The notes: generated from the sequence alone by a model not told the origin. DNA of 64,000 nt from Diplonema japonicum (GCA_964019335.1 OZ025663.1:558001-622000); one strand, 5' to 3'. Shown: positions 1 to 64,000, counted from the stretch's first letter. Numbers and translations are program-made.

Positions 1-1
1 A

Positions 2-688
2 GTGAACCTCGTGGAGCTGGAGGATAAGAACATCTTTTTGCGACCGGTGTTTTACAACCTGCTGGGGAACAAGGCTGTGTTTGACTCAATCGAGAATGCC
101 CGATCGTGGCGCCAGTCGCTCTTAAGCAGGGGGAGCAAGGTCCCGCACATCACCTGTCTCGATGGAGAAAAGATGGAACAAAACGGAATTGAATGGGCAG
201 GACAACAACATGCGGATGCTGGGTTCAGATTCGGTGCGATGCCCGCATGTACGACTGACAAGTACAAGAGCGTCCAAAGGCTGCACAACTTGCTAGAGAC
301 GTATGCTGAGCTGCAGGTGGAGAGGAAGGAGGAAAAGGCAAAGAGAGCGTCTGTTGATCCCAAAGGGGAAGAACCACAACTGCGAGCCAAGCTTGCAGAG
401 GTTTGCACCATGATTAAAGGCATGAACAAGCTAATGGACACACCGATAGAAAAGGTCACTACATCTGGAATCGAAACGTTCATGAATGAAGCGATTCCCC
501 AAACCTCGCAAGCACCGCAAGTCTCCGGTAAGAAGCGTCGTGCACCTTCTCCTTCCTTTGCGGACTCTGAGTCCGAACCTTCGGACACAATTCAGGACGC
601 TGACGATCCTGTCCTCATACAACCCAGAGACCCCCTCCCGTCTCAAACTGTCCCAGTCAGCAGGCACAAGAAGAAGAAGCGAAATTGA
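2..688 (+). CDS. C-terminal part (5'-truncated by window) of an SMC-hinge protein resembling SMCHD1/GMI1/DMS3
   Basis: LRPVFYNLLGNKAVFDSIENARSWRQ...PHITCLDGEKMEQNG resembles the second half of the SMCHD1/DMS3 hinge (FxxLLGxTxxxD..L..A..YR...T.DG.....G). It is followed by a coiled coil and a basic NLS-like tail (KKRR, RHKKKKRN). Confidence 0.55.
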   Translation: MNLVELEDKNIFLRPVFYNLLGNKAVFDSIENARSWRQSLLSRGSKVPHITCLDGEKMEQNGIEWAGQQHADAGFRFGAMPACTTDKYKSVQRLHNLLETYAELQVERKEEKAKRASVDPKGEEPQLRAKLAEVCTMIKGMNKLMDTPIEKVTTSGIETFMNEAIPQTSQAPQVSGKKRRAPSPSFADSESEPSDTIQDADDPVLIQPRDPLPSQTVPVSRHKKKKRN

Positions 689-960
689 GTACTCCCTCTT
701 GCATTTTTTGTTCTCCCATCCCTCGTCTAATGGGTATTGGGAAAACAGAAAAAAAAAAAAAAAAAAAAAGAATCAGAAGGAAAGAAAAAAAGAGGGTGAC
801 ACTAGTGAATAGGCTCAGCTATCGAGATCACGGTGAATATATCTCATTATATTCCCCCCCTCCCCCTTTTTTTTTGTAGAATGTTTATCTCATCTTATGC
901 ATTTCCGCATCTTGAATCTCATATTCACTCTTCAAATTCATTGCAGACGAGGGCGCAAAA

Positions 961-1968
961 ATGCTTGAAGTTGTGTCCTCCTACGATGACAAGGAACGCA
1001 TACGCAGCCTCTATGACGAACATGGCGTGGTGGTGATAGAGGGTGTGCTTGGCAAAGATGAACTAGAGGGATGCAAGAAGGAAGTATGCGGAATATTAGG
1101 TATCGACATGGAAGATAAGGAAAGTTGGCCCTGGAAGGCCGGAGAAGACCGATCAGAAGATAAAGGCTTCGTCGCCAGCGAGGCGCCGTTTCGGGACGAG
1201 TGGTGCTGGAGATTGAGGGAGCACCCCAGAATCGTTGCCATCTTCAGGGACCTCTTACAAACAAATGAAATTTACAGTGAAATGGACAGGTGGGGCGTGC
1301 TACCGCCGACTAAATCCCACCCAGAATGGAAAACCTGTCAGAGCTGGCTTCATTGGGACCAACACCCATTCCACCACACAAATGACAACTGGCTTCAAGG
1401 CCTCGTCACACTGACCGATCACACGGATGAGTCAGGCGGCTTCATGTGCGTGCCTGGGTTTCAGCATTTTAAATTGTTTAAAGAGGCTTTCCCAGAAGGG
1501 GCTGCGTCAAAAGCCGTGCCTTACATGCTGCCCAAAGAACACCCTGCACAGTCCTGCGTTCAAAAGGTTCGCGCCCCTGCGGGATCCCTGCTTGTTTGGA
1601 ATTCGAAAATCGCGCATCAAAACTATCCGAACAGCAGCAACGCCTTCCGAATGGTGCACTACATCACTTTCAAGCCCCTCGCTTCCCACCCCGACCCTGA
1701 GAAGCGCAAGCTCGCCGTTACCAGGGCACATATGGCAGGCTACCGTGGTGACTACTACCCAACACAGGTAACTCCTTTAGGGCATGAAACTCTCCTGCTC
1801 ACACCTCCCTTCCCTTGTCTCTCTGATGCAGCGATCGCCTCTTTCGACATTATTTCCCAAGCGGGCGTCAAAGAGGCCGAGGCTGACTACGAAGCTGCAG
1901 CTAAGCTCTACAGACGTGCTTTCAAACTGAACCCCGAGCTGGAAGCTGTCTTAAACGATAATTTGTGA
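961..1968 (+). CDS. Phytanoyl-CoA dioxygenase (PhyH)-family Fe(II)/2OG dioxygenase
   Basis: HxD motif WLHWDQ, LQGLVTLTD...GGFMCVPG, distal His in AGSLLVWNSKIAHQNYPN and R in FRMVHY. Confidence 0.85.
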   Translation: MLEVVSSYDDKERIRSLYDEHGVVVIEGVLGKDELEGCKKEVCGILGIDMEDKESWPWKAGEDRSEDKGFVASEAPFRDEWCWRLREHPRIVAIFRDLLQTNEIYSEMDRWGVLPPTKSHPEWKTCQSWLHWDQHPFHHTNDNWLQGLVTLTDHTDESGGFMCVPGFQHFKLFKEAFPEGAASKAVPYMLPKEHPAQSCVQKVRAPAGSLLVWNSKIAHQNYPNSSNAFRMVHYITFKPLASHPDPEKRKLAVTRAHMAGYRGDYYPTQVTPLGHETLLLTPPFPCLSDAAIASFDIISQAGVKEAEADYEAAAKLYRRAFKLNPELEAVLNDNL

Positions 1969-2633
1969 GTTGGTGATCAGGGGGGTTTACACGGGTTTCA
2001 TGGGGAGCATTTTCCCACCAAGGTCCGTAGGACTTACCTAAATCCGAGCCTTCCTCCCCCCCTCCCCCCTTCAGCCATCCACAGAATTTACAACTTTTTT
2101 TTTAAAAAAAGAGATGGAGCGTACCTAACCTATTGCATTCCTGTGGCTCGCTTTTTTGTTTTGTTTTTTGTTTCCTCTTAACATATCTGCTTTCTTTTGT
2201 AATACGAGGGAAGAACGGAAGAAGAGGGTGTCACCACCGCTTTAAAAAGCTCGAGATTCGTGTTTTCCAAAGAAACACATTTCTGAGTCATTTTGACCAG
2301 AAGGTCGCACCCACATACCCAAAAAAATAACTTTCACCCGCATTTTGTGGTGTTCCATGTGATAATTTTGCGCGGCTGGTCCTGTTATGTGGACATGTCA
2401 TCAGAGTCATCAGAACGAGCAGCAAGCGGGTGTCCAAATTGCGATCTTGAAAGGTGTCAGTGCGCAGCTGCGCCCTCTTGCGTACAGCGTAAATCTGTGT
2501 ATATTCGTCCTTGGCACTTTCCACTGTCAATGTACTAAGAAAAAAGATCACCTGGGTGGGGAGGGGGGAGACAAAACAGAACAAAAGAAAAGAAAAAAGG
2601 AAAAAAGAGGGGGGTTAAAAAAGAAAGAAGAAA

Positions 2634-3713
2634 ATGCAGTTGGAGCTTGCTTTGGATGGCGGTCTGACGAAACTGTTTGACGAGAGCAAAGGGGACACAG
2701 GGGTCAGGTGGGTGAAGGTTGTGATTAAGGACGAGAAACTTGTGGCCGACGGAACAGGGAAGAGCTCCGACAAGCCCAACGACGACATGAAGGCACTTGC
2801 GGCCAAGATGGCCTCCGAGGACGACTGCTTCTACGGAGTGGTGAGGGGCACAGACGAGTGCGAGTGGATTGTGCTGGCGTACATCCCAGACACATCGAAG
2901 GTACCTCCCCTACACACACACAACACCCTACACACAGGTCAAGTTGAGGATGCAGTATGCAAGCACACTGATCCACCTCAGGAAGACCCTGGGCCCTAAG
3001 GTGATCGGAGATGTGCGTGTTACAACAAAGGATGAGGTATGTTATATCTTTAAGAAAACAAACAAACAAAAAAGGTGAACTGGGAGGCGATCCAAGAAGC
3101 TGTCGACAAAAAGAAAGGAAGAGTGGACAACACCGACACGATGACAGGAGCAGAGAAGGAGAACGCGGAGCAGGAGACAGTGGCGTACAAGGAGGCGGTG
3201 GAGTCCTTCAAGGGGAGGGGCGGGGGCGGCGGTGCCCATACCATTAAGTTCCCATTGGACGACGCTGCAAAGGAAGGGATGGCCAAGGTGGGGAAGGGAG
3301 AGGCCAAGGCCGTTGTTGTGAAGAACGAGAACGAGAAACTCGTTGTTGACAAGATCTTCGAGAGTGGTGACCTTGCTGAGGTGGTGAAGTCCCTTGGTGA
3401 CGAGTCGAGGTTCATCGTCGTTACCCATGAACACGAAGGCAAAAAGGTCTGCGTGTTTATATACTATGCATCAGACACCTGCCCCTTCAAGAAGCGGATG
3501 CAGTACGCAGCCAGCAAGGCAGCCGTTGTGGAATATGCAACAGAGGCAGGCTGTGACATTGCGAAATCTTCTGAATACACTTGCAAAGAAGAGATTACTG
3601 ACGCCGCACTTACAGAGTCCCTCGCCCCTGTGGAGACCGAGGCAGAGCCGGAAGAGAGAAAGTCTAAGCCCAAGGCACCTGGTAGGGGCGGCATGAGGAT
3701 GCTTATTGCGTGA
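2634..3713 (+). CDS. TWF: Twinfilin-like protein (two ADF-H domains); exons 2634-2900, 2938-3036, 3075-3713
   Basis: GT-AG introns 2901-2937 (37 nt) and 3037-3074 (38 nt) join three ORF pieces in frame, giving YIPDTSK|VKLRMQYASTLIHLRKTLG and VFIYYASDTCPFKKRMQYAASK. The tail KPKAPGRGGMRML matches the twinfilin tail. Confidence 0.8.
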
Positions 3714-3882
3714 AACAAACAAGAAAAAAAAAAAAAAGAAAGAAAAAAAAAAAAAGGATGTTTTTAGATAAACATATATTTCTCCCGTCCCCTTGGAAAA
3801 AAAAAAAAAAAATAAAATAAAATAAATAAACACACACGTTTTCATTTTTTTTTTTATTGTGGCCCTTTTCAAATTGTTCCAT

Positions 3883-3927
<45 letters not shown>

Positions 3928-3949
3928 GAGGACGGCCAAGGACCCGCTC

Positions 3950-4915
3950 ATGTCCTACAGCCTGAGACGAGTGATCGCAGGAGGGGTTCCCTACCTAAAC
4001 CCGCACGCAAATGCGAACCGAAAGAGCGTCCCACTGGCGCCTGAAGGTGACGACAACGGTGTCGACGAGGAGAACATGGGCCAGGCACCAACGACGGAGG
4101 TATCGCACACGCAAGGATTCAGATGCGACCTGTGCAAGTCACCACACCCGGACACGGTGACCTTACTCCGCCATCAGCTGTATGAGTGCGCCTGTGCACA
4201 AGAGGAACTGGCACTAGACGGAATGGAGCCGTTGCGCAACAGATCAGGATGGCCCCTATGTCTGGAGCTGCACGCGATACTGCCGAGGGGGCATGTCTTC
4301 GCACACCTGGAGAAGCTGCAGCGATACATGGCTGTGGTGGTCGGGAAACGGGATGTGGAGCTCATGCAAATAGACAACGCCAGCACACAGCCGCTGCCGT
4401 GGGTACGCGATGTGGAGGGAAGGAGATGCCTCGTGCCGACGGCGGGGGAGCTCGAAGGAGTGGGAGGAATCGTCGCAGAATTCTTGAACCCGCTGCTGCA
4501 GTGGTTGTCACAGTTACGATGGGTGAAGGAGGACACCAGCTCTGAAGTGTCAGCGGTGGAATTGGCCATCGACTTCGAATGGACGACAGGCAAGTTACTG
4601 GGAGGTCTGCTGGAAGATAGGGCTCGCAAGATCAAAGCACTGATAAGAAAGCTGAACGCGGCATGCAGAGCACGGAAGAAGCCACGCCCCTTCCCGGCGG
4701 ATGAACAGAAGAGAGTGAAGTCCCTCATCGCAATAGGTGGGAAAACGACTATGGGTTTCGCCAGGAGGCCCATCTTCGCCACCCACTCCACGCACGACAA
4801 GCTGATGGAACTGAAAGCCGCTTACAAGCGAGACCGCATCACGCGACTCCGCAAGACGCTCAAGGCCTCGATTGGAACGAAAGCAATGCTCCAGAAGGGG
4901 AGTATAAATAGATAG
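3950..4915 (+). CDS. Hypothetical protein with one C2H2/C2HC-type zinc finger
   Basis: In-frame ATG at 3950 after a poly-T tract. Motif FRCDLCKSPHPDTVTLLRHQLYEC. Confidence 0.55.
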   Translation: MSYSLRRVIAGGVPYLNPHANANRKSVPLAPEGDDNGVDEENMGQAPTTEVSHTQGFRCDLCKSPHPDTVTLLRHQLYECACAQEELALDGMEPLRNRSGWPLCLELHAILPRGHVFAHLEKLQRYMAVVVGKRDVELMQIDNASTQPLPWVRDVEGRRCLVPTAGELEGVGGIVAEFLNPLLQWLSQLRWVKEDTSSEVSAVELAIDFEWTTGKLLGGLLEDRARKIKALIRKLNAACRARKKPRPFPADEQKRVKSLIAIGGKTTMGFARRPIFATHSTHDKLMELKAAYKRDRITRLRKTLKASIGTKAMLQKGSINR

Positions 4916-5535
4916 CCCCCCCAACCCACCCAAGGGCGGCCCTCCATGAGGGGGTTTGTCCTGCACTTTGAGTTTTTTTTTTTTTGAAGACGTCTGAAGA
5001 GAAAAGAAATAGAGAAAATGATCCCTTTATAAAAGAATTAAAAAAAAAAAAAAAACAGATAGGAAAGAAAAAAAAAAGTGTTCTACAACATAGCCCTGAG
5101 CTGCACAAGAGGCTTCTTCTTTATTCTTTTCTACTTTACATCCCCCCCCCCCCCCCCTTCCTTTCTTTTGTGTTTACTTCATAAGATTAAAAAAAAAAGA
5201 AAAAGGGAAAAAGAAAAAAAAAAGGAAGACAAAAAAAAAAAAAACCACCCAACAAAACAGCGAAGATTTTTTTTTCTTCCCCTCCCCCCCCATTCGGCCC
5301 AGAACAGGGGGAAAAAAAGAAGAAAAAAAAAAGGGGGGAAAAAAAAAGAAGTACGACGACTAAGAAAAACACGTGTTATCCCTGTTTCAACGTCCCCACT
5401 AACACTACACATAACAGCGAGGGGGGGGATACAAAAAAAGAAAAAAAGGAAAAAAGATGGCAGGCGCTCCGGAATAGGCTTTTTTTCTTTTTCTTCTTTT
5501 TTTTTTTTTTCTTCTTCCAACAGAAAAAGAAGAAA

Positions 5536-7696
5536 ATGGAGATGATTTCCATAAATGATGAGAAAAAAGCGCCCTGCGAGAAAAAACCGATTTCACTGGG
5601 CCACTCGGGCGCTGAGACATGCAGGAGGGTGTTTGATCTGAGCAGTATCATCGAACCCAACGACGAAGAAGGACGGTCAGTGGGAAGCATACTTTCAACT
5701 ACTGTCACCCGTGTCACAAGGTGGTACCTGTCTTATTTTAAGATCAAAGGTGAAGACGTGCGAACCCAAATGAGCCGCGACACGATAGCACTCTCTCTAA
5801 CCATCTTCCCCTTCATCATCAGTTTGTATGCAATTCTGTTGTTGCCAACACATCACGGCACATATGCCTGGGTTAGTTTCATCGGCGTCGTTGCTATGTC
5901 AACAGCACTTCTTTTATATCTGCGAAATTCGAAAAAAGGATTGAACACGTGCCGGAATGCTTTCGCTGTAGTTTCTTCTTTCTTCTTCCTCCCATGGTGG
6001 GCTCTCCGACGGTTCACATCCAGCCACGGCGATAGTATACCATTACCTTGCATGTCCATCATCCACACACATACTATAACCATACTGCTTTTCACGTTAA
6101 GCGGTGGATCAATCGACACCGGTCTTGTCTCTGCTTATTCGATTACGATAGCACACTCCACCAGTGTTGTCGGTCTTCTCCTTTTAGAGTATTTTCTCGA
6201 TGAATGCTCGCACTCAGCCATCGTTGTCGCCGATAGTTTAATGTGTGTGACTATATATTTAAACCTCATGCTGACCATTGCCATCGTGGACTGGGTAGCA
6301 TACCTCCTCCTCCTCCTTACTCGAAGAAAGCTCGAACTGGAATCTGTCGTGGCCTCTGCCGTCGTCGACAATTGCCTTCCGAAAAGCATCTCGCACAGAA
6401 TCAATGAGCAGATCTACACCGCCATTTTAGAAGCGTCTTACTACAGACCTTCAAAGGTAGTGAGGCGGCATTTAAGAGAACAACCTGAACTCGTCGGATT
6501 CCATGTATCAGGGAATGTCGGTGTGCACCACAATGTGTCGGTTCTATTCGCGGATATATGCGGTTTCACGCAGGCGTCGGCAAAAATGTCCCCTGACGCG
6601 TTGGTGGCCGTTCTGCGTGATGTGTTCCAGGATATCGACTGGCTGTGCATCACGTACCACATTGAGAAGATAAAGACCATCGGCGACGCTTACATGGCGT
6701 GTTCAAAACTGAAAGACAGCGAGGATCCAAAACAAGGCGCGCTTTCCTTAGTCCAGTTGGGGGTCACCATCACCCAGTTGAAATCCTACCAACTAGGCGA
6801 TACAGAAGTCACCTTCCGTGTTGGTATCCACACCGGTACCATCGTATCTGGTGTCATAGGGCTCACAAAGTTCTCATTCGATGTGTGGGGCGACACAGTT
6901 AACATAGCCTCGCGGATGGAGAGCACGTCGCTTCCGGGAAAGGTTCAAGTTACACAGCAGACTTATGAGTTTACACGGGAGCACTTAACATACGTCCCCA
7001 GAACAGTAGTCATCAAGGGGTCACGGTTGCCAATGACTACGTATATCCTGGACGATGGTAAATGTATGTTATGTTGAGGAGAACACCTTTAAAAGCAAAT
7101 CCATCACAGGTGTCTCGCCTGCCTCGTCCAGCTCTTCAACGAACAGTACCCGCAAGGATGCGTGGTCGAAGTGCATGGATTCCCGCTCGTCTGACACTTC
7201 GTCCCAACGAACTTCCGTTGCTTCGCTTCCTAATAGTTTCCCAGCAAACCCCCTTGTGGTCGGCCCCTCCCTGTTCCGCCGCCCTAGCAGCGGTAACATG
7301 GGTAGCAAGGCGTCTAAAAGATCTTTGAAACATGGTAAGACAGTTGAAGTCGTGGTTCAAAACTCTTTTACATCAGGCCTTGCCACCCCTTCCCTTGCTG
7401 AAGACTTCATGTCGATGATATCCCCCAAGCGGAAGAGGGGCGAGGGGCAGCAACAGGTATACCAATGGTTGGCCTCGATGCAGTTGCAAGCCTACTCGGA
7501 TCTGTTCGAGGAACATGGCTGGTGCAGCCTTGCTGCGGTGTCTCTCATACAGCCTGAGGACTTGGACCTCATGGGCGTGCACATGGTGGGGGTGCGGAGG
7601 TGCATTCTTTCGATGGCGCAGAATCTCACCGATTTTGTGTATGGGGGGGAGAAAAAAAAAGTCCCCTCAACACCAATTGAACAGACAACCCTTTAA
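5536..7696 (+). CDS. Multi-TM class III adenylate cyclase with C-terminal SAM domain; exons 5536-7057, 7110-7696
   Basis: VSVLFADICGFT, EKIKTIGDAYM (K = ATP-specific), RVGIHTG, FDVWGDTVNIASRMES. Intron 7058-7109 (GTAAATG...CACAG, 52 nt) joins in frame to a SAM domain (VYQWLASMQLQAYSDLFEEHG...EDLDLMGV..VGVRRCIL). Confidence 0.85.
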
Positions 7697-8121
7697 GACC
7701 GGTACACCCGTGAGTAGCTCAGTGTTCACTGAACGCGGGTCGGCCAGCTCCCTGAGAGATTAAAAAGAAAAAAGAGAGAAAAAGTTAAGGGACGGCACTT
7801 CCGTGTAACTCGTCCGTGTTATTTCTTTGTTCTTTTCTTGGTATTTTTTTAGAAAGGCAACACAGCCAAAAAAGAAAGAAAGGCCGAGGCCCCAGAAGGG
7901 AGAAAGGGGTAGATAAGTAGAGACAAGGGGGACGTTCCAAAACAGGAACCTCCTTTATCTCATCTCTTTTTTTGCCCCGCTTCCACATTGATACTCTTCG
8001 TTTTCTTTTAAACCCCTGCCCCCCCCCCCCCCTTTTTTTTTCCACCCCCCTTCTCCCCGTCTTTTATCCTTCTTTATTGCTACATATTCGACACAAAAGC
8101 TCCATCGCAGAAACGGAGGAG

Positions 8122-11100
8122 ATGGAAAACATCACACAATGTCCGCAGAGTGTTACTGACCTACTGGAGGACGTATGTTTAAAGCTACAATAAAGATGAA
8201 GGGAAAGCAAACAAAATTCTCCACAGATCGAGGCAATATTGAGGGAAGAAGGCTTCCTATCTGATTACCGGATACCAACACTGGAGGACATGGAGGACGA
8301 AAATTTCTTCACGTATGGAGAGGGGCAGGGGGGGGGGGGGGGGGAAGAAATATAACAGTGTAGAGGAGATTACAGATGCGTTCAGCACGCCTGCATCGAA
8401 AGACGCGATCATGGCGTGCTTCCGGGGAAGGTACTTTTTTTTTTCTTTCTTTTTTGTGTGTGTGCAGTGACAAGTGGTGGGGTATGGATATATAAGAAGT
8501 ACAATCAGATGTGTTGTTCGCTGTTGGCCTCGTCGGTCATCAACGTAGCACCCTAGTGGACGAACATATTGCAGATTTCTCAGGGTGACGAACAGGCAGC
8601 AAACTGCAGCGCAGAATCTTGGTTACCCGAGGAGCCCCAGCTGGGGCTGATCTGCACACCGCAGCAAGGACACGACGCTTGCAGAAGAACTACAGTCTGG
8701 CCGAGGTGCGCAGGGCACCACAAACACTGGCCTCTTTTATCTTTTACCTTTTATATATTTATCTTTTCACGAAACACCACCCAAACAGGAGCGCAGTTTT
8801 CAAACCGATTTTGTCGATTTACAAATATCTTGACAAGATATGCACCATCAGTTCAGGTTCAGCTGCACCACCACCCGAGGCAGCTACTGAGGTGATCGCG
8901 GAGAACACCCCATCCTCAAGGCATATCGATATAACAATGAAACAAGCTGAGCCTGAGGAAGAAGACGACGAAGAGCCCGTTACACCCGGCAGCTGCGGAG
9001 GAGGGAGTGCCTGGTCATGTAACAACACTCCCGAGAACCCTGTATTATACGATTATACCCCAGCTTCGATGAAGGAACCTGAGGAAGACCCGCCTATTCA
9101 AGTACACCAGCCTGTTGTAACGTGCGACCCTTACAGCTACTCCTACGACAGCAAGCAGGCGACAGGCCATGTCGGGCTTCGCAACCAAGGTGCAACGTGC
9201 TATTTGAACTCTCTCATCCAAACGCTGTACCACATTGCCTACTTCCGCAATGCCATCTACAACATCAGCCTTGACTCTGACACGGACGAGGAAACGAGCA
9301 AATGCATCCCTTTCGCCCTACAGAAGCTCTTCTTGTCACTCGAAACATCTCCCGACGCACCCTCCACGAGGTTTTTGACTAAATCGTTCGGATGGAGCGG
9401 CGCCGACACTGCGACGCAGCACGACATCCAGGAGTTCATGCGCGTCCTTTGCGACAGCCTCTCAGAACGGTTGAAAAAGATAGACCCCAACCCACACATG
9501 AACTTCATCATGAAGCTCTTCAAAGGAGAGCTTGTCAGCTACGTAAGATGCACTGACATCAGTTACGAATCACGGCGAGAGGAGGAGATCTACGACATCA
9601 ACCTTGTCGTGCGGCAGACGGGCAGCATCCAGCAAGCGATGGACCTGTACGTGAAGGAGGACACGTTGGACGGTGACAACATGTACGAGGCGGAGTTCAA
9701 AGACGGGAGGAAGGAAAAGCACCCTGCGAAGAAGGGCTGCATCTTCAAGAAGCTCCCCCCTGTGCTTATGATGCACTTGAAAAGGTTTGACTTCGACTTC
9801 GAGACGCTGCGGCAGTGCAAGGTGAACGAGAAGTTCGAGTTCGATGAGGAGATCGACCTCACGTCGTATGTGGAACCCAAGCTACCGCGGGCAGGGTCGA
9901 GTCAAGGCGACGAACCGCTGCCACGTGATGGCACCAACGACTCTTTCACGTCACGAAACGGAACATTCTACCTTGAACCTGAAGAGCGGCAAATATACGT
10001 GCTGCACTCGGTGATGGTCCACAGTGGCACCATACATGGCGGGCACTACATATGCTACGTGAAGCCCGACCCGCAGAAAGGTTGGGTCAAGTTCGACGAT
10101 ACTGTCGTATCGCACGCCACCTTCGAGGAAGCTGTCAGCAACAACTACGGCGGAACCCGCACCAACGAGTACGGCTACGAGATGGAGAGCAACAGCAACG
10201 CCTATCTTCTGACGTATATTAGGAAGCAGTTCATAGAAGTCATGACGAACCCGCCATGTGCGGACCACACGAACCTTAAGGAACGCATCAGGCGGGAAGA
10301 AGAAAAAGAGGAGCAAGTGGCGCAGGAAAAGCTCGACGCACCTAACAACTACAACGTGTCCATCCTAACAGAGGAGGATGTGATCGCGCACTCCAAGACA
10401 TCGATCAAAGGAATCGGGGGGGGGAACTTCATCCCAAAGAACAGGTCGTTCAAAATACGTAAAGTAAGGACGACATCCGACCTGATAGAAGAGGTGGGCA
10501 CAGTGCTTGGAAGCCCGGCACCGCGTCTATGGCGTGTGACACCCGACCAGTACAGGTTCGACTACGAGGAGATCTTCAGCGATGACGACATCTTAACAGC
10601 GACGTTTGGGTACATCTCACCGCACGTGCAAGTCCCGAAGGACGTGATGGTGTTTGCAAGCTATTGTAAGAGAGAAGACAACAAGCCGGAGGGCATAGTA
10701 TTCGTGAAGCTGTTCGACTCCGATAAGAACGAGTTTGTCATGAAGACTCACTTCACATGTGTTGTGAACGGCACAACCTACGGGGAGGTCAGCGAGAGGA
10801 TATCCCAAGCGACTGGCGGGAAGTACATAGCAATGCACCACGAAGTCGACGACAGCAAGCTGGACCCCGTCACCAACTATAGCAAGCTAGTATTCTCAAG
10901 GGACTTGATGCAACACCATTTAGTACTACTCGTGCAAACCTGCGATACTGAAGAGGAAAGAGACATGTTATTAAGAGAAGCGGACTGTCCAGCTGGGTGC
11001 AGGCGTGCGACTGATGTGTACTTTGAAACGCTTCACAAGACGGAGCTGCGCATCCTCCCCTACCCCATGGAAGACGATGAGGTCAACGAAAGCGCCGCCT

Positions 11101-12162
11101 TCCCTCTCTCCGTCCTCACCATCGACAAGGTCGCGACTGTTGTCGATAAGATAACAATGGTCCTAACCCCAACAATTGCCCCAGAATACCTTAGGATACA
11201 CACGCACAGTGCTATAGAAGGCCGCCCTCGGTTCCCCATCAGGTTCAGAGACTACCAGTACCCTGTCGCCTACAACCTTACTCAGAACGTCGCGAACACG
11301 CTGTACTATGAAAAGCTCACCATGCCCTTGGAGGAGCTAGAGAAGAAGACAGAGATGTTCATCAGGGCCGTGGACAAGGGCACCGTGCTGGGGAAGTACA
11401 GCGTCGTGCTTGATGTATGACCACCCCCCACCTTTTTTACCCAAACCTCTTTTCCAGAACGACGACTACTACACCGACATCAAGGAAGTGGTGGACAAGT
11501 TGGTCGCAAGACATAAGGCAGATTCTAACGGAGTGGTGTGTGTTGTTAAAACTTTTTGAAAATTCAATTTCCAGGAGGACACTATTCTAACTGCGGACCC
11601 CTCGGACCTGTGCCTGGTCTGCGACACGCCCAGATGCACCATTCAACACATCTTATCATACCACGAAAAGTCAGCCCTTGCAGTTGGGTACGGGTACAGG
11701 TGGAGGGTCGAAAAAAAACCCGCAAAAATACCTGACATGGATGATTCGCACCAGGACCTGGTGCACGTCTACAGGCTGGTGGTGGGGAACTCCTTCAACA
11801 AGATAGATTACGAGTTCCACGGGATGGGGTTTGTCATCAGCTACGCGCACACAGACACCACTGAAGACCTTCGCCAGCGCGTGAGGGGGTACATGGGCTT
11901 GCTGAGCAATACCGATGAAGAGCTAAACGGGACGAACTGGCCCATTTATGTTACCAACGAACACGAGTACGTGAAACTGGCTCCGGAAGAAAATGTTCAG
12001 CTGGCTATTAAAAATCTATCTTCAGAGTGGTACACATCTACTGTTGTTGTAGCAGTCGAGATGCCTGTCTCGCAGAGAGAGACAGACGCAAAGCGCAGGA
12101 AGCTCCAGCAGCAAACTAGGACATGGCATAGACCCGAACAGTCCGTGAAGTTTAAGTCGTAA
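8122..12162 (+). CDS. USP7/UBP15-like ubiquitin-specific protease; exons 8122-8172, 8227-8312, 8359-8430, 8789-11414, 11458-11535, 11575-12162
   Basis: Cys box GHVGLRNQGATCYLNSLIQ, QHDIQEF, His box HSVMVHSGTIHGGHY...WVKFDD. The GT-AG introns (54, 46, 358, 43, 39 nt) keep the frame throughout. The 5' exons are less certain: an alternative micro-exon 8468-8481 or a start at ATG 8937 is possible. Confidence 0.8.
8476..8760 (+). mobile_element. Dispersed SINE-like retroposon, degenerate copy 1, inside a predicted USP intron
   Basis: Colinear similarity to 38743-39100, including the identical blocks CTCAGGGTGACGAACAGGCAGCAAACTGCA and AGCGCAGAATCTTGGTTACCCG. It starts at GGTGGGG and ends in a T-rich tail. 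Confidence 0.7.
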
Positions 12163-12960
12163 GAGAGTCAAGAGGAAAAACAAAACCTAGCCAAAGTACC
12201 CTCATTAAGTCTTTTTTTTTTTTTTTTTTCTTCTTCTTTTTTTTTTTTTCCGGTTTTTTGTTTTTTTTTTTGTTTTTTTTTAGCCACTTGTTACCTAGTG
12301 GTTCCCTCCTTGTACACGATACCACATGCGTCCCTCCTTTTTCTCTAAGGTTGGACCCCTCCTTTCCCCCCTCCCCGAAAAGAAGCTCAGAAGAAAAGTA
12401 CAGATTTTTTTTTTTTTTTTTTCTTTTTTTTTTTTGTGAAAGAAGCCAAAGTTTCGTAGTTTCGTTCCCCGGCATTCTTTTTAAGAACGGTGCATGACTC
12501 CCCTCCCCCCCTTTTTTTTCTTTCGAGAAATCGAAAAACGGCTTTTTTTTAAAAGGGGAAAAAGTATTTTCTTAGAGACCAAAAATGTTTTTTTCTTCTT
12601 CTTTTTTCTGTCCGCTCCTTGCAAGACTATATGTACTTGTAGCGAACCCCATAACATTGCATGACCTACCCGTTCGTGAACATTTTTTAAACTCTCGGAT
12701 GGAAAAGGGGTTCTGCCTTTATGACCAGACGCTAAAAGTTTTTTTTTGGTCTTTTTTTTAATACCAATCTTACCCCCCCCCTTTTTTTATCTGCAAGGAG
12801 TCTTTGACTTACAAAAGAGGGCGCATCAACGCCTTGTTTTTTTTTTTTTTTTTTCTTTTCTTTTTTTCCTTTCTTTTTTTTCTTCCCGATGGTCGTTACT
12901 CACACTGTTCCCCTACACACGCACACACATTAGCAAAAAGATTACCCTCCTTTCATTCCT

Positions 12961-12994
<34 letters not shown>

Positions 12995-13743
12995 TATTTA
13001 ACAAGTGCTGCTCAGATTCTTGTAAGAGTAAAGAAGAGTAGTGGTAGCATGCAGTATTTATCCCAGGATTTATACCGTGTGCGCAAAACAAGATTTTGTA
13101 GAACCAACGGAAAGGGATGGGGAGGGGGAGGAGGGGGGAACGAAGGGGAGACGACGATATCTTTTCTCCTTCAGTGATTTTTTTTTTTTAACGTTACTGG
13201 AGGGGGGGTTTTGGAGTAAGGGGAGAAAAGGGGGGAGTGTCCCCAACAGAACGGTACAACTTTCTACAACTTTCTTTATCCCACCGCTCCCTCCCTCTCG
13301 CTCTTCTTTGTGGTCTCAAGCACCCTAGCCTGGCTGAGAACACCCTTCGCGCCATTACCTCTCCTCTATCCATCCTGTTCTCGAGCCCCCGCACTGCAAT
13401 AATTTCTTTTGTTGAATGAAAGGCAGAGCGGGGAACGAGAATTCTCCACGAGGGGAGGGGAAAGAGAAGAAAAAAGAAGGGGGGGGGTGAGGGAAAGGAA
13501 AGTGATCGAACACCAAAGGGAAACTGACAAAAAAGAAAAAAGGAAGGGAGGGAGAGACGAGAGGGTACAACCGCAAATCTTAGTCTTGTCCTGGAAGAAG
13601 AAAAAAAAAAAAAGAAAAAAAAAAAGAAGAAAGAAAGAAGAAAAAGTGTCCCGGAAAGAGAAAATTAAGAGATTTACAATGAATGGTTTATTGGTCTTGT
13701 TCCCCTTTCATAAATACCTCTGCAAACCCTTCAGGCAGGCACC

Positions 13744-16255
13744 ATGCACTCCGATGATGCTATCCAAGCAATGCAAATAGAACCTGAAGCAAGGCCAGCC
13801 CGTAAAAGTGTAGTCGTAATTGTTCCTGAGAGAGCGGATGAAATACAGGCAGAGGAAGAGGACGAGGAATGGGAGGACGATCTACCGTCGCCGACATTAG
13901 AAGAGAGGGGGAAGCGAGGGGCGTACCACAAGCCGAGGGCCCCACGGCCTGTTGACCTGGTGTTGTTGTCGGACGATGACTCAATAAAGAGCCCTGTGAG
14001 TAGTATTTTATCCCCGGTGCAGGTTCCAACGCCACCACCATCCCCTGTGGACATGCTGATACAGGAGACGAAGAAGCTGTTCACTGAAAGAAAGCCTGAG
14101 ATGCTCACGCCTGTCCGGGGTGCTACAAGAAGCCCAGCAAGGATTAGGAAGCCGCCGCCACAGTCCCCGCCACCCTCGCGGTCGGAGGTGACACAGGCAG
14201 CGCTTGCACGAGCGTCGCCCCTGCGGTACGGGTCCCCCCCTGTGAACACACGGCGATTCGTTAAAAACACCAGCTTCGCACCTCCTCCGCCGCCCATCCC
14301 CGAGGACCCTGTCCCGTCCCCTCAGCAGCAGTCGGCTAAGCGTACCAAACCCGCTTTCCACTTCTCCCGTCCCATCCCTTACACTGCAAAAAGGAGATCA
14401 TCCACTACTATTTCGCATTCCTCAGTATCTGTGCCCCTGCCCGCACCGGGGAGGAAACGCGAGGCGGTATGCTACCAGAGAAGGGGGGGGGGGGGGGGGG
14501 GGGGGGGGGTCATATGGTCCTTAAAAAGGGCCACTTTTTGCCCTTTTTCAGGCTCTTCGCCAAGGGCATTTTGGGCCCTTAAAAAAACTGTAACCACCCC
14601 AAAAGTGCCCACAAATCACCCAAACCCCCGGAAACCATCGGGAAACGGGGGTTTGGGTGATTTGTGGGCACTTTTGGGGTGGTTACAGTTTTTTTAAGGG
14701 CCCAAAATGCCCTTGGCGAAGAGCCTGAAAAAGGGCAAATAACGACCCCCTTATGACCCCCCCCCCCCCCCCCCCTAGGGCTATGCTGGCAGGAAACGTG
14801 GAAACGTTTCCGTTTCCATGTTTTTAAAATTCTCATGGAAACGGCTATGTATATTTCGGTAAACACTGTTTAGAAGGTCCTTATTTATTTGGGGTTTTTG
14901 AAGATACTTACTTTTGGGGTTTTACAAGGAAAGCGCACGTCGGTCTCTACAAAAACGAAAGTAAACATGGTCCAGAGAAAGCACCCCCTGGGAGGCGCTT
15001 TGTGGAATGGGGTGGAGGTTCAGGCGGAGGATGGGAAGAAGAAGACAGTAAAATGTCGCTTCTGTGATATGGTCTTCACAGTAGCGTCAACCAGCAGACT
15101 CCGCGCCCACATGTTCCAAACAAAAGGCCAAGAAGTAACGACGTGTGTCCCCAAAGGGGATAGTGTGGAACCCCACAAGAAGCTGTTGGAGAAAGCGACA
15201 GCGGAGGCGAAGGCTGAGGCAGAGGGAACGAAGAAGCGTAAAGTGGAGAACAGGCCAATGACGCCATTTTTAACTGCTACAAGCACGCCAGACGACGTGG
15301 ACAGGGCTGTTCGGGATTTCTTTCTCGAAACTGGGACCCCATTTTTGAGGGTCGAACATCGGTATGATGTTTATCTGTTTCGTGTCCTCTCATATTTTCT
15401 GTTCACAGAACATTCAAGGCACTGTTTGAGAAGGTGAAGCGCCTTCCGCTCGGGGCCACGTACAAGCTACCGGACAGGAAAGCTCTGAGCGGAAGGCTGG
15501 TTGATGACACTGTTCAAAAAATGGATGCCACAATCGCATCCTTCATCGAAACCCAGAAGATTTCCCCAGGGCGCCACCAACACTGGCCCCCTTTGTCTCG
15601 TATATTTCTTCCGAGTGATTTGCCCCCAAAAAAAATAAGTCTCTAAAACCCCCAAAATAAGGAAACGTTTCTGCCCCAAGGAAACGGCCCCAAAATGGGG
15701 AAACGTTTCCGTTTCCGTTTCCCTTTTTTTCCAAAAACGCGTTTCCATGCCAGCATAGCCCTAGGGGGGGGGGGGGGGGGGCGAGAAAAAGGGGAAAAAA
15801 TAAAAAACAGACCCACGCAAAAAGCAAACAGCCGCAAGTTGCGAGCAATAAATCGAAGTCTTCGTATGTAGTTGTCCCCCTCGATCCTCACCTTCACCCT
15901 CCAGGCGAACAGCAGGGTGGATCCCAAGCACTTACGAGCCGAAGAGCAGTCGGCCGTCGGTGAGAAGCAAGTATGAAGGCGAAAAAAGAAGATTTTGAGT
16001 TTCTTTTTTTTTTCTTTCTTTTTACCAAGGTCGTCGCAAAGCGCGAGTCACCTGCCCACAAAGGGTGCCAAGGAGGTGTCACGGGTGGAAGGTTCGCTCA
16101 CCTCGAGAAGGGGCAGCGTGGGGTACCAGTCCCGGAGCTCTGTGCCTGCTAGTTTTAGCAGAACGTCCACAGGCGACAGACTGGTCAGCAGCGGCGTCCC
16201 ACTCAGCGCAAAGCAGGCCTATCACCGTTCCCACACAGACATCAGAAGGAGATGA
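13744..16255 (+). CDS. Pro/Ser/Arg-rich low-complexity hypothetical protein; exons 13744-14466, 15811-15863, 15905-15970, 16030-16255
   Basis: GTATG donors at 14467, 15864 and 15971 and AG acceptors at 15810, 15904 and 16029 give one uninterrupted frame ending in the 15995-16255 ORF. Intron 1 (1344 nt) holds two mobile elements. Confidence 0.65.
14483..14775. mobile_element. Foldback/MITE-like palindromic element
   Basis: Perfect 94-bp inverted arms at 14537-14630 and 14646-14739 around a 15-nt loop. The outer ends G-run+TCATA and TATGA+C-run are also inverted. Confidence 0.75.
14781..15758 (+). mobile_element. Non-autonomous (internally deleted) hAT DNA transposon
   Basis: 8-bp direct repeat CCCTAGGG at 14773-14780 and 15759-15766. 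TIR CTATGCTGGCA/TGCCAGCATAG, or 16 bp (TAGGGCTATGCTGGCA) if TAGGG is counted as part of the TIR. Repeated subterminal GGAAACG/CGTTTCC motifs at both ends. It encodes a transposase 5' fragment. Confidence 0.85.
14967..15646 (+). pseudogene. Truncated hAT transposase (BED zinc finger plus following helical region; no catalytic DDE domain); intron 15362-15408
   Basis: BED finger LW...VKCRFCDMVF...SRLRAHM...VTTC. After removing the 47-nt intron the frame reads VRDFFLETGTPFLRVEHRTFKALFE...YKLPDRKALSGRLVD, typical of hAT transposases. The frame then runs into the right subterminal region. Confidence 0.8.
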
Positions 16256-16901
16256 GGCATTTATATGGTTGCTTCTTTTTTTTTCTTCTTTTTTAACCTT
16301 AGAATATGGTAAGTTCGTTTTCTATTAGCCCCATGACCACGGGAGCCTTCTTTTCGCCTTCTTTTCTCTCCCCTCAAAACTCTATGTTTAAATCTTCTTT
16401 CTTTTTTAAATGTCTCTTTTTTTTTTTTTTTTTTTACAGCTGTCACAGACCCCCAACAAGGCTGTCCCACAGTTAAGCCCCTTAAAAGAATAGTTTCTTT
16501 TTTTTTTTTTTTTTCCCCTTCCTTGCTCTTTTCTCTTTATATCTGCGTTACATGCACGCAGCTCGCCGTCTTGGGCGTTCTAATATGTTATGTGTCTGAA
16601 GAAAAGATTCTTTTTTGAAAAAGATATGAAAGAAGAAGGGGAGGGGGGAGAAGAGGAAGAAGCGAAAGGAGAGTAATAACAAAACCGTTTTTTTATCCCC
16701 CCTTCCCCCCCTCTCCCCCTTTTAACTGGGATTTTGGAGGAAACAAAAGATTCTACTTAGCTACATAGCAGGAGGTTTCAATTATCCGCTCCCCTTATTC
16801 TCTTTTTTTTTTTTTTCTTTCTTATTTTTTTTCTTCTTCCACTTCTTCTGGCATTTGCTCTTTTGGAGACACGCTATAGGAAAGTGTAGAAAGAAAAAAA
16901 A

Positions 16902-16939
<38 letters not shown>

Positions 16940-17297
16940 GCTTTTGATTTAAGGAAATAGAAAGAAAGTAACTTCCTACTGGGATTCAAAAAAAAGGGGA
17001 GGGGGTCAGAATTACAGGAGAAGTGACGCCCTTTCAAGAAAAATATTTCTTCTCTCGTGCCAGCATTATTATAGGTTCTCAGGGGAAAATACAGCCCTCA
17101 ATGTCGATCAGTAGTGCTACTTCTTCTTCTTCTTTTTTTTTTTTTTTTTTTTTTAATATACAGCGCGTTATCATGGGGCATTGGTGTTCGAACGTTGAAA
17201 GGTGCTCGTCGCCCAAGCTTCTAGGGATTCCTTCAAGGATAAGGGTTTAATTCTTTTTTTAACTGATAACAATGATGCGCGTGTATATGGTCTTTTT

Positions 17298-17330
17298 CGT
17301 CCTGCCACATACCGCAGGTACCCTTAAATG
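17298..17330. repeat. Short intergenic hairpin motif, copy 1 of 3 (others at 26525-26555 and 31270-31302)
   Basis: CGTCCTGCCACATACCGCAGGTACCCTTAAATG, compared with CGTCCTGCCACACCGCAGGTACCCTTAAATG and GATCCTGTCACATACTGCAGGTTCCCTTCAAAG. Confidence 0.65.
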
Positions 17331-17337
17331 TCTTTTT

Positions 17338-17373
<36 letters not shown>

Positions 17374-17639
17374 CTCTAAATCGTTGCAAATAACCACCCC
17401 CGCCAGTGCCATACATGGTTACCGGCAACAAACAAAAAAAAAAAAAAAGAGAGAAAGGATTTTTTTTATCCTTCAATTAAACTTTTTTTTTTCTAATAAT
17501 AAAAAAGGCGTTAAAAAAAAAAAAGCCCCCCCCTCCTTTTTGAGTCGGTTGTTCCCTTTACTCAGAAGCTTATTATCTTTTTTTTTGTCCCTATTCCACA
17601 CCAGTCACAGAGAGGCAGGGGGTAGGAAGAAGAAAGGAC

Positions 17640-19097
17640 ATGGAAGGTTTAAAGGCAGCCGTTGTAAGGGAAAAGTTAATGTACAGAACACTACAGAACC
17701 CGAAAGGGAAAGGGGGTGAGGGTGTGGACTATCAGACCATCGACACTGACGCTCTAAGGAGGAGGGACGGTGTTGTTACTTCGAGTCGGCTTTGCTCTGC
17801 AGGGTCTGGGACTACAGGGTCTTTGTGGTCGGTGCCGTCGTCCTCTTGCAGTGAGGAAGCTTCTAAGAAGCATCTTGTCCTGCACAGCAATGTTATAGAA
17901 GCCGTCCTGAGCTTCCTCCCTCCCTTGGATCGATCCCGTGCCCGCCGTATCAACTCGTCTTGGGCACGACGGAGTCTCAAGAAGAGTTCCTCTTCCCGTC
18001 TCAAGCTCCTCCCAGCAGCCCCCTTAGAAACGCCCCTCAACTCTAGCATCACCGCCCTCCTCTTCTTTCCCCTCAGCAATGGCACCAACAACCTCGGCCT
18101 CTTCACCGGCGACGAAAAAGGTGCACTCACTCTGCGAAGTAAGGACGAACCCTTTACCACCCTGCAGCATATCTACCTCACCAGCCCTGTTGTCCACCTG
18201 ACGCACTCGGACAAGGGCAAGTCCCGATGGGTGTACGCTGCGCTCCGATGTAAAGCTCTCTGCATCGTGGCAGTCCATAAGTGCACACCGGACAAGGTTA
18301 GAAGAAAGCAGGTCCCTCCGTTCCAAATCGTGAAGCGCATCGACCACCTTGAGCATGTGATGCCGCACCCGACGCCCTCCGTACCGCTCCTTGCAGGTGT
18401 CGGGGTTGACAAAAAGGGAATTGAAATATGGGACTTAAGTAGAAGTCAGCTCGACAGCACTGCACCCCGTGCAACCACGTGTTTACCTTTTTCCATGTCA
18501 GTCTCGTTGCTAGCCACTCATGACGGCGGCCTTGTTATTGGGGGGAGGGAGGGCATGATCGTTGGCTGCACGTGGAGGGGTGCAGTGCTCTACAGTCTCA
18601 CACCTCATAAGGGTCCTGTGCTCTGCTTGCAGGAAGTAGACGATGTCATGGTCTCCTTAAGTGGTGGGGGGTGCGTGGTGGTCAGCAATGGGGCATCGAT
18701 TCTCCGTTCGTACTGCATTCCTTCGTACTTGCCGTCCTTCGGGATGCCTGCCTCGATGGCTGTACAGGGGAAGTACATTGCTGTGGGAAGCCAAGAAGGG
18801 CACATTGCCATCTTTGGGCCTAACGGGTTCTTTGCGTCTCTCAAAGGGCACGACAGTGCTGTGACCACATTGCATCTCTCGCCTTCTTTGATGCTGACAT
18901 CTGTCTCCCCGTCAGGCACCTGCTTCGCCTGGTCTGTCGGACGGATCGACACTGGCACTGGGTATCCTTCCAAGACGGTTCTTGAGCGCTTCGACACCCC
19001 ACTCCCTGTGTCCCTCGTCGCGCGGGATAAGCACGGCGAATGCACGGGTGTCTACAACGGCAGCACCGGTAAAACCCTTGTCTTCATTCCTTGCTGA
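17640..19097 (+). CDS. F-box/WD40-repeat protein
   Basis: F-box-like LHSNVIEAVLSFLPPLDRSRARRINSSW. WD repeats include IEIWDL, PHKGPVLCL, IAVGSQEGHIAIF and LKGHDSAVTTL...CFAWSV. Confidence 0.7.
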   Translation: MEGLKAAVVREKLMYRTLQNPKGKGGEGVDYQTIDTDALRRRDGVVTSSRLCSAGSGTTGSLWSVPSSSCSEEASKKHLVLHSNVIEAVLSFLPPLDRSRARRINSSWARRSLKKSSSSRLKLLPAAPLETPLNSSITALLFFPLSNGTNNLGLFTGDEKGALTLRSKDEPFTTLQHIYLTSPVVHLTHSDKGKSRWVYAALRCKALCIVAVHKCTPDKVRRKQVPPFQIVKRIDHLEHVMPHPTPSVPLLAGVGVDKKGIEIWDLSRSQLDSTAPRATTCLPFSMSVSLLATHDGGLVIGGREGMIVGCTWRGAVLYSLTPHKGPVLCLQEVDDVMVSLSGGGCVVVSNGASILRSYCIPSYLPSFGMPASMAVQGKYIAVGSQEGHIAIFGPNGFFASLKGHDSAVTTLHLSPSLMLTSVSPSGTCFAWSVGRIDTGTGYPSKTVLERFDTPLPVSLVARDKHGECTGVYNGSTGKTLVFIPC

Positions 19098-19176
19098 ACC
19101 TCGCTTTACAGCAGGACAATGCCAGTTAACCTTTCAGTTCTAGATAGTGCACCACATCCAAATCATCACAGGAAAG

Positions 19177-20640
19177 ATGCACAAGAAAATCGGGATAGTG
19201 GTGGACTTACCCACCAATGTGATAACGAGCATGCTTGAAGAGGGTATGAAGAAGACGAAGCAGGAGACAGTGAAGAGCAAGACGGAAGTGATGGCAGAAC
19301 CTATTGATGAAGAGGACAGGCTGCGGCGTAAGGTGGTGCATGCCTTGGCGTTGGGGGACAAAACGCAACAAGCGCTGCTAGGCTATGTGGAGGAGGAGAA
19401 GATTGATGCGGTGTTTCTAAAGAAGAGTGCAGCGAAGCTATGGGCGTACAACAAAACAGAAAAGGTTTTCAAGCTAAGTGTAGAGGCGTATGTGGACAAA
19501 GTGTACATAGGGGCATGGCCGTGGACGGAGGAAGAGCAAGCCAAGGTAGCAGAGCTGGCCATCTCGCGGGGTACGTCTCTCGGTGTCAAGAAACGGACGC
19601 TAATTAAACAGAAGTACACCCCCTACAGCAGCGCCGACCCCGACACTCAGGAGCTAGGCATTCGCATGGGCAACACATCAAACAGGTCTTCAGGCTTTCT
19701 GGCAGGGAACGCGGACTATTTCTGCGTGTTCAACGAAGAGCTCACCATTCCGTCCGCGAGCACCACTGGTTCTTTCGTGGTCCGCCTTGGCCCTAAAAGC
19801 ATCATGGATCCCTTGCACTTGCAGCAACCAGGGTCTTCTCAGCTGTTCTTAGATGCTAACAACAAGGCCATTCCTGTAGTCAGCCAAGCGTCAAAAGTAA
19901 CAAGCAAAAGCCAAAAAGTAGAAGAGCATCCTAAGGTTGCACCTAAATCTCAAGAAGAAGGCAAAAATGCCTCACGCAGGATGCACGCTGCAGTCATGGC
20001 CCTGTCCTCCTCGTCCTCGTCTGTACCAGATGCCGTTAAACGCAGAAGGCTTGAGGGAGGTCGGAAAGCGGCGGCGGGCCAGCCAAAAGCTGCACAGGAA
20101 GAAGTGACCTTCATAAAGCCCTTGGTGAGCACGTATTCACGCACTCAGCTACAGAGCTTTGCTGTCAAAGCGAAGAAAGCCACTCTTGCCGAGGCGAAGA
20201 AAATGAAACAAGCCGAGCTTATCCGACTGCTGTCCGAAGAAAAAGAGGCTAAGGAGGATAAAAAGCCCGAGGATGCTGTGAACACACCTCAGAAAGACAA
20301 CACCACAGACCTTGACACGATGCTTCAGAACTTTGAATGGGACGTGTCCTCATGCACACCCAATGAGTACACCAGGCTGGCAAGCCAATACGATGCGATT
20401 GTCAGCCAGCATTATCTGCCAGGCAAGAAGAAGCTCGAGGAGTTCATTAAGTCATGCGACATATCCGTCGCCAAGCATGCAGAGACAGATGACTCAAAGG
20501 AGCGAGAAGTGCTGGAGACATGGTACGCAACCAACGCCCCTCCAGCCACAGAGGCGATGGAAAAACATCTCGAGCTGAAGACGGTCTTGCAGGCAGCAAG
20601 TGCAAGGCTTACGACTTTGCGCAGGTTGCATACAATGTGA
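19177..20640 (+). CDS. Hypothetical protein, possible Rho_N/HeH-like nucleic-acid-binding motif
   Basis: Long ORF. YSRTQLQSFAVKAKKATLAEAKKMKQAELIRLL resembles Rho_N (L...A......SKM.K.ELI..L). NLS-like KRRR. Confidence 0.55.
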   Translation: MHKKIGIVVDLPTNVITSMLEEGMKKTKQETVKSKTEVMAEPIDEEDRLRRKVVHALALGDKTQQALLGYVEEEKIDAVFLKKSAAKLWAYNKTEKVFKLSVEAYVDKVYIGAWPWTEEEQAKVAELAISRGTSLGVKKRTLIKQKYTPYSSADPDTQELGIRMGNTSNRSSGFLAGNADYFCVFNEELTIPSASTTGSFVVRLGPKSIMDPLHLQQPGSSQLFLDANNKAIPVVSQASKVTSKSQKVEEHPKVAPKSQEEGKNASRRMHAAVMALSSSSSSVPDAVKRRRLEGGRKAAAGQPKAAQEEVTFIKPLVSTYSRTQLQSFAVKAKKATLAEAKKMKQAELIRLLSEEKEAKEDKKPEDAVNTPQKDNTTDLDTMLQNFEWDVSSCTPNEYTRLASQYDAIVSQHYLPGKKKLEEFIKSCDISVAKHAETDDSKEREVLETWYATNAPPATEAMEKHLELKTVLQAASARLTTLRRLHTM

Positions 20641-20717
20641 CATCATAGGGTCAATGGGGATGGGTTTTTTTATAGCGTTGATTAAAACCTCAAGAGCATC
20701 ACAAAATACAGGATTCC

Positions 20718-22280
20718 ATGGCGCTGAGCTATTCATCGCTCCCAAGGTACTATGGGAGCACTTCGCCTTCCCCGACAAGCAGGGGTGCTTCCCCAACGAG
20801 CAGAGGTGCACGGTCGCCCTCATATCAAAAGCGCAGGCAGCAATTGTTGGAAGGAACACCTCTGCAACGTGAGTATCAAGCCCAGCCGCCGGGCAGGGCC
20901 TCAGAGGTCATACCTAACAAGCTGTACTTTGTGTTGGTAGCTTCCCCCCCACGCGACACAGCCAGGTCACACTACTTCCAGGTTGACACAGTGCTGACGT
21001 ATGAGCCATTTTTCTTGGACTTTGGGCCTCTGCACGTCGGGCACGTGAAACGCTTCGCGGACATGCTGGATGCGAAGCTGCGAGACCCGCAGCTGTCGGC
21101 AAAGGTGATTTACTTCTACTCTATGTTTGACGATAGGAAGGCTGCCACCAATGCTGCTTGCATGATCGCCCTCTATGCTGTGCTGAAACTGCGTAAATCA
21201 AGCAATGACGCCCTTGCCATGGTGCACAACTGGTGTCATTGCTTCATGCACTTCAAAGACGCGTCTCCCCACCACTACACCTTCGACCTCACAGTGGCAG
21301 ACGTTGTGCGAGGTGTCGAGCGTGCGGTAGGCAACGGGTGGCTCTACATCGACTCCTTCGATGCAGATGCCTACGAGCACTATGAGCAGTTGGTGAATGG
21401 CGACTGGAACTGGATCATCCCTGGCAAGTTCCTCGCTTTCTCAGGGCCAAACGGCCCACACACCACCTTCACACCGCAGCAATACACTCAGCTTTTCAAA
21501 ACCTTGGGTGTGACCACAGTCGTGCGTCTAAACAAGAAGCTGTATCCATCTTCCATATTCACACAAGCGGGTTTTGCACACCATGACTTGTTCTTCTCCG
21601 ACGGTTCGAACCCCCCGCAAGACATCATAGATGCCTTCATGAAGCTGTCGGAAGGGAACGCATGTGTGGCCGTGCACTGCAAAGCTGGTCTTGGCAGGAC
21701 TGGGACCCTGATAGCCTTGCGTATGATGAATGACTACAATTTCACTGCGCGAGAGGCAATGGGATGGATACGCCTGTGTAGGCCTGGTTCTATTATCGGG
21801 TCACAGCAAGAGTTTTTGGCTGAAATAGAAATGAGGATGCACCAGCAGACACCTCAGCATAACCCGTATCAGCACCACCAGCCAGGGCAGACTGGGTCGC
21901 TGCAGCAGCAGCTTCAGAGATCGCAGCACCAATTACAACCTGAGCGGCAATACTCCCAGCATCAGCAGCCACTCCAGCAACCTCAACACCTACCGCCGAC
22001 TGAACAGCAGCCACAATACCAGCAGCCGCTTCAGCGCCGTGAGTTTCAACCACATTACCAGCAGCAGCAGCAACAACAACAACAACAGCTGCACCAGCAA
22101 CAAACGCGGCCTACAACACCCCGAGTTGTAAGTACTAGAGAGCATTTTGTTGATCCTAGCGTTCTGCAAGCGGCCACTCAGACGGCCGCGCCTCAGGACA
22201 GCCCATGGTGGATTCAGGGGGCATCTACTTCTCGGCCACAAAGTGGTCCTCCGACGAACCACTACGCGGCACTGCGGTAG
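20718..22280 (+). CDS. CDC14: Cdc14 dual-specificity phosphatase with Q-rich tail
   Basis: YEPFFLDFGPL, ENGD-like LVNGDWNWIIPGKFLAFSGP, VVRLNKKLY, HHDLFFSDGS, catalytic VAVHCKAGLGRTGTLIA, WIRLCRPGSIIG. Confidence 0.93.
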   Translation: MALSYSSLPRYYGSTSPSPTSRGASPTSRGARSPSYQKRRQQLLEGTPLQREYQAQPPGRASEVIPNKLYFVLVASPPRDTARSHYFQVDTVLTYEPFFLDFGPLHVGHVKRFADMLDAKLRDPQLSAKVIYFYSMFDDRKAATNAACMIALYAVLKLRKSSNDALAMVHNWCHCFMHFKDASPHHYTFDLTVADVVRGVERAVGNGWLYIDSFDADAYEHYEQLVNGDWNWIIPGKFLAFSGPNGPHTTFTPQQYTQLFKTLGVTTVVRLNKKLYPSSIFTQAGFAHHDLFFSDGSNPPQDIIDAFMKLSEGNACVAVHCKAGLGRTGTLIALRMMNDYNFTAREAMGWIRLCRPGSIIGSQQEFLAEIEMRMHQQTPQHNPYQHHQPGQTGSLQQQLQRSQHQLQPERQYSQHQQPLQQPQHLPPTEQQPQYQQPLQRREFQPHYQQQQQQQQQQLHQQQTRPTTPRVVSTREHFVDPSVLQAATQTAAPQDSPWWIQGASTSRPQSGPPTNHYAALR

Positions 22281-22378
22281 AATGCATAGACTAGATGCTT
22301 TTTTTTTTTTTTTTTGTATTTGATTCATGCTGAAGTGCATTTTTTTTTCTCCTTCGTATAAAGTGCTTCACCACAGTC

Positions 22379-23596
22379 ATGGAGGAGGAGAAAGATGGCA
22401 CCGTTCTGTCAACATCGATGAACCTCATCGCGACCATGGTGGGGCTTGCCGTTCTGTCGATGCCAAACGCGGCAGGTGGGTCGGGGATGGTGTTCTTCTG
22501 GGGGACGTTCGTGGTTTGCTTCGTCATGTTCTTCTTCTCCCTGAAGTCGTTTGCCGACGCTGCGAGACCGCACAACTGCGCCAACTACCAGGAAGTTCTC
22601 GAGGTTTACATCGGAAAGAGCTCCAGTTACATCATGCAAGCGGCGTGGTTAATGATGGCGCTCATGGTGGTTGCAAGCTACCTTATTGTGACAGCGGACG
22701 CGTTTCATAAATTCAGTAGTGTCTCGGGTGTGGTGTCGCATTCGGCTCTGTTGGGCATTGCTGCGGGTGTCATGCTGCCGATATCGCTTCCAAAGTCGTT
22801 GCACAGCGTGCGGTTAATTAGTACGTTTTCAAACATTGCGGTTTTGTTGATCTTCGTGGCCATTGTGATCAACTGGGGTACGGGCGACCACAACGGTGAG
22901 AAAGAAAGCGTCTCGTGGGGACCGAACGACACATCGATCACACTTTCGACAGGGCCTTTAGTGGCGGGGGGTTTTGGGTGCCACATCAACGGCATCCGCG
23001 GGTTGTACGAGCTGAAGAACAAAAACGACTTCACCAAAATCATCCTCATCGTGGGTGTTGTTGGAACCGCTTTTTACAGCATTTTCGTCATTGCAGCGCT
23101 CTCCGCGTACGGCAGCGACGTTGATGGGGACATTCAAAAGAATCTACAAGGCGTGCCTGGCGGTATCGCAAGGGTTGCCATGGGCACTGCTACCGTTCTA
23201 AAAGCACCGTTAATTATTCAGCCAACACGTGACATGATCGAGGTCCTGCTCAACGTCCCCAAAGGCATCGGTTACAATGTGCTTTTAACAACCACCTTCA
23301 TAGGCGGTGCACTCGGTTCAGCATATGCTCTTGGTTCGCTTTCCACAGCAATGACTTTGCTCTCTGGGACCAGCGGGGTCACTATCACCTGGATCCTCCC
23401 AGGTGTGGTCTTGTGGTATTACAAAAAGGGAACCGGTTATGCGGCGGCTGGCACTGTCAACGATGACGAGGTACGGGACGAGATTGAACCGGAGACACTC
23501 ATAGGTGATTCGGGCAGATTCACCGCAGTTCTCTTGGTTGCCGGCGGTGCTGTGTTTGTTGGATTAACTTTCGCTTCACAGCTTTACAAGCTATAA
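22379..23596 (+). CDS. Amino acid/auxin permease (Aa_trans) family transporter
   Basis: NLIATMVGLAVLSMP N-terminal motif, about 11 hydrophobic segments, MLPISLPKSLHSVRLIS, FGCHIN. Confidence 0.8.
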   Translation: MEEEKDGTVLSTSMNLIATMVGLAVLSMPNAAGGSGMVFFWGTFVVCFVMFFFSLKSFADAARPHNCANYQEVLEVYIGKSSSYIMQAAWLMMALMVVASYLIVTADAFHKFSSVSGVVSHSALLGIAAGVMLPISLPKSLHSVRLISTFSNIAVLLIFVAIVINWGTGDHNGEKESVSWGPNDTSITLSTGPLVAGGFGCHINGIRGLYELKNKNDFTKIILIVGVVGTAFYSIFVIAALSAYGSDVDGDIQKNLQGVPGGIARVAMGTATVLKAPLIIQPTRDMIEVLLNVPKGIGYNVLLTTTFIGGALGSAYALGSLSTAMTLLSGTSGVTITWILPGVVLWYYKKGTGYAAAGTVNDDEVRDEIEPETLIGDSGRFTAVLLVAGGAVFVGLTFASQLYKL

Positions 23597-24074
23597 AAAG
23601 AGTGGATTGAAAAGAGTGTATTCTTTTGAATGAGAGGGAACTGTGCCGCCTCTCCTTTTTACTTATTATTGTTTACTTTGTTAGGGAATCGTCGTTAGTT
23701 TTCTGTGTCGGGGTTTTGAAAACTAACTCTCTACTGCCTTTTTTTTTCTCTTTCTTTCTTTTTTTTTTTTTTCCTCTTTACGGAAACTTGATTTTCAAGC
23801 TGGGTTCAAAATTTTATCCGCCATGAGGTAAAGGCGGTTCAAGCCTTGCAAGGTTAAGAGCTCTTCAAGGGGAAAACTGTCAAAAGGTAAGCTATGGCTC
23901 GTCTACCTGCCCCCCCCCCCCCCCCCCCCCCCCAATGCCACGGCAGAAGGTTAATGGCCCTTCCTCTAACAAATCGCTAATTCCCCATCCTACTTTTTCT
24001 TCTCGTTTTTTGTTACCCGCAGCTTATTTAACAAAAAGAAAGAGAGGAAAAAAAAAAAAGAAAAGAAAAAGAAA

Positions 24075-25769
24075 ATGGAGCTTGAAACTGAAGTTGTCAT
24101 TGTCAAAGAGCCTTTGGTGTCCCTGAAGGTTATTCGTCACCAACTGACCGCATGTGTCCCTATTCAGTGCCGTTCCTTCCTCACTCACGGTTTGCGCGGT
24201 CTCAATGGCCACCGAGAGATTCTGTTTACCTTCAAGCTCACGGACAAGCAGGTCACGGAGATCGCCACCAAAAAGGATGGTGAGACCTTTGATCCAACGA
24301 AGGATTTCCCTTCCGCCATGATGTCGCTGCTGGAGGGGATCATGAACTATGCCGCAAAGGGGACGCTGGCAAACGGCGGCGACACAACAAGACTCGACCC
24401 TGTGAACGGACCTGGGCTTTTCGGCAACGATGCCTTCAGGGGGGTTTTGTACATACCCTGTGGTATAGATGGATTCCCAACCGATGCTCTGCAGGCACTG
24501 GCGCTTACACGTGAGGAGGTTGCCGCTGTTCAACAAGTTGGGCCTGTTCGTGTGATGGCAGCTCTTGGCCATGCCAACCGCTTTTTCCCATCGACATTGT
24601 GGATAGACGTCGAGCGCTCGTCGCTGGTGAAGGGAACGGAATGGATCGACACATCTATTATAAAGAAGTTTGGATTGCAACCAGGCATCACTTCAAGGCC
24701 ATCTGCGTTTATCTACTTCCAGAGGTCGCTGGGAGAAGATGGAACAACCACTTCCGTTGACAGTGAGCAGACGGGCTTGACGGACTACCATTGGCATACG
24801 TCTGGTTCCGAGCGTGCGTTGTTGATCTACAACGAGGTGTTGCGTGATGCTGTGAATGAGGCCAAAGACGACATTCTTAAAAACGAGGTGGGGAAGTTCT
24901 CGCTGTTCACCTTCCCGACGAACGAGGCGAAGTACATCATAACGCACCCGATCGACCCAGCGAGCCGTAAGCACTCGGAGGTATCGGCGATCATGCACAT
25001 GGATGCTGCGAACAACCAGAACAAAACCATAAGCATGTTGTGCAACTATTTTTCGTTCATGGAGATCGACGACCCTTCGCAGTGGGGTGCACGCCGTGTG
25101 GAGGACGGGTACTTCATATTCGTAAAGTCCCTCGAGAGCGTCTTTACAGCCATCGTCAACGGTGAGAACTTGACTATCGAAAGCAGCAGTAACTTGTACC
25201 CCGCACAGCTGATCTACAACGAAGGCCACGATGGGTTCACCAAGAAGGAAGAGGGCGGTGCTGAAGTGCACAAAGTGGGTAACAACGACGCAGATGCTAT
25301 CAAAATGAGCATTCATTTCCTACAGCCCGATGACGAGGTCAAACTTGTTCTTCCCGGTGAGAGCAGCATTACGGACCTTACTCAGTTTGTGGTAGTCCTC
25401 AGCGATGCCATCAGAGCGATGCAAATGTTTACCGCTCCTGTCGAACCAGAGGAAGCTACCGACACATTGTTCACGAAAGAAGACATCCGCAAGGCCTTCT
25501 CTCCTGATGCAATCATCAGTATGCTTGTAGAGCTTTTCCCAGGCAAAGTTCCCACGCTCGGCATGAAGATCGATGACTCCATCAAGCCCTCTGAAGAGAG
25601 GATCGAGCTGCATAGCCGAATTTGCAGCGCTCTTTTCTCGAACAAGACAGGGCCCAACAGCCTCAGCGACGCTATTTCCAAGGCATCGCAGATCGCACCC
25701 AAGGCCAGGGGGTCCTTCAAGTTAATGATCAACCACACCGTTGATGCCCAGATCTTATACCCAAATTAG
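24075..25769 (+). CDS. Stand-alone SARA/endofin C-terminal-like (DUF3480) protein
   Basis: SFLTHGL...HREILF, RVMAALGHANRFFPSTLW...RSSL and ARRVEDG resemble SARA-C motifs (F.T.GM...GQ.EI, RLG..Y..YP.P, SIVEDG). No FYVE finger is present. Confidence 0.6.
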   Translation: MELETEVVIVKEPLVSLKVIRHQLTACVPIQCRSFLTHGLRGLNGHREILFTFKLTDKQVTEIATKKDGETFDPTKDFPSAMMSLLEGIMNYAAKGTLANGGDTTRLDPVNGPGLFGNDAFRGVLYIPCGIDGFPTDALQALALTREEVAAVQQVGPVRVMAALGHANRFFPSTLWIDVERSSLVKGTEWIDTSIIKKFGLQPGITSRPSAFIYFQRSLGEDGTTTSVDSEQTGLTDYHWHTSGSERALLIYNEVLRDAVNEAKDDILKNEVGKFSLFTFPTNEAKYIITHPIDPASRKHSEVSAIMHMDAANNQNKTISMLCNYFSFMEIDDPSQWGARRVEDGYFIFVKSLESVFTAIVNGENLTIESSSNLYPAQLIYNEGHDGFTKKEEGGAEVHKVGNNDADAIKMSIHFLQPDDEVKLVLPGESSITDLTQFVVVLSDAIRAMQMFTAPVEPEEATDTLFTKEDIRKAFSPDAIISMLVELFPGKVPTLGMKIDDSIKPSEERIELHSRICSALFSNKTGPNSLSDAISKASQIAPKARGSFKLMINHTVDAQILYPN

Positions 25770-25794
25770 TGGGTTGGGAAAAAAAAAAAAAAAG

Positions 25795-25833
<39 letters not shown>

Positions 25834-26016
25834 AAAAGGAAAAGTGATTTTTCTCCCCCCCCCCCCGCTCTGTCAGTTAGTGCTCTTCGATTTCTCATCC
25901 TCTTCTCTTTTTTAACGTTCTGCTGTAAAACGAAAGATTTTCGTCGATGAAAAAAGTAACGAAAATAATTCAAAGGGGAAAAAAAAAAAAAGGCAAATGA
26001 AAACTATTTCTTGACG

Positions 26017-26053
<37 letters not shown>

Positions 26054-26710
26054 CTTTTGCATTGGTGCCGGCTTAACAGCTTCATTAGGACTAGGCCTGC
26101 GAAAAATCAATAACTTTCGTCAAAGAAGTGACGGGGAACGGGGGAAAAAAAAAGACGAAAACTACTTTTTACGACGATTTTTTATTTCGTTTTGCAGTAT
26201 TTTATTTCCCCCCCTACTAACGTTCACACACAAATAAATTTGATTTCTGTTGTTTAATTCCCTTTTTTTTTGTTCTTTGATGAGCTCCCCCGCGGTTGGT
26301 TCGTTCTTCAAGGAATTTTCTTCTCTCTTCTACCCTTCCTTTCCCTAGCCATTCTTCGTCTTATCCCCCCAGGGTTCAAGTCATCGTTTTCTTTCCTTTT
26401 TGTTTTTTCCACCGCCTTCAACCACCAACTTTTTTTCCACCGTCCACGTAGCCACAACTTTCTTTCCACCGTCAACTGGTTACGTGGACATTGTTTTCTC
26501 TTTTTTCTTTTTTTTTTTTCCAGGCGTCCTGCCACACCGCAGGTACCCTTAAATGCCCCTTTTTTTTTGCAGTGGACCCGGGGGAGGGCTACTAAAACAT
26601 GAGAGGAAGAAATGGGGGAAATTTAGACAGTTAATTTTGCTTTCTTTTCTTCAAGAAACAACGTGTTTCATTCGCCATCTCTCAATTCTTTGACGCCAAA
26701 TCTTCCGTAA

Positions 26711-26781
26711 GCGTAAATGGTCTAGTGGTAGAATGGCTCCCTGCCACGGAGTCGGCCCGGGTTCGATTCCCGGTTTACGCA
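26711..26781 (+). tRNA. tRNA-Gly (GCC)
   Basis: Acceptor GCGTAAA/TTTACGC, D arm TGGTCTAGTGGTAGAA, anticodon arm GCTCC-CTGCCAC-GGAGT, T arm CCGGG-TTCGATT-CCCGG, followed by a T6 Pol III terminator. Confidence 0.96.
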
Positions 26782-26813
26782 TTTTTTATACAGGGTTTTT
26801 TACAGAGGCTTAA

Positions 26814-27932
26814 ATGGCTATTGGGGCAATCACATGCCAAGCGTCGATCATCGATCCCCATGAGGTAGATATGAAGCTGTTCGATCGATTTGTGACAGGA
26901 GAGACAGTGGACGAGGTGACAAAACAACTCCTCAGGGGGCAAAACGAGGTGGACCATCTTGTGAGAGAGCACGTAAACGACAGCTACAGGGTGTTCAATT
27001 ATCTGTTGCATTATTTGCAGAGACCGTACCTCTTTATCAGATCATGCCCTGTTCCACTTCAGCAGGATATCAGGCACAAACTGATAACAAGGTACTTCTA
27101 CCTGGACCCAGCCGTGGCCAGAGAGCTATACGGGAAAAAAATAAAAGAGCTCCGGGTGAGAAATGTAAGGGAACGCTACCAAGTTGAGAATGTAAAACTG
27201 GTATACAAGCAATTTATGAAGGAGAGGGATAGCAATGAGGGGGATGTGGAAGAACAGTTGATAGCGGGATTGATGACACATTTTGAACTGCCTAGGGACT
27301 TGGCGACGTCGTATGCTGTGGTGTGCTTTAGCTGCAAGTGGGCGCTGACAATAAACAAGCCGAGGAGTAAAACAGTACAGCTTTCATGGAGTGACTTGTC
27401 AAAAGTGACTGAGGAGATGTTGCTGTCATGGTGTGGCGGGTTGTCAGGGTGCAACATCATGCCTGACTTCACTACTACACTGAAACTTGTTAAGTCAGTA
27501 CTCAAGGACACCACTCTTGACGGTTACTGCAACGAAATAATAGGCCGCATGTCGCCCGCATCTGCAGTGTCGCAGAAGACGTCCAAGGTCGTTAAAACTA
27601 GCATTCAGCACATTTTGTCCTTCGGGGCGTCTTTGTCTACAAAGCTTCCTTCTCTGTTCGTTATTTGCGAACAGCTCCTTGAAGATACACAAAACGGCAT
27701 GCAAGGTATTCCTTCCGGCAGCTCCGCACTCCTCCAGTCTATGCTTTTGGTCGATCTCCATTCCGAAAAGGCGTCCTCCCCTTCTACCAAAAAATTCAAA
27801 ACGATACCCTCCGCAGCTTCTACACACTGGAAGGCATACCTCCAAGTCCTCCTTAGCGTGTCTCAGCACCTTGCGGGGACTGAACGGCAGTTTAGAAGCT
27901 CTGTGGCTACCCACGCTGACCCTATGATGTGA
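26814..27932 (+). CDS. FIBP: FIBP (acidic FGF intracellular binding protein) homolog
   Basis: DSYRVFNYLLHYLQRP..., KLITRYFYLDPAVARELYGKKI and YQVENVKLVYK...F.LP.DLA..YA...F match the FIBP family pattern. Confidence 0.75.
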   Translation: MAIGAITCQASIIDPHEVDMKLFDRFVTGETVDEVTKQLLRGQNEVDHLVREHVNDSYRVFNYLLHYLQRPYLFIRSCPVPLQQDIRHKLITRYFYLDPAVARELYGKKIKELRVRNVRERYQVENVKLVYKQFMKERDSNEGDVEEQLIAGLMTHFELPRDLATSYAVVCFSCKWALTINKPRSKTVQLSWSDLSKVTEEMLLSWCGGLSGCNIMPDFTTTLKLVKSVLKDTTLDGYCNEIIGRMSPASAVSQKTSKVVKTSIQHILSFGASLSTKLPSLFVICEQLLEDTQNGMQGIPSGSSALLQSMLLVDLHSEKASSPSTKKFKTIPSAASTHWKAYLQVLLSVSQHLAGTERQFRSSVATHADPMM

Positions 27933-27982
27933 CATATACTTTCCCCGTCCCCTGTCTTAACAGCACATAGGTTACACGCCTC

Positions 27983-28981
27983 ATGAGCAGCCCATCCATC
28001 TCGGTCGTTAGCCAGGCAAAACCGGACGGCATCGCGACCAACGTGTCCACAGGGCTTTTGAACTGTGGCGTCGTCTGCTGTGTTGAAGATGGTGAAAAGA
28101 AAAGAGCCAGCATATGGGCATATCCCCAACTGGTTCAGGTAGGGGTGATCGAGGGTGAAGGTATCCTGAAAGTAGTAGCCGGAGAGAATGTTCTTGTCCT
28201 ATGGGACACGGGAGAGGTAGGAGTGCACAGCTACACGGGTGAAGAAAAAAAAAGGATCCCCCTTGCTCACGGGGGACAAAGTGCAGGGTGCCTTACATTC
28301 ACAACATCTGGGGGAGGCATCATTGCGGGGATAGGAAAGTCATTGGAGGCTGTTGACTTGGTGTCAGACCTCAGGACACCTTTTGCGCTGCCGTGCCCTA
28401 TGGCGTGTAGTGATTCGATTTTGCGAGGTGACGTCTTCAGGTGCTGCGTATGTTGTGAAGATGGGACTGCGCTGCTGGTGAACCAGTCGGTTGTGTTTTC
28501 GAAGTGCGAAATTGGAGTTCGCAAGCCTGTTGGGTGCGCTATAACTTCGAGACTGGTTGCTGTGACTGATGCCACGAACGTGCATGTCCTGACGATTGAC
28601 AATGAGCATCTGCAGCCTTCGTGGCAAATTGACTGCACGGCAAGGTCCCTTTCTTTTTCCTCCGACAGTGCTGTTCTTTGCTGCGCCACAGAGGGCTTTC
28701 TGATGCTATACCGCTCAAGGTATGAGGCTCAAACCCCCTTTGCTACTCATAAGACGAAATCACCCGTCACATCACTGTCTTTTACCCCTCTACTACCTCA
28801 TGCACAAGGTTACCTTCTTAAAGACCCTGACTACCGCAATTCCATCCTCTACTCAACGCCCACTGCACTCACCCTTGTCGAGTTGTGTGACCCAAACCAC
28901 ATTACATGGTCCCGTTCGGTTCTCTTTTACTTGGCTTTGCTCTTTTTGGGTGCTGCTGTTCTCGTTTGCATACTGCCGTGA
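27983..28981 (+). CDS. Divergent beta-propeller (WD40-like) protein with C-terminal transmembrane anchor
   Basis: Beta-rich repeats (ARSLSFSSDSAVLCC, SPVTSLSFTP) and a terminal hydrophobic helix VLFYLALLFLGAAVLVCILP. Confidence 0.55.
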   Translation: MSSPSISVVSQAKPDGIATNVSTGLLNCGVVCCVEDGEKKRASIWAYPQLVQVGVIEGEGILKVVAGENVLVLWDTGEVGVHSYTGEEKKRIPLAHGGQSAGCLTFTTSGGGIIAGIGKSLEAVDLVSDLRTPFALPCPMACSDSILRGDVFRCCVCCEDGTALLVNQSVVFSKCEIGVRKPVGCAITSRLVAVTDATNVHVLTIDNEHLQPSWQIDCTARSLSFSSDSAVLCCATEGFLMLYRSRYEAQTPFATHKTKSPVTSLSFTPLLPHAQGYLLKDPDYRNSILYSTPTALTLVELCDPNHITWSRSVLFYLALLFLGAAVLVCILP

Positions 28982-29048
28982 GGCACTTAATAAGTATATT
29001 ATCTCTTTTGAGCTGCACAGTAAACAACCACCGCCCAGTGCCACTAAA

Positions 29049-29579
29049 ATGGAATCGCCAAGTTTTGCGAGGATCCCGAAGGGGAACACCAACCGTATCG
29101 TAGGAATGATACACGAGGGGATGAGCCTGGAAGAAAAAAAGGCGTTTGGGGAACAGATGCTTGCTTTTAGAAGTGAGGAGGTGAGGGAGGTGGATGGAAA
29201 AGTCATGCATTTTAAAAGGCATCGTGGAGATGTTGTTCCAAGCGGGCTGAAGCAACAGGTGCAGGACTTAAGAGAGCAGGTCGAGAGGGAGCTGAAGTGT
29301 TTTTCCCACCCACAGCTGCAGGAACTGAGGGAAAGCTGGGATGTGTTGCATCAAAGCTTAACCTCGCTATCGGTGCCTTCCTCTTCTCCGAAACGTGTCG
29401 ACTCTTCTGACCAGCGTGCCTATACGAAAAGCGACTTCCTAGCACACTATGGACACGAACGTGGCACGGCTCTGTGGGAGGATGCAGAGACATGCCAGCG
29501 ATGCCCCATTTGTCACAAAAACTATCTTTCGAGAAAAATGGCGCGGCACATTGAACAGTGCGGCCCGCCTGCTCCGTGA
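29049..29579 (+). CDS. Small hypothetical protein with an RVD..D..AYTK..F..HYG...W module and a C-terminal C2HC zinc finger
   Basis: ATG at 29049. Motifs RVDSSDQRAYTKSDFLAHYGHERGTALWEDA and CPICHKNYLSRKMARHIEQC. Confidence 0.6.
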   Translation: MESPSFARIPKGNTNRIVGMIHEGMSLEEKKAFGEQMLAFRSEEVREVDGKVMHFKRHRGDVVPSGLKQQVQDLREQVERELKCFSHPQLQELRESWDVLHQSLTSLSVPSSSPKRVDSSDQRAYTKSDFLAHYGHERGTALWEDAETCQRCPICHKNYLSRKMARHIEQCGPPAP

Positions 29580-29710
29580 TGCTTCGAACGATGTACAGTA
29601 CCTCCCCCCCTTTTTTCTCTTGTGTTAATCTAGATTTAAAATTTTTGTTTTGTTACAACATCCCCCCCCCTACTTTTTTTCTGCCTTATTCATCCCACCT
29701 AAGGAGGGCA

Positions 29711-31222
29711 ATGCCCAACGCTGATACAAGACGATGTGTCGTCTGTGAAGCATCGCGGTTTATAGGTTCGCAGTTCTGCGTTGCGCATAAATGCCGCAGG
29801 CGGTGTATCCAGAGACGTCTGGGGACGTCGGAGTACTGCGTGCAACACAAATGTAAGCTGTGCGACGGTGTGTCGGTGGATGGTAGCGAGTATTGCTTGG
29901 CGCATAAATGCAAGGAAGAATGCCTGGAGGCACGGGTGCCGCCGAGCGAATATTGTTGCAGCCACAAGTGCAGCGTGTGCTCTGCTCAGCGGCAGCGGTC
30001 CAGCTTCTGCTCCGCACACAAATGCACAAAAGCCGAATGCGTGAACGAACGGTTAGAAATGTCACAATTCTGCAAAGCACATTTAGTCCCCAACACAGAC
30101 ACGGCAGCGGCCATTCGACTCGGGAAGTACGATGTTAAGAAAGTACTAGGATCCGGTTCGTTCTCACAGGTGAGGGTGGGGCTTATCCCTAACAATCCAA
30201 CGAAGTACGCAGTCAAGGTGGTGTCGAACCAAGCATTGCACGAGATGCAATGCGAGGATTTACTCTGCAACGAGATCTCGATCCTGCAGCACCTGGACCA
30301 CCCGAACGTGGTGGGGCTGCGGGATGTGTTCAGGACTACACGGTCAGTGTGCCTGATCATGGACTTCCTGACCGGCGGCGAGCTGTTCGAGTTGATATCA
30401 GAACACCACAAGCTCCCAGAAGACCTCGCTCTGCGGTACTACAAGGACCTCCTGACAGGGCTTTGCTACCTGCATTCAATATCAGTGGCGCATCGTGATT
30501 TGAAGCCAGAAAATCTTCTTCTGCAGGAAGGCGTCCTTAAAATTGCTGATTTCGGGTTCGCGGCGTATCAAAAGGAAGGTGCGCTTTTGCAAGAAGCGTT
30601 AGGCACCCCGGAGTACCAGGCTCCGGAAGTGGTGCCTGGGAAGCCATATTGTGGGTTTTCGGCGGACGTGTGGAGTTGTGGAGTTGTGCTGTATACAATG
30701 TTGGTGGGAATGCTGCCTTTCGATGGCCATGGTGATGATACGCTGTTGAGGCAAGCCATCAATGATGGTTTGCACATACCTGACTGGGTGTCGGCTGCTG
30801 CAGCAGAGGTCTTGTACCTTCTGATCAACCCTGTTGCGAATGAACGGCCGTCGGTGCATTACCTGCTCACCACAAAGACGCTGTGTACTTTTGTGGAAGA
30901 CCCCTCGCCTGCTGTTCACGCGAAGCATCAAAACACTGATGGTATTACGTTTTCTACGTTGCGGAATCTGAACGCGCTCCCCCTCCTTTCGTCGGAGAAC
31001 GAATCCTATTTGTACTCAGAAATGAAACCATGGTCGTTGTCAGGGTTCTTGGAGGAGGCTGCTGGGTTCATCGGGAACCTTGGGATGACTGCACCGGTTG
31101 CACCATCTAAGCCGGTATGTTTTTTTTTGGGGAGGGGAAGAGAAAAAAAAAGAAAAAAAAAAAAAAAGGTTCCGCAACGTCCACTTGTCCGCCCCCAAAA
31201 CAGATGGCGGCGCGGGAGGTAA
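29711..31222 (+). CDS. CAMK/SNF1-like Ser/Thr kinase with six N-terminal Cys/His repeats (3' end uncertain; probable intron from 31115)
   Basis: GSGSFS, YAVK, HRDLKPEN, DFG, GTPEYQAPE, DVWSCGV. N-terminal C-x2-4-C...S-x-[YF]-C-x2-H repeats. GTATGT donor at 31115 precedes homopolymer sequence. Confidence 0.88.
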   Translation: MPNADTRRCVVCEASRFIGSQFCVAHKCRRRCIQRRLGTSEYCVQHKCKLCDGVSVDGSEYCLAHKCKEECLEARVPPSEYCCSHKCSVCSAQRQRSSFCSAHKCTKAECVNERLEMSQFCKAHLVPNTDTAAAIRLGKYDVKKVLGSGSFSQVRVGLIPNNPTKYAVKVVSNQALHEMQCEDLLCNEISILQHLDHPNVVGLRDVFRTTRSVCLIMDFLTGGELFELISEHHKLPEDLALRYYKDLLTGLCYLHSISVAHRDLKPENLLLQEGVLKIADFGFAAYQKEGALLQEALGTPEYQAPEVVPGKPYCGFSADVWSCGVVLYTMLVGMLPFDGHGDDTLLRQAINDGLHIPDWVSAAAAEVLYLLINPVANERPSVHYLLTTKTLCTFVEDPSPAVHAKHQNTDGITFSTLRNLNALPLLSSENESYLYSEMKPWSLSGFLEEAAGFIGNLGMTAPVAPSKPVCFFLGRGREKKRKKKKKVPQRPLVRPQNRWRRGR

Positions 31223-31230
31223 AAAAAAGC

Positions 31231-31267
<37 letters not shown>

Positions 31268-31689
31268 GCGATCCTGTCACATACTGCAGGTTCCCTTCAA
31301 AGACACCTTTTTTTTTTTTGCAAGAACGAGTCTTTGACTTGTCTATACAAAAGGGGAACGTTGGCAACGTGTTTCGGGTTGACAAACTTCTCCAGGTTTT
31401 ACCCGGCACGTACAAACAACGGCCAGTTCCTCTTTTTTTTTTTGCCCCATAGTATTTTTTTTTATTTTTATCATGAGTATTTGTGTGTTTTTCTTTTTTT
31501 CTTTTTTTGTTTCTTCTTCTTTTTTTTTTCTTCTTTTTTTTTTTTTTGTTCTCGTTCTCATTTTTCTTTTTATCGTCTAGTACATCCCTACCATTTTATG
31601 GTCCTTACTCCAGGCTCTCAAAGCCAGCGAAGTCCCAGGTATACTTCCCTTTTTTCTTCTTCTTTCTTTCCTTCCTCCAAGAATACGGC

Positions 31690-31731
<42 letters not shown>

Positions 31732-32398
31732 AAAAAAGCAGCAAAAAAGATTCTTCTTCTCCCCATTCTTACTTAGTACTCCAGAACCTTATTCTATTTT
31801 TTTTTTCTTTGTGAAGAAGGTAAGTGCTGTGAAACACTAATGGTAGCGATGAGAATTTCTAACACTCGGCACGAGGGTGGCAGAACAAAAGCGGTTTAAA
31901 AGGAAGGAAGGGGAAGGGGTGGAGGTCTTGAAAAAAAGCATGTCTTCCTCCTTTTTATGAGCAACGGCCTCCCCGGCTTATTTTGCCGGCAAAACGCTTC
32001 GTGTTCACCCTTCCCCCCACCTTCTTCTCCCTTGTTCCACCTTTGGGTTAGAAAGAAAAAGGAGGAATAGCAAAGAAAAAGACCCCAACTGGAAAGATAA
32101 AGGGATTGGATCACTTTTATCACGTTCTCTCTTTCTTTCTCTTCATTAGTTTCATTTTTAGAGGGGGGAACAAAAAAGAAAAAGAATTTTGACATAGCGG
32201 CGCAAAAAGAAAGAAGACCCTTTTCTCCCCCCCCCCCCCCCCCCCTCGAATTTCGAATGCCTCGGGCACCTCTCTACCCAGCTTCCCCTATATTTAGCAA
32301 TATCGTAGTCAGTCATTCGAGGCAATGGCGTCATCCTTCGGTTCTGGGGAAGAGGGCAATAGGCAGCCATGGGGATTAGTACCTTTATCTATTTTCTT

Positions 32399-32432
<34 letters not shown>

Positions 32433-32597
32433 CATCCGCTTTCTTCTCAACCAGCAACATTGGTTTTCGGCTAGCTACGCTCTTTTTCTTCTTTTCCTTT
32501 GGCACACCCTCCCCTCTCTCTGTCTTCCCCTCCCTTCTTTTTTTCTTCGCACGTCGGTATAAAAGAGAGAAAATAAAAGATTAGATTAGAGGGAGAA

Positions 32598-32661
<64 letters not shown>

Positions 32662-32854
32662 GATAGATTTTTTTTTGTTTGAAAAGTGAGAACGAAAGAA
32701 GGAAAAAAAAAGAAGAAGAAAAAAAAAAAACACGCAACTTTCATTAAAAGTCTTGATTTTTTTTTTTCTCTTTTTCCGTCGGCTCATTTTACAAAAAGAA
32801 TAAAAATAAAAAAAAGAATAAAAAGGTCGGGCCACAGCGAAGGAGGAACATGGG

Positions 32855-35032
32855 ATGGGGTGCTGCTGGTCTAAGAAGGACGGCGTGCTGTTAGAAGATG
32901 ACGTGTTGCGCAACATCGGGCAGAACGTGACCACAGCTCAGGTTGAAAACTTCGAACAGCCGTTGAAACCCGTGGAGACTTCAGGCGGCACCGCTGCATT
33001 CTTCTCAGTTCTGTACAGAGAGGACAAGGTACCAAGAGGCAAGACCAGAGGGTACTGGATAGGGAAGGACCTAGCTCATGCCTCAGATGAGCTGGATTTC
33101 TACGAAAAGGCATACCGGCTACGTCGCATTGAGAAAAGCAAATGGCCGATATTCCAGTTCATGTTTGACTACGGTGGTGTTGCTGAGATGTCCTGCCTCA
33201 CTGCAGACGGGAAGGTCGAGACACGCCGGCAACTGCTCCTCCGCAACATCCTTGACGAGACAACGAAGCTTCGCCTTATTGACATTAAGATCGGCGCGGT
33301 CACCGGTGTCGGCGGATGGCAGGGCAAGTCGCACATCCACGCCATGAAGAACAAGGTGGTCGACCACACGACCAACTCGCACATCGAAGGCTTCCGTGCT
33401 GAGGGGTTTGACAACTCCCCTGAAGCTCTCGAGACGCTCCTTGAAGCCGACACCACAAACAAGATTCCCGGCCGGCAAGGCGGGAAGAAGCTGGCCCTTC
33501 AGCGCCTCCCTGCTTGCGAGTTCCTCACCTACTTCTGCCTCATGGACGGGGATGACGGTACCGCAGACCGCTACTCTGGCCTCGAGGTCGCGATGCTCGC
33601 CGTGCAGCAGACCGTCCAGAAGCTCATCACTGTCCTCTCGACAGCTGCCGTGATGCCCATCCCGCAGCAATGGATCGGCTCTTCCGCTGCTCTCGCCTTC
33701 GACACCAGCGCCCGCCCCCGGCGTGACGCCAAGATCCCCGACCATCTCGGCAGGGTGCACCTCTTCGACTGGGGCAGGTCCGAGCTCACTACAGAGGACA
33801 TGTACAAGGTGCTAGGTGCGCAGCAACAGAAAGCGCGTGCGTCGCATTGGGCGGAGTGGGTGGGTGGCATGCTGCGGCTGTCGTTTGAAGTCTCTCGGTT
33901 TTACAGACGGCAGTACTGCCCGAAGAAACGGTGGACCAGAGTGAGGTTCAAGGTGTGGTCGCACGCGAGGAACAACGACCTGCAGAGTACCGTGTCGGGG
34001 ACAGAGATAGGAGTGGCGACAGTCGACTTGCGGGAAGCAAGCACATATGGCGTGGTGAAGGACCTGGAGCTACAAACAGGCGGGTTCAGAAGAGCGATGA
34101 TCATGAAGACGGTCGGGCTGACGACCAACGCGGTGAAGCAGAAGATGAAGATGTCCCCCCGGAATGGAAACAGCAAGGCACTGCTTCGCGTGAAGATCGA
34201 ACCGCGCCAAGTGGTGAAGAACAGCTGCTTCGAAGAGATGTGGGTGGTGCACGTCATCCACGCCTCATCACTCCCGAAGACAGATGTGGTGGGGTGGTGC
34301 AACCCTGTCGTCACTGTGTGCATGGTGGACGACGTGGGCGCCGAGGCACGGCTGCGGACAAGGATCATACGGAACACAAGCGACCCGCTGTGGAACGAAA
34401 AATTGTATTTCGGGGCAGCGAAGGAGGAGTTTAAGAAGTCAAAAAGCTTGCTGCCGAAGTGCTACCACTCACGAGCGCCTGGCGACACCATCATGGAGTG
34501 GGACCTAGCGGCAGGGCAACACGGCGATTTAAAGATAGGACTACGGTTATTCCGAGACCTGTACTTTCATGGGGACACGCAGGGCCTCACCAGCGAGGAG
34601 AGGGATGAACTCAATGATGACATCTTAAACAAGACAATGGTGGCCACGAACGAGACAGAACAGAAGTTGGAGGTCACCCAGAAGCTTCTAGAGGCAGAGA
34701 TGCGGCGAACAGAAGCACTCGAGGACGAGATAAGAAAATTGAAACGCAGCTCTTGCACCCCATCTCAAGCTACCACAGTCCCTCCTACCATTACCCCCAC
34801 CACTACCCCTACCACTATCCAATCTACAACAAGAAGAGTCGCAACGGGGTCTCTCGTATCTCCAAAGACCCCATCAGGCAGGGGCCGGGCCTACATCACC
34901 CACCCTTCATCCCCGTCCTCTGCCCACTCTGATAATTTTACGAATACCTGGCCCACATACCCTCTCACCCCTATTGGCCGGGGACGTGGTTTTGCCATCC
35001 CCCAATCCTCTAGCTATGTTTTCAGCACTTAA
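32855..35032 (+). CDS. Inositol polyphosphate kinase-fold protein with C2 domain(s) and N-terminal MGCC acylation motif
   Basis: IPK-type motifs ELDFYE, LLLRNI...LIDIKIG, TNS...GFR.EG, IGSS and LFDWG. C2 motifs VHVIHASSLPKTDVVGWCNPVV...RTRIIRNTSDPLWNEKLYF. Coiled coil and S/T/P-rich tail. Confidence 0.7.
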   Translation: MGCCWSKKDGVLLEDDVLRNIGQNVTTAQVENFEQPLKPVETSGGTAAFFSVLYREDKVPRGKTRGYWIGKDLAHASDELDFYEKAYRLRRIEKSKWPIFQFMFDYGGVAEMSCLTADGKVETRRQLLLRNILDETTKLRLIDIKIGAVTGVGGWQGKSHIHAMKNKVVDHTTNSHIEGFRAEGFDNSPEALETLLEADTTNKIPGRQGGKKLALQRLPACEFLTYFCLMDGDDGTADRYSGLEVAMLAVQQTVQKLITVLSTAAVMPIPQQWIGSSAALAFDTSARPRRDAKIPDHLGRVHLFDWGRSELTTEDMYKVLGAQQQKARASHWAEWVGGMLRLSFEVSRFYRRQYCPKKRWTRVRFKVWSHARNNDLQSTVSGTEIGVATVDLREASTYGVVKDLELQTGGFRRAMIMKTVGLTTNAVKQKMKMSPRNGNSKALLRVKIEPRQVVKNSCFEEMWVVHVIHASSLPKTDVVGWCNPVVTVCMVDDVGAEARLRTRIIRNTSDPLWNEKLYFGAAKEEFKKSKSLLPKCYHSRAPGDTIMEWDLAAGQHGDLKIGLRLFRDLYFHGDTQGLTSEERDELNDDILNKTMVATNETEQKLEVTQKLLEAEMRRTEALEDEIRKLKRSSCTPSQATTVPPTITPTTTPTTIQSTTRRVATGSLVSPKTPSGRGRAYITHPSSPSSAHSDNFTNTWPTYPLTPIGRGRGFAIPQSSSYVFST

Positions 35033-35105
35033 AAGGGAAAAAAAAAAAAAAAAAAAAAAAAAGCTAATTTACTAAGAACGAAAAAATCGGGTTTTGTTTT
35101 TATTG

Positions 35106-35138
<33 letters not shown>

Positions 35139-35408
35139 CCGAGGGCCCGAGGGTAGAAAAAAAAAAGAAGAAAAAAAAAAAAGAGGAAGAAAGAGAAGAG
35201 AAGGAGAATAATTCCTTACGACTATATATGTCTTTGTTGGTCCACTCCGGTCTGGCGCGGAGGCCGGGAGGTAGGAGATTTTTCCCTCTCTCCGCTTTGG
35301 CCGTCCTCGGCGGTATTTGTACTTTCTGCTTTTTGTTGTTGTTCGCACGAGCAAAGAAAAAAAGAAGAAAAAAAGGGTTTAAAAAATAAAAATAAAAAAC
35401 TGTGAAAG

Positions 35409-35441
<33 letters not shown>

Positions 35442-35498
35442 TGAATTAGTGTGAATTTCTTCCTGGTAAGCACCCCCCATGCACACTGAAATTTTATC

Positions 35499-35531
<33 letters not shown>

Positions 35532-35616
35532 CTTTCTCTTTTTTTTTTTTGCTCGGCATGCATATAGTTACAAGATCATTTTTTTGAACGATAAATATTT
35601 GTAGCAAAAGGAGAAG

Positions 35617-35654
<38 letters not shown>

Positions 35655-36689
35655 TGCATTTCGATGATTGAGCTTCTCGGCACCTAGAAGGTAACAATGA
35701 CTCCCTGTTTGACCGAAGAAGAATTTTCAAGAATCGAAGAAAAAAAAAAGACGAAGAAGAAACCATTCTGAAAATGCTCAGGGCAAGCCATCGGTTTGCG
35801 CAGCGAATCACGTAAGAATCGAACCCCTCCTGGCCCCGGCCTTATGAGAACATGTTTTTTTTTTTTTTTTTCTTCTTTTTTTTCTTTTCTTCTCTTTACA
35901 TCGTAACAACACAGCGCTTTCATCAGTTTTTTTTTTTTTTTTTTTTTTTTTTTTCGAAAATAGGACATCTCTCCAAACAACGCATCAAGATTAAGATATA
36001 GAATGCTTTTTTTTTTTTTTTTTTTTTTCTTTTTTTTTTTTTTCTTCTTTTTTCTTTTTCCCGTTTTCGGATGCACCAGTTTAAATCAAAAGAAAATAAG
36101 GTAGAGGAGAAGAAGGAAAGAGAAGGATGGGGGGGGGGGGTAAAAAAGAAAAGAAGAGATACCGCAAACAGGGCTGTGAAGCTGCTGTTGTGTGTTCCAA
36201 TGTGAGCGCCGTCGTGAAATTGAGGGGAAAGAAGGGAAAGAACCCCCCTTCGTTCCTCTACCCCTTGTTTTTTGTTTTTTTTTCCACCTGAAGATTTAAT
36301 GGAAACATTCTTTAAAGAAAGAAGTCCCCCAGGTGATGAGACTAAGCGACTAACTGCTGGCCTTCCCCCCCTTTTTGTTGTTGTTGGGAATGAAGTCTGT
36401 AAGAATTGGTTGTGCTCATGCTTCAAGCCAACAAGACAGGATTTCTTTTCCTGGTAAGAAAAGGGCTTCATTCCCCCTTTTTTTTTTCTTCTCCCAAAGG
36501 CGAACTAGCTACATGCTTCTAGTCCATGTGCCTGTTCGCCTGCTTTGTGTTTTTTTTTTCTCTTTCATCCCCCCCTTTTTTCCATTGCGATAAAAAAAAA
36601 AAGAAAGGCACAGAAAGGTGTTGGGCTGCGAAGGGGGGGGGGGGGGGGGGGAGGGGCACTATCGTTACTGTATCTGTGTACAGTTTACC

Positions 36690-36720
<31 letters not shown>

Positions 36721-37607
36721 TCTTGAAATAGTCAATCCAGAGATAGAGCGATTTGTCTCCCCCCCCCCTTCTTCTCCCTTTTTTCCCCGACACCTATGAT
36801 GATGAAAAAATAAAAGATATTTTTATGCTCCCCCCCCGCTAATATTCCCCCATCATGGGGGGTTTTTTTTTTGAACTTAGCCTATCTGCCTCCACCCCAG
36901 AAAATTAGAAGAAAAGGAGAAAAAGAAAAAAAATCGAGAAAACGTTTGGACTTTTTTTTGACGTTCCCCCCCCCTCCCCCTTTTCTCCAAGCAAACGAGG
37001 AAGAAGAAGAAGAAAAGAAAGAACTCGATGTGAAAACTAATATGAACTTCCTCCACTTCCTACTCTCTTTCCTTGGCAAAGAAAAAAGAAAAGTGGCACG
37101 TCTTAGCCATATTGTTACTAAGTACCGCTTGGGTACGTTTTGATTCAGGGCACTTCTTTTTCCCCCTTTTTTTTGTTGTTCCTTGTTTTGTGTATGCTGT
37201 GCTTTTGATGTTCTCTTCTCCACTTTATCAGACCCCCATCCGCCCCATCTTTTTATTTGTTTCAGCTCCTTCCCCCCCCCCCCCCCCCCCCCCTCCATTG
37301 TGCACTTGTCCGGTGAGTTACTTTCTTTATTAGTACTGCGGGAAGTATTTTTTTTTTCCTTCATGAAAAATGATTTTTTTTTAGATCTCTTTCGTCCCAA
37401 CAAGAAAAAAAAAAAGCAAATCGGAAAAAAAAGAAGGGAGGGGGGGGGGGGGTAAACACAGCACACGTAACTTCACAGGTGCATTTTTATTTTGCTCGTT
37501 CCCCCCCCCCCTTTTTTATTATAGATCATCCCCCTTTTTTTTAAAAAAGATTTTTTTTTAAAACCAAAACAAAAAAAGAAAAACAAAAGGAAATAATAAA
37601 AAAAAAA

Positions 37608-38708
37608 ATGCTCCGAGGAACGTCCAACGGCCTAGACCCCCATGGCGTAGCGAAGGTAAGAAGGGGTGTGTCCCCGCCAGGGAGGGCAAAGGTGAGGCCG
37701 GCCCCAGCACCAAGGCATCAAATCATGAGGCAGATCGGCAGAGGGACGACGACGAACAATGTTTCACAAGAAAGCAGTACGCAAAACGTATGCAGCATGA
37801 ACGCTGCTCTTCCAAGACCGATAGCAGGTATTCACACGGTCTTGCCAACTACTTCGAGAACACTGCAAAGGGTATTTTCCTTAAACTCAGGAGCCTCTTC
37901 CATCCAAGGCAGGCGTCCCACTATGGAAGACGTTCACAGCGTAAACCTCAACATGCCTTGGTTCACTCCCGGGCAGGTCGCTTCTTTGTCATACGCTGCA
38001 GTATATGACGGCCACTGCGGTAGACATGTTGCTGAGCTGGCGTCTACGTTGCTCCCATCGTTGATCTTATCACAGCGATGCTTCCCAGCTGATCCTGCCT
38101 CTGCCATTATGCAGGCTTTTGTGTCAGCCGACAGAAGTATCTACAAGAAAATCAAAGGAAGAGATGGCGGGTCGACATGCACAGCAGCATTATTCGTTGG
38201 TAACGATTTATACATTGGAAATCTAGGCGATGCAAGGGCTGTTCTTGTTGAATCCACAGGGAAGGGTATGGCGCTGTCGAAGGATCATAAACCAAACGTT
38301 CCAGGAGAGAGGATGAGGGTGGAAGCGGCGGGGGGTAATGTAACATTCGGTAGGGTCGGCGGTTGTCTTGCAGTGTCAAGGGCATTCGGCGATTTCGATT
38401 TCAAGGGTGCGGCGAAGGTTCTTTCTGATACTAACGAACCAATGGTTTCCAACATACCTGATGTGACGAAGGTTACATTGACCGATTCATGTGAAGCTCT
38501 CATTCTTGCTTGTGATGGGCTTTGGGATGTTGTGAGCTGTGACGAAGCCGCGAAGACCGTGCACGTCTCGCTCCTTTCCCACACGGGATTTCCGCTGCCT
38601 AAGGCGTGTGCTAAAGCAGCCGAGGCTCTCACCCAGCTTGCGCTCATTAAGGGTTCTACGGACAACGTTACTGTTGTAGTCCTCACCCTTCACAACACCA
38701 TCGTCTAG
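37608..38708 (+). CDS. Protein phosphatase 2C (PPM family)
   Basis: QGRRPTMED, VYDGHCG, GST, NLGDARAVL, LSKDHKP, LAVSRAFGD, LILACDGLWDV, GSTDNVT. Confidence 0.93.
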   Translation: MLRGTSNGLDPHGVAKVRRGVSPPGRAKVRPAPAPRHQIMRQIGRGTTTNNVSQESSTQNVCSMNAALPRPIAGIHTVLPTTSRTLQRVFSLNSGASSIQGRRPTMEDVHSVNLNMPWFTPGQVASLSYAAVYDGHCGRHVAELASTLLPSLILSQRCFPADPASAIMQAFVSADRSIYKKIKGRDGGSTCTAALFVGNDLYIGNLGDARAVLVESTGKGMALSKDHKPNVPGERMRVEAAGGNVTFGRVGGCLAVSRAFGDFDFKGAAKVLSDTNEPMVSNIPDVTKVTLTDSCEALILACDGLWDVVSCDEAAKTVHVSLLSHTGFPLPKACAKAAEALTQLALIKGSTDNVTVVVLTLHNTIV

Positions 38709-38742
38709 TTGTTATTTGTGTTTTCTTTTATTTTATTAAGAT

Positions 38743-38877
38743 GGTGGGGATAACATGAAAAGAATAATAAGAAAAACATCAGATGTGTTGTTCGCTGTTG
38801 ACCTCCTCGTCGGTCATCACCGGTAGCACCCGAGTGGAAGATCATAAAGCAGATGCTCAGGGTGACGAACAGGCAGC
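38743..38877 (+). ncRNA. Candidate HDV-like (nested double pseudoknot) self-cleaving ribozyme
   Basis: P1 GGTGGGG(38743-49)/CATCACC(38815-21), one mismatch. P2 GCTGTTG(38794-800)/CAGGCAGC(38870-77). P3 ACC/GGT with loop TCCTCGTC. P1.1 GG(38822-23). P4 CACCCGAG/CTCAGGGTG. J4/2 CGAA with putative catalytic C38866. Confidence 0.6.
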
Positions 38878-39100
38878 AAACTGCACGAGCGCAGAATCTT
38901 GGTTACCCGGGACGCCCCGGCTGGGGTTGAGCTGCACACCGCACGCATTAAGGACACGACGCGGAACGCAGAAGAAGCTACAACTCGGCCGCGGTGCGCC
39001 CCCTGTAATCAAGTCGACAGTTCTTGTGCGGGCGCCGCCAACACCGGCCTCCTTTAACTCATATATTTATTTTTTATTTTATTTTATTTTATTTTTTTTT
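38743..39100 (+). mobile_element. Dispersed SINE-like retroposon, copy 2 (more complete)
   Basis: Homologous to 8476-8760 and GC-rich within AT-rich flanks. The 3' end runs into (TTTTA)n. Confidence 0.7.
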
Positions 39101-39109
39101 TCTTTCCAG

Positions 39110-39141
<32 letters not shown>

Positions 39142-40150
39142 ACAAAACATGGTACGCGGATTTTGAATTTTCCGGTTTTACGGTTGGAAAGTTATAAATT
39201 TGCTTATCGTGTTTTTTTGTAGTTTCTCTCCCCCCCCCTTCTTTTTTTGTTCTTTCTTTTTTTTTCTCAGCGGATGATAAAAGGATATCTCCAGAGGAAG
39301 AAGAAGAAAATGGATTGTAAGTTATGATACAAAAGAAAAAGAAAGAAAAAGAAGAATATACTTGTGTCTTTTTGCCTAAGGTAATAAAAATCATTTCTTT
39401 TTTTTTTTGCGAGATATGTCTGTAACTGGATTAGTTGGCATGTGGCATCGCTGTTCTTTTTGAAAGATAACTAATTGTAACAAAAAAAAGAAGAAGGAAG
39501 TAAAAAAAGAAAAGAAAAAAAAAACAGATATACGCACGCATATTTGCCAGCCCCCATCCCCCCCTTTTTTTTTACGATAAATTCACAACCAAAGAATTTC
39601 TTTTCTTTTAATAATTCTTCCTCTTCACACACACAAACACATAGACACCTGAAAGAGAGAACACACAGGTAGTACCTTTCTCTTTCTCTTTCGCTTGTTA
39701 GTTCCCCCTCTTTTTCCTGTTTTCAAAAAAAAGAAAAAAAAAAAGAAATGGGTTTTCGGCTGAGTGAGGCTACCGATTTCATTGTGAGGATGGCTTACCA
39801 AGCTTTTCCAACCAATGTATCTCTCTTTTTGTGACATTACTGCAGTACAAAGAAAACAAAGAAAAAGAAGAAAATTATCCCCCTCCTTCTTCCGTGAAGA
39901 AAGAAGGGATGAAGAAAAAAAAAATGAAAATGCATTCTGAGTGCCCCCACTTTTTTTTTTAAAAGAGAAAGTTTTCTTTTTCGTTTTCAAAATAATCGGA
40001 AAGAATCAGAAGCATCTCTTCTCCTTCCCCCCCCGCTTCCCTTCATTCATTTACACCGCCCCCTCTCTTTTTTTATTTTGTTTCTATCTTTCAAGAACAA
40101 AAAAAAAAAAAAGAAAAAAAAGAAAAAAAAACAAACCAGCCCAGGTACCA

Positions 40151-41881
40151 ATGTTGCAAGACGAATGGTGCACAGAGAAAGACTCGCCACAACTAGACAG
40201 AGAGGCGTTTACAAACCGGTGCCAAGAGGGCATCGTGGGGGGTGTGGTACAGAGGTACAAGTACAAGGATACTCATGAACACCTCAGCACAACGCATGGC
40301 GTAACTGATCTGTGCAGCAGAATGCGTTTTTTCTCTGACTGCAGCCGACTGGTGGTCTGCAGCAAGCTGTGCAGAGTCAAAGTCTTCGACACAAGTAACT
40401 CTCTAAAGCCTGCAGCCGTTCTCCACCACGAGGCCCCTGTGCTTGACACTTGCTACATTGTCAAGAAGCGGCACATTGGTGTGAAGCACATGCTGGTGAC
40501 TTCATCTGCTGACCTCAAGCTCCGTGTCTATGAAGGAAAGAAAGCCAGTTTCCATGGTGTGCGGCCCAGAGTCACACCGCACGCTGACCCGCAGATGGTG
40601 CTGCAGTGGCACGCCGGGTGCAGCACGCTGTTCAGCGGGTCGCACAACGGGGATCTTGTGTCCTGGCGGTTCAGCCACGACGAGTTGTCAGTGCAAACAA
40701 GCAGCCTATCGCACACGCAGCCCATACTCGATATCTACCTGCACCCCACCCTCCCTTCGCTGTTCACGGCCTCGTTAGACACACAAATGCACCAGTGGGA
40801 CCTTGCTCGCATGGCCGATTCCGTAGGCTACCAACCACTACAGTACAGGGGTCATGAAAAGGGTATCTACTGCGTGCGGTACCACGAGCCGCAAAGGATG
40901 ATCCTCACTGCGGGGTTCGAACCTTCGATCAAGTGCTGGGTGGAGGGGCTGACCAACGTGAAGCCCTTCGAGCTGGTTGACCCCAGCATCAGGGACGCCC
41001 ACAAGCACCCCATTGCTGCCATCGAAGTTATCTCTTCAGAACCGCAGATCGTGAGTTGCGACAAGGGCGGCCTTGCAAAGGTGTGGGACTTGCGTATGAT
41101 GCTGCCTGTGCAGAGCTTCATGATATGGCCTGTGGGGCACAGAACGAGGGCCAGCAGGACCACCTCGCCAAGTGAGGTCACGTCGTGGGTGTACCTAGAG
41201 CACCTGAAGACACTACTCTTCAGCACTTCAAAGGATGTTTATGAGTATGAATGCAAGGGCGACGGGCACAGGCACAGTGTGCATTCCACGGCAGCACCCG
41301 ACGTTGCGAAAATAGAGAAGCTGAGGCCCTCCGATGTCTTGGCGAGTTACGGGTCGGAGGCAAGATACATGAACACGGAAGAGATGGAACCCCGGAAAAC
41401 AGACCCGCCGCTTAAGAAAGAAACCCTCAAGGCTGTGTCCCCTTTCAGGTGTAGATTGCAGGCTTTTTGTGAGGAGTCAGTAATGAGTTCGGAAGACTGC
41501 GTGAAGCTAAGAATCCCTCACACAAGGCCCACCGTTCGTGAGGTGCTTGGAGCGAACCGCCCGCAATCAGCACCGCTGCACAGGGGCAGTGACACACGCG
41601 ACAAGGCCACCTCTGACACAGGCATGAGAAATAGGCGTGCTGCCTGCAACCTGAAGCAGATCCTGCAGCACCATTCCCGGTTTTCTCTAAAGCAGGCCTC
41701 GAGGTGCATTCACGCAGATGGCACTGTCGCAGCCTCTAAAAGAACAAAAGCTATCATGCAAACAACCGCTAGGCCCTCACGGGTGTCGGAAGCACCACTG
41801 ATGTATACCTTTGAAAATCGAGTTGGGAACATCCCCGACAGCATGAAGACCCCCAAGAGGAGGAAAGGTAGCAGATTATAG
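40151..41881 (+). CDS. WD40-repeat protein
   Basis: LVTSSADLKLRVYE, LFTASLDTQMHQWDL, YRGHEKGIYCV, IVSCDKGGLAKVWDLR. Confidence 0.85.
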   Translation: MLQDEWCTEKDSPQLDREAFTNRCQEGIVGGVVQRYKYKDTHEHLSTTHGVTDLCSRMRFFSDCSRLVVCSKLCRVKVFDTSNSLKPAAVLHHEAPVLDTCYIVKKRHIGVKHMLVTSSADLKLRVYEGKKASFHGVRPRVTPHADPQMVLQWHAGCSTLFSGSHNGDLVSWRFSHDELSVQTSSLSHTQPILDIYLHPTLPSLFTASLDTQMHQWDLARMADSVGYQPLQYRGHEKGIYCVRYHEPQRMILTAGFEPSIKCWVEGLTNVKPFELVDPSIRDAHKHPIAAIEVISSEPQIVSCDKGGLAKVWDLRMMLPVQSFMIWPVGHRTRASRTTSPSEVTSWVYLEHLKTLLFSTSKDVYEYECKGDGHRHSVHSTAAPDVAKIEKLRPSDVLASYGSEARYMNTEEMEPRKTDPPLKKETLKAVSPFRCRLQAFCEESVMSSEDCVKLRIPHTRPTVREVLGANRPQSAPLHRGSDTRDKATSDTGMRNRRAACNLKQILQHHSRFSLKQASRCIHADGTVAASKRTKAIMQTTARPSRVSEAPLMYTFENRVGNIPDSMKTPKRRKGSRL

Positions 41882-41979
41882 CGTTTTTCTTTTCTTCTTT
41901 GACATTTACACCAGTTCTAGTAGTAATGATTTGTTTTCTCCATAAAACGACTCGTGATGACCATGTACTGGTGGGTAGG

Positions 41980-42903
41980 ATGGCGTCAATGTCGCATGTC
42001 ACTAACATGAAGCCGATCAGCGAGACGCTGCGGCAGAAGATTGCGGTGCTAGAGGGGGTCGCTGTCCCGGAAAGGGACGCATGTGAAATCACTGATGCAG
42101 TGATGGAAAACGGGAGGGAGGCACCGATATGCTCCGAGAAGGTCATGTGCTCTGTGATGGGATGGGATGACATGGCACTGTCTTGCTTCATTGAGTCCCT
42201 TCTTGATGTGAAAGTGCACCGGCTGTCCTGCACAATGTCCAACGACAACGACGACACGCTGTTGGCGGAGATTCAAACCACTGATATGAAGCTTCTGAGC
42301 ATACAGCTTAAGGGTGTGATGCTGCTTCTCCCTTCAACCAACGCCATCAAGTCTATCATGAAGAAAACTCTCCAGAACGTGCTCGACACCGAGAAAAAGA
42401 CAGTTTCTGTTACAGTGGTGAAGACACACAACAGCAACATGTTCGAGGGGTATGACAAGCACCCTGAATACCCATGGGTTTATGTAGTGCGGTTGGGCCC
42501 TGCGAGCGTTGACCCATGGGACGCTGTGGAACTGTATTTTATATCTCTGCAAGAGTACATTTCGACAGCTAGAAGCGTTGCCAGCTCCTTCAGCGCGTGG
42601 TGCTGGTTCTTTTCCCACCACAATACGGTCACCAGTGTGGCCGGCGTCCCTTCGTCTGTTTCGTCTAATCCTCACATCACTGCGATCTGGACGCGGTTGT
42701 CCTCCATCTTCGCATCTCCAGAGACTCTTCCCTTCTCGCAACTGTATGGTGACTCTGTGATTGAGGACGCTATCAGCATGCAGGTCGCAAACACGAGATC
42801 CGACCAGCAGCGGCACGAGGACAAGATGCAGCTCACACAGCACCGCGTCGGGCAGTTCCGCTCTCAGCTCGACGCCCTCAATAAGCAGGCCACATCATAT
42901 TGA
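41980..42903 (+). CDS. Hypothetical protein
   Basis: About 307-aa open frame with coding-like composition, co-directional with its neighbours. No motif recognised. Confidence 0.55.
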   Translation: MASMSHVTNMKPISETLRQKIAVLEGVAVPERDACEITDAVMENGREAPICSEKVMCSVMGWDDMALSCFIESLLDVKVHRLSCTMSNDNDDTLLAEIQTTDMKLLSIQLKGVMLLLPSTNAIKSIMKKTLQNVLDTEKKTVSVTVVKTHNSNMFEGYDKHPEYPWVYVVRLGPASVDPWDAVELYFISLQEYISTARSVASSFSAWCWFFSHHNTVTSVAGVPSSVSSNPHITAIWTRLSSIFASPETLPFSQLYGDSVIEDAISMQVANTRSDQQRHEDKMQLTQHRVGQFRSQLDALNKQATSY

Positions 42904-43028
42904 TTTACACCGATATATTTATTCGTATTAAATTACCTTTCCGCTTTTTTATTTGTTAAGATAGACCTCAAGTGGGATTTGCCTTAAACACCGCCCTTTC
43001 TTTTTACTACGTCGGCACCACAGGCATC

Positions 43029-43847
43029 ATGGCGGACAGAAGGAAGACAATTGCATTACGGGTGATGGGGGGGATCAGTGCCGGGGCATTAGGCACCTTG
43101 GGGCTGATGGCAGGCAGCAGTCTTGGAAGGAAGCAACAGGTGGGGAACGAGGTGAGCTTTGAGAGGGTTCGGATCCCAGAGGAAGAGAGGATGAAGACGT
43201 TCAGCAGCATTGCGGACACATATGACTGGTACATCGAAAGAGACGAGTATCTGATGGGACTGATGTTCCTCAGATGGCGGCTGATGCGGCAGGCAGCTGG
43301 GAACGTGCTAGAAGTGGGAACGGGGACGGGCAGGAACGTATCGTACTATCCGAAAGGGACACACGTGACGTACACAGACCAGTCTGAGGAGATGCTTGCG
43401 GTCACGAAACAGAAATTAGATACTGAGAAGATAGACCCCACTGGGTACCGTCTCCAGCAGATGAAAAGCAACAAGCTTGACTTTCCCAACAACACCTTCG
43501 ACACAGTGACCAGCACCTTCGGTCTATGTTCTTACGAAGACCCCATCGCTTCCTTGAACGAAATGCAGCGTGTCTGCAAACCCGATGGTCGCATCCTCCT
43601 CCTCGAGCACGGCCTTGGGCACTACAGCTGGATAAATAGATGGCTCTCCGACCGTGCCGCTCAGCACGCGCGAAAGTTCGGCTGTGTATGGAACAAGCCC
43701 ATTAGGTCTCTCATCGAGGAGGCCGGCATGAAGGTTGTTGAAGCGAAGCGCTACCACTTTGGCACCACTTACTACTACACAGTGGAGCCCAACAAGACAA
43801 CGATCCCCCGTAGGACGGGGACACGTGGGGTGTTTACCGAGAGTTAA
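43029..43847 (+). CDS. Class I SAM-dependent methyltransferase (OMS1/METTL7-like)
   Basis: VLEVGTGTGRN, DQSEEML, FDTVTSTFGLCS, EMQRVCKPDGRILLLEHG, and an N-terminal hydrophobic segment. Confidence 0.85.
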   Translation: MADRRKTIALRVMGGISAGALGTLGLMAGSSLGRKQQVGNEVSFERVRIPEEERMKTFSSIADTYDWYIERDEYLMGLMFLRWRLMRQAAGNVLEVGTGTGRNVSYYPKGTHVTYTDQSEEMLAVTKQKLDTEKIDPTGYRLQQMKSNKLDFPNNTFDTVTSTFGLCSYEDPIASLNEMQRVCKPDGRILLLEHGLGHYSWINRWLSDRAAQHARKFGCVWNKPIRSLIEEAGMKVVEAKRYHFGTTYYYTVEPNKTTIPRRTGTRGVFTES

Positions 43848-43910
43848 CGGGCGCATTGATAAAACAAATCAACAATAACTTCTTGTAGACCCCTCCCAGT
43901 CAGGTGATAT

Positions 43911-45218
43911 ATGAATATGGAGGAAGATCTGTCAGCCCAGGCGGGGGAGATCGCAGAGGCAACGAAAGCGATCCTGGAAGGACTCAAGGAAGTGCACGAG
44001 AGCGAGAACAGGGCTGTATGGACTAGCGGTGACATGTGCACACACTTGAGACACGGAAGCGGGATCGATGGGTTGGGGCGACTAATCAAGAAAGTGGAGG
44101 GGGAGATGATGTTTGCGAGGAGCATGGCAAATAACGAGGTAGAGAGTACACTTGCACGTGTTAAGTCATCGAACCTAGGTGTGTACGAAGGGGTGTTGAA
44201 AGTACTTCAGGAGGAGGTGGGGGGTGTGGTGGGGGTTCAGAGGACCTTCTCGAATGAGGAGAAACTTTGCGTCGAAGTGGATGTCGTGGCTGGGAACGGT
44301 AGTACATGGATCAAGGTGAAGAGCATGAACAACAGGAACATGAAGGACGTGCTGCAGGGCAAGGGGAGGTACGGAGAGCGTTCAGTCATCGAGCTTGCTG
44401 CAGACATGATGGAAGTGGCCGAGGCAAACCCCGTGAACTTCGGTGTCGCAAACTGCTTCATCGTCTTCATGGTGGACATTGATATGAGCACAAGGAAGGC
44501 GATGGAGCTATCGGGTGTTCGCACTCTGCTCATCGATGAGATCCATGAGATCACAACTGCGCACAAGTCACTGTCGCCAGAGGAACAAGCACTGAAAGAA
44601 CTTGCTGAGGAACTAGGCGAGGGAATGGATGAAGACGATGAGCCCAGTGACGAGTCCTCCAGTGGCATGGCCTTGAACCCGCTGTATGTGCAGTCTGTGA
44701 ACCTAGATGTGACTGCTTTGTTTGCGTTGACTTCTGACCTCACCAACGGCAACAATATGTACGATTTCCCCTCTCACAAGGTGCTGAACGGGCAAGCTGT
44801 TGACGACCGCAAGCGGCCCGTCCTCCCCGTCCTGACCGCGTACTTGGCAGGGAAGCGTATCTTAATTTGCGAAACCGCATTGCGGGAGTTCCAGAATATC
44901 ATCAAGCAGGTTGCAGGACCCGACGAGACGCAGCGTGCCGAAGAGCTGCTGAAGCGATGCGTCATAGTTGCTGACCAGCCCACTGAGAAGAGCCTCAAGC
45001 TTGTCGAGTCGGGACGGATCAAGCAACGCCAGAAGGCCATATTCGGAACAGGTGACTATCACCGTGCTGTCACCATCACTGCCAACGTGCAGTTTGTGCA
45101 AGCAGCCATCGATCAAAACGCTGGTTTCACTGTTTTCGTTCATGCAGCACGTGCTCTGACAGAGCGGAAAAGACACAAAGACGGTGTACACACTGACTCA
45201 GTGGGATGTGATTCATAG
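43911..45218 (+). CDS. UPF0415/C7orf25 (DUF1308) homolog
   Basis: SSNL, VDVVAGNGSTWIKVK, VNLDVTALFALTSDLTNG, IFGTGD...TITAN..FV.AA..Q...VFVH.ARALTE.K. Confidence 0.85.
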   Translation: MNMEEDLSAQAGEIAEATKAILEGLKEVHESENRAVWTSGDMCTHLRHGSGIDGLGRLIKKVEGEMMFARSMANNEVESTLARVKSSNLGVYEGVLKVLQEEVGGVVGVQRTFSNEEKLCVEVDVVAGNGSTWIKVKSMNNRNMKDVLQGKGRYGERSVIELAADMMEVAEANPVNFGVANCFIVFMVDIDMSTRKAMELSGVRTLLIDEIHEITTAHKSLSPEEQALKELAEELGEGMDEDDEPSDESSSGMALNPLYVQSVNLDVTALFALTSDLTNGNNMYDFPSHKVLNGQAVDDRKRPVLPVLTAYLAGKRILICETALREFQNIIKQVAGPDETQRAEELLKRCVIVADQPTEKSLKLVESGRIKQRQKAIFGTGDYHRAVTITANVQFVQAAIDQNAGFTVFVHAARALTERKRHKDGVHTDSVGCDS

Positions 45219-45247
45219 TGCTCTTTCAAACTGCTTCATTTATTTAG

Positions 45248-48200
45248 ATGGCTTTCTTTGCCAACCCTCAACCACCATCAAAAGGGGGCGTTCGAATGCG
45301 ATCGGGAGGGAGGGCAACAGGGGCAGCCCCGAGGGGCAGGGTTCGGACAGGGTCAACCCCGCGAACAAGCATTCCCAGAAGACAGTCGACAGGCAGGGAG
45401 TCGACAGGAAGGGAGCCGACGAGAAGGGAGTCGGGTGAAGCGAATGAAGGAAACTGGTCGACAAGGGCAGTGAGAGGTGCCCCTGTAAGGAGGGTGTCCC
45501 AGCCGCGCAAGAGGAGCAATGCATCGTCTCCAGGAACGCCGAAGCGTAAGGGTTCTGGAAAACGTGCTTATTACAATAGGATGACTTTGGCGCAGTTTGC
45601 TGAGTTATACAACACGTTGGAAGAGCTCAGGAAGCTAGACGTTGAGAATGCGGAATCGGTGGACAGAGGGCACGTGGTCAGCAGCGGACGGGAGAAGACG
45701 TGCTACAGAATTCTCAAAAGCTTCGGTGTGAGCAAGATCGAAAACATCGAGGACGAGATCAAGTCCGTGACAGCGAAGGAGCTCGAGATACGGACCACAG
45801 CATTGAAGGACAAGGACGAGCCACACGACGCGCTCGTTAATTGCAGCAAAGCATTGTTCAAAACTGACGACTTGATGTCTCTGTCGCTGAACGACTACTA
45901 CCTGCTGACAGAAGTTACCTCGCACAATGCGTTTTCGCCTGTACTGCACTCGAACAACGTAGAAGCTACTCGAAAGATGTCATCGGTGTCTGAGAATAGT
46001 AAAGTCTCTCTCCCTTCGGCCGAAAGCAGTAGTAAACTAAGCTTCACTACCCACAAGGCCACCAGCTGTGTCTTTGCAGATAGCAACTACGTTGTGTGCC
46101 ACGTGCACAACTTGTTCGCGAATGGCAGCAACGTTGCGGTGCTGAAGAACATCTGTGACGTGGCGGGTTACCTATTCCGCAGAGTGCTTGTGGTGCCACA
46201 GGAGCTCACGTCGATCACGCTCATCGAGTACTTATCCTCCTTCATGAACTACCGCAAGTACGGCATCAGTGTTGTTGTCCTAAACGTCTCTCTTGCTGAC
46301 CCCCAGACGCTAGGCCTCTGCAGGTACCTCCAAAAGGTGCGCAACAACGTGAACTTTGTGCTAAACTTCAACAATCCCATTGCACCCCTTATATGCTACC
46401 CCCATTGCATGTATTTGCAGACGGTTGACGATGCGGCCCTGAAGAGCATGTCTGCTGCGTCTCTTGTTGTGGACACGAAAGCGCTAAACAAGCTTCGGAA
46501 CGAAGCACGGAAGGGCCGTTCCTTCAGAGCGATCGAGTCGATACCACAACAACCTGCCGTCGAGATAGTCACAAGCCACCCCCTGTGCAAAGAGGTGTCC
46601 ACGGACTCAAAAAAGAAGCTCTTCGATGCAATGCATAACGGTCGTTATGAAGAAGTTGCGCTAGCGATGTCTGTGCTGCCTGTAGGTGTGCTGAGAGGGT
46701 TCTGCTCTGAGATGCTAGTTGTGGTGGTGGACGCATTGGCGGACAGGTCGGTGCCGCAACAACAGAGGGGCCACGCATTGCGGGTACTGCTTTTCTTAAT
46801 GAGGGAGGTCGGAAGCCCAAGGCATGGCAGTGTTCTTGAGAGCATAGAAGAAGCAAAAGAGACCCTCCCTATAGCAGACGTCGCTCAGTGTCGGTACAAC
46901 CTGCTGCAGCATGGGCATGCAGCAAATGATCACAATTACGACCTGTCGAAGATGCGGCTGATCAAGGTGGGGACAACTGTTGAGAACATTGTTGCGCTGT
47001 GCCGTGCTTTAGAACGCACGGCACCTGTTTTGGTAGAAGGGGCGACGGGGTTGGGTAAGACAGCTTCCGTGTGCGATGCCTGTGCTGTGTTAGGCCGGAA
47101 GTACGTGCGCTTCAACCTGTCTGCCGGTGTCACCGTTGATGACATCTTAGGCAGGGTACAGCTCAACCCCGACAGCCGCGGGCTGACCTCTTACACCGAC
47201 GCTTACGTCAACGGGCATGTCCTGGTGCTGGACGAGTGCAACCTTGCTCAGGAAGAAGTTCTGTCCCTCATCGAAGGATCTCTGGACACGGGAGAGCTCG
47301 TTACCAACACAACTCATCTGGTGCGACATAAAGACTTCAGGCTGGTCATCACACAGAACCCCACAGCAGGCATGTTTAGCGGGAAGAGAGAAAAGCTATC
47401 CGACGCCTTCTTATCACGTTTCCGGCGTGTTCAACTTTCTCACCTCACCCGCTGCGAGCTAGACATCATCGTGCGGTCCCTCCTGAATGTCGAGCAAAGC
47501 GACAAGGACGGCGCGAACATGTGTGAGAACATCGTCTGCATGCATCTCGCTATGGAGAAGGTCATGTTGGAGGAGGACAACCCTTTGTCTGTCGTAACGT
47601 TGCGGGACCTGCTCTTCCTCTGCACCAGCAAAACGGGGCTTCTGTACCGCGCTTATGTTATCTACTGTGGAAGGGTTCTATCGCCGACTATCAAAGCACT
47701 CTGTTTGAAAGTGATAGAGAAGTATTTGTCCAATGGGAGGCGCGGTGCAACCTCACTTCCAAACATAAAGGGGTACCCTGCTGTGGGTACCATGGGGAAC
47801 AACGGGTGCATTGCGACTGTAAGGGTACATAACTTGTGGCGGTGTTTAGATGTGGCTATGGGAATGGGGCGGCCAGTCCTAGTAGTGGGGGAAGACGGGT
47901 GCGGGAAGAGCTGTGCGGTAAAGGCTTTTGCGTTACATGCGGCATCGAAGAGGGGACAGGGTGGGACTGTAGCTGTTAATGTGACTGAGGACACTGACGC
48001 AGGACAGCTCATCGGACAGTACACACCCACGAAGGATGGAGAAGGAGACGATGTGGTGAGGTGGGTAGACGGTGCCGTGGTGCGCGCAATGAAAACAGGA
48101 CGTATCCTGCTTCTTGACGATATCCTCGCTGCGCCCCCTGTCGTAGTCGAGCGGCTCAACTCCGTTCTTGAGGCGACACCCGAGTTGCTCATCTCCGAGA

Positions 48201-51200
48201 ATGACGCCGACGCGCACATCACGGCAAAGCAAGGCTTCCAGGTGCTCGCCACTGGCAACATCGGAGCTATCAAAAACATCTCCCCTGCTCTCGCCAACAG
48301 GTTCGTCGTTGTGGTTATGGACTCACTGACGCCCAGTAGCATGCCGCACGAAATAAACACACTGCTGGAAGGCAGCGGTTTCAAGGGCAAAGATCTTGAC
48401 TCTGCAGCACAGTTTTGCCAGGTCCTCTGCAAAGATCAGCTAGACATTCGTTCCATTACCAGGGTCCTCAAGAAGGCCGACACGCTTGATGCGTTGAAGA
48501 AAGCCGCCATCAGTATGTACTCCGGTGGGTCGTGGTTCGGGCTGTCGAACAGCAAGCTGCCACCCTCGTTGCTGTACCCGCAGAAATCTGTGTCTTGGTG
48601 TCTGGAGTCGCACATCCCTGTGCTTCTGATCGATGAAAGGAGTGAATGGGACGTAGGTTCCCTGCTGGACAGGGAACACGCCAACATACTGTGTACGTCA
48701 CTGTCGCAGGTTGCAGAGTGGTGGGATGTTACTCTGCCTAAGTCCAGAGGCGTAATGAAGATATCTGGCCCCTTGCACGATGCAGTGACTGAAGGTTGCC
48801 CTCTGCTGCTTCAAGATTACCACAACCTCTCACATTGTCAGATGGCTGAATTATCAGCCCTCCTGGACGGACGCGAGCGTGAGGGTGTGGCATGCCACGA
48901 GAAGTTCTCCGTCGTCGCCACCTGCACCTTGCAAGGTCTTCGCACCATCCCAGAAAGATGGCGGCGTATGTTTCATGAAATTGTGCTACCCCAGCCTACC
49001 GCCGGCGACTACAAACACTACCTTTCTTCTGCTGGCATGGATGATGCCATTCGTGAAGTCTCGGAGGCGGCTGCACGGTTGCGAGATGTGGTACCTATCA
49101 AGATGAACCTGGAGCTGTACAATAAAACAAATAAGCGCGTCAAGCTTTTCATGGGCAACAACTACACCTTGGAAAACTGGGGGCTTGTCCTTGCCTCGTT
49201 GTTCAGTACCTACCCGAACATAACAGGGATCCTGCAGCATAACAGCGTGCTCACTGACAGTGTGTTGAAGAGATTAAGCGCCACCCCTTCCATCACAAGG
49301 GAAGGAACGATGATTTCTTTTTCTGGGCAGGGACTGCGGAGCAAGGTGAACGTCCCATCACGCGGTGACGACTCGAGGTTTGCACTATTTGTGATGAGCT
49401 TGCCGCAACCGGTTATAGCGGCTGTTGTTGCCATGGCACATGCAGTGTGTGCCGGGGAGACACTTGTCCTGGCAGGACCGTCGGGGTACAAGAGTTTTGC
49501 AACGGAAGCATACTTCTCGATCATAGAGGGCGAACATGAAGTGGTGCACATGACTTGCGCAACCGACAGTCATGAACTGCTTGGGAGAATAAGCCCGTTC
49601 AACAGGCAGGACTTCGAGGAAAACGTGAACAAAGAAGTAGCGTTAGTGTCGGGAAAGACGGGAGACAACATCAACGAATACGTGGAAAGCTTGCGTAAGG
49701 CTGTCGAAGAGACGAAAGGCACGTCGACAGTGTTTGCTTGCAAGGACGGTGCGGTGACGGCTGCCATCAAAACAGGGCGGGGCGTTGTATATGAACACGC
49801 TAACCTTGCAGGACAGAACGTTCCACGCGCAATGACGGACTGTTTAGTAAGCAGGAAGCTGCATCTCGGGATCGTGCCGGGTTCGGGAAGGAGCCACTTG
49901 TCATTCAGTGTCCCACAGGTCATGATTTACAGCTGTGCACGCACTACGACTCATCCTCCTGGCTATACACAGCTGACTGTCTACAACTGCAACCCTTATA
50001 CAGAAGACGAAGTGAAGACAGTCCTTATGACGTCCCTCAACCACGGTACCGACGAAGAGAAAGACGAGCTGACTACCGCCATGTACAAGCTCTGCCCCAG
50101 CCAGAGTCTTAGGTCGGCCATTCGGTGGGTTACCTTTGTGAACAACTACCCTGTGACCACCCTGTCTCAAAAACAGGTCCTCATATGTGGATATGAGATG
50201 CTGTTCAAGAAGAATGATGCCAAACGGGGCAAGCTGGACTACCTCGCTGAGCTTGGGTGGGACAACGTGGCGATTGAAGCCCCGTCGCCTAGGAGCTTGC
50301 ACACAATGCACGGGCGCATACATTGCTTGTGGAATTTGACGAACCTCGCCGATGTCGAGTCTAAGCTCAAGGACTGCGTGCTCAGCAAATCTCTTTGCAA
50401 GAATTTGGCACGTGTGCTAGCTGCATCGACTCTGTCGATCCCTCTACTTCTTGAGGGGTCACCTGGAATTGGGAAGGGCTTCGTGGTGGAGCAAGCGGCT
50501 TCTCTGGTGGGGGCTGAGTTCAAAAGAATCCAGATGTCGTCAGGTACAACCGTCGAGCAGCTGTTCGGTACCACAATGCCGATGGTCAAGGAAGGGAAGC
50601 ATGTGTTCGAGTTTCGAGATGGGGCCATCTCTGCGGTGCTTAAGAAAACAAGTAATACATGGGTCCTCCTTGATGAACTCAATCTGGCTCCCTTCGAGGT
50701 GCAACAAGCCCTGATACCCATATTGTCCAGCGGTAGCCCGCGTGTTCGTTTCTTTAGCGCTGTCAACCCTGTTGAGGTTGGAGGCGGTAGGACTTATATC
50801 CCGGCGTCTCTGAAAGAGTACTTCGCGATTATAACGTTAGCTGAGCTTGACAAAATGGAAGTACTGGACGTGGGCAGGGCGAAGTTGGCGAAGGCCTACC
50901 TCCCCGAAAAGCAAGTGGGGGAGATCCTCTGTGTGTATGAAATGGTGCGCGAGGCCGTGCAGAAGAAAAAGGTTGGAGAGGGCGACGAGCTGTTCAACAT
51001 CCGCACCTTGGAGAAGGTTGCCCTGCTGATGGAGGCATCGAAGCTGGATCCCGCCAAGAATGAGGGCGATTTCTTGCGGTACTGCCTCAAGGTGCTGGAT
51101 GTGGTATTCGGGTGTGGGTTCAGCTCAAAAAGCGATAGGACAAAAGTAGCAGAGATCATTAGAGAAGCGGCTCCCTCCTTAACTGAAGGCGTGGAGGTGT

Positions 51201-54200
51201 CCGGGGGCGATATTGAGATAAAGGATAACGTGGTCAATTTTGATGGGGTGAAGTTCGAGAGGGGCGTCGTCGGCGCAGAGAAAGGGTGTGCTATGTCATC
51301 AGAGATGAAGAGGAGACTTATTCTGCTCTCGGTTGCTAGCAGCTCTTCGTTATGTGTGTTGCTTGAAGGCCCTACCGCAAGCGGCAAGACGTATCTTGTG
51401 AAGGAGTACGCTCGCATCTGCGGGCGGGAGCTGAAGGTCATCACCATGACACCTAACATCGAAGGTAGCGACCTGATCGGGTCGTGGACGCCTTTCAAAT
51501 ACTCCGAGCGCTCAGTCTTCAACGAACTCCTCATTCTTTCCATGCAGACCGACGACACACAAGTGATGAAGGCTCTGAAGTCTGCTCTTGAAGAGCCTAG
51601 CAGGGAGGCCTTGAGCGGGTTGTGCGATGCAGTCGCTAAAATATCTGATGTGAAGAGCAAAGAAGCACAGCGTGTGAAGGACCTCATCACAAAGGTCGGT
51701 GAGGGGATCTGCTTCAGATTCACGATGTCGCGGCTGCTGAAAGCGACTTTGAATGGGGAGTGGGTGCTGTTGGATAATGCCGATTGGGCACCGCAGGAGG
51801 CATTGGAACGCTTGAATTCCTTGCTTGAAGCAAACAGCAGTCTGAGCTTGCTCGAAATCAACGGCGAGGAACGCACACTGCTGAAGGGTGACGGGATCCA
51901 CCCAGGCTTCCGTTTGTTCATGACGACCAATCCTGAGAGGAAGCACGCAACGAGGATGTCGCAAGCCCTTCAGAACAGAGTGATCAAGATCAACTTGCAG
52001 GGAATGAGCCCTGTGCACATGATGACGGGACCTACAAAGCATGAACAGGTCGCGCTCACTTTCTACAAACATGTGCAAATCAAGCAAAGCATGACCTGCA
52101 GGTCTGTGTTGCGGTCGCTGTCGAGTTGGTCAGAGACACACGACCTTGCTGTGCTGTGCGACAGCCTCATCTTGGATCACACACCCGCGCTGCCTGATGT
52201 GAAGACTGCACAAAGCGCTCATGGCGAGGCGTTGAGGAACATCTTATCCGACTTGTACACCTTCGACAGCGATGACGAGGATGACTGCGGAGTGGACGAC
52301 GAGGCAGAGGAGAGCGAAAATATCAACAGGCCTGTTGAAAGAGTGCAAAGCACCGGCCTCCCAGTACACTCGGTATCTGACTGGATGGACCCAGAGATGG
52401 AAATGCCTGGCATTCATGGTGGTGAAGAGCAGGTCACGGCCGTTGATGGACTGGATCTTGTATCAGAGTGGAACATTTCGAACCTCAAAGAAGCCTCCAC
52501 CTCTGGGTTGGACAGTAGAAACGCTGACTTCATAGTCTCCCACAGCAAGGAGGGTCTTTTAAGCTTCGGGCAGACTCTTGCTTCTCTGTGGCGGTGCAAA
52601 GCAGGCGGTGTGATTGAAGAGTTGGTGAATAATCTGGTTTCCCCTGAAGGTTACAATAAGTTGGACATAATAAGCAAGGTGTGCGCGCAGCTCGATGAGT
52701 CCCTCGCGGGCTCGTACCCGAATCTGACCCCGATTCACCTGCTAGTGATGAAGATATACACCATGGAAGGGCCTGATGTCGACCGCATGATGGGGTTCCA
52801 AAACGTGCCTGTTTTTGTTAAGGACCCGGAGGGATGGAAAGCGTACAAGCAGCAGTTCAAAGGAAAGCGGAACAGCCAGGTGTACACAGAGATCAACACG
52901 TCTATTAGAGTCATTCACACTGCGGGTAGTGGGGTCGAGAAGGTCGAGGCGCATGCGCTATTCGAAAAATGGGTGAAGTTTGCCAGCGTGCTCATCTGCA
53001 TCGGTGACGTGATGACCCCCACAACGCTGTTCAGGAGCGTGAAGGGGTTGAGTAGCAGTACGGTGCAAAAATACCGGGGGATGAAGCAGGGCGATTTCGA
53101 AGGATGGGCGGCACCAACATCTACCTCCAGAAAGATAGGTGTAGACAAGGCTTTCGTGGGAGACAGGGATGATTCAGTGAAGTTCCGAATCCACAACGTG
53201 ACACGTGGTGTGTACCTGAAGGCCGTCAGCGCGTACCCTGAAGAAGAAGAAGTCTTGCTACCGCCATTCACGAGCCTAGAGGTCATTGCAGTCGGTGAGG
53301 CCGACGGCATCACTACCGTAGATTTCAAATGCACGGGCTCCGTGTGCTGGGACAACCCCCACCTCCGCGGCTTGTTGTTACAGGCCGTCAACGACGCAAG
53401 GGACTCAAACAGAAGGCTGAGGAAGATGAACGGCGAACCACAAGAGGAAGAGGTAAAATTGAAGGAGTTCAAATACGAGCCCCTGGTTCCCATAGAGGAC
53501 GCTCCCGTCAAGCAGGGAAAGGTCTTCTGCACGCAGGACACGATAAAGCTCGACTACACGGTACCCATGGAGGCATCGCAGTTGCTTCCAACGGGAAAGA
53601 AGCACCTCGACAGCCTCAGAAGCACACTTGCTCAAGTACTTCCGGAACTCGACGATGGATGGAATATGTTGACATCAGGGCTTAAGCCGAGTATCAAAGA
53701 TGCGGTGCAAGGGTTCGAGAGGCTGCTGACGCCTAACGCTTTCACTCGGATGCAGGCCTCGTCGCATGGGACGTCGCTGTACATCCCAGGCCTCATCAAG
53801 GCCATCACAACGAACTTCACATATAACAAGGTGTTTGCGTCTAAAACAGCAGGAGGCAAGAGAAACTACTCGGTCGTTGTGGCTTTTGATGCTTTGCTTT
53901 CCAAAAAGGGGACGCCCGTAGTGCACTACCAGCTTGTGGACGTGATTGTGCGTGCATTAGGCGCGCTCGACGTGCCATGCACTGTAGTGGTGTATAACAG
54001 TGAGGATATCTTCATCGTGAAGACAGCGGATGACAAGTGGGACAGAACTGCGGTGACGGCATTCAGGCTGGCAGCTGCGAGGTTTGTGGAGGGTGAGAAC
54101 AGCCACGGATGGAAAACGGCTTGCAAGATAGCACTTGAGGTGCATGCACTGCGCCGTTACGCGTTCGTCTTGTCAGAGGGGAGCACCCCATGGAGCGACC

Positions 54201-55554
54201 CTGAAGTGACTAGTGCCATTGCATCTGCAGCCTCTTCAGGTGTCCATGTGGTTGGGCTTGGGACAGACCTGTCCATCCACTCCGCCTTCCCCACGTCGCT
54301 GTCCCTTCCAGGACACGCCATGTTGGGAGCAGCGCTTATGAAGCATGCCGAAGGTGAGGTTGAGCATCCTTCTGTGAACGAGGCAAAACCACAAAAAGCA
54401 CACACACAAAGGGAGATAACACAACTGCGGGAGGTCCTCGCTGCTAAGGAGGCTCTCTTGCGTTCTGCGTTAGGTTCGCAGCACAATCTATTGAGGTCAA
54501 TTAGAGCGTCGGACTTACAAGAAATCAGCTTTTTAAAAACGCCTCCTGCGGATCTCGCAAAGCTAATATCAGCGATAGGCATCCTTTTAGGGTCGAAGAA
54601 CAAGGTGAACGTGGCGCAAATCTTAAAGTTTGACACGGACTCGCTGACGCCTGAAATGATCAAAAGTGCAGTGGATTTAGTAAGAGATGTCGCCATGGAT
54701 AGGATGAAGAAGATATCCTCTGGTGGTGCCATGTTACTCGAGTACCTCATGCTTCTTGAAAACACGACGAACGCACGTCACGAACTGGCTGCAGGGAAAC
54801 AAGAGCTGCAGGCAATGGAAGACCAACTGTTGGAATCGACGCTGAAGGTGAAATCTCACGTCGCTCAGGGTGTCGCCCTTGTCGAGAAACACGCTGCTGA
54901 CGGGAGCAGAACGCAGTACTTGAAAGTGGCGAAGAGCATTTGTGATACTCAACTTCTGGATAGACTGGCCGGGACGTACCTGTTCCCTACAGCGACAACA
55001 ATGCAGAACGCACTGCTATTTGAAACAGGGCCACCGGTGAAGGAGGTCAGCCAAGATTTGCTGTTAGAGGTATGCATGAGATCAGGGAATATTCACAAAT
55101 CCGCAGATGATAAGGTCTGTACAGTTTTTAAGCTCTCTTGGGAAGAGTGGTTTCCACCCTGGAAATCTGAGACTGGGATCGCAGCTGTCGCATGTGTGTT
55201 ACTCATATGCTGCTTCGAGTCGGGCGCCACTGCCCAGCGACACTGCACCTGAGGCGCAACGAAGCAGCGCAGCGATTGATGGCACCGCCTGTGACCTTTG
55301 GGAAATTGGACAGTGGCTGAAGTCCGTTCAGTGGAACCCCATCGAGTCCCAATCCCTTGTCGACATCCTCCAAACGGTATGCCCTTTGTCGTTTTTTTGT
55401 TTTTGTTTTTGCCCGCATTATCACTCAGAGTGACCCCGTCGTGCGTAAAGACGGTGCTTTCAGAGCGTTAACCATGCGAAGCCCTGATGATGGTGATGGT
55501 GGTGGTGGTGGTGGCAAGAAAAGTAAAAAGCATTCATCTAAAAAGAAAATATGA
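45248..55554 (+). CDS. Giant midasin-like AAA+ protein with ADP-ribosyltransferase, vWA-like, dynein stalk/MTBD-like and pseudokinase domains; exons 45248-55069, 55107-55376, 55429-55554 (~3405 aa)
   Basis: Walker A motifs GATGLGKT (47039), GEDGCGKS (47888), GPSGYKS (49475), GSPGIGKG (50456) and GPTASGKT (51368), plus one degenerate module near 48600. ART motifs LFRS, TSTS and EEEEVLL. Midasin-type pre-vWA motif. Dynein MTBD-like DLQEISFLKTPP. Spliced kinase-like APE, DLWEIG and DPVVR. Confidence 0.85.
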
Positions 55555-55838
55555 AAAGCTAGAAGATTAAGAAAGGAAGGGGAGGAAGATAACCGCCAGG
55601 AATGGCGTTGTTTTTACTGCCGCCGTTTTCCCTTTCCTGTTGTTTGTTTTCCCGGAAGAGAAGATGAAGGAGGTGTTCTGGTCACCGTGTAGAGTGTACG
55701 CAGCGGATTTACAACCATTCCCTCTTTCCTCCTCCTAGAGTGCCTCCCCACAACCTGAGACAGAAATCGTTCATTCCATCCCCCCCCCCCCCCCCCCCCA
55801 GTTAAATGTACACGCAACCCACGCAGGACAACAAAGAG

Positions 55839-64000: not shown

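Follow-up and report, generated by a model that had tools for sequence, protein, structure and literature searches.

A gene on the plus strand of the 64,000-nt stretch of Diplonema japonicum DNA analyzed here (the window; gene at 45248-55554) encodes a giant protein that we read, from sequence comparison and structural models, as a microtubule-docked, ATP-driven arginine ADP-ribosyltransferase, with a probability of about one half. If this is correct, an AAA+ remodeler would feed or position substrates for an ADP-ribosyltransferase (ART) within one chain, there would be a writer of cytoskeletal ADP-ribose that is not related to PARPs, and the dynein microtubule-binding domain (MTBD) would be a transferable module. 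The gene also marks a family of diplonemid giants in which a ring-ART-VWA core carries interchangeable tails. Few marine protists are more abundant than diplonemids, whose genes are mostly unstudied. A preliminary description of this DNA knew of no such protein, and in the literature we likewise found no published description of the full combination of ring, ART, VWA, MTBD, and kinase-like tail, although the core of the protein proved not to be unique.

The raw ORF is unbroken from 45248 to 55252 (3,334 codons, from the ORF list and translation), its final 60 codons being intron read-through. Two very small GT..AG introns at the 3' end, of 37 nt (55070-55106) and 52 nt (55377-55428), both begin with GTATGC and end with CAG in the DNA, and delimit exons at 45248-55069, 55107-55376, and 55429-55554, with the stop codon at 55552-55554. 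This model was backed by tblastn with the Diplonema ambulator transcript isoform P0152, by the DNA, and by RNA contigs. For intron 1, contigs of runs X8 and X1 contain the joint 55067>55105 (cut +2, GT..AG), and the D. ambulator ortholog matches the frame change. For intron 2, the X8 contig has 95 letters from 55376 to 55524 where the genome has 147, a deficit of 52 that fits removal of the intron and agrees with both frame and ortholog. The X8 contig (10,260 nt) lacks intron 1, covers at least 49950-55772, and carries 4,526 more letters upstream of that alignment; the gene is expressed. The end coordinate of the preliminary description, 55554, was therefore right, because the gene runs past the ORF end through the two introns. 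Its claim of one polypeptide agrees with the single ORF, the single spliced RNA contig, and the identical domain order in D. ambulator transcripts, with which orthologous transcripts of other diplonemids also agree.

Translation from 45248, an ATG located 29 nt beyond the end of the upstream gene (45218), would yield a predicted product of 3,405 aa. The first 111 codons (45248-45580) are putatively coding, low-complexity, and rich in Arg, Ser, Gly, and Pro, and the following Met is at 45581. Alignment with the D. ambulator homolog starts at approximately aa 195, with conservation from approximately aa 198 (phmmer alignment to P0001). The N-terminal region of aa 112-560 (45581-46927), in which this conservation begins, had no sequence match in Pfam or PDB. 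The gene lies in an unremarkable array of genes on the same strand, with neighbors of the housekeeping type.

Five stretches of the AAA ring (approximately 46940-52237) matched Pfam AAA_5 (E 7e-63), and the remaining module, AAA3, has no P-loop and was recognized by position and a Walker-B-like strand alone. Both Walker motifs are retained in AAA1 (46940-47767; GATGLGKT and VLVLDECNL), where they are intact throughout family members, and in AAA5 (50360-51247; GSPGIGKG and WVLLDELNL). AAA2 (47780-48547; Walker A GEDGCGKS, Walker B ILLLDD) retains its P-loop, the Lys of which is lost outside the Diplonema-type subgroup. AAA3 (48545-49357) and AAA4 (49370-50347) are degenerate, the former lacking a P-loop in every family member and the latter having a shortened P-loop, GPSGYKS, and a Walker B without an acidic residue. 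AAA6 (51260-52237) combines the Walker A GPTASGKT with the Walker B WVLLDNADW (aa 2172-2180); given the D-N in this motif, AAA6 is predicted to be able to bind ATP but probably not to hydrolyze it. WVLLDNADW also occurs in six relatives, and the AAA6 of the canonical midasin in the same genome reads WLVLDNANF. Approximately 95 residues separate the end of AAA6 (aa ~2330) from the ART (aa 2425), and an 18-residue acidic patch, DSDDEDDCGVDDEAEESE, lies at aa 2340-2357 (52265-52318). Thus, the six tandem MoxR/midasin-type modules, the midasin-like last module (WVLLDNA, its D-N common to the genome's own midasin), the short acidic patch, and the missing long linker noted in the preliminary description were all borne out.

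In a phmmer search of the PDB, the ring matched Rea1/Mdn1 with 302 bits (E 4e-89), and no dynein was returned at E<=0.001. Within its own genome the ring scored 229 bits against the canonical midasin and approximately 13 bits against VWA8-like genes (C36 and C77). By sequence, midasin is a far closer match to the ring than either dynein or VWA8. A module-by-module comparison with the genome's own midasin was not diagonal, hence no position-by-position orthology of the six modules is established. That midasin, which the preliminary description had suggested seeking, was found at C20:259551-272537 and encodes six GxxGxGKT loops, strong AAA_lid_5 and AAA_lid_7 matches, a linker of approximately 2,000 aa, and a D/E-rich tail. 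Together with the Rea1/Mdn1 score, the shared D-N, and a VWA nearest to MIDAS domains, this separate gene favors the earlier proposal of a midasin paralog.

The ART occupies aa 2425-2730 (52520-53437) and contains the triad R2596, S2625-T-S2627, and E2666-x-E2668 (E2666-E-E2668), which was invariant in all 23 ART-bearing relatives of alignment A1. Pfam PF01129 matched aa 2589-2694 with 27.6 bits, above the cut-off of 22.3, and the D. ambulator ortholog with 26.9. In the AF2 model (pLDDT >90), the fold resembled HopU1 (VIA Z 14.6), Tre1 (Z 14.2, rmsd 2.4 A over 179 residues), and ART2.2 (Z 12.3), and also C3; Foldseek matches had E values of approximately 1e-7 to 1e-6. A helical N-terminal extension of approximately 130 residues is kept across the diplonemid family. 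The ART is apparently intact and probably active, and the earlier assignment of the segment is confirmed by the Pfam score, the conserved triad, and the fold. The module also occurs in many architectures across diplonemids and dinoflagellates. The D. japonicum genome has at least 30 paralogs of it in many contexts, hence a role in conflict or signaling would fit too.

VIA fold matches and motif comparison place a MIDAS-type VWA at aa 2797-3040 (53636-54367). The nearest structures were Rea1-MIDAS (Z 18.1, rmsd 2.7 A over 201 residues) and human MDN1-MIDAS (Z 17.9), followed by NorD (Z 16.7), with generic VWA domains at or below Z 13.6. Its metal motif is degenerate (D2881-A-L-L-S2885, DALLS), with Glu replacing the fourth-strand Asp, so client capture cannot match that of midasin exactly. 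The vWA-like segment of the preliminary description was thereby refined to the MIDAS subtype, with a degenerate metal motif as the correction. MoxR-clade rings act with VWA co-chaperones (PMC7159879, PMC3495828).

Downstream of the VWA lies an antiparallel coiled-coil hairpin (54386-54841) comprising CC1 (54386-54499), a dynein-type MTBD (54500-54718), and CC2 (54719-54841). Pfam MT (PF12777) did not reach the hairpin, and phmmer against dynein heavy chains gave E values of 0.013-0.3. With hhalign, the hairpin matched 13 dynein stalks of the same genome at a probability of 96.4% (E 1.3e-9), compared with <1% for a control tail. The best Foldseek matches were all dynein stalks or MTBDs, and the six best matches of a wide VIA search were dynein (Z 12.0-8.7); in a second-look VIA alignment, a radial-spoke protein hairpin (7jtk_C, Z 11.4) was approximately equal to the dynein chains. 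Both D. japonicum and D. ambulator retain the H1 'PP' motif and the H6 segment. The MTBD is some 12-15 residues shorter at the position of helix H3, which in dynein is among the tubulin contacts, and consequently binding could be weak or directed elsewhere. Since the hairpin arms are approximately 40 residues each and lie 3' of the VWA, outside AAA4, the hairpin would act as a tether rather than a dynein-style lever. No AAA module gives rise to the stalk, so allostery of the dynein kind should not be taken for granted. Profile and fold thus uphold the stalk-like segment proposed earlier, corrected to a short, post-VWA tether.

The C terminus is weakly supported as kinase-like. This domain spans both introns, and its N-lobe fold and C-lobe profile were assessed on separate pieces. 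Aa 3199-3274 (54842-55069, to the end of exon 1) form, by model topology, an N-lobe-like beta sheet with one helix, which matched Trypanosoma brucei AEK1 (model aa 159-226 versus 62-142; VIA Z 5.8, rmsd 2.4 A over 67 residues) and PDK1 (Z 5.6). Exon 2 (55107-55376; 90 aa, 46% identity to the D. ambulator P0152 tail) contains C-lobe motif remnants, namely HPGN for HRD...N, YSY for DFG, APE, and DLWEIG, and exon 3 (55429-55554; 41 aa and stop) a 'DP..R'-like motif ahead of a Gly/Lys-rich tail. The C-lobe, with colinear APE, DxWxxG, and DP..R, aligned with 12 kinases of the same genome at 34% (hhalign, P 4e-4; control tail <1%), and an HMM of the genome's own kinases scored the D. ambulator tail at 6.9 bits. 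The exon pieces had no Pfam match at E<=10. Both the HRD and DFG Asp residues are missing (HPGN/YSY here, HPS/YEY in D. ambulator), so the tail, if kinase-like, would be inactive. For the pseudokinase of the preliminary description, the N-lobe fold and C-lobe profile are weakly favorable and the Pfam result is not.

A family sharing the AAA-ART-VWA core was detected in at least three diplonemid genera, with one more fragment in Lacrimia. Among the sequences found, the MTBD and kinase-like tail are common only to D. japonicum and D. ambulator. The same genome encodes an AAA-ART-VWA paralog with a SPRY tail (C6:269976-282145), and SPRY tails were also found in P0003, P0005, and P0007, the first of which additionally contains WD40. 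The D. papillatum homolog, labeled 'Midasin' in GenBank, has a different tail in which no MTBD signal was found. The survey for relatives with exchanged C termini, suggested earlier, hence revealed a diplonemid family in which SPRY or WD40 alternates with MTBD and a kinase-like tail. Given that sister paralogs carry SPRY or WD40 on the same ring-ART-VWA engine, the tail looks like a targeting module.

In our preferred reading, the MTBD hairpin would dock the protein on microtubules, whether in the cortical corset, the flagella, or the feeding apparatus. A client would be held against the ring by the VWA, perhaps together with the kinase-like tail, in the manner of MIDAS in midasin and of NorD on NorQ, and ATP turnover by AAA1 and AAA5 would remodel or position this client. 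The ART would then move ADP-ribose from NAD+ onto it. The ExE motif makes an arginine, of tubulin or a microtubule-associated protein (MAP), the most likely acceptor. As a precedent, PARP-7 controls microtubules through MARylation of alpha-tubulin (PMC7884071). A bolder version is possible but doubtful: that this is the first dynein-type MTBD exapted outside a dynein heavy chain, that a midasin-derived ring drives an arginine ADP-ribosyltransferase in cis, and that diplonemids possess an ATP-powered 'writer' of a tubulin/MAP ADP-ribose mark, whose engine is re-aimed in paralogs by SPRY and WD40 tails.

The unusual architecture alone might suggest separate genes joined by misassembly or read-through, which we regard as scarcely credible in view of one 9.8-kb open frame, DNA contigs identical over the gene in two independent studies, a spliced RNA contig over at least the last 5.8 kb with its further upstream letters, and the same domain order in orthologous transcripts of D. 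ambulator and other diplonemids. It is also very improbable that the protein is the organism's ribosome-biogenesis midasin. The nearest solved relatives are indeed midasins, as is the label of the D. papillatum homolog, but the canonical midasin at C20 contradicts this identity, and the protein described here has no linker, long D/E region, or intact MIDAS motif and bears an ART.

Two further explanations, each unlikely, concern what the assembled protein does. Proximity of the ART fold to bacterial effector and toxin ARTs, the multiplicity of the module in this genome and its many architectures in diplonemids and dinoflagellates, and variable tails that include SPRY, a common recognition domain, are compatible with a conflict or immune sensor-effector like RNF213, in which the ring would be a switch, the tails would sense invaders or damaged structures, and the ART would mark or disable the target. 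However, PADLOC returned generic P-loop matches only, no sign of induction, rapid evolution, or defense-gene linkage was seen, the surrounding array is of the housekeeping type, and the MTBD better suits a cytoskeletal address. That address would itself be wrong if the hairpin and tail were protein-protein modules past microtubule binding, the ART acting on itself or on a noncytoskeletal client (protein, nucleic acid, or small molecule) and the AAA-VWA unit serving as an assembly chaperone as in NorQD/CbbQO. The missing H3 segment, the additional proximity of the VWA to NorD, the radial-spoke match to the hairpin, and the divergent D. papillatum tail are in line with this, whereas the specificity of the dynein-stalk profile similarity relative to the control tail and the retention of H1 'PP' and H6 in both species favor microtubule docking.

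Compared with known systems, the D. japonicum protein shares with midasin (Rea1/MDN1), its top PDB sequence match and top VWA structural match (Z 18), six MoxR/dynein-related AAA+ modules in one chain, the AAA6 D-N, and a MIDAS VWA in cis. Midasin has a linker of approximately 1,700-2,000 aa, a long D/E-rich region, and a DxSxS...T...D metal site, whereas here the linker is absent, the acidic patch stands alone, the metal site and AAA3 and AAA4 are degenerate, and the ART, dynein-type MTBD hairpin, and kinase-like tail are added. The C6 paralog and the Flectonema, Lacrimia, and D. papillatum relatives share the ring, an intact ART triad, and a MIDAS-type VWA with its metal motif mostly lost, and differ in bearing SPRY or WD40 tails. 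The VWA8 form consists of three AAA_5 and a C-terminal VWA in approximately 1,900 aa, as in C36 and C77; membership was rejected on their low match to the protein.

HopU1, Tre1, XopAI, C3, and vertebrate ART2.2 have the same R/S-T-S/E-x-E motifs and fold (Z 12-15), but are secreted toxins or ecto-enzymes, whereas the D. japonicum ART is an internal domain of a predicted cytoplasmic eukaryotic giant. RNF213 (mysterin) resembles the D. japonicum protein in concept only, by pairing a giant dynein-like AAA+ core with a protein-modifying enzyme in cis; that enzyme is an E3 ligase, and RNF213 has neither VWA nor MTBD. NorQ-NorD and CbbQ-CbbO, which serve metal-center or Rubisco maturation, likewise combine a MoxR-clade ring with a VWA having the same N-terminal extension, but NorQ and CbbQ are homo-hexamers with a separate VWA protein, in contrast to one chain with six unequal modules and an enzyme. 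Dynein heavy chains likewise have an antiparallel coiled coil with a small helical bundle at its tip, on arms of approximately 100 residues and within AAA4 rather than between VWA and kinase-like domain; the dynein linker (DHC_N2), AAA_8, AAA_9, and C-terminal domain had no Pfam match in the protein, whereas the genome's own dynein (C22) showed all of them. Two eukaryotic descendants of a six-module MoxR-type ring are known: midasin, which retained the VWA adaptor, and dynein, which acquired a microtubule stalk (PMC3495828). The D. japonicum protein unites the midasin-type ring and VWA with a dynein-type microtubule tip, with a toxin-type ART between them.

The gene at window 45248-55554 (+) was read as three exons (45248-55069, 55107-55376, and 55429-55554) encoding a protein of about 3,400 aa. 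Its longest raw ORF holds 3,334 codons (45248-55252, +), and all ORFs longer than 250 aa in the surrounding array of the window lie on the + strand. The preliminary description had correctly ended the gene at 55554, 302 nt past the raw-ORF stop, as judged from the match to a Diplonema ambulator transcript isoform (P0152), the introns, and RNA contigs. P0152 aligned to exon-1 codons up to 55069 and resumed in a different frame from 55107 at 46% identity, on either side of a 37-nt intron (55070-55106, +; GTATGC...CAG). Removal of a second intron of 52 nt (55377-55428, +; GTATGC...CAG) restored the match to the D. ambulator C-terminus, with DNA and ortholog match together placing the stop codon at 55552-55554 (+). 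Intron read-through accounts for the final 60 residues of the raw ORF, and the last 60 residues of the first structure model, which was built on this ORF, are to be disregarded. For the spliced tail, each exon was searched separately, and the natural D. ambulator transcript stood in as a contiguous proxy.

Public sequencing runs were then scrutinized for RNA support. A 10,260-nt contig from run X8 aligned to 49950-55067 and then to 55105-55376; the joint omits 37 nt with GT..AG ends when the cut is placed at +2, hence intron 1 was spliced, and 95 letters vs. 147 genomic positions before 55524 indicate that intron 2 was also removed. The 4,526 letters upstream of the aligned stretch would, if colinear, extend this contig to about 45424. 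These exons thus constitute one gene, bearing out the earlier single-gene claim, and the spliced X8 contig crosses at least the last 5.8 kb of it. Run X1, labeled as another organism, carried the 3' half of the gene (window 53085-55751) at ~97% identity with an identical intron-1 joint; it supplies RNA data from a closely related organism or strain. Contigs from X3 and X5 were unspliced at the introns and DNA-like in appearance. Just 3' of the gene is a run of ~20 C at window 55780-55800, where contigs of the organism-C runs X3, X5, and X8 break or pile up, depth in X5 rising to 14,283.

The start codon is uncertain, being either the ATG at 45248 or the next Met at 45581. A complete DUF5614+DUF1308 gene (window 43911-45247 region) ends at 45218, 29 nt before the first ATG of the giant ORF, and a pyrimidine-rich stretch with a terminal AG directly precedes the ATG at 45248. 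Unless translation of the giant protein begins further downstream, the UTRs at this junction must be extremely short. Codons 1-111 are rich in Arg, Ser, Gly, and Pro, and the Met of the D. ambulator ortholog aligns with about aa 195. No Pfam or PDB sequence match was found for aa 112-560.

Kinship of the ring with midasin was supported by several comparisons. AAA_5 was detected in five stretches of the giant protein (Pfam, E 7e-63), and the nearest solved relatives of the ring in a PDB sequence search were midasins (4e-89), followed by NorQ at about 1e-9, with dynein absent at E<=0.001. A separate canonical midasin, the presence of which had been raised as a check, is encoded in the same genome at C20:259551-272537; it comprises at least 4,329 aa with six GxxGxGKT loops, strong AAA_lid_5 and AAA_lid_7 matches, a linker of about 2,000 aa, and a D/E-rich tail that extends into masked N's. 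The MIDAS domain of this midasin was not visible in the sequence copy examined. The giant protein scored 229 bits against the C20 midasin vs. about 13 bits against VWA8-like genes on contigs C36 and C77. These VWA8-like genes (C36:30011-35530 and C77:285381-290990) encode about 1,850 aa with three AAA_5 modules each, and one has a Pfam VWA match. Walker motif states were compared across the giant protein and six relatives. In AAA1, Walker A and B are intact, as in all relatives; AAA2 has an intact Walker A, its P-loop lysine kept in the Diplonema-type subgroup only, and a D-D Walker B; AAA3 lacks Walker A, the P-loop being absent from every relative, and has a degenerate Walker B; both motifs are degenerate in AAA4; and AAA5 and AAA6 retain an intact Walker A, with D-E and D-N at Walker B, respectively. 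The midasin-D6-like WVLLDNA noticed previously is consistent with the C20 midasin, where AAA6 Walker B reads WLVLDNANF compared with WVLLDNADW here, both D-N. As a Smith-Waterman 6x6 module matrix of the giant protein against the C20 midasin was not diagonal, the ring is termed midasin-like here, with no claim that its modules are orthologous position by position.

The ART segment (aa 2425-2730) recognized from sequence scored 27.6 bits against PF01129 (cut-off 22.3), and its triad (R2596, S2625-T-S2627, E2666-x-E2668) was kept in all 23 ART-bearing rows of the relatives' alignment. An AF2 model with pLDDT >90 across the domain adopted an ART fold, matching HopU1 (Z 14.6) and Tre1 (Z 14.2, rmsd 2.4 A over 179 residues), as well as XopAI, ART2.2, and C3. 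A query containing ART and VWA returned 176 representatives at E<=1e-10, the best-scoring being matches to the ART module. This module of roughly 300 residues forms a large family, with at least 30 copies in the D. japonicum genome (e.g., C10:31655-32464, C60:398289-399137, and C54:396872-399813), and in diplonemids its neighboring domains include EF-hand, PDZ, and SPRY. A member from the dinoflagellate Prorocentrum (P0122) is labeled 'Myosin motor domain-containing protein'. The adjoining segment (aa 2797-3040), previously termed vWA-like, was structurally closest to the MIDAS domains of Rea1 (Z 18.1, rmsd 2.7 A over 201 residues) and human MDN1 (Z 17.9), then NorD (Z 16.7), with generic VWA domains at <=13.6. 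Its metal motif reads DALLS, and Glu replaces the fourth-strand Asp; stand-alone VWA relatives retain DxSxSM, a motif lost in most sister giants.

The stalk-like segment proved dynein-type by both profile and fold. Matches of aa 3047-3198 to dynein heavy chains were found by phmmer at E 0.013-0.3, and a profile of the giant protein and its ortholog against 13 dynein stalks of the same genome gave an hhalign probability of 96.4% (E 1.3e-9), compared with <1% for an unrelated control tail. The Pfam MT family gave no match on the exon pieces, and the whole-genome MT search did not reach the gene. In the tail model (pLDDT 79.7), five short helices are flanked by one helix on either side. Dynein stalks or MTBDs made up the 24 best hits listed by Foldseek (e.g., 6rzb_C, TM 0.69, rmsd 3.1 A), and the six best hits of a wide VIA search were all dynein (Z 12.0-8.7). 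A Chlamydomonas radial-spoke chain, 7jtk_C, matched model residues 8-160 at Z 11.4 in a second VIA alignment, about as well as the dynein chains listed there. Because of this match, structure alone is no proof of dynein origin, which the profile comparison supplies. A dynein stalk match at C24:616134-617201 is interrupted by one TGA and one TAG, and may mark an intron-containing or a broken dynein heavy chain.

Beyond the second hairpin arm (CC2), the model formed a beta-beta-beta-helix-beta-beta unit that superposes on kinase N-lobes, including T. brucei AEK1 (Z 5.8, rmsd 2.4 A over 67 residues) and PDK1 (Z 5.6), and exons 2-3 and the ortholog retain colinear remnants HPGN, YSY, APE, DLWEIG, and DP..R. 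Comparison with 12 kinases of the same genome reached an hhalign probability of 34% (P 4e-4), Pfam found no kinase on the exon pieces, and the ESM Atlas returned nothing usable for exon 2 and the N-lobe piece. The D. papillatum tail, used as negative control for the MTBD and kinase comparisons, gave neither signal. The pseudokinase proposed initially is weakly supported, and the tail, if it has a kinase fold, would be catalytically dead.

The ring-ART-VWA core recurs across diplonemids, occurring in D. ambulator (54% identity, identical tail type), D. papillatum (a different tail, database label 'Midasin'), Flectonema (two genes), and Lacrimia (a fragment). It was also present in three ENA assemblies (relatives P0003, P0005, and P0009). 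A second D. japonicum member on contig C6 carries SPRY domains and is a tail-swapped paralog of the kind for which a survey had been suggested. Our literature search found no publication describing a ring-ART-VWA-MTBD-kinase-like architecture. In our preferred reading, the protein would be an arginine ADP-ribosyltransferase driven by ATP and docked on microtubules, with microtubule binding, target, and ATP coupling all inferred; the tail would set its address, and tubulin MARylation by PARP-7 provides a precedent (PMC7884071). The main rival is a role in a conflict system, and PADLOC returned only generic P-loop matches.

Compared with midasin, the giant protein lacks the long linker and a long D/E region between ring and ART. 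The missing linker and short acidic patch were described accurately at the outset, only about 95 residues, including DSDDEDDCGVDDEAEESE (aa 2340-2357), separating ring from ART. Unlike in dynein, the hairpin, with about 40 residues per arm and a shortened H3 segment, sits after the VWA domain and not within AAA4, and is therefore a tether rather than a dynein-style lever.
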